From contig JALWTP010000001.1 in NCBI GenBank assembly GCA_027082835.1, positions 1 through 32,422 of the forward strand: a stretch of 32,422 nt of DNA. The letters run 5' to 3'. Under the pieces are notes generated by a model that ran no database searches, was not told where the DNA came from, and worked only from the letters and a program-made list of their open reading frames with translations. How positions within the stretch are numbered: the stretch's first letter is position 1; each line of letters begins with the position of its first letter. Position numbers and translations under genes: made by a program. The stretch is from Candidatus Kaiserbacteria bacterium. GTDB lineage: Bacteria > Patescibacteriota > Minisyncoccia > Phycocordibacterales > UBA2100. Positions 1-32,422 of the stretch are shown piece by piece.

Positions 1-149
1 CACTCTTTGCATTCAAGTACGATTGCATATACTTCAGATTTGCGAATGGGAACCTTTACGATACTTCCCTTTGAAAAGGTTTCGGACGAGAAATAGGTGA
101 GTGCGTCTTTTGATCGTTTTTGAATAGGGGAAACAGTTACTAAATACAT
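1..149 (-). CDS. priA: Primosomal protein N' (PriA)-like, N-terminal part (runs off the window)
   Basis: Not in the ORF track. My translation from ATG 149: MYLVTVSPIQKRSKDALTYFSSETFSKGSIVKVPIRKSEVYAIVLECKE. This fits the PriA N-terminal LTY...G..V.VP.....aiV pattern. TATACT lies 6 nt upstream. Confidence 0.6.
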   Translation of the reverse strand, partial: MYLVTVSPIQKRSKDALTYFSSETFSKGSIVKVPIRKSEVYAIVLECKE

Positions 150-205
150 ACGAGTAGTATATAGCTTGAATAGAAATACCGCTATGTATTAACACTCACT
201 AGGAT

Positions 206-961
206 TTAATATGAAAGTGTAAAGAATTTGTCGCCGTCTTGTATGAAAAGAAGTCGTTTTGTATCTGGCGATGGTGTCGCTTTAGGCGAAGTGCCTTTAT
301 AGAGCGGGAAGAAGTTTTCAACGGAATCGCCTTGTATATCTATTACCGCCACGGTGTCTTGGGCCGATATGATAATTGCCGTATCGGTATCATTGTACCA
401 GTTTATGGAGCGTATTGGTGTTTTTGCAGTAAAGACTTTCTTTTGTGTATCTTTATATTGTTCGTATATAGTCACTCCTTCCACCCATATTTTTTTATCA
501 TTTTTAATAAGTGGTGTTGAGCGGGTCGGCTCACGGTAGTTATTTATTAAATGGCTCGCTGTCTGTATACGCTCAGCGTCTTTTTCTTTGTTGAGTTCAA
601 CTACCTTTGGTGTTCGTGTCACTTGTGTAGGGTGAAATGTTATACGCTCTCCCTTGGATGGAGTAGTCGTTATAATCCATGGCCACACATCAGCGCGCGA
701 TACGATGATGGAGTGTTTTTTTGGAGTAAGGCCGTCTATTTTTGCAACTCCCGACTTATGAATACTGCTAATGCGTCTCTTGTCTACATAGATACTGCTG
801 TTTGGGAGTGAATTGGTTATAGAAATGGTTGCGCCACGCACTATGGAGAATCCTGAAACGACAAATCCAAATTGTGACAGAAGTCCATAGCACAAGACGG
901 CGAGAGATATAGCTCCCGCGCCATACAAAACATATAGTTTTGTGCGCACTCTTTTTTTCAT
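206..961 (-). CDS. Membrane-anchored PEGA-like domain protein
   Basis: Start moved to MKKRV (ATG 961). Basic N-terminus and a TM helix, then a PEGA-like stretch (ISITNSLPNSSIYVD...GLTPKKHSIIVSR...W) and a beta-rich C-terminus. Confidence 0.65.
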   Translation of the reverse strand: MKKRVRTKLYVLYGAGAISLAVLCYGLLSQFGFVVSGFSIVRGATISITNSLPNSSIYVDKRRISSIHKSGVAKIDGLTPKKHSIIVSRADVWPWIITTTPSKGERITFHPTQVTRTPKVVELNKEKDAERIQTASHLINNYREPTRSTPLIKNDKKIWVEGVTIYEQYKDTQKKVFTAKTPIRSINWYNDTDTAIIISAQDTVAVIDIQGDSVENFFPLYKGTSPKATPSPDTKRLLFIQDGDKFFTLSY

Positions 962-1000
962 ATAGATATTAAAGCAATTTACAGCGCATAATGCAAAGGA

Positions 1001-1025
1001 AATGCCGGCAATAGATGCCGGCATT
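1001..1025 (-). terminator. Intrinsic terminator of the 1051-1296 ORF
   Basis: AATGCCGGCA-5 nt-TGCCGGCATT is a perfect 10-bp stem, followed by TCCTTT on the minus strand. Confidence 0.6.
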
Positions 1026-1050
1026 ATTATATTGAGCAAGTGGATTGAAA

Positions 1051-1296
1051 TCACTTGAAGGAATATTGATTTCGTGGAATCGTGACCTTAAATTCGCGGT
1101 CTTCGTCGCCGAATATGCACTTTATGGCACCGTTTTCGGCTGGCCACCAATCGATCATTCTGCAGCAAGATCCGTTTCGGATTCCACCAAGAATTCGATG
1201 AGCCCTTCTCTCAACAAGGCGATTGAATTCCGGGGTCAATTTAGGTTTCACTTTTCCGCCTGGTAGCGGAGCGTCAAGTGCTTTCTTTTTTGTCAT
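1051..1296 (-). CDS. Small hypothetical protein (81 aa)
   Basis: MTKKKALDAPLP...; AGGAG 6 nt upstream of the ATG; own terminator; fills an otherwise empty gap. Confidence 0.55.
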   Translation of the reverse strand: MTKKKALDAPLPGGKVKPKLTPEFNRLVERRAHRILGGIRNGSCCRMIDWWPAENGAIKCIFGDEDREFKVTIPRNQYSFK

Positions 1297-1457
1297 TACA
1301 ATCTCCTGTTTTGATTTGCCGAGGTACATAATTGCATATTGAAACAGGTCGTGCAACTGAGCGTCTCAACACAGTGGATTGACACGCTCCGATTGCAGGT
1401 GTATATCTGAAATTTTACAAGCCAAAGAGGAAAGATTCAGGTACAATGCAAAGCACT

Positions 1458-2483
1458 ATGTTTAAGTTTAACTTCACTATGAAGCCGAAATTGGGGATTG
1501 ACCTCGGTACCACCTATACACTGGTGTATGTTCCCAATAAAGGGGTGGTGTTGCGAGAGCCATCTGTGGTGGCAGTATCGGAACAAGACAATAAAATACT
1601 TGCCGTTGGCGATGAAGCAAAAGAGATGATAGGACGAACTCCTGATGATATTGTCGCCTACAGACCAATGAAAGACGGCGTGATAGCGGACTATCGCGTA
1701 ACCGAGGCGATGCTTCGCTACTATATGCGCAAGGCAATGAGCTGGCAAACCATCTTTCGTCCTGATGTTATTATTTCGGTCCCTGCAGGGGTAACCTCTG
1801 CAGAGAGGCGCGCGGTGGTGGAAGCTGCTATTAAAGCGGGAGCAAAAACGGCACAGGTAGTGAAAGAGCCCATACTCGCGGCAATCGGAGCGGGTATTCC
1901 CATTCATGAAGCCCATGGTCATATGATAGTAGACATCGGCGGCGGAACGATAGATGTTGCCGTGATAGCACTCGGCGGTATCGTAGCTTCCACTTCGGTC
2001 AAATGTGCGGGAAATAGAATGGACGAAGCAATAATTGCGCATATGAAAAAGACATTTAATCTTGCGATTGGCGATACAATGGCAGAGGCGATCAAGGTCA
2101 CTATTGGCTCGGCAATTCCGCTTGAAGAAGAGTTGGTAATGACGGTAAAAGGACGCGACTATCTCACCGGACTACCAAAGTCAGTTGAGCTTTCAACAAA
2201 TGAAATAGTAAAAGCACTCGGAAGAGAGTTGCGTGAGATAATTAAAGCAATTCGCGATGTACTGCAAGAAACACCACCGGAACTTGCATCAGACATTATT
2301 GACAATGGTATAATTATGACCGGCGGTTCAAGTCAGCTGCGCAATTTTCCCGAGTTGGTATATCGGCGCACCGGTGTACGCGCACAACTTGCAGACGATG
2401 CGCTCTTTAGTGTGGTAAAAGGAACGGGTATAGCGCTGGAGCATCTGAATGTATACAAAAAAGCCATTATCGCCAAGCGATAG
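1458..2483 (+). CDS. mreB: Rod shape-determining protein MreB/Mbl (paralog 1)
   Basis: GIDLGT, EPSVVA, RPMKDGVIAD, DIGGGT and TGGSS actin-fold motifs. Start could be 1446, 1458 or 1479. Confidence 0.95.
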   Translation: MFKFNFTMKPKLGIDLGTTYTLVYVPNKGVVLREPSVVAVSEQDNKILAVGDEAKEMIGRTPDDIVAYRPMKDGVIADYRVTEAMLRYYMRKAMSWQTIFRPDVIISVPAGVTSAERRAVVEAAIKAGAKTAQVVKEPILAAIGAGIPIHEAHGHMIVDIGGGTIDVAVIALGGIVASTSVKCAGNRMDEAIIAHMKKTFNLAIGDTMAEAIKVTIGSAIPLEEELVMTVKGRDYLTGLPKSVELSTNEIVKALGRELREIIKAIRDVLQETPPELASDIIDNGIIMTGGSSQLRNFPELVYRRTGVRAQLADDALFSVVKGTGIALEHLNVYKKAIIAKR

Positions 2484-2485
2484 TT

Positions 2486-3118
2486 ATGATTCTCAAAGAA
2501 ATTGAAAACAAAGATCTCTTTCACACCTATATATGTGAAAGTTCCGATTCAGATATAGTACGCAATATAACAGCGGCGCTAAAAAAAGCATATCCGGAAG
2601 CAGAATTATATGCACGCGAGTTTGATTTGTTTGGTGTTGACGATAGTCGAGAGCTTTTTGAGCGGGCGAGTGTGAAGTCTGCAAACGGGCAATGCTTTGT
2701 ATATAAGATACACAAGATTACATCAGAGGCACAAAACGCACTGCTTAAACTACTTGAAGAACCCGCTCCTCATACACATTTCTTTTTCTGTTTTCCATAC
2801 ATTGGGTCACTGATGCCGACGGTGCTGTCGCGTGCGCGCGTGATAAAGGCAGATGGTACAGGAGGCGATGCGACAGAGAGTGTATTGAACCTTTCCAAGA
2901 AAGAGTTGATAGAAAAAATAGGGGAACTGGCTGATGAAAAGGATATAAATGGTGCAAACGATTTACTGAAGAATATAGAGCGCGAGGCATACGCAAAAGC
3001 ACTACACAAAACACATACTGATTTATTTATTCATATCGCAAATGTACGAAGAGCACTGCAAGGTAGCGGCACTTCTATAAAGATGCTTCTTGAGAGTGTG
3101 GTGCTACTGCTTCCGTAG
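2486..3118 (+). CDS. holB: DNA polymerase III delta' subunit-like (short)
   Basis: EAQNALLKLLEEP and PTVLSRA motifs; no Walker A or Zn module. Confidence 0.8.
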   Translation: MILKEIENKDLFHTYICESSDSDIVRNITAALKKAYPEAELYAREFDLFGVDDSRELFERASVKSANGQCFVYKIHKITSEAQNALLKLLEEPAPHTHFFFCFPYIGSLMPTVLSRARVIKADGTGGDATESVLNLSKKELIEKIGELADEKDINGANDLLKNIEREAYAKALHKTHTDLFIHIANVRRALQGSGTSIKMLLESVVLLLP

Positions 3119-3149
3119 AGAACAAAATAGAATATGTTATACTACAGTT

Positions 3150-3698
3150 ATGTTTGATTTTTCAGAATTACAACTAAAACTTTCAGAAGTCCGAGAGTGG
3201 CTTGTCAAAGAGTATAAAGGCGTGCGCACAGGACGAGCGACACCTTCGTTCTTGGATTCCATTCAAGTTGAAAGCTATGGATCTCGTGTGCCGCTTAATC
3301 AGGTTGCAAATGTAGGAGTGGAAGATGCCAGGACACTTAAAATATCTCCTTGGGATGCTTCTACACTTAAAGATATAGAAAAGGCAATTACCAATGCCGA
3401 TCTTGGAGTAGGTGTACTTAACGATGGAGCGGGTATTCGCATTTCATTTCCCGAGCTTACCTCAGAGAGACGAGAGTCATTGATTAAAATTGCAAAAGAC
3501 AAGCTTGAGTCTGCACGACAAAGTGTGCGTGGAGCACGCGAAGACGCGTGGAACAAAATCCAAGAAGCAGAAAAGGCGGGAGAGATAAGCGAAGATGAAA
3601 AATTTAAGGCAAAGGATGACTTGCAGAAAAAAATAGACGAAGAGAATACGGCACTTGAAGAAATGTTTGCCAAAAAACAGGAGGAGATTAATAACTAA
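3150..3698 (+). CDS. frr: Ribosome recycling factor
   Basis: RTGRATP, ISPWD, PELTSERR, ISEDE; start at MFDF (ATG 3150). Confidence 0.97.
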   Translation: MFDFSELQLKLSEVREWLVKEYKGVRTGRATPSFLDSIQVESYGSRVPLNQVANVGVEDARTLKISPWDASTLKDIEKAITNADLGVGVLNDGAGIRISFPELTSERRESLIKIAKDKLESARQSVRGAREDAWNKIQEAEKAGEISEDEKFKAKDDLQKKIDEENTALEEMFAKKQEEINN

Positions 3699-3780
3699 CC
3701 AATTTTCTGTAATAGATATCCCCCATAAATATATAGTATCGGGGCGGAAAAGATGTGGGTAGGATATACTACACTGTGAT

Positions 3781-4899
3781 ATGGAAGTTTTTACATTTAT
3801 TGCGATATTGGTAGTGCTCATTGTAGTCCATGAATTGGGGCATTTTTTAACAGCAAAACTTTTTGGTATTAAAGTTGACGAGTTTGGGATTGGGTACCCG
3901 CCACGGGCTGCTATTTTTGGAAAGATTGGTGACACGCTCTACACATTGAACTGGCTTCCGTTTGGAGGGTTTGTGCGGATATATGGGGAAGACGATACTA
4001 TTGAATATAATGAAGAAACGGCAAAAGTGGCATTTTCGCAAAAACCACGAATAGTGCAGGCATGTGTTTTGTCTGCCGGTGTTGTCTTTAATGTTATTTT
4101 TGCATGGATGTTGTTTACTGCAGTATTGCTGCTTGGTGCACCGTCTACTGTTGACGAAGCTAAAGTAATAGACGGTAGTGCTTCAGCACGATTGGTGCTT
4201 ACGGCAGTATTGCCTCAGTCGCCTGCGCAAGAGGTAGGGCTGACTTCGGGAGATGAGATAGTAAACATTACCAGCAAAGGACATAGCGTGGGACATTTGG
4301 TACCCAGTGAGGTCTCCGCATTTATTCAAGACAATGTTAGTAGAGATATTGTAATATCATACAAACGCGAAGGTGACGACACCATCTTTAAAACGATCCC
4401 ATTTTCTGCGGCACACGGAGTGCTGAAGAGTAGTCCGGGTACGCCGGCTATCGGAATAAGTATGGCACTTATTGGCGACTCTCGTCTTTCCTTTGGAGAA
4501 GCGGCAGTGCGCGCCGGAAAACAAACGGTACACACAGCATACGCAGTGGTGGTTGGCCTTAAAGGGTTTTTCACCACGGTAGTCTTGGGCACTGCCGATT
4601 GGAGTCAGATTGCGGGACCTGTTGGATTAGTGAGTTTGGTGGGAGATGCTACTTCTGTTGGATTTGTATATTTACTGTACTTCATTGCGTTTATATCGGT
4701 CAATCTTGCTGTTATAAACTTGATACCGCTTCCTGCACTTGATGGTGGGCGTTTAGCAATACTTGGTATTGAAGCCGTTATCCGCAGACCGCTTCGAAAT
4801 AGAGTTATGTCTTGGATCAATGTCATTGGGTTTGGCGGACTGATACTGCTGATGATAATTGTTACCTATCACGATATCATCAATCTTTTGATGCGATAA
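3781..4899 (+). CDS. rseP: RIP metalloprotease RseP (M50 family, PDZ domain)
   Basis: HELGH, PFGGFV and NLIPLPALDGG motifs; central PDZ-like region. Confidence 0.93.
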   Translation: MEVFTFIAILVVLIVVHELGHFLTAKLFGIKVDEFGIGYPPRAAIFGKIGDTLYTLNWLPFGGFVRIYGEDDTIEYNEETAKVAFSQKPRIVQACVLSAGVVFNVIFAWMLFTAVLLLGAPSTVDEAKVIDGSASARLVLTAVLPQSPAQEVGLTSGDEIVNITSKGHSVGHLVPSEVSAFIQDNVSRDIVISYKREGDDTIFKTIPFSAAHGVLKSSPGTPAIGISMALIGDSRLSFGEAAVRAGKQTVHTAYAVVVGLKGFFTTVVLGTADWSQIAGPVGLVSLVGDATSVGFVYLLYFIAFISVNLAVINLIPLPALDGGRLAILGIEAVIRRPLRNRVMSWINVIGFGGLILLMIIVTYHDIINLLMR

Positions 4900-4965
4900 T
4901 AATGCAAAATGTAAAGACCTCATAGATTGGAGATTGGTAGTGTTTTCTGGTACTATGCGTACCAT

Positions 4966-6240
4966 ATGAAAACAGCAGTACGACAATCAGATCTATTTAC
5001 TAAAACACGAAAAGAGGCACCAAAGGACGAAGTATCAAAAAATGCAAAACTCCTTATTCGTGCCGGCTACATTCATAAAGAAATGGCGGGAGTTTATGAC
5101 CTTCTACCTCTGGGGTTGCGTACTTTTAATAATATAGTGCGAGTCATTCGTGAAGAGATGGATAGTATCGGCGGGCAGGAGATGAGTATGTCAGCACTGC
5201 AAGATCCTGAAGTGTGGAAGCTCTCCGGCAGATGGGACGATGAGCAAGTGGATGTGTGGTTTAAAACACATCTTCACAGTGGAGAGAAGTATCACGGTGG
5301 ATCGCAATTGGGTATTGCCAACACACACGAAGAGCCAATAACAAAACTTTTGAAAGGGCACATTTCTTCGTATAAAGATTTGCCAAAATATGTATATCAA
5401 TTTCAGACTAAGTTTCGTAACGAGGTGCGTGCAAAAAGCGGCATAATGCGAACACGGGAGTTTGTAATGAAAGATTTATATTCTTTCAACACAGACGAAG
5501 TGGGATTTCGTGAGTTTTATGAAAAGTGTGCTGATGCGTATGTGCGCATTTTCAAGCGATTGGGCATAGGAGATAAAACATACCGCACCTTTGCAAGTGG
5601 AGGATCTTTTTCTCAGTTTAGTGATGAGTTCCAAACGGTGTCAGAGTCCGGTGAAGATCTTATTTATATTAACGAAAAAGAAGGAAGAGCGCTCAATAAA
5701 GAAGTGAATACCGAAGAAGTGATAAAAGATCTTGGTTGGGACGGAGTTGAGTTGAAAGAGCAAAAGGCAATAGAGGTGGGAAACATCTTTCCTTTGGGTA
5801 CAAAGTTCTCAGAGGCAATTGGATTGCAATATAAGAACGAGGAAGGGAAGCCGGTATACCCTATTATGGGATCATATGGTATCGGTCCTGCTCGTGCTAT
5901 GGGGACTGTTGCCGAAATACTCTCAGATGAAAGAGGGTTGGTATGGCCAGAGGAGATAGCACCGTTTAAGTATCATATGATTTCACTTGATAACGGAAAC
6001 GAAGAAGTAAAAAATGAGGCGGAGCGACTTTTTGAAGAGATGACCGAAAGAGGGATGAGGGGTTTGTAGGACGATAGGGCACTGCGCGCCGGCAAGAAAT
6101 TTGCCGATGCTGATCTTATCGGTATTCCAAAGCAAATAATCATAAGCGAAAAAACGCTGGCTTCGGGCGAGTATGAGATTATAAATAGAGCAACGGGAGT
6201 GTCTACTTTGGTGCACGAACAGGACTTACTTAACGAATAG
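4966..6240 (+). CDS. proS: Prolyl-tRNA synthetase (short type without editing insertion), with an internal in-frame TAG at 6067-6069
   Basis: LLIRAGYI, FRNEVRAKSGIMRTREF, GNIFPLGTKFS, MGSYGIG. After the TAG the same frame continues DDRALRAGKKFADADLIGIP... (anticodon-binding domain) to TAG 6238-6240. Confidence 0.9.
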
Positions 6241-6244
6241 GTAT

Positions 6245-7327
6245 ATGGAAGTAGTGCGCAGATGGATACAAATAATACGAACTAAGATATCAGGTCTTTT
6301 CTCGGATGATATTGGCATTGATCTTGGTACGGCAAACACGCTCGTGTATGTGCACGGGAAAGGGATTGTGATAAACGAGCCGTCAATGGTGGCGATAAAC
6401 CAAAAAACAGGGCAAGTGGTTGCAATAGGTAATGATGCGAAAAATATGCTCGGACGTACTCCAGCGCATGTGGTAGCGGTCCAACCGCTGATAGATGGGG
6501 TGATATCAGACTTTGAAGTGGCAGAAGAAATGCTCGGATATTTGATACGCAAGGCACAGGACGGAAAACCAAAATTCTTTGGACCGCGTGTGGTTATTGG
6601 CGTACCGTCAGGTATAACATCGGTGCAGGTGCGTTCGGTACAAGACGCGGCGCGCAACGCGGGAGCTCGTGAGGTATTTATTGTAGAGGAGCCGATGGCG
6701 GCAGCGATAGGTATTCGTCTTCCGGTAAACAATCCGTCAGGTTCTATGATTATTGATATTGGTGGCGGTACTACTGATATTGGGGTTATTTCACTGGGTG
6801 GATTGGTGAATGCAAAAAATGTAAATATAGCGGGAGATAAATTGAATGATGATATTATCAATTATGTGCGTGGCGAGTTTAAAATACTTATAGGAACTCG
6901 CACTGCCGAGGCGATAAAAATAGCAACAGCGTCCGTATTTGAAAACGAAAATCCATTTGAAGAAACGATACGGGGACGCGACTTAGTTTCAGGACTTCCT
7001 CGCGAGGTGGTGATTACTGATGCAGATGTACGCGAAGCTATTGGAAGTTCCATAGACCAACTCGTAGACGCCGCCAAAGAGGTGCTGGAAACAGCTCCAC
7101 CTGAAGTGATATCCGACATAATGCAAAAAGGTATCTATCTTGCCGGAGGAGGAGCACTTATACGCGGGCTCCCTATGCTGTTGAGTGAAAATCTTGGGAT
7201 ACAAGTACATGTTCCTGATGATCCGCTTACGGCAGTGGTGCGCGGAACAGGAATGATATTAGAAGATTTACAAAAATATGAAGAAACACTTATCACACAG
7301 AGTCACGAACTTTCGCCGACTGAATAA
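6245..7327 (+). CDS. mreB: Rod shape-determining protein MreB (paralog 2)
   Basis: GIDLGTANT, DIGGGTT, AGGGAL; directly upstream of mreC. Confidence 0.95.
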   Translation: MEVVRRWIQIIRTKISGLFSDDIGIDLGTANTLVYVHGKGIVINEPSMVAINQKTGQVVAIGNDAKNMLGRTPAHVVAVQPLIDGVISDFEVAEEMLGYLIRKAQDGKPKFFGPRVVIGVPSGITSVQVRSVQDAARNAGAREVFIVEEPMAAAIGIRLPVNNPSGSMIIDIGGGTTDIGVISLGGLVNAKNVNIAGDKLNDDIINYVRGEFKILIGTRTAEAIKIATASVFENENPFEETIRGRDLVSGLPREVVITDADVREAIGSSIDQLVDAAKEVLETAPPEVISDIMQKGIYLAGGGALIRGLPMLLSENLGIQVHVPDDPLTAVVRGTGMILEDLQKYEETLITQSHELSPTE

Positions 7328-7343
7328 TTCTGTCAGTTTTTCA

Positions 7344-8114
7344 ATGCGTAGGCGTATTTTTACCGTTGCGGTAGCACTATTTTTGATAATGCTTTTGTTA
7401 AACTTTATAACAGGAGGAGCAGTATCTGCGTTTTTGCGTCCATCTGAAAAAATAATTTTCGGTACACACTCTTTTATACAAAAAATAACAAATCCAATAT
7501 ACATAACTTTTGTCAGTAAGAAGAAGCTACAAAAAGAAAATGAACAATTGAAAAACAAACTTATCTCATATGAACTCTACGCACTTAATAACAAAATACT
7601 TAAAGATGAAAATGACACATTGAGAGCATTTCTTGGTGGAGAGACTCTTACTCAGAAAGTGCAAAAAAGGCACTTAGAAAATGTATTAACAACATCTGGA
7701 ATAATGCATTATGGCGTTGTACCAATTACTTTTTCCGGATCGTATAATTCTCATATAGGTTCGTTAGTATTTTGGGGCAATGACGCTCTTATTGGCACAG
7801 TACAAAATGTATATAAACATACTCAAGATGTTTTGCTGTTTTCCGCATCTGGTGCTAAAACAAATGTATTATTGCGCACAGGCAAAAGAGATATACCAAT
7901 GGAGGTACAAGGAATCGGAGCGGGTAATATGGTGGGGAAGCTGCCGCGTGATATTGTGGTAAAAAAGGGAGATTCTGTTATTTATAAATCTGCACCGGAG
8001 GTGGTGCTTGGAATAGTTGGAAGTGTAGAAGCAAAGCCGTCTGACGCACTGCAGACAATACGCATATATGTTCCCATTAAAATAAATAGTATAAAGCAGG
8101 TGTTGGTAGAGTAA
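7344..8114 (+). CDS. mreC: Rod shape-determining protein MreC
   Basis: N-terminal TM helix, coiled coil (LQKENEQLK...LKDENDTLR), beta C-terminus; synteny with mreB and pbp2. Start uncertain. Confidence 0.8.
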   Translation: MRRRIFTVAVALFLIMLLLNFITGGAVSAFLRPSEKIIFGTHSFIQKITNPIYITFVSKKKLQKENEQLKNKLISYELYALNNKILKDENDTLRAFLGGETLTQKVQKRHLENVLTTSGIMHYGVVPITFSGSYNSHIGSLVFWGNDALIGTVQNVYKHTQDVLLFSASGAKTNVLLRTGKRDIPMEVQGIGAGNMVGKLPRDIVVKKGDSVIYKSAPEVVLGIVGSVEAKPSDALQTIRIYVPIKINSIKQVLVE

Positions 8115-8115
8115 T

Positions 8116-8367
8116 ATGAAGTATTTACGCATATTTTTATTTGGTATATTCGCGGCAAGTATAGTATATAGCGCACCCATTGTATTTCTTACTGTTGGAA
8201 TTATATTGCTCATACAGAAGTTTTCTTACGCCGTGATTCTTATCGGGTTTGTATACGATATGATTTTTAATCACACCGCAGGAGGATACCCACTTTTCTA
8301 TACCTCTATGTTTGCGGTTGTTGCCATGGTGTCGTTTTATATAAAGAAAAGAATTTTTTGGTATTAA
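8116..8367 (+). CDS. Small polytopic membrane protein, MreD-like by position
   Basis: 83 aa, almost all hydrophobic, with a GFVYD motif; lies between mreC and pbp2. Confidence 0.6.
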   Translation: MKYLRIFLFGIFAASIVYSAPIVFLTVGIILLIQKFSYAVILIGFVYDMIFNHTAGGYPLFYTSMFAVVAMVSFYIKKRIFWY

Positions 8368-8402
8368 TTTGCAACCTGACGCTATTAGTTTAATCTGTAT
8401 AG

Positions 8403-10133
8403 ATGTCTTTGTTGAGAAGAAGAAAAAGAAGTATTTATAACAGTGTCATTGATCCGGATGAAGTACTCCTTGATGCCACCAATCTCCCTTCGTTTAATGT
8501 TGATCAGTTTGAAGGACGAGTAGAGAAGTCTATAGGTAAATATGTACCACTTTGGGTAGGACTTGCGATAGTGTCGTTATTTTTAGTATACGCATATCGC
8601 ATTGGTGACCTGCAAATAGTAAAAGGAGATGCATACGCAATCTTGTCCGCCAAAAATCATCTCAATCACGAAATTATCTTTGCCGAAAGGGGAATTATTT
8701 ATGATAGATATGGCAAAAAATTAGCATGGAATGAACCAAACACAGATAAAAATGGAAATATTGACACCAAGTTATTTGCGCTTCGTAAGTATATAGACTT
8801 ATCAGGATTGTCTATATTGCTTGGGTTTGTACAGTATCCTCAAAAAGACGCCAATAACTATTGGTGGCGTAAAGAATATATCGGTAAAGCAGGTATAGAA
8901 AAAAGTCAAAATGATGTTTTGACAGGGAAAAATGGAGTAAGACTTATAGAAGTGAATGCGCTTGAAGTAGAACAATCATCAAATACCATACAAAAACCAG
9001 TAGATGGGAAAAATATTCATCTTACTATAGATGCACAATTACAACATAAATTGTTTGAAACCATTAAAAGTGGTGTTAATAGATCTCACTTTTTAGGAGG
9101 ATCGGGTGTCATTATGGATGTAAAGACGGGTGAGGTGCTTGCGCTCACGAGCTATCCCGAGTATTCATCACAGGTAATGACCGACGGCACTCCTTCAAAA
9201 ACGATTGCTGCATATTCAAAAGACAAAAGAAAACCGTTTCTCAATCGTGCTGTTTCGGGCGAATACACACCGGGTTCCATAGTGAAGCCCTATGTTGCAT
9301 CAGCGGCACTCCAAGAGAAAATCATAAGTCCATATAAGAAGATATTATCTACAGGAGAGATTCGTGTGCCCAATCCATATGACCCGAAACACGACTCTGT
9401 CTTTAAAGATTGGAAAGCACATGGGTGGGTGGATATGCGCAGAGCAATAGCAGTTTCGTCCAATGTATACTTCTATACAGTAGGTGGTGGATTTGGAGGG
9501 CAAAAAGGTCTTGGTATTGCAAAACTTGCAGCCTACGCTGCTCGCTTCGGGTTTGGTATTCCAACGGAAATTGAGATAGATGGCGAAGCGCGTGGTGTAG
9601 TGCCAACTCCGGCATGGAAGCGAACTGTATTTGGTGATCGCGGAGAATGGCGACTTGGAGACACTTATCACACCGCTATAGGGCAATTTGGTTTTTTGGT
9701 GACACCTATTCAAGCAGTACGATATGTTGCGTCTGTAGCCAATGGCGGTAAGTTGTTGTCGCCACACATACTTTCTAAAACAAAAGTGAAAAGTATTCCC
9801 GTTGGTGTTGATGATAAAAACTTACAAATTGTCAGAGAGGGTATGATACAGGGGGCACTTAAAGGGACTGCTCGGGCGGCGAATGTTAAAGGTATAGATT
9901 TGGCGGGTAAAACCGGTACTGCACAGTTAGGAAATCATAATGAATATATGAACTCATGGGTAATGGGGTTTTGGCCTGCACACAATCCTCGATTTGCGTT
10001 TGCGGTTGTATTGGAAAAAGCTCCTGCACATACACCATTTGGAGCAGCACCTACGATGAATGCGTTTTTCAGATGGCTTGTAGATACGCAACCTGAATAC
10101 ACTTCAGGTCAGTATCCGACACCAGAAAAGTAG
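8403..10133 (+). CDS. mrdA: Penicillin-binding protein 2 (class B)
   Basis: RGIIYDRYG; SxxK (SIVK), SxN (SSN) and KTG motifs; in the mre cluster. Confidence 0.9.
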   Translation: MSLLRRRKRSIYNSVIDPDEVLLDATNLPSFNVDQFEGRVEKSIGKYVPLWVGLAIVSLFLVYAYRIGDLQIVKGDAYAILSAKNHLNHEIIFAERGIIYDRYGKKLAWNEPNTDKNGNIDTKLFALRKYIDLSGLSILLGFVQYPQKDANNYWWRKEYIGKAGIEKSQNDVLTGKNGVRLIEVNALEVEQSSNTIQKPVDGKNIHLTIDAQLQHKLFETIKSGVNRSHFLGGSGVIMDVKTGEVLALTSYPEYSSQVMTDGTPSKTIAAYSKDKRKPFLNRAVSGEYTPGSIVKPYVASAALQEKIISPYKKILSTGEIRVPNPYDPKHDSVFKDWKAHGWVDMRRAIAVSSNVYFYTVGGGFGGQKGLGIAKLAAYAARFGFGIPTEIEIDGEARGVVPTPAWKRTVFGDRGEWRLGDTYHTAIGQFGFLVTPIQAVRYVASVANGGKLLSPHILSKTKVKSIPVGVDDKNLQIVREGMIQGALKGTARAANVKGIDLAGKTGTAQLGNHNEYMNSWVMGFWPAHNPRFAFAVVLEKAPAHTPFGAAPTMNAFFRWLVDTQPEYTSGQYPTPEK

Positions 10134-10183
10134 CTTCTTGCATAGAGTTTATTTTTCAAAATTGTCACGTATAATATGGAACT

Positions 10184-10654
10184 ATGAACCAAGAAGAACA
10201 GTATTTAACGAAAGAAAAGTTTCAAGAATTAACAAAAGAACTTGAGTATCTTAAAACAACTCGGCGACGCGAGATAGCTGAACAGCTTGAATACGCACGA
10301 TCACTCGGAGATTTATCAGAAAATGCGGAGTATCAAGAGGCACGCGAAATACAAGGAGCTACCGAAGGTAGAATACGACAGTTAGAGACAATGCTCGCCC
10401 ACACAAATATAATAAAAGGAGCAAAGAAAAGCGGTGAAGTATTGTTGGGATCTAAGGTGACTATCCTCAAAAAAGGCGAAAAAGATGCACGAGAATACGA
10501 AATTGTAGGATCTGCAGAGGCAAATATGCGTGAGCGGAAAATATCGCATATGTCACCACTTGGAACCGCTATGATGGGTAAGAAAAAGGGAGAGTCTTTT
10601 GAGTTTGAAACACCAAACGGTGTGGTAACCTACAAAATAATGAAAGTGGCGTAG
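10184..10654 (+). CDS. greA: Transcription elongation factor GreA
   Basis: GDLSENAEY and SPLG motifs. Confidence 0.97.
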   Translation: MNQEEQYLTKEKFQELTKELEYLKTTRRREIAEQLEYARSLGDLSENAEYQEAREIQGATEGRIRQLETMLAHTNIIKGAKKSGEVLLGSKVTILKKGEKDAREYEIVGSAEANMRERKISHMSPLGTAMMGKKKGESFEFETPNGVVTYKIMKVA

Positions 10655-10714
10655 AGTCGCATTTAAAGCAGTTATTTTCTTTGGATATTGTATATTTTAG
10701 GGTACAATCGAGAA

Positions 10715-12289
10715 ATGTTTTGGACAGATAAAATAGCAGATGACATAAAAGAAAAATACGCCACTCAAATTGCACGCGGTGATGCTCTTATTGTGCGTGA
10801 TGAAAAAACCGCAAGTGGGCGTGTGCATATAGGGTCAATGCGCGGCGTTGTTATTCACAATGCCGTAGCAGAAGTGCTGAAAGAAAAAGGTGTAAATACA
10901 AAGTTTCTCTATGAAATAAACGATTTTGACCCGATGGACGGTATTCCAACATACCTTAATCAAGAAGAGTACAGGAAATATCTCGGGGTACCGCTTAAGT
11001 ATATTCCTGCGCCCGATGGTATCAGTGAGAATTTTGCAGAACAGTATGCTAATGAGTTTAAGGCAGTTATAGAAAACGCGGGGTTTGATGCGGAGTTTTA
11101 TCGAGCGAGCGAATTATACGAAACGGGAAAGATGAATGAGGTTATAGAAAAAGCTCTTAATAATGCTGAAAAAATACGAGCCATATACAAAGAAGTATCA
11201 GGATCAGAAAAACCTGAAGGATGGTTGCCAATCCATATGATATGTGAAAAATGTGGCAACGTGCTCACCACAAAAACAGTAGGATGGGATGGGAGCGAAG
11301 TGCAGTATGTTTGTGAAGAAAAAGAAGGTGTTGGTGGAGCTGTTGGCTGTGGGCATGAAGGGTCGCGAAGTCCGTTTGATGGAGGAGCAGAACTGCCATG
11401 GAAGGTGGAGTGGCCTGCAAAGTGGGCAGTTGTCGGAGTAGATGTAGAAGGAGCCGGTAAAGACCACTCTACTAAAGGTGGCGCGCGAGATGTCGCAAAC
11501 AACATTGCGAAAAAAGTGTTTGATTATAACCCTCCCTATGATATTCCGTACGAGTTTTTCTTGGTCGGTGGTGCAAAGATGTCGTCATCTAAAGGTAAGG
11601 GCTCGTCATCAGCTGATGTTGCTTCGCTATTGCCAACACATATATTTCGATTGGCGCTCTTGGGTACTCGTCCAATGCGTGCAATTAATTTTGACCTTGA
11701 TGGCGCTACGATACCGGCGTTGTTTGATAGGTATGATACTATCGCGGAAAAGTATTGGAACGGCGAAGAAGATGACGATGCACGGCTGTTTGAGCTGATA
11801 CACAAGAGAAGTGTTCCGGAGCGATACTACCGTATGCGTTTTTCACAAGTCGCCTTTATCTCTCAGATGCCACATATGGACATTATGAAAGAAGCCGAAG
11901 GAGAAAAGAGTGATGCACTCACGCAACAAGAGAAAGATGATCTTAATGAGAGGGTGGAGTATGCACGGGCGTGGCTTGAGAAGTATGCACCGGAGCGATA
12001 TGTCTTTGAATTGCAACGCGGAGATAGTACGACTGAGTTTTCAGCACTGCAAAAAGATGCGTTTGCGCGCATTGCAAAATATATACAAGAACATAGCGCG
12101 TTGGTAGGAGAGGAACTGCATCACTTCGTACACAGTATTCAGAAGGAGGGGGAAATAGATGCAAAGGAGCTATTTTCAGGCATCTATCAACTATTCTTAG
12201 GAAGAGACTCCGGCCCGCAGGTAGGATGGTTTTTGAGTGTACTCCCACGAGAGTATCTACTCGAGCGACTACAAGGTGTTTCAAATTAA
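10715..12289 (+). CDS. lysS: Lysyl-tRNA synthetase, class I
   Basis: MFWTD start, SGRVHIGS (HIGH-like), WKVEWPAKW, GKDH, KMSSSKG, GRDSGPQ. Confidence 0.95.
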   Translation: MFWTDKIADDIKEKYATQIARGDALIVRDEKTASGRVHIGSMRGVVIHNAVAEVLKEKGVNTKFLYEINDFDPMDGIPTYLNQEEYRKYLGVPLKYIPAPDGISENFAEQYANEFKAVIENAGFDAEFYRASELYETGKMNEVIEKALNNAEKIRAIYKEVSGSEKPEGWLPIHMICEKCGNVLTTKTVGWDGSEVQYVCEEKEGVGGAVGCGHEGSRSPFDGGAELPWKVEWPAKWAVVGVDVEGAGKDHSTKGGARDVANNIAKKVFDYNPPYDIPYEFFLVGGAKMSSSKGKGSSSADVASLLPTHIFRLALLGTRPMRAINFDLDGATIPALFDRYDTIAEKYWNGEEDDDARLFELIHKRSVPERYYRMRFSQVAFISQMPHMDIMKEAEGEKSDALTQQEKDDLNERVEYARAWLEKYAPERYVFELQRGDSTTEFSALQKDAFARIAKYIQEHSALVGEELHHFVHSIQKEGEIDAKELFSGIYQLFLGRDSGPQVGWFLSVLPREYLLERLQGVSN

Positions 12290-12298
12290 ATGTAACTT

Positions 12299-12453
12299 AT
12301 GGGCAAGGGGGCTCCTTGCCCATTTGTTCGTATGCCTTCAATTCATTCCTAAAAACATTTTATACTGCGATGCATCGCAGTATTTTTAGTTCCAATGTTC
12401 TAGGGAGGCCTGGAATATTGGAGTAGTTCACACCTGCTTTTGTAGGTGTTTTT
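12299..12453 (+). ncRNA. Candidate structured RNA (four hairpins ending in an intrinsic terminator)
   Basis: Stems at 12299-12323, 12362-12383, 12391-12422 and 12430-12449, then a T-tract. G-U pairs work on the + strand. Confidence 0.4.
12430..12453 (+). terminator. Intrinsic terminator downstream of lysS
   Basis: ACACCTGC-TTTT-GTAGGTGT followed by TTTT. Confidence 0.6.
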
Positions 12454-12456
12454 GTG

Positions 12457-12465
12457 TGTGGATAA
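12457..12465 (-). promoter_or_regulatory. DnaA box upstream of mraZ
   Basis: TGTGGATAA is the exact reverse complement of the consensus TTATCCACA. Confidence 0.55.
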
Positions 12466-12476
12466 ATAGCACCAGA

Positions 12477-12522
12477 GTGGGGCGAAGTGTGATAAGATTA
12501 CATTCAAGTGGGAGAAAGTGGG
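12477..12522 (+). promoter_or_regulatory. MraZ-binding repeats and dcw promoter
   Basis: GTGGG 12477, GTGTG 12487, GTGGG 12508 and GTGGG 12518 (10-bp spaced pairs) flank an extended -10, TGaTAAGAT (12490-12498). Confidence 0.75.
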
Positions 12523-12553
12523 AAATCTACAATCTCTTCACAAAACACACACT

Positions 12554-12988
12554 ATGCTTCTCGGAGAATACACACACACATTGGATGACAAAAAGAGAGT
12601 AACGCTCCCAAAGAAATTCAAAGATGCTCTCGGAAAGAAGTTGGTTATTACCCGTGGTTTGGACAATTGTCTTTTTGTGTATTCAGAGAAGGAATGGAAC
12701 GCAATAGCGAAGCGATTGCGTGAATTAAGTTTTGCTCAGGCAGATACGCGAGGATTTAACCGTTTTATGTTTTCAGGAGCAGTTCAGGTAAATGCAGACG
12801 GGGCAGGAAGAATATTGGTACCGGATCATTTAAAGAAATTTGCAACACTCAAGACCAAAGTGGTCTTGGCAGGTGTTGCAGATCGGGTCGAGATTTGGGA
12901 TGAGGCACGATGGAATACTTACCAGAAGCGCATTGAAAGCCAAGGAGATGCAATGGCAGAAAAGCTTGGTGAAATCGGTGTTTTGTAA
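12554..12988 (+). CDS. mraZ: Division/cell wall cluster transcriptional repressor MraZ
   Basis: MLLGEYTHTLDDKKRV, TRGLDNCL, DGAGRILVP, RVEIWD. Confidence 0.97.
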   Translation: MLLGEYTHTLDDKKRVTLPKKFKDALGKKLVITRGLDNCLFVYSEKEWNAIAKRLRELSFAQADTRGFNRFMFSGAVQVNADGAGRILVPDHLKKFATLKTKVVLAGVADRVEIWDEARWNTYQKRIESQGDAMAEKLGEIGVL

Positions 12989-13109
12989 TTATTAGTTTAA
13001 GTAGTAAAAACGCATATATCCAGCAACAACGGTTATTGGTTACATCTAGTTGCTGGAGGATTATCCATAGTCATGCGCACTCAATATTATGCAATCCTCC
13101 AGCGGCTCG

Positions 13110-14015
13110 ATGTCGACAATAACACACACCCGACACATACCTGTTCTTTTACAAGAAGTACTCTCAGTACTTAACATACAAAAAACCGATACTGTCTTAG
13201 ACGGCACTTTAGGTGGTGGCGGACATGCGGGGGCTTTTGCGTCACTTTTAGGAGGCAAAGGACATTTCATAGGATTTGATCTTGATGATGATGCTATTGA
13301 GCGAGCAAAGCATAAAACTGAGCTCTACGATATACCAAAGACTTTTATAAAATCTAATTTTAGATTTGCACAGAAGGCATTGCAATCAAGAGAGATACCA
13401 AAGGTAGACAAAGCTTTTTTTGATCTCGGATTTAGTAGTGATCAATTGGAGGTATCTGGAAGAGGATTTAGTTTTCAAGGTGATGAGCCACTGCTTATGA
13501 CACTAAATAACGAAGTAGAGGATGGCACGCTGACTGCGTACGAAATTGTTAACTCATGGCAAGAAGAAAACATTGCCGACATCATTTATGGATGGGGAGG
13601 CGAGAGATATTCACGCAGAATAGCGAAAGCCATAGTGAACGCTCGTGCCAAAGAAAACATAAAAACCACAAAACAATTAGCAGACATTGTAGAGGGAGTA
13701 ATGCCGAGACGAGGCAAGATTCATCCGGCTACTAAAACATTTCAAGCACTTCGTATTGCGGTTAATGATGAAATAGGAGCATTGTCTGAGTTGCTCCAAA
13801 CACTGCCATCATTTATGAACTCCGGTGGAATTGTAGCATTCCTAACCTTTCATTCCATTGAAGACCGATTAGTAAAGCAGATATTTAGGAAATGGGCTCG
13901 CGAGGAAGGTATCGGAACTATTGTAACAAAAAAGCCAATTGTCGCATCAGATGAGGAAATAACACACAATCCTCGTGCGCGGAGCGCAAAACTACGGGCA
14001 TTTAAATTTAATTAA
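13110..14015 (+). CDS. rsmH: 16S rRNA C1402 N4-methyltransferase
   Basis: HIPVLL, DGTLGGGGH, DLGFSS, HPATKTFQALRI, FHSIEDR, NPRARSAKLR. Start is 13089 or 13110. Confidence 0.96.
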   Translation: MSTITHTRHIPVLLQEVLSVLNIQKTDTVLDGTLGGGGHAGAFASLLGGKGHFIGFDLDDDAIERAKHKTELYDIPKTFIKSNFRFAQKALQSREIPKVDKAFFDLGFSSDQLEVSGRGFSFQGDEPLLMTLNNEVEDGTLTAYEIVNSWQEENIADIIYGWGGERYSRRIAKAIVNARAKENIKTTKQLADIVEGVMPRRGKIHPATKTFQALRIAVNDEIGALSELLQTLPSFMNSGGIVAFLTFHSIEDRLVKQIFRKWAREEGIGTIVTKKPIVASDEEITHNPRARSAKLRAFKFN

Positions 14016-14030
14016 TAATACACACAACTT

Positions 14031-14387
14031 ATGCAACACACACTCACACACACAACACACACACTATACAAAACAGCAGATACAATATCTCGTACTTTTA
14101 GTAATTCAATACGATTTATATCAAGCGGACTCTTTTTAATGTCTATTGCTCTTTTAGTCGCTTATATGTATTTACTTATCAATTCAATTATGCTAACTGT
14201 AGAGCAAAAGGATATACAAAATAGTATACAAACAACACACACTCACCTCTCTACACTTGAGGGAGAATATCTAAACGCAAAAGAATCACTAACAAAAGAA
14301 AATGCTCTCTCTATGGGTTTCGTTTCAATTACTAACAAAACATATGCAAATAGAACAAGTTATATCGGTCAAGCTGATGTACAATAA
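14031..14387 (+). CDS. ftsL: Cell division protein FtsL-like
   Basis: Single TM helix plus coiled coil, ending A..MGF; position between rsmH and ftsI. Confidence 0.7.
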   Translation: MQHTLTHTTHTLYKTADTISRTFSNSIRFISSGLFLMSIALLVAYMYLLINSIMLTVEQKDIQNSIQTTHTHLSTLEGEYLNAKESLTKENALSMGFVSITNKTYANRTSYIGQADVQ

Positions 14388-14392
14388 GGCAC

Positions 14393-16114
14393 ATGAGTCG
14401 TGTGCAGAAACGAGAAGCATATAGAAAAAGAATTAATACTATTTTGGCCGCTCTTTTTTTAATTGCGATTATAATTATAGTGCGGTTGTTTTTACTTCAA
14501 ATAATAAATGGAGAAAAATACTACAAGCAGGCAGAGAGGCAGTATGTAAGTATAACTGATGATAATTTCAATCGTGGCAGTATTTTTTTCACCGATAAAG
14601 ACGGTAAGGAAATTGCAGCAGCGACGCTTAAATCGGGCTATAGTATATCTGTTAATCCGCAAGAAGTTGAAAATGCAGAAGAAGTAATAAAGACCGTTGC
14701 TCCGTATTCAAAATATTCCGAGACTGATATAAGAAGCAAGGTTCTCAATAAGAGGAGAACATATGAAGCACTTGCAAATAGAGTTTCTACTACAGATGAG
14801 GCGAAATTATATGCGCTACATATACCGGGTCTACATTTTAGTAGGCAATCATGGCGCTATTACCCCGGTGGAAGCCTTGCCTCACACACTATAGGATTTG
14901 TGGGATATGATAAAAACATCCAAGATGGACGATATGGGCTTGAGCGATATTATGAATATGTGCTAAATCGATCTGGAAGTTCAATCTATGTAAACATTTT
15001 CGCCAACTTGTTTTCTGGAGTGCGCGATTCACTTTTGGGTAAGCCGGATAAGCAGGAGGGGGATGTAATAACTACGATAGAGCCGACTGTACAATTACAT
15101 TTGGAACAGGTTTTGGAAAAGGTACAAGAAAAGTATCATTCAAAGTTTAGTGCAGGTATTGTTATAGATCCTAAAACTGGGAAAATATATGCACTTGCTG
15201 TAGCTCCTTCGTTTGACTTGAATAATTTTAGGAATGCACAAACATGGCAGTATCCCAACCCGCTTGTAGAGCGTGTGTATGAGATGGGTTCTATTATGAA
15301 ACCGTTAACTGTGGCAGCAGGATTGGATGCAGGAGTTATCAAAAGTGATAGCACCTATAACGATACGGGTTCTGTAGTACTCAATGGTAGCAGAATATCT
15401 AATTATGATAAAAAAGCACGAGGTATCGTACCAGTACAAGAAATACTATCGCAGTCACTCAATGTCGGCGCTGCACATGTGGAACATCTTTTAGGAAACG
15501 ATACATTTAGAGCATATATGAAAAAGTACGGCATTCTTGAAGAGACTGGTATAGACCTTCCAAACGAAGCTCAAAATATAACGAATAACCTTAATAGTCC
15601 ACGCGATATCGAGTATGCGACTGCAAGTTTTGGACAAGGAATAGCACTGACACCAATGAGTATGGCAAGAGCGTTGAGTGTGTTGCCTGATGGGTATATA
15701 GAACAGCCGTCTGTTGCCTCTAAAACAATTACGACCGCAGGAGTGGTACATACCATAGACAATTCAGATACACGAGAACAGGTCCTCAAGCCCGAGACGG
15801 TGGAGACAATAAATAGGATGCTGACAAAAGTATATGATGATGCACTGCTTGGTGGAAAGGTTAAAATGGAGCATTATAGTATTGCATCTAAAACAGGTAC
15901 TGCACAGATCGCGTCTCCGGATGGGAAGTATTATAAAGATAAGTACCTCCACTCATTTTTCGGTTACTTCCCATCATATAATGCGCGATTCTTAATCTTT
16001 TTGATGACCGTAGAGCCAAAAGGTGAATTGTACGCTTCGCATACACTTACCTATCCGTTTGTAGATATGACGAAGTTCTTAATAAACTATTATGATATTC
16101 CGCCCGACCGATAA
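14393..16114 (+). CDS. ftsI: Penicillin-binding protein 3 / FtsI-like
   Basis: RGSIFF, RYYP, GLE; SxxK (SIMK), SLN and KTG motifs; dcw synteny. Confidence 0.88.
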   Translation: MSRVQKREAYRKRINTILAALFLIAIIIIVRLFLLQIINGEKYYKQAERQYVSITDDNFNRGSIFFTDKDGKEIAAATLKSGYSISVNPQEVENAEEVIKTVAPYSKYSETDIRSKVLNKRRTYEALANRVSTTDEAKLYALHIPGLHFSRQSWRYYPGGSLASHTIGFVGYDKNIQDGRYGLERYYEYVLNRSGSSIYVNIFANLFSGVRDSLLGKPDKQEGDVITTIEPTVQLHLEQVLEKVQEKYHSKFSAGIVIDPKTGKIYALAVAPSFDLNNFRNAQTWQYPNPLVERVYEMGSIMKPLTVAAGLDAGVIKSDSTYNDTGSVVLNGSRISNYDKKARGIVPVQEILSQSLNVGAAHVEHLLGNDTFRAYMKKYGILEETGIDLPNEAQNITNNLNSPRDIEYATASFGQGIALTPMSMARALSVLPDGYIEQPSVASKTITTAGVVHTIDNSDTREQVLKPETVETINRMLTKVYDDALLGGKVKMEHYSIASKTGTAQIASPDGKYYKDKYLHSFFGYFPSYNARFLIFLMTVEPKGELYASHTLTYPFVDMTKFLINYYDIPPDR

Positions 16115-16151
16115 GATGCGAATATAAAAAATGGGGCTATAATAGGGAAGT

Positions 16152-17474
16152 ATGTTTATTAAATCATTTTTCAAATTTATTGTTGTTGAAATACTAACGA
16201 TAGAAGCACGCATAGTGTTGTGGAAATATAAACCGAGTATTATCTCGGTGACGGGAAGCGTGGGAAAGACAAGCACGAAAGACGCGGTCTATGCTGCCTT
16301 GGAAGACTCACTTTACATACGCAAAAGTGAAAAGAGTTTTAATGGTGAGATTGGCATTCCGCTTACGGTGCTGGGATGTCCTACCGGATGGAACAATCCA
16401 TTTAAGTGGCTCAAAAATATTTTCACCGGATTGGCGCTCATACTGTTGCCAAATCACTATCCTAAATGGCTTGTACTTGAAGTGGGGGCGGACCATCCCG
16501 GCGATATAGAGAGGATATCAAAATGGCTACACTCGGATGTTGTCATTATTACTTCGCTTCCTGACATACCAGTACATGTTGCTCACTTTAAGTCACCACA
16601 AGAAGTGATTACGGAAAAGCTATATCTTATCAAGACACTTAAAAATCAAGGGACTCTAATACTCAATGGTGACGACAAAAATACGCGTGAGCTTAAAGAG
16701 CGATACCCAGATATCTATACGCTTTTGTATGGTTTGGAATTGCATAACGATGTCGCTGCAACACATGTGGCTATTGATTACGATGCAAACAAGGTACCAT
16801 GTGGAATGAAGTTCAATGTGGAAGAGAGAGGTTCAAGTATGCCGGTTTCTTTCAAAGGGCGCCTCGGTCCTCAACAGGTCATTCCGATAGTTGCGGCGTT
16901 TGCCACCGCTCGCGTGGTGGGGGTGAGTCCTCTGATGGTTGTACGGTCGCTGAAAAAAGGGTGTGGTTCTCCGGGTAGGATGCGAATACTCAGTGGGCAT
17001 AACGATAGTACTATTATAGATGACAGCTACAACTCATCGCCTGAGGCTCTTCGTGCGGCGCTTACGGTACTCAAGAAAATAGAAACAAAAGGGAAGAAAT
17101 GGGCGATTATTGGTGATATGCGCGAATTGGGTAACTATAGCAAAAAAGCACATCAAAAAGCTGGGGTATATGTCGCAAGTATTGCAGATGAGTTGGTAAC
17201 GGTTGGCGAGGAGAGTTTGGTTTTAGCAACGGCGGCGCGTGAGGCAGGTATGGCAGAGGAACATATACATAGTTTTGGATACGATGAGTCCGCAAAAGCG
17301 GGGAGGTTTGTGCGAAAGCACATACAGCCAAATGATATAATTCTCGGTAAAGGATCACAAAATCACATTCGCATTGAGCGTGCTGTAAGAGAGTTGTTGA
17401 AGGATGTTACGCTCGCAAAAACAGTTTTGGTGCGACAAGATGATGAGTGGAATATCTTACGCCGTAACAGTTGA
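16152..17474 (+). CDS. murF: UDP-N-acetylmuramoyl-tripeptide--D-Ala-D-Ala ligase
   Basis: VTGSVGKTSTK, DDSYNSSP, GDMRELG, KGSQ. Confidence 0.9.
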   Translation: MFIKSFFKFIVVEILTIEARIVLWKYKPSIISVTGSVGKTSTKDAVYAALEDSLYIRKSEKSFNGEIGIPLTVLGCPTGWNNPFKWLKNIFTGLALILLPNHYPKWLVLEVGADHPGDIERISKWLHSDVVIITSLPDIPVHVAHFKSPQEVITEKLYLIKTLKNQGTLILNGDDKNTRELKERYPDIYTLLYGLELHNDVAATHVAIDYDANKVPCGMKFNVEERGSSMPVSFKGRLGPQQVIPIVAAFATARVVGVSPLMVVRSLKKGCGSPGRMRILSGHNDSTIIDDSYNSSPEALRAALTVLKKIETKGKKWAIIGDMRELGNYSKKAHQKAGVYVASIADELVTVGEESLVLATAAREAGMAEEHIHSFGYDESAKAGRFVRKHIQPNDIILGKGSQNHIRIERAVRELLKDVTLAKTVLVRQDDEWNILRRNS

Positions 17475-17499
17475 TTTTTATATAAACGGAGCGTATGCT
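17471..17499 (+). promoter_or_regulatory. Sigma70-type promoter of a candidate sRNA
   Basis: TTGATT-17 nt-TATGCT. Confidence 0.55.
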
Positions 17500-17501
17500 A
17501 C

Positions 17502-17590
17502 TAATGGCCTTAACTTAAGTGCGGCCATTACCCCTTGCAGGACCAATGTTCCCCCCAGAACTGTCCCCTCCTGCGAGGGGCTTTCTTTTA
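17502..17590 (+). ncRNA. Candidate small RNA with C-rich loops
   Basis: 8-bp stem 17502-17530, 12-bp stem 17531-17542/17569-17580 (one G-U), U-rich tail, upstream promoter. Confidence 0.45.
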
Positions 17591-17632
17591 CTTTATTTAT
17601 ATGACATTTTTGCTATAGTAGGCAGACAACTT

Positions 17633-17704
17633 GGCGCGTTCGTCTAACGGCTAGGACACCGCCCTCTCACGGCGGCAATACGGGTTCGATTCCCGTACGC
17701 GTCA
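17633..17704 (+). tRNA. tRNA-Glu (CTC), no encoded CCA
   Basis: Acceptor GGCGCGT/ACGCGTC; anticodon arm CCGCC-CT CTC AC-GGCGG; T-loop GTTCGAT. Confidence 0.96.
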
Positions 17705-17709
17705 CACAC

Positions 17710-17751
17710 AAAAAAGAAAACCGACAGGCTTGCCTGTCGGTTTTCTTTTTT
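17710..17751. terminator. Bidirectional terminator between tRNA-Glu and csp
   Basis: Perfect inverted repeat AAAAAAGAAAACCGACAGG-CTTG-CCTGTCGGTTTTCTTTTTT. Confidence 0.9.
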
Positions 17752-17788
17752 AAGATTTCTCTTGTTTGCTTTGCAGTAGGGAAAGGTA

Positions 17789-17989
17789 TTATACCTTGCT
17801 TACTTGCTCTGCTTGTGGACCTTTTTGTCCATCAACAACATTGAATTCCACTGTATCGTTTTCACGAAGATCGTCAAAAGCTACATTTTGGAGTTCGTTT
17901 GCGTGGAAAAAGAGATCTTTTTCTTCACCGTCTACTTTGATAAAGCCGTAGCCTTTATCCATAAGACGAGCAATAGTTCCTTGTGTCAT
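17789..17989 (-). CDS. cspA: Cold-shock protein (CspA family)
   Basis: KGYGFI (RNP1), DLFFH (RNP2), GQKGPQA. Confidence 0.95.
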   Translation of the reverse strand: MTQGTIARLMDKGYGFIKVDGEEKDLFFHANELQNVAFDDLRENDTVEFNVVDGQKGPQAEQVSKV

Positions 17990-18081
17990 TTATTGGAATT
18001 TAAAAAATAATACTTCAAATAATCTACCTACAAATGAAACTCGACTACTATTACCTTTGATAGGGTTACTTGATACGGAGC

Positions 18082-18110
18082 ATTAAATCATATTTAGAGT
18101 TGTATGTCAA
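18082..18110 (-). promoter_or_regulatory. csp promoter giving a ~85-nt 5' UTR
   Basis: TTGACA-17 nt-TTTAAT with an extended TG. Confidence 0.7.
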
Positions 18111-18146
18111 TGTATATTTTGGATTGCACTTAACGCACCAGAACAA

Positions 18147-18881
18147 CTACACCAAAGCTTTTTGTAGTCTTTTAGTTAGGTGCTTTGCATACTTTCTACC
18201 AAAAAAGAGGAATAATAATATTATAACCGCGAGAATGACAGAGAGCGTTATGTTTTGCTGGTGAGCACTATGTCCGAGGTATGTGGTTAAAATAGACAGT
18301 GTCATTATACCAGTCGTCCAAGAGAGTATAAATGTTTTGTAGCGCATTTGTATAAGCCCGGATGTGTAGCCGGTAATGTTTGCAGTCCCGACCGGTATGA
18401 GTGCAAGAAAGAAAACATTCCTCCCGGTGATGTAGGTTTTGTATGTCTCTATTTTTGAGAAGAAAACGGGGAACTTCTCTTTGGTTAGAAAAGGTCTGAT
18501 GATGTGCTTTCCTATTGCAAAATTAACTGAGGCTCCTAGTACTTCGCCCACAAGAATGAGCGCAATGGAGGTAATAGGAGTGAATAAGTAACCGCCAATA
18601 AGGCCGAGTGTAGAACTGGGTAGCGGGCTCATAACGGTGAGGGCTACTATAAGAGCAAATACTATATATGAGAATATACCTGCACTTTGTACGAAGGCAA
18701 TGATGGTTTGTGCATTTATAACATAATTCTCGCGTATTTCGTTGCCGAGAATATATAAAAGTATAAAAATAAGTCCGGTAATAATGCCGTATATAAAAAA
18801 CCTACTTCGTGGAATGCGAAATGGTGTTACTTCTACTAATCTTTCTAGAAATCGTTTAAATATCGTAATTGGTATAAACAC
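18147..18881 (-). CDS. TVP38/TMEM64 (DedA/VTT domain) membrane protein
   Basis: PLPSSTLGLIGGYLF, GASVNFAIGK and LIPVGTANITGYTSG patterns; GTG start 6 nt after TATACT. Confidence 0.8.
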   Translation of the reverse strand: MFIPITIFKRFLERLVEVTPFRIPRSRFFIYGIITGLIFILLYILGNEIRENYVINAQTIIAFVQSAGIFSYIVFALIVALTVMSPLPSSTLGLIGGYLFTPITSIALILVGEVLGASVNFAIGKHIIRPFLTKEKFPVFFSKIETYKTYITGRNVFFLALIPVGTANITGYTSGLIQMRYKTFILSWTTGIMTLSILTTYLGHSAHQQNITLSVILAVIILLFLFFGRKYAKHLTKRLQKALV

Positions 18882-18932
18882 AGTTATAGTATATCAAACA
18901 TTTAATACCGGTAGAGGATATTCACATTTACT

Positions 18933-19201
18933 AACAAACAAAAAACCCGACGCTATTCGCGTAGGGTTCCTTTGTTTGTTAGTGCCGAAGGGGGGAATCG
19001 GTCACCTTTGCTAGATATTTTATTCGCGCTTCACGCTCTAAAATATCAAGCGACGCGACCCCGACGGCGCTTTCCGTCTCCGCTGTGCTACGACGGTCTT
19101 CGAGCGCGCCTCTTTTCGATTCCCCATTCAGCAACAAACAAAAAAACCCGACGCTATTCGCGTAGGGTTCCTTTGTTTGTTAGTGCCGAAGGGGGGAATC
19201 G
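18933..19201 (-). repeat. Direct repeat (18933-19000 = 19133-19201) of the tRNA-Leu 3' end plus terminator, enclosing a structured core and an inverted tRNA 3'-end copy (19115-19133)
   Basis: The 68/69-bp copies are identical except for one extra A; the core has several stems. Confidence 0.85.
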
Positions 19202-19265
19202 AACCCCCACTCCCGAAGGAATGCGATTTTGAGTCGCACGCGTCTACCAATTCCGCCACCTCGGC
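19184..19265 (-). tRNA. tRNA-Leu (CAA), no encoded CCA
   Basis: GCCGAGG...CTTCGGC A; anticodon arm TGCGA-CT CAA AA-TCGCA; variable arm TCC-TTCG-GGA; T arm GGGGG-TTCGATT-CCCCC. Confidence 0.96.
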
Positions 19266-19284
19266 AATTTCTCTATTTTTATAC

Positions 19285-19356
19285 ACTTCCGAGGAATGCG
19301 CAACTGACTATTGGGAGTCGCACACATGGTGTTTCTACCAATTCCGCCACCTCGGC
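19285..19356 (-). pseudogene. Rearranged copy of the 5' two-thirds of tRNA-Leu (tRNA-like)
   Basis: 42-bp exact repeat 19334-19375 = 19243-19284, then recognisable anticodon-stem and variable-arm pieces with two insertions; no T arm. Confidence 0.65.
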
Positions 19357-19509
19357 AATTTCTCTATTTTTATACTTTTGAAGTATATATACTCTTTCGT
19401 TTAGAGTGCTCTTATTGTACATATTTTTCTCACAATTGCATGTTACACGCACCTTCTTTCCACTTGTTCACAATTTATAAGAGAGGCAACTATGATATAC
19501 TATGCGCGT

Positions 19510-20658
19510 ATGGCATCAGACTTTTATGACAATTCGGTTTTTTGGATAGAGGTGGAGCGCATCCATCCCAATCCATTCCAGCCACGAAAAGAGTTTGATC
19601 AGATGGCTCTTGAGAGTCTTGCTGACTCCATTAAACAATACGGAGTACTGCAGCCACTTGTAGTAACACGAAAAGAAAGAGAGCGAAGCGATGGTGGTAT
19701 ATCCGTAGAGTATGAACTAGTAGCAGGAGAGCGAAGGCTTCGTGCATCTAAGCTTGCATCATTGCGGCAGGTTCCAGTGCTTATTCGTAGCGCAGAAGAC
19801 ACCGACAAAATGAAGCTTGAAATAGCCATTATTGAAAACTTACAACGAGAAGATTTGAATCCGATAGACCGAGCACTTGCATTTAAGCAACTTGCCGATA
19901 ACTTTAACCTCAAGCATATTGAAATTGCAAAGAAGGTGGGAAAGAGTAGAGAGTATGTATCCAATTCACTTCGTCTTTTGTCACTACCTGAAGAAGTAAA
20001 AGAGTCGGTTATAGCAGGGAAAATAACCGAGGGACACACTCGTCCGCTTCTTATGCTTGTAGATCGTCCTGAAGAGCAACAAAAACTACATAATGAAATA
20101 ATAGAGCGACATGTCACCGTGCGCGAGGCAGAGAGAATAGCTCGTGGTATCGCAACCGAACGAGCGCGGAAGAAAGATTTGCCTCTGGAACTTGAAAAAC
20201 TTGAAAAAGAACTCAGTGAAAAGCTCGGTACACGCGTGCAAATAGAGCAACGAGAAAAGGGGGGAAAATTGCACATAGACTTTTATTCACCCGACGACAT
20301 CCAAACGCTTTTAAACAAAGTCTTAAATGCCTCTATGCAACAAGCACAGCCAGCACCGATGGAAAATATTCAAGAGGACGCAAGTACTACAGATGAGATA
20401 GTAGTGGATATAGTAGAAACTGACAAGGTGAATAAAGACGAGAGTATTGCAAGCGAAGACAATATGGTTAAGTCACCACTTATGGCGTTTGTAGAGGACA
20501 ATGGGGTGTGTGAGGAAAATATAACAAACACACAACAGTCATCGCCGATCGAGGAAGGGCAATTGTCGGAAAGTGTGGATATGTTTAATGAGAATACCGA
20601 AAGCGAAATGGATTCTGATGAGGACGATATTTATTCTCTCAAAAATTTTGTTGTATAA
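19510..20658 (+). CDS. parB: ParB/Spo0J family protein with long acidic C-terminal tail
   Basis: PNPFQPRK, GVLQP, AGERRLRA, ENLQREDLNP and an HTH (GKSREYVSNSLRLL). Start MASDF at 19510. Confidence 0.93.
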   Translation: MASDFYDNSVFWIEVERIHPNPFQPRKEFDQMALESLADSIKQYGVLQPLVVTRKERERSDGGISVEYELVAGERRLRASKLASLRQVPVLIRSAEDTDKMKLEIAIIENLQREDLNPIDRALAFKQLADNFNLKHIEIAKKVGKSREYVSNSLRLLSLPEEVKESVIAGKITEGHTRPLLMLVDRPEEQQKLHNEIIERHVTVREAERIARGIATERARKKDLPLELEKLEKELSEKLGTRVQIEQREKGGKLHIDFYSPDDIQTLLNKVLNASMQQAQPAPMENIQEDASTTDEIVVDIVETDKVNKDESIASEDNMVKSPLMAFVEDNGVCEENITNTQQSSPIEEGQLSESVDMFNENTESEMDSDEDDIYSLKNFVV

Positions 20659-20661
20659 AAC

Positions 20662-22257
20662 TTAGCTATCGGTTTGGTGAGACCCTTGTGGAGTGAGGTA
20701 TGCTTTTATATGTCGCTTTGCTAGAGATGTCTTTGCCAGTGAAAGCCATTTTTGTGTGGGGTGTGATTTGGGGCTGGTGGTAATTTCAACCACATCACCA
20801 TTTTTCAGTGGGGTATCGAGTGATGCCAATTTGCCATTTACTTTTGCGCCCGACATATGGTTTCCGATTTCCGAATGGATGGCATAGGCGAAGTCTATCG
20901 GACTTGCGTTGATAGGGAGGTCAATAACATCACCACGAGGAGTAAAGACAAATACACGAAAATTAAAGAAGTCACTTTTAATGTCTTGTAAGAATGCCTT
21001 TGGGTCTGAATTGCTTGAAAGCTTTGGATCGCCTATATTTTTGAGCCATTCAGGGGTCTCGGCGTTTGAATAGGTATTTTCTCCATTTTCAGTGTGTCCC
21101 TGGCTCTCCATCCATATGCGCGCAGGTATAAACTGGCGTATCCAGCTCATCGCTCCGCCTCGGGAGTGATTACCTCGTGTTGTTGCTTCTTTGTAAGTAA
21201 AGTGTGATGCCACACCCCACTGTGCTTCTTTGTGCATTTCTTCGGTGCGTATTTGTATTTCTATGTTGTCGTTTTCGCCTGTGTGTACGGTAGTGTGTAT
21301 ACTGCGATATCCGTTTGGCTTTGGGGCGGCGATGTAGTCTTTCAATCTGCCGTATAGTGGGCGCCATTCACTGTGTACAATACCCAATACTGTATAGCAG
21401 TCGCTCACGGTTGGCACGATTATTCGCAGTGCCCAAATATCATTTATCTGTGCGCTGTCCCAATTTTTGCGCTCAAGTTTTCGGTATAAACTATAGAGAC
21501 CTTTGATCCTACTCATTGTGCGAAACTTTTTCACTCCATACTCTCCCAGTTTCTTCCGCAAGTTATTATGTATGTGCTCCAGTCGTTTCAATTCTTCTCC
21601 GCCCATTTCTTTAAATATCTGCTTTGTTCGTTTGTATTCTTCGGGGTATGCAAAAGGGAACACTGCATCTTCTATTTCTCGCTTCATTACTCCCATTCCG
21701 AGACGGTCTGCTATAGGAGCGTATATTTCCAGTGTTTCGTGTGCTATGCGACTGCGTTTGTCTTCGCGCGGCACAAATTCAAGCGTGTGTGCATTGTGTA
21801 GACGGTCGGCAAGTTTGATGAGCATTACCCGCACATCTTGCGATGTCGCAGCAAACAATTTTCGTAGACTTTCCGTGTGGCGTTGCATCCCGTGATAGCG
21901 CACATGACCTAATTTCGTTACTCCCTCTACCAAATTTGCCACTTCCTCGCTGGTTGCCTGTGCAATTTGTTCGTGTGTTATATCGCTGTCTTCCAGGGTA
22001 TCGTGCAAAAGCCCAGCAGATACAATGGTCGGACCCATACCTATCTTTGCAAGATACAAAGCGGTGCATACAACATGGTTAAGATATGGCTCTCCCGAGT
22101 ATCGCTTTTGTCCGCGATGTGCTTTTCTTGCCAATTCGTATGCGCGCGTCACAAAGTCTTTGTCTGATTGCACCTTAAGCTCCATTTTCTCTAAAATATC
22201 AAAAAGTGCTTTTGGAGCGGTTGGCGTCTTGTTCTTACTTGTTGCCTTTTCTGCCAT
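20662..22257 (-). CDS. RelA/SpoT homolog (HD + synthetase + TGS; lacks ZFD/ACT)
   Basis: H..Q.RYSGEPY, LLHDTLED, KLADRLHN, KDYIAAPKPNGYRSIH, EIQIRT, DFAYAIHSEIG. Confidence 0.93.
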   Translation of the reverse strand: MAEKATSKNKTPTAPKALFDILEKMELKVQSDKDFVTRAYELARKAHRGQKRYSGEPYLNHVVCTALYLAKIGMGPTIVSAGLLHDTLEDSDITHEQIAQATSEEVANLVEGVTKLGHVRYHGMQRHTESLRKLFAATSQDVRVMLIKLADRLHNAHTLEFVPREDKRSRIAHETLEIYAPIADRLGMGVMKREIEDAVFPFAYPEEYKRTKQIFKEMGGEELKRLEHIHNNLRKKLGEYGVKKFRTMSRIKGLYSLYRKLERKNWDSAQINDIWALRIIVPTVSDCYTVLGIVHSEWRPLYGRLKDYIAAPKPNGYRSIHTTVHTGENDNIEIQIRTEEMHKEAQWGVASHFTYKEATTRGNHSRGGAMSWIRQFIPARIWMESQGHTENGENTYSNAETPEWLKNIGDPKLSSNSDPKAFLQDIKSDFFNFRVFVFTPRGDVIDLPINASPIDFAYAIHSEIGNHMSGAKVNGKLASLDTPLKNGDVVEITTSPKSHPTQKWLSLAKTSLAKRHIKAYLTPQGSHQTDS

Positions 22258-22334
22258 AGCTATATAGTACGGTACTCTTGCATTTTATCAAAATATATCT
22301 ACCCTATTGTGTTGGGAACTGTAGGAGAAAAAGG

Positions 22335-22538
22335 ATGACACAGTTAATGCCGGAGGATGTGCTTCGCGGCAGCAAGGTCGCCACACATCAGTGCCTTCAG
22401 TGCGGGAAATATATGTACATTCCGCCGGAGGTGCAAAAGATGCGCGAAATCATAAAACACGATATGGGTTTTATGGTGTTGCGCCCCGAACAACGAATGG
22501 TGTTTGTTGCGCAAGAGTTCAAAAAGCGCTTGGTGTAA
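22335..22538 (+). CDS. Small hypothetical protein (67 aa) with HxCxxC
   Basis: AGGAGAAAAAGG precedes the ATG; followed by a terminator; occupies the RSH-topA gap. Confidence 0.5.
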   Translation: MTQLMPEDVLRGSKVATHQCLQCGKYMYIPPEVQKMREIIKHDMGFMVLRPEQRMVFVAQEFKKRLV

Positions 22539-22562
22539 CGGAGCAGAAACCGTAGGAACTGA

Positions 22563-22590
22563 AAATCGCGCAGAGATGCGCGATTTCTTT
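22563..22590. terminator. Terminator between the small ORF and topA (convergent)
   Basis: AAATCGCGCA-GAGA-TGCGCGATTT followed by a T-tract. Confidence 0.8.
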
Positions 22591-24810
22591 TTATTTATTG
22601 AGTTTATGCGGATTGTGATTTGGACATGCTTTATCACTGCATCGCTCAGGAATTGTTTTCGTCCCTTCCATCATTAGCTCTCCGCACATTGGGCATTTGT
22701 TTCCGGTAGGTTTTGCTTTTATCGCATGCTTACAATCAGGGTAGTTAGAACAGCTGTAAAACGCACCGAAACGGCCGTGTCTCTCTACCATTTCGCCATC
22801 TTTACACTTGGTACATTTCACTCCGGTAGAATTAAGAAGGGCGTCCTGCTTTATATACTTACATTTTGGATAACGATTACATGAGATAAAGCGACCAAAC
22901 TTTCCTTCGCGCTCTACGAGCTTGCCCGGTTCGTGCTTTGCACGAGGTCCCGGGGTCCCACACTTAGGACAAAGTTCTCCTATCTCTTTTGGTGGTTCCA
23001 TAATACTTCCGTCATCTTTGCGTGCGCCACTACACTCTGGGAAATCGGAGCAACTCATAAACTTACCATTGCGCGAAAGCTTCCAGAGCATATCTTTGCC
23101 ACATTCAGGGCATTTAAACTCTTCCGGAGCAGGACCCATATTGGTTATTTTTTCTATATCGTTTTTGCTTTGCACATCCTTCAAAAATGGTGTGTAAAAA
23201 TCTTTCAATGTTTTAGCATATTCTCGTTTTCCTTCTGCTATTTCGTCCAATTCATTTTCCATTTCTGCGGTAAAGGTGTCGCTGATGTATGATTTAAAAT
23301 GATCTTCTAAGAAGCTACTTACCACATCTCCAGTGTCGGTCGGAATGAGTGTCTTGCCTTCTTTTTGTACATATCCTCTATCTACGATGGTGCGCATTAT
23401 TGAGGCATAGGTACTTGGACGACCAATACCTCTTTTTTCCAATTCTTTAATAAGTCCCGCCTCAGAGTATCTTGATGGCGGAAGTGTTTCTTTCCCTTCT
23501 GATTCAATAGATACAAGAGAAAGTGGCTCTCCTTTTTCTACTTTTGGAAGTTCCACATCTTCACCACGCGCCATAGGGTCCGCCAAGAGCCACCCTTTGT
23601 CTATGAGTCGCGATCCAGTAACGGAAAAGTCAGGTACCGCTTCGGCATCCACTTCGGCAATGATTTTTGTTCGTGCAAGTTGTGCATCCTTCATTTGACT
23701 GGAAACAGCACGAGACCATATAAGAGAGTAAAGTTTTTTCTGTTCCTCATTTATGCCGGCACTCATCTTGCTTATGTTTGTAGGACGCACAGCTTCGTGT
23801 GCCTCCTGAGCCGATTTAGAGCGTGATTTGTACGCGCGAATTTGAAGCATATCTTTCCCATATTCTTTTTCTATAAATGAAGCAATTTGTCCCGTGGCCT
23901 GTTTTGAGAGTGTTGGACTGTCGGTACGCATATAGGTTATCAATCCTGCTTCGTAGAGTTTTTGTGCGATACCCATAGTACGCGAAGGAGCAAATCCCAA
24001 TCGTGAACTTGCTGTTTGTTGCAGTGTGGAAGTAGTAAACGGCGCGCGAGGTGCTCGTTTTGCAGAAGTCTCTTTTACCTCTTTCACTTTCCATGAATTG
24101 TTTTTAGCACTTTCTACAATGGAGTCAGCATCTTCTTGTGATTTTGGCTCTTCTACACACACAAGCGATAGTGGTTCTTTGGTCTTTGTTTTCGTTTGCG
24201 CCTCTATGACCCAATATTTCTCGGGTACGAACGCACGAATTTCTCGTTCTTTCTCCATAATGATGCGAAGCGCAGGTGATTGCACGCGTCCGGCAGAGAG
24301 GCCGTAGCGAACTTTTTTCCAGATAAGTCCTGACAGGTCGTACCCCACAAGTCTATCCAATACCCGTCGCGCCTCTTGCGCCTCTTTAAGATGCATATCT
24401 ACAGCACGAGGATTGTGAAGAGCTTCCTGTACGGCGTCTTTGGTAATTTCGTTAAAGGCAATTCGTTTTGGATTTTTTAATCCTAATACTTCTTGCAAGT
24501 GCCACGCAATTGCTTCTCCTTCACGATCGGGGTCGGTAGCAAGTATTACTTCATCTGATTTCTTTGCGAGTGATTTGAGTTCGCTAATGACCTTTTTCTT
24601 CAAAGGTGAAACTTCATAGTGTGGTGTAAAGTTATTTTCAATATCAATTGCTTTTGCGTTGTTTTTCGGCAAGTCGCGTATGTGTCCTACACTTGCGCGT
24701 ACGGTAAAACCCTCACCGAGATATTTCTCGATTGTTTTTGCTTTTGCCGGACTCTCCACGATAACGAGTCGTTTTTTCAGCGAATCTTTTTTGTTTTCCG
24801 TTTTTGCCAT
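22591..24810 (-). CDS. topA: DNA topoisomerase I with C-terminal Zn ribbons
   Basis: IVESPAKA, ATDPDREGE, SAGRVQS, ITYMRTD, GIGRPSTY, repeated C4 ribbons. Start MAKTEN. Confidence 0.97.
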   Translation of the reverse strand: MAKTENKKDSLKKRLVIVESPAKAKTIEKYLGEGFTVRASVGHIRDLPKNNAKAIDIENNFTPHYEVSPLKKKVISELKSLAKKSDEVILATDPDREGEAIAWHLQEVLGLKNPKRIAFNEITKDAVQEALHNPRAVDMHLKEAQEARRVLDRLVGYDLSGLIWKKVRYGLSAGRVQSPALRIIMEKEREIRAFVPEKYWVIEAQTKTKTKEPLSLVCVEEPKSQEDADSIVESAKNNSWKVKEVKETSAKRAPRAPFTTSTLQQTASSRLGFAPSRTMGIAQKLYEAGLITYMRTDSPTLSKQATGQIASFIEKEYGKDMLQIRAYKSRSKSAQEAHEAVRPTNISKMSAGINEEQKKLYSLIWSRAVSSQMKDAQLARTKIIAEVDAEAVPDFSVTGSRLIDKGWLLADPMARGEDVELPKVEKGEPLSLVSIESEGKETLPPSRYSEAGLIKELEKRGIGRPSTYASIMRTIVDRGYVQKEGKTLIPTDTGDVVSSFLEDHFKSYISDTFTAEMENELDEIAEGKREYAKTLKDFYTPFLKDVQSKNDIEKITNMGPAPEEFKCPECGKDMLWKLSRNGKFMSCSDFPECSGARKDDGSIMEPPKEIGELCPKCGTPGPRAKHEPGKLVEREGKFGRFISCNRYPKCKYIKQDALLNSTGVKCTKCKDGEMVERHGRFGAFYSCSNYPDCKHAIKAKPTGNKCPMCGELMMEGTKTIPERCSDKACPNHNPHKLNK

Positions 24811-24963
24811 ATTTTGCAAGTGCACCTCCATCACGCGAGGTGCATAAACGGTAGAGTTACACGACTTTGCAAAAAATGCAAAGAAAGTTTGGTGTAAAGT
24901 AGATATTTTCTTGACATATCTATCTCAAAGGAGTTTAGTATATATTAGGAAAGGAGGGTGGCT

Positions 24964-25299
24964 ATGAGTATTCGTTTTACGGCACTCTTGATTGCGTTGC
25001 TGATGCCGAATATTGCATCAGCAGGACCAGATCATAAAGGGATGTGTCATACACACCACTACTACCATCCAAATACAAACGGCGATTTGGTGGAAGATGT
25101 GTCGCGTCGCGTGACACACTGTGGTCCGCAGATGAGCGCAACACCACAATACAAACAGTCTCCAATCGGGGCGCTTATACGAGGTGGTGGAGTGGTGTAC
25201 TCCAAAGATACTTCGTATACAACGAAAAAAGGAACGACGGTAAAATGTCGTTTATCGGTCAAAATTACAGACGGTCTGCACTTTGACTGTCAGTTCTGA
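24964..25299 (+). CDS. Small secreted His/Cys-containing hypothetical protein (111 aa)
   Basis: Signal peptide ending ASA; GGAGG SD; TTGACA at 24911; own terminator. Confidence 0.6.
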   Translation: MSIRFTALLIALLMPNIASAGPDHKGMCHTHHYYHPNTNGDLVEDVSRRVTHCGPQMSATPQYKQSPIGALIRGGGVVYSKDTSYTTKKGTTVKCRLSVKITDGLHFDCQF

Positions 25300-25313
25300 T
25301 GATCTGAAAAAGA

Positions 25314-25339
25314 AACACCCGCGAGCGATTGCGGGTGTT
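25314..25339. terminator. Terminator between the secreted ORF and dprA
   Basis: AACACCCGCGA-GCGA-TTGCGGGTGTT (one G-U pair, GNRA loop). Confidence 0.75.
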
Positions 25340-25340
25340 C

Positions 25341-26225
25341 TTATATCTGAGTGAGGCGTACTTTCCCCAGTTTCTCTACTATCACACCTTCTAACTCCAA
25401 TTTAGAAAGGATAATATTTGCCTGTGTTATGGGGAGTGGAAGCCGTTCTAATAATTCATCTCGTGCAAGTGGGTTTTGTAAGAGCTTTAATACCTTTTGT
25501 TCGTCTTGTGAATACTTTTCATACTCAATTTGTTTAACATTGCTTTCTTTTTGCCTTGAAGTGTCAAAACCAAGTACTTCCAATATATCTTTTGGCTCGA
25601 TGATTGGAGTCGCACCCAACTTTAAAAATTGATGCGAGCCTTTGTGTGAGTGTGCAAATATAGAACCTGGAACCACGCAGAGTTCTCGGTTGTATTCGGT
25701 AGCAAGGCGCGCGGTTATCAGTGTCCCTGATTTTGGTGATGCTTCAATAACCAAAACCGCGTGACTCACACCCACCATCAATCTGTTTCGCTGTGGAAAT
25801 GTCCACTGCGCCGCCTTTTGTGTCGGAGAGTATTCACTCATAAGAGCGCCACCTGCTTTAAGTATCTCTTTTGCAATGTGTATATTTGAGCGAGGATAGA
25901 GAACATCTTCATCTAATCCTGAACCAGGAATGGCTATGGTTTGAAGTCCATTTTCAAGTGCATGCTTGTGCGCGTGAGAATCTATACCCAAGGCAAGCCC
26001 TGAGACGATGGTAATGGGGTATCCTTTTAGGCCCTGCAATAAATACTCCACAACATCTCTGCCATAGGCGGTTGCTTTACGCGATCCGACAACGGCAAGT
26101 ATTTTATTTTTTGAATACAAAGGAGAAACATCTCCTTGTGTATATAATTTCTTTGGCGCATCGGGGATTTCCTTCAAAAGCGAGGGGAAGTCACTGGGGA
26201 AGAGTTCTTTTATCTTCGTATCCAT
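25341..26225 (-). CDS. dprA: DNA-protecting protein DprA
   Basis: LLKEIPDAP, AVVGSR, VSGLALGID, FPQRNR, SGTLITA, C-terminal winged helix. True start MDTKIK. Confidence 0.95.
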   Translation of the reverse strand: MDTKIKELFPSDFPSLLKEIPDAPKKLYTQGDVSPLYSKNKILAVVGSRKATAYGRDVVEYLLQGLKGYPITIVSGLALGIDSHAHKHALENGLQTIAIPGSGLDEDVLYPRSNIHIAKEILKAGGALMSEYSPTQKAAQWTFPQRNRLMVGVSHAVLVIEASPKSGTLITARLATEYNRELCVVPGSIFAHSHKGSHQFLKLGATPIIEPKDILEVLGFDTSRQKESNVKQIEYEKYSQDEQKVLKLLQNPLARDELLERLPLPITQANIILSKLELEGVIVEKLGKVRLTQI

Positions 26226-26298
26226 AATAGTATAAAGTATAGCACTACGACACAGGAATAATTTCCAAATATACAAAATAGATATATACTGTACGCAT

Positions 26299-27618
26299 AT
26301 GTTAGATATTAAATTTATACGCGAAAACAAAGAAATAGTGGCAGCAGGAGCACGTAAAAAGCACACCGAGATAGACCTTGATGCGCTTATTGCACTTGAT
26401 GACGAACGCAAAGCGCTTTTGGGTGAAGTGGAAGAAATGCGCGCAAAACAAAACGAAGTATCAAAGCAAATCTCAACAATAATAAATACCGAAAAAAAGA
26501 ACGAGCTCATCGCGCAGATGCAAGAGCTCAAAGATGCTCTCCAGAAAAAGGAAGACGAGTTAAAAGAGACGATGAAAAAGTGGCAAGAGCTTATGCTTAA
26601 AGTGCCAAATGTTCCCGATATGTCGGTACCCGATGGTGACAGTGACGAAGACAATAAAGAGATAAAAGTATGGGGCGATAAAACCGCATTTGATTTTGAA
26701 CCAAAGAGCCATATAGACATTATGACCAATTTAGATATGGTTGACTTTGAACGCGGTGTGAAAGTTTCTGGTTTTCGCGGATATTTCTTGAAAAAAGATG
26801 GGGCACTTTTAAGTTATGCAATATGGAATTATGCGCGAGACTTTTTCTTGAAGAAAGGATTTGACCCACTTTTGGTACCAACCATTGTACGCAAGAGTAA
26901 TCTATACGGAACGGGACACCTGCCAAACGAAGCAGAAGATGTATATAAGACACAAGATGATGACTATCTTATCGGGACTTCGGAAATATCAACTATGGGA
27001 TATTATTCGGACGAGGTATTGCCAAAAGGGAAATTGCCAGTGAAGTTTCTTTCTTTCTCTCCTTGTTATCGACGAGAAGCGGGCAGTCATGGAAAAGATA
27101 CAAAAGGGCTTATCCGTGTGCATGAGTTTTATAAACTTGAACAAGTTATATTGTGTGAGGCCAGTCACGAAGAGTCGGTAAAGTGGCATGAGTGGCTGAA
27201 CCGCAACACTGAAGAGTTTATTGAATCGCTCGGTATTCCGTACCACACAGTGCTTAACTGCGGAGGTGATTTAGGACAAGGACAGGTCAAGAAATATGAT
27301 ATTGAGTTATGGGTGCCAATGGAAGAAAAATACCGCGAGATAAGTTCTGCATCGTATTTCCACGATTTCCAAACGCGTCGTTTCAATATCAAATACAAAG
27401 ACGAACAGGGAAAGAGTAAGTATGCCCACTCACTTAACTGTACGGCAATACCAACACCCCGAATACTCGTTTCGCTCATAGAAAATTATCAAAATGCAGA
27501 TGGGACCGTTACTATTCCTGAGGTATTGCGACCATATATGGGAGGGCGCTCTACCATAGGAGAATCGGTGGAAAAAGCAAAAGAAGATAGTGAAGATATG
27601 CCAAGCAGTGATGAATAA
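26299..27618 (+). CDS. serS: Seryl-tRNA synthetase
   Basis: MLDIKFIREN, N-terminal coiled coil, YRREAGSHGKDTKGLIRVHEF, HSLNCT. Confidence 0.97.
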   Translation: MLDIKFIRENKEIVAAGARKKHTEIDLDALIALDDERKALLGEVEEMRAKQNEVSKQISTIINTEKKNELIAQMQELKDALQKKEDELKETMKKWQELMLKVPNVPDMSVPDGDSDEDNKEIKVWGDKTAFDFEPKSHIDIMTNLDMVDFERGVKVSGFRGYFLKKDGALLSYAIWNYARDFFLKKGFDPLLVPTIVRKSNLYGTGHLPNEAEDVYKTQDDDYLIGTSEISTMGYYSDEVLPKGKLPVKFLSFSPCYRREAGSHGKDTKGLIRVHEFYKLEQVILCEASHEESVKWHEWLNRNTEEFIESLGIPYHTVLNCGGDLGQGQVKKYDIELWVPMEEKYREISSASYFHDFQTRRFNIKYKDEQGKSKYAHSLNCTAIPTPRILVSLIENYQNADGTVTIPEVLRPYMGGRSTIGESVEKAKEDSEDMPSSDE

Positions 27619-27642
27619 TGGTGCAAGGAAGTGTGTATATGT

Positions 27643-28530
27643 ATGCAAATTTTTAAAAAGCAAGAACCGGTAAAAATACACGACCACTTTAAAAAGGTAC
27701 AACAAAAAAGAAGAAAATTAACGAAGGCAAAGGCACCAATGAGCAAAAGGCGCAGGATGCTTTGGAAAGGTATTTTGTTTCTTTCAGTGTTGGTATTGTT
27801 GACCGTACTGCTCAGTGTGATTTCATTTCTCAATATTTTGCAAATACAAAAAATTACAGTGAAAGGAGGTGACACTCTTTTAAATCTGCGTATTGAAAAC
27901 GAAATGTATCACGAACTTGAACATCCGTTTTTTTGGTTATTTTCTCGCCGAAATATAGTAACTGTTGATGTAGATGATTTACATAATAATCTATATCAGG
28001 CATTCCCGCGCATTAACACAATAAAAATAAAGAAACATTTATTTTCGCGAGAACTTTCTGTATCAATTATAGAGCGTATACCATATGCGCTGTGGTGCCC
28101 TCAAAGGGAAGTTTTAAGAGAGGACTGTTTTTATATTGACCCTGCTGGGTACATATTTGCGCGAGTAGGTGTCAACGATGACACTTCTGGGAAGGTTATA
28201 TTTTATGAAGGTATAGGCGAGAGTACCACTGATGCAATCCGGAAACGCATAGCGGAAAGTACTTTCAAGAAAATAAATGAGATCAATAAAGACTTGCGAA
28301 AAAAAGGATTACACCCAAGTCGTGTGAGTGTTATGGATGGAAACACACAGATAGAGATGCAGCCAAATTGGATTCTTAAAATAGACACAAATGACGATAC
28401 TGCGCGCATAGCAGACGACTTGATGGTTGTACTTACACAAAAGAAGCTTTTGAATGCACTTGATACTCTGGAGTATATAGATATGCGTTTTGGTAGACGC
28501 GTTTATGTAAAGCGAGCGGGAATAGAATAA
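27643..28530 (+). CDS. ftsQ: FtsQ/DivIB-like POTRA domain protein
   Basis: Basic N-terminus, TM helix, IQKITVKG, FPRI...I.ER.P..LW, and the C-terminal YIDMRFGRRVYVK. Confidence 0.75.
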   Translation: MQIFKKQEPVKIHDHFKKVQQKRRKLTKAKAPMSKRRRMLWKGILFLSVLVLLTVLLSVISFLNILQIQKITVKGGDTLLNLRIENEMYHELEHPFFWLFSRRNIVTVDVDDLHNNLYQAFPRINTIKIKKHLFSRELSVSIIERIPYALWCPQREVLREDCFYIDPAGYIFARVGVNDDTSGKVIFYEGIGESTTDAIRKRIAESTFKKINEINKDLRKKGLHPSRVSVMDGNTQIEMQPNWILKIDTNDDTARIADDLMVVLTQKKLLNALDTLEYIDMRFGRRVYVKRAGIE

Positions 28531-28567
28531 ACTTCCACTCTGAAGCGCCTTGTGATACTGTGCCAAA

Positions 28568-29536
28568 ATGGGAAAGAGTTTTTGGAGACAATTAAAGAAG
28601 CCTATTTTAGTACTTGCACCAATGGAAGATGTGACTGATTTCGCATTTAGGCACATCATTGCAAAATACAGCAAAGGCAAAGGTGGAAATTATGTGACCT
28701 ATACTGAGTTTGTCGCCGCTGACGGACTGGTTTTTGCTGACGAAAAAGGGAGAAAAAAACTACTTTCAAAACTAAAGTATTCCGAGATAGAGAGACCGAT
28801 AGTTGCGCAGATATTTTCTTCAAAACCTGAAAATATAGAAAAGGCGGCACGAATTGCAGAAGAGCTTGGGTTTGATGGGGTGGATATAAATATGGGGTGC
28901 CCTGATAGATCAATAGAAAAACAAGGAGCGGGAGCTGCACTTATTAAAAATCCGGATCTCGCAGTAGAGTTAATTGAAGCGGCGCAACGCGGTGCACCGC
29001 ATTTACCAATATCAGTGAAAACGCGTATAGGATATGCTGAAAATGAAGTGGGAGAATGGGTACCGAAACTGCTTGAAACTGGTATTGAAGCGCTCACCAT
29101 CCATGCGAGAACACGCAATGAGTTGAGTAAAGTGCCGGCAAATTGGGAAGTGATTAAGCAAGTAGTAGAAATACGAGACGCATTGCAATCTAATACTCTT
29201 ATCATTGGAAATGGAGATGTGAGAGATGTTGAAGATGCATATAAAAAAGCAAAAGAAAGTGGTGCAGATGGAGTGATGATAGGGCGTGGCATTTTTGGTA
29301 ATCCATGGGGTATGAGTGCATACAAGCCAACCCTTAAAGAAAAGCTCGTTGCACTGATAGAGCACACAAAACTTTTCGAAAATACATTTGCTGACATAAA
29401 GAGTTTTGCAACAATGAAAAAACACTTTGCCAGTTATGTTGCCGGGTTTGAGGGTGCAAAAGAAATGCGTATACAACTCATGGAAGCAGACAACGCACAG
29501 GGCGTAGCACACATAATAGAGAACACACAACAATAA
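28568..29536 (+). CDS. dus: tRNA-dihydrouridine synthase
   Basis: LAPMEDVTD, DINMGCP, SVKTRIG, TIHART, IGNGD, GVMIGRG. Confidence 0.95.
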   Translation: MGKSFWRQLKKPILVLAPMEDVTDFAFRHIIAKYSKGKGGNYVTYTEFVAADGLVFADEKGRKKLLSKLKYSEIERPIVAQIFSSKPENIEKAARIAEELGFDGVDINMGCPDRSIEKQGAGAALIKNPDLAVELIEAAQRGAPHLPISVKTRIGYAENEVGEWVPKLLETGIEALTIHARTRNELSKVPANWEVIKQVVEIRDALQSNTLIIGNGDVRDVEDAYKKAKESGADGVMIGRGIFGNPWGMSAYKPTLKEKLVALIEHTKLFENTFADIKSFATMKKHFASYVAGFEGAKEMRIQLMEADNAQGVAHIIENTQQ

Positions 29537-29553
29537 TTTGGTATACTTACCAA

Positions 29554-30594
29554 ATGAATGAACAAAGCGAGAATCAGGCACTGTATAGAAAGTATCGACC
29601 AACTTCCTTTAGTGAGGTTGTTGGACAAGATCATATCGTTTCAGTTTTGCGTAAGGCACTTAAAGAGAGAAGTACAACACATGCGTATTTGTTTTATGGC
29701 GGGCGAGGAACAGGGAAGACTTCGGTAGCACGATTGCTTGCAAAAGAGTTGGGAACGAGCAGTAAAGACTTGTATGAAATGGATGCTGCGTCCAATAGAA
29801 AGATAGATCACTTTAGAGAGCTCAACGAGTCAGTCCACACACTGCCATTTGAATCAAAGTACAAAGTGTACATTATAGACGAGGTACATATGCTTACCAA
29901 AGATGCTTTCAATGCATTTTTAAAAACATTGGAAGAACCACCAAAGCATGTCGTATTCATTCTTGCGACAACCGAACTTGAAAAATTGCCAGATACTATA
30001 GTGTCGAGGTGTCAGACATTTCCATTCAATATACCCTCACGAGAGATATTGGCGGATGTAATGAAGAAAATCGCAAAAAAAGAGAAATATACATTGGATA
30101 CAGATGCAGCGGAGCTTATTGCACTTCTCGCAGAGGGGTCATTTCGTGATGGGCTTGGTATATTGCAAAAGGTACTCTCATACTCTGACGATACCAAAAT
30201 ATCATTGCGTGTCGTAGAGGAAATTACGGGGTCCCCGCGAAGCGAATCACTAAACAGCGTACTTTCAGCCCTTTGTGAAAAAGATACGGACACTGCACTT
30301 CGTGAACTTAATAGTGCAGTAGAAGCACAGATAGATATAGATGTATTCCAAAAATTGCTTTTAGATAGAGTGCGCGCAGTGCTATTATTAAAGCATTCTG
30401 CATCTATGGCAGATATGCTCAAAGAAAAGTTTAATAAAGATGATTATGCACTTATTGAAAAAGTTGCGTCTACCGAAGGGGCGAACATAAATGCTAAAAT
30501 ACTTAAAGAGCTCTTGGATGCGTATCTTTTCACTTCGGGTTCATACACCAAACAGATTCCGCTTGAAATGGCAATACTAAACATTTGCAAATAG
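29554..30594 (+). CDS. dnaX: DNA polymerase III gamma/tau (short, no Zn module)
   Basis: LYRKYRP, GGRGTGKT, DAAS, DEVHML, NAFLKTLEEPP, SRC. Confidence 0.95.
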   Translation: MNEQSENQALYRKYRPTSFSEVVGQDHIVSVLRKALKERSTTHAYLFYGGRGTGKTSVARLLAKELGTSSKDLYEMDAASNRKIDHFRELNESVHTLPFESKYKVYIIDEVHMLTKDAFNAFLKTLEEPPKHVVFILATTELEKLPDTIVSRCQTFPFNIPSREILADVMKKIAKKEKYTLDTDAAELIALLAEGSFRDGLGILQKVLSYSDDTKISLRVVEEITGSPRSESLNSVLSALCEKDTDTALRELNSAVEAQIDIDVFQKLLLDRVRAVLLLKHSASMADMLKEKFNKDDYALIEKVASTEGANINAKILKELLDAYLFTSGSYTKQIPLEMAILNICK

Positions 30595-30598
30595 TTAT

Positions 30599-31243
30599 AT
30601 GCAAGAAATAAAGAACATATATCTCGTGCGTCACGCAGAGAGTGAAGCAAACCTAACCAAAATAGGTGGTGGTAAAGAAACACCACTCACCGAGAGAGGA
30701 CGAGAACAAGCACAAGCACTTGCGGAGCGATTTGAGAACATACCGGTGGATGTAGTGCTCTCAAGTGACTATGTACGCGCACACGAAACGGCGCGCACCA
30801 TAACGGAATACAATAATATACCACTTGAGGTGGTAAATATGGCGGGTGAACGAGAGCTCCCGCCCGATTTGGCAGATCTCCACAAAGACGACCCAAAAGC
30901 AAAAGCACTTAAAAAGCAGTTTTATTATGAATGGATGCATGAAGCAGATACGACTGCCGGCGAGCATTTTGACAGTGTACGCAGGCGTGTGCATGATTTG
31001 GTAACGCTCATAGAGTCGCGCCCAGAGAAAAATATTTTGGTTGTATCGCACGGCTTCTTTTTGAAATTTTTTACTGCACAACAACTTCTCGGTGGGTATT
31101 TAACTCCCGAAATTTTTATAGACAATATAATGAGTCGTATGCGTATGAGCAACACGGGAATTACCTATTTTACCGTTGATGAAAATCATAAGTGGCAACT
31201 GTACGCATGGAGTGACTTTTCACACCTTGGTATCTATTTATAA
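30599..31243 (+). CDS. Histidine phosphatase (phosphoglycerate mutase-like) family protein
   Basis: LVRHAES, LTERG, SS..RA..TA, VSHG. Confidence 0.9.
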   Translation: MQEIKNIYLVRHAESEANLTKIGGGKETPLTERGREQAQALAERFENIPVDVVLSSDYVRAHETARTITEYNNIPLEVVNMAGERELPPDLADLHKDDPKAKALKKQFYYEWMHEADTTAGEHFDSVRRRVHDLVTLIESRPEKNILVVSHGFFLKFFTAQQLLGGYLTPEIFIDNIMSRMRMSNTGITYFTVDENHKWQLYAWSDFSHLGIYL

Positions 31244-31288
31244 GTTGTATATACGGCAAGTATTTGCTACGATACAGTTCAATTTAAT

Positions 31289-31359
31289 TGCCAGATCGTC
31301 TAATGGTAGGACCCGGGATTTTGGTTCCCGTTATCTAGGTTCGAGTCCTAGTCTGGCAG
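31289..31359 (+). tRNA. tRNA-Gln (TTG), no encoded CCA
   Basis: TGCCAGA/TCTGGCA acceptor; anticodon arm CGGGA-TT TTG GT-TCCCG; T arm CTAGG-TTCGAGT-CCTAG. Confidence 0.96.
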
Positions 31360-31374
31360 CATATATTCTTCAAC

Positions 31375-31398
31375 CCCCACACGGCAGTGTGGGGTTTT
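31375..31398 (+). terminator. tRNA-Gln terminator
   Basis: CCCCACAC-GGCA-GTGTGGGG followed by TTTT. Confidence 0.8.
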
Positions 31399-31657
31399 AG
31401 AATATAGCTACCAGTTTGGACTGAAAGAGCGAGTACAATTGAAGAGAGCAAGGAAACTTCTTATCCCTTGCCCACTTGTCTAGTGGTGAAAAATCGTGAT
31501 TATGCAACACTTTTACAAAAATAAAGGTGTCTGACCCCTTTTATTGACCTCTTTTATCTTTTGTTCTTCAATATTGATTTGGGATGAGCTTGCATATTGA
31601 GGGATATAGGCATAGATTAAAAGAAACTGCTCTTTAACAAACAAGGAAGGAATAGCA

Positions 31658-32422
31658 ATGGGTAGAGCACATGGAATGAAAAATCCATCTAATGGATACC
31701 GCCCGATCCCAAAATGGCAGAAAATTTCGCCAAAATTTGAACATCCAAAAACCGCTGGAGGATGGCACACTAAACAAAGTATCCCCCAAAAGTTGCGGCG
31801 GGTGAAAAAGGGTGCCGGGAAGATCATCACATATGTGCTGGACACAAATGTTCTCATGAGGGCTTGGGACTCGCTTTTCAAGTTTGAAGAACACGAAGTG
31901 TACATTGTCGGACAGGTGTGGAAGGAACTGGATGCTCACAAAAAAGGTCATTCCACTGAAGCGTGGAATGTTCGTCAGGCCATTCGCATCATTGATGGTT
32001 TGATGGAAGGTAAAACTCCTGACAAAATCAAAGAGGGCATACTGCTTACTCCTCCGGCTAAGTTGACCAATGGCAAGCCGCATACAGGCAAGTTGTACTT
32101 CGATTTCACGGAACCAAAACTTCCAAGGGATTCGAGCACAGGCTTGGACATATCTCATCCCGATGACCGAATTATTTTGAAGTGCCTTGAGCTACAAAGC
32201 CAGGGTAAATCAGTTGTTTTGGTTACCAACGATGGTGGTTGTCGCGTGAAGGCAACTATTTCGGGTGTTGTGGCGGAGGAGTATCTCAGCGATACCGTCA
32301 GAAGTATCCAAGGTGAAGAAGATTTTCACCCGGGATTCCATATGATGCGATCTGATTTTTCGGAAACTGCCGTGGTAAATGCTGATGCGAAAAATGGTCG
32401 CACAGTATATACGCTCAGTGAC
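31658..32422 (+). CDS. PIN-domain protein of the PIN-PhoH (PhoH2/YlaK) type, partial
   Basis: Not in the ORF track because it is open to the window end. My translation contains YVLDTNVLM, KELDAHKKG, HPDDRII and LVTND...RVKA...G..AEEY..D. AAGGAAGGA lies upstream. The PhoH ATPase part would lie beyond the window. Confidence 0.85.
   Translation, partial: MGRAHGMKNPSNGYRPIPKWQKISPKFEHPKTAGGWHTKQSIPQKLRRVKKGAGKIITYVLDTNVLMRAWDSLFKFEEHEVYIVGQVWKELDAHKKGHSTEAWNVRQAIRIIDGLMEGKTPDKIKEGILLTPPAKLTNGKPHTGKLYFDFTEPKLPRDSSTGLDISHPDDRIILKCLELQSQGKSVVLVTNDGGCRVKATISGVVAEEYLSDTVRSIQGEEDFHPGFHMMRSDFSETAVVNADAKNGRTVYTLSD

Follow-up and report, generated by a model that had tools for sequence, protein, structure and literature searches.

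The window analysed here, a stretch of 32,422 nucleotides on contig JALWTP010000001.1 of a Candidatus Kaiserbacteria bacterium, comes from the assembly of a 572-kb genome that is 98% complete and held in 43 contigs. A tRNA-Leu(CAA) gene on its minus strand is followed directly by a structured repeat whose order, read on the tRNA strand, is A (the 3' end of the tRNA itself), a hairpin T and A' (the tRNA end copied in inverted orientation); next come a linker rich in purines and two hairpins, P1 (variable) and P2 (conserved), after which A recurs (Table 1). The core of this unit, taken as a whole, occupies 19001-19114 (114 nt), and it is bracketed by a direct repeat in which 18940-19000 and 19141-19201 are identical over 61 nt (100%) at a spacing of 201, spanning the tRNA from T-loop residue C56 to the discriminator together with the entire downstream hairpin T. 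Apart from a difference of a single T in a T-run, the repeat continues as far as approximately 18933/19133, and the direct copy from T-loop to terminator that the initial annotation had drawn at 18933-19000 thus stands, as 61 identical nucleotides and an extension to approximately 18933. The inverted copy of the T-loop and acceptor strand, which the same annotation had placed at 19115-19133, is likewise present (17-19 nt), and departs from a perfect complement by two substitutions and one missing base. Approximately 130 nt of non-coding sequence separate the direct repeats, and the locus, as assembled, corresponds to about 1.3 units of 201 nt; Tandem Repeats Finder reported no array at the tRNA-Leu locus, and partial second units are found at the tRNA-Trp and tRNA-Asp loci and in congeneric genomes.

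Table 1. Features of the tRNA-Leu(CAA) locus; positions are counted from the first letter of the window.
Feature	Position	Strand	Evidence
tRNA-Leu(CAA), anchor gene	19183/19184-19265	-	ARAGORN; Rfam tRNA, 58.9 bits
A, proximal: 3' terminus of the tRNA gene itself (T-loop C56 through discriminator); copy one of the direct repeat	19184..19201	-	
T, proximal: long hairpin (A-arm, GC-stem, U-arm) directly 3' of the tRNA	19134..19182	-	fold
A': inverted copy of tRNA positions ~54-72	19115..19133	-	repeat search and folds
Core, 5' half: linker rich in purines (AAAAGAG), then branched hairpin P1 (GGCGC/GCGCC around CCGUC/GACGG)	19063..19114	-	fold helices
Core, 3' half: conserved composite hairpin P2, basis of model R1	19000..19062	-	covariation
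Make-up of P2: GGUCGC...GGUGACC around GAUAUUUUA/UAAAAUAUC, with a small inner hairpin			
A, distal: repeats the tRNA 3' end directly; pairs with A' as the 3' strand of the closing helix	18983..19000	-	
T, distal: second copy of the hairpin, with a U-run one T shorter	18934..18982	-	

Folding of the tRNA-sense strand gave a minimum-energy structure of -66.6 kcal/mol (z = -4.6), as good as which none of 200 shuffled sequences proved to be, and in which P1 and P2, the two branched core hairpins claimed from the letters alone, are both present and are enclosed by a 15-pair closing helix formed by A' and the distal A. In an alternative fold (-55.5 kcal/mol; z = -10.7), A' reaches over T to pair with the end of the tRNA itself, and the two partners that had been envisaged for the inverted copy, the tRNA end and its duplicate, have accordingly both been recovered by computation. 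Hairpin T is itself stable in its proximal copy, after which comes a U-run (-29.8 kcal/mol; z = -8.0), and in its distal copy (18931-19001; -31.5 kcal/mol; z = -6.5), and its predicted form looks like that of a two-way terminator. The description of this feature as a terminator was borne out in part, in that the hairpin and the U-run are there, whereas a simple terminator scan did not call it (0 found). Other tRNA genes of the source genome are also trailed by hairpins resembling T. Further downstream, a crude detector found a terminator-like hairpin within 110 nt past the element in 35 of 80 cases, as compared with 20 of 76 control stretches, which lends weak support to a transcription unit shared by the tRNA and the element.

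A BLAST search with the core recovered seven strong and two weaker copies in the 572-kb genome, so that the core, with at least nine copies, is not unique to this locus. Each copy lies 50-160 nt (in one case approximately 380 nt) downstream of a tRNA and on the same strand, and the anchor genes are, besides Leu(CAA), those for Arg-tcg, Val-gac, Trp, Met, Asp, Phe, Leu-tag and Ser-tga; the recurrence of one core beside different tRNAs, which the initial annotation had put forward as a check of its proposal, is thus what the genome displays. At every one of these loci an inverted copy precedes the core and a direct copy follows it, both derived from the end of the local tRNA. A flank scan that covered all 37 tRNAs of the source genome added other core types in the same layout at Arg-gcg, Tyr, Lys-ttt, Leu-taa and Ser-tga, as well as truncated forms at Val-tac and Gln-ttg, and by our reading of the loci the tRNA genes that appear to carry an element number about 15 of 37, or up to approximately 40%. 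The core is modular, with P1 occurring in several unrelated versions (types a, a2, b and c) and P2 being conserved. The distal copies of the gene end are often shortened to 8-15 nt, interrupted, or scrambled in their middle. At four loci (Leu, Trp, Asp and Tyr) the direct repeats of A+T or of A+T+A' match at 100% or nearly so, and this near-identity points to what may have been recent slippage or unequal recombination between repeats.

Analyses of the conserved hairpin firmly indicated that its structure, and the strand on which it forms, have been maintained. Across 78 distinct P2 sequences, 92.9% of the cells were paired, as against 33-46% in slid controls, and 20 of the 22 pairs displayed changes on both sides (232 cells), values that 0 of 500 shuffles reached; the alignment was fitted to the model, which favours structure somewhat. 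One P2 pair is a G·U in 68 of the 78 sequences, and over the whole hairpin G·U cells outnumber A·C cells by 92 to 3, from which it follows that the helix forms on the tRNA-sense strand, either as RNA or as single-stranded DNA, in agreement with the polarity that had been assigned to the G-U pairs at this single locus. The unpaired, purine-rich linkers are conserved as well. The strong conservation of P2 sequence across families points to a putative specific binding partner, none having been found.

The dependence of the flanking sequences upon the neighbouring gene was assessed with 82 elements that have an upstream tRNA, for which tRNAs of other types (6266 pairings) served as controls. A complement of tRNA positions 54-72, with a local score of at least 13, was found in the interval between tRNA and core for the element's own tRNA in 33 of 82 cases, versus 27 of 6266 for other types; the first eight tRNA-specific bases recurred in full (8/8) after the core in 34 of 82 cases for the own tRNA, versus 13 of 6266. 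The flanks of each copy therefore derive from its own tRNA end, as had been predicted of a genuine family. Among 11 informative wobble pairs of the acceptor, A' corresponds to the Watson-Crick complement of the 3' strand in eight, to a copy of the 5' strand in two and to neither in one, which indicates that A' was templated on the 3' strand of the gene. At either end, the core gives way to tRNA-derived sequence within the universally conserved T-loop (positions 54-56), whether the loop reads TTCGA or TTCAA. Joining at TCGA in the manner of a restriction site was considered as well, and fails for tRNAs with TTCAA loops. Since A' in the window has diverged (three differences) while the A+T repeat is identical, these two did not arise in one event. 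An origin of the distal T by fold-back was also rejected, the distal T being a direct copy and not a reverse complement. A' is often long where the distal A measures only 8-11 nt, and at some loci a short A' lies behind a separate conserved hairpin, at a distance from the tRNA.

Comparisons between related genomes bear upon the turnover of the element. The tRNA-Leu(CAA) orthologues of the congeners G001 and G007 are followed directly by other sequence, with neither an element nor a hairpin T, and thereby supply the bare sites that the initial annotation had expected in relatives. Such empty sites are also explicable by loss from an ancestrally filled state. In G010 and G008 the same tRNA gene is followed by a type II core, for which the score of covariance model R1 is 19 and 39 bits, respectively, versus 99 bits in the source genome, and at tRNA-Ala an orthologous hairpin T is found both in the source genome and in G007, with A'-core-A after it in G007 only. 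The seven P2 copies of the source genome share a mean identity of 89.6% (up to 98.5%), as compared with 61-84% for the copies that other species carry beside the corresponding tRNA. The A' of tRNA-Leu bears a C-to-T change and lacks one base in the source genome and in G010 alike, although the two cores are of different types, and this suggests that the flanks may be old and bound to their locus, and the cores exchangeable. In G010, A' and the distal A retain an older T-loop state than the tRNA itself. Taken across genomes, these loci show copies that have by all appearances been gained, lost and exchanged between loci.

Model R1, which represents P2 and was built from 16 copies in five genomes of the genus, further established how widely the element is distributed. 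It matches 52 of the 121 genomes of the GTDB family, with all 11 genera represented; genomes with multiple copies occur in several genera (up to 14 matches in G009), and in the largest genus most of the R1-positive genomes have a single match. Outside the family, matches were found in 4 of 149 genomes sampled across the phylum. An examination of 20 loci from 20 other genomes of the family placed a same-strand tRNA 95-130 nt upstream in 16, the remaining four consisting of one at a contig end, two after the stop codon of the same protein gene and one after a terminator. When one genome of each species was scanned with an exact pattern, at least 117 stretches matched, mostly in metagenome-assembled genomes labelled Kaiserbacteria, Campbellbacteria, Vogelbacteria, Paceibacterota, Parcubacteria and Saccharibacteria, the few in other phyla being likely chance matches. 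R1 confirms 69 matches within these pattern loci, of which 53 have a same-strand tRNA (in one case a tmRNA) ending no more than 260 nt upstream. At the ends of protein genes (rplL and others) the last codons of the gene replace the tRNA end, and at rplL the distal copy is in frame with two synonymous differences. In all, more than 100 loci share this architecture, spread over dozens of genomes that include single-contig ones. Among 2.9 million viral contigs the P2 pattern was found in one, which R1 does not match.

Searches for a described counterpart were conducted at the level of sequence, literature and layout. Rfam 15 gave only the tRNA at gathering score, along with scattered sub-threshold matches at E <= 10, and full-text literature searches yielded no description of such an element in Patescibacteria. 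Several further candidates were tried and set aside: a self-cleaving ribozyme (no Rfam match), a group II or IIC intron (wrong size, and without a reverse transcriptase) and a DNA uptake sequence (far too few copies). In layout, the Patescibacteria repeat appears closest to the tRNA-linked repeats of Escherichia coli (rtT/RttR). Those repeats have, as far as is known, gone without an explained function for decades, their origin and role being regarded as open since the 1970s-90s. The tyrT-tyrV-rttR locus contains three 178-nt units. The last 19 nt of tRNA-Tyr recur without a mismatch at the end of each, and 10 nt of its T-loop/T-stem part recur, inverted and equally exact (GGGGAAGGAT), approximately 60 nt from the start of each; an inverted match of that length arose in 3 of 200 shuffles. 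The two systems therefore share a position directly downstream of a tRNA on the same strand, a termination in a direct copy of the last ~19 nt of that tRNA (here 18983-19000, which equals 19184-19201) and an inverted copy of the tRNA end inside the unit, and the E. coli units also reiterate in partial tandem. They differ in that no similarity of sequence or model connects them (R1 is silent in the E. coli locus, and the Rfam RtT model is silent in the window), and in that the E. coli unit follows its tRNA with no intervening hairpin, possesses a short inverted copy and is known from few loci of one genome group, whereas the Patescibacteria family has a conserved two-hairpin core, reaches up to ~40% of a genome's tRNAs and is also found at the ends of tmRNA and protein genes. 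One preprint states that the mode of action of rttR is unknown.

Other established classes of element resemble the module in some respects and depart from it in others. As in the attL/attR sites of tRNA-targeting integrative elements and in CIMEs, their cis-mobilisable relics without an integrase, a direct repeat of the tRNA 3' end, beginning in the T-loop, bounds the inserted DNA and leaves the gene intact, the second copy decays downstream, and filled and empty sites coexist among relatives; unlike them, the module has only ~130 nt between its repeats, with no integrase and no relics of element genes there, and it carries an inverted copy of the target and the same core at many tRNAs with flanks made to measure. 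With REP, BIME and REPIN-RAYT systems and with IS200/IS605 miniatures it shares a composition of gene-less, strand-specific mosaics of exchangeable hairpins at gene ends, and Y1 HUH genes are present in the same genomes; however, there is no co-occurrence at the level of the family, the palindromes flanking RAYT genes differ from the hairpins of the element, and neither REP/REPIN nor IS200/IS605 miniature families possess target-derived terminal repeats. Xer-dependent elements of the CTX-phage type offer the order of site, loop, inverted site, body and site, here a working analogy only, but the module differs from them in lacking genes, any replication module and a dif-like site, and in having a tRNA T-loop as its target. 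Finally, MITEs such as Correia elements are comparable in size, in being non-coding and multi-copy, and in having terminal inverted repeats that close a long hairpin; the terminal repeats of a MITE are its own and do not vary from copy to copy, whereas those of the module are locus-specific, being the end of the neighbouring gene, and no short target duplication accompanies them. The initial annotation had asserted that the locus fits neither an ordinary att site nor a MITE, and this held, since no integrase or relic lies nearby and the terminal repeats differ from locus to locus. Its statement that no family could be named survives insofar as Rfam offers no match, and is to be qualified insofar as the E. 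coli tRNA-linked repeats are a close analogue in layout. No described element family accounts for the Patescibacteria module, and its interpretation as a non-autonomous tRNA-anchored element, or else a tRNA-linked RNA module, of no nameable family is supported.

Genes for enzymes that might mobilise such a module were sought in the source genome and among its relatives, a co-occurring enzyme being one of the checks proposed at the outset. No match to the reverse transcriptase family PF00078 (RVT_1) was found in the source genome, and none of the 11 genomes of the genus has a TnpB-type protein (PF07282) over cut-off, one weak match below it being seen in G010. A single tyrosine recombinase (Phage_integrase) is encoded in the source genome; it is of housekeeping size (320 amino acids), and lies on contig C17, not beside the repeats. 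The distributions of Y1_Tnp and R1 agree in 10 of the 11 genomes of the genus (both in six, neither in four, elements only in G010), yet in the family as a whole Y1_Tnp occurs in 41 of 52 R1-positive and 57 of 69 R1-negative genomes, and elements are found without it in G010 (a complete genome with five matches), G042 and G016. Small GIY-YIG reading frames are present in 9 of the 11 genomes, including G001, G002 and G004, which are free of the element, and GIY-YIG was rejected as the driver; in G010, where elements are present, the only GIY-YIG match is of UvrC size. LAGLIDADG matches occur in 3 of the 11 genomes, and in the source genome the corresponding reading frame lies between the tRNA-Met element and tRNA-Asp. 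No enzyme gene among those searched tracks the element, and the expectation of an enzyme companion (no reverse transcriptase in the source genome, no TnpB over cut-off in the genus, and neither Y1 HUH nor GIY-YIG following the element) was not sustained.

These observations may be accommodated by an explanation to which we give about even credence: that the locus is one copy of a gene-less, tRNA-linked family of structured repeats in Patescibacteria, which is duplicative and free of any enzyme of its own, its mode of spreading being read from static sequences. The unit would multiply, and be lost, as DNA: its direct repeats of A (or of A+T) would recombine or be copied with slippage, and empty sites, partial units and tandem arrays would result. 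Cores would be swapped or homogenised among the loci of one genome by way of their common, T-loop-derived junctions, while the flanks would stay local, and A' would be a templated complement of the gene end, produced by fold-back copying across hairpin T. A dedicated enzyme would not be required for any of these steps. The unit would probably be transcribed with its tRNA, by analogy with RttR, a processed RNA from the tyrT operon of E. coli, and the transcript is predicted to fold into a three-way junction, the closing helix of which would mimic the acceptor/T-stem duplex of the neighbouring tRNA. Against this explanation it may be said that no insertion was caught in the act, that fold-back copying alone leaves the constant stop of A' at the T-loop unaccounted for and does not cover loci at which a short A' lies behind a separate hairpin, and that the U-run of hairpin T may stop most transcription ahead of the element.

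Several other explanations draw upon the same observations. The module might instead represent a functional non-coding RNA family, transcribed with or after the tRNA and closed by a minihelix that mimics the acceptor/T-stem; RNase P, RNase Z and the CCA-adding enzyme would then process the transcript to a stable RNA of ~150 nt, the variation seen in DNA being ordinary gain and loss of a useful gene. This we regard as unlikely, although it would account well for the strand-specific fold with its conserved G·U and 20 of 22 covarying pairs, for the constant co-orientation with tRNA genes and for the conservation of the unpaired purine-rich linkers, and although the similarly arranged E. coli unit bears the annotation of a small RNA, RttR. 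It sits less well with an occupied subset of tRNAs that varies and differs from one species to the next, and with the many copies that are truncated or decayed; moreover, a generic minihelix would be processed equally well, which leaves the locus-specific flanks unaccounted for, a distal A of 8-11 nt opposite a long A' implies that the closing helix needs little of A', and in G010 the older T-loop state of A' and the distal A means that complementarity to the tRNA has not been maintained. That the parts fell into this order by chance, or that a tRNA locus rich in repeats was misassembled, is hardly credible. The Logan contigs of two public runs do break at the repeat borders, with none spanning 19000-19255, but the layout recurs with flanks specific to each copy's own tRNA at the many loci enumerated above, and because it is also found in the single-contig congeneric genomes G007 and G010, an artefact is unlikely as a class of explanation.

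Two further proposals would assign the movement of the element to enzymes of the host. In one of them, which appears quite improbable, a miniature integrative element would use the Xer-type tyrosine recombinase of its host much as CTX phage does: the single strand of a small A-T-A'-core circle would fold up, its A/A' hairpin would mimic the double-stranded tRNA end and recombine in the T-loop, and the outcome would be A-T-A'-core-A with the old gene end downstream. That order would match the one expected after integration of a folded hairpin, both junctions lie in the T-loop, a classic place of crossover for tRNA-targeting integrases, the distal copies decay as displaced gene ends would, that of rplL still being in frame, and the genome does encode one tyrosine recombinase. 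Each copy would nevertheless require an A/A' pair made to measure, and integration at a new tRNA would first yield a chimeric, dead tRNA; the recombinase is single-copy, on another contig and of housekeeping size, neither a circle nor a replication function is known for an element of 200 nt, and the lone viral contig with the P2 pattern is R1-negative. In the other, which we hold to be very improbable, Y1 HUH transposases (of REP/REPIN-RAYT or IS200/IS605 derivation) would move the hairpins as single-stranded DNA and mistake the T-arm for their substrate. Concordance within the genus, a strand-specific fold and a cut-like junction at the foot of P2 speak for it, as does one RAYT-like gene in G005 whose flanking palindrome has a T-loop-like TTCGA loop and a GTGACC stem. 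The association nevertheless vanishes in the family, elements persist in three genomes without Y1_Tnp, and TnpB is absent over cut-off; of ten RAYT-like genes that were checked, eight have a palindrome of their own in both flanks (two have none by an exact-repeat check, one of these at a contig end), the two RAYT palindromes of the source genome occur in only two to three copies and are unlike T, P1 or P2, and Y1 transposition is not known to make a target-derived inverted copy. With no association at the family level and unrelated flanking palindromes, Y1 HUH/RAYT was rejected as the driver.

A bolder formulation of the enzyme-free, tRNA-linked repeat family may be offered tentatively, since we attach to it some but limited probability: that the elements constitute a new class of gene-less mobile DNA that brings no terminal repeats with it and re-templates them from the end of the gene at which it lands, or else a class of RNAs capped by tRNA minihelices that are processed, or even charged, by tRNA enzymes. 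As mobile DNA, such an element would acquire its inverted copy by fold-back across the hairpin and its direct copy by re-copying from the T-loop, the conserved T-loop of the tRNA would be its only address and the replication and recombination of the host its only machinery, and the tRNA-linked repeats of E. coli would be a degenerate relative.

No free-standing bacterial genomes are smaller than those of Patescibacteria, a phylum in which, to our knowledge, almost no non-coding RNAs are known. Despite a genome of 572 kb, a non-coding module of 130-200 nt stands on up to approximately 40% of the tRNA genes. If it is true that this module moves without an enzyme of its own, it would represent a new way for DNA to spread, and such enzyme-free mobility could explain the instability of tRNA gene ends; if the module is an RNA, it would disclose a large unrecognised family of tRNA-operon RNAs. 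P2, with its conserved G·U, could serve as bait for finding a binding partner, and in either case the family provides a comparative handle, in many copies, on the rtT/RttR repeats of E. coli.

Immediately upstream of tRNA-Leu(CAA), the anchor gene of the window's element, lies a dead partial copy of that same gene, recognised through a direct repeat found in a search of the window for repeats (19243-19284 against 19334-19375; 42 nt, 100% identity) that also takes in 19 nt of the upstream flank of the tRNA. In place of the D and anticodon arms, this copy carries a stretch that bears CAATAGTCAG. The same kind of partial piece is found on the upstream side of tRNA-Leu in the congener G008, and similar pieces, in which an ATAGTCA motif is substituted for the anticodon loop, are located 3' of Val-gac, Pro-tgg and Thr-tgt in the source genome of the window (G000).

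The source genome also harbors RAYT-like Y1 HUH genes, which are situated at contig ends, each surrounded by a long perfect palindrome of its own; relatives possess two to four such genes, and for eight of the ten checked, a different palindrome was found to be common to both sides. In the congener G009, the palindrome that flanks a RAYT-like gene contains GATAGTCAT; a common 7-mer hints weakly at a possible link between this palindrome and the ATAGTCA tRNA pieces. LAGLIDADG ORFs were encountered in both genomes: that of the source genome is free-standing and placed between the tRNA-Met element and tRNA-Asp, and that of G009 lies approximately 300 nt from its tRNA-Asp element.

Further features noted, with their coordinates (C, contig of G000)
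Feature	Location	Strand	Remarks
Dead partial tRNA-Leu copy (5' two-thirds)	window 19285-19375	minus	immediately upstream of tRNA-Leu
RAYT-like Y1 HUH genes (at least 2)	C30:2994-3755; C27:2-622 (oriented); C38:2-133		HFH and YxHxNP motifs
LAGLIDADG endonuclease-like ORF	C25:11447-11956		~250 aa; two LAGLIDADG_3 matches
tRNA-Gln(TTG) locus	window 31289-31470		3' hairpin, diverged inverted copy of own 3' end, GAAAGAGCGAG
Element directly 3' of rplL stop codon	L111 (contig of named MAG), module 2017-2088
E. coli rttR/TLR locus (L170)	K-12 NC_000913 1285600-1287600
tRNA-Gly ccc (hairpin behind it)	C5 8656-8727
tRNA-Gly gcc (hairpin behind it)	C17 3224-3295
Third hairpin copy	C17, about +130 after tRNA-Pro		includes CCCGCAC arm

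The stretch downstream of tRNA-Gln(TTG), which lacks P2 (the conserved 3' hairpin of the element core), resembles the 5' portion of a further element that has decayed. At rplL, the distal copy corresponds to the last four codons and stop of that gene, with two synonymous differences, and either the gene end was brought by the element itself or the live copy alone has changed. Within each E. coli rttR/TLR unit, an arrangement analogous in layout, 10 nt of the tRNA-Tyr T-loop/T-stem recur in inverted orientation without a mismatch, in addition to the known direct 19-mer; this inverted 10-mer is not known to have been described previously.

Both tRNA-Gly genes of the source genome are followed by near-identical hairpins (ACCTTTAAAAA...TTTTTAAAGGT), which are lengthened by 7-8 nt of pairing with the last bases of the tRNA. 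Given this near-identity at two tRNA-Gly genes, and the further copy at tRNA-Pro, such tRNA-3' hairpin modules therefore also appear to move or homogenise between loci of this genome.
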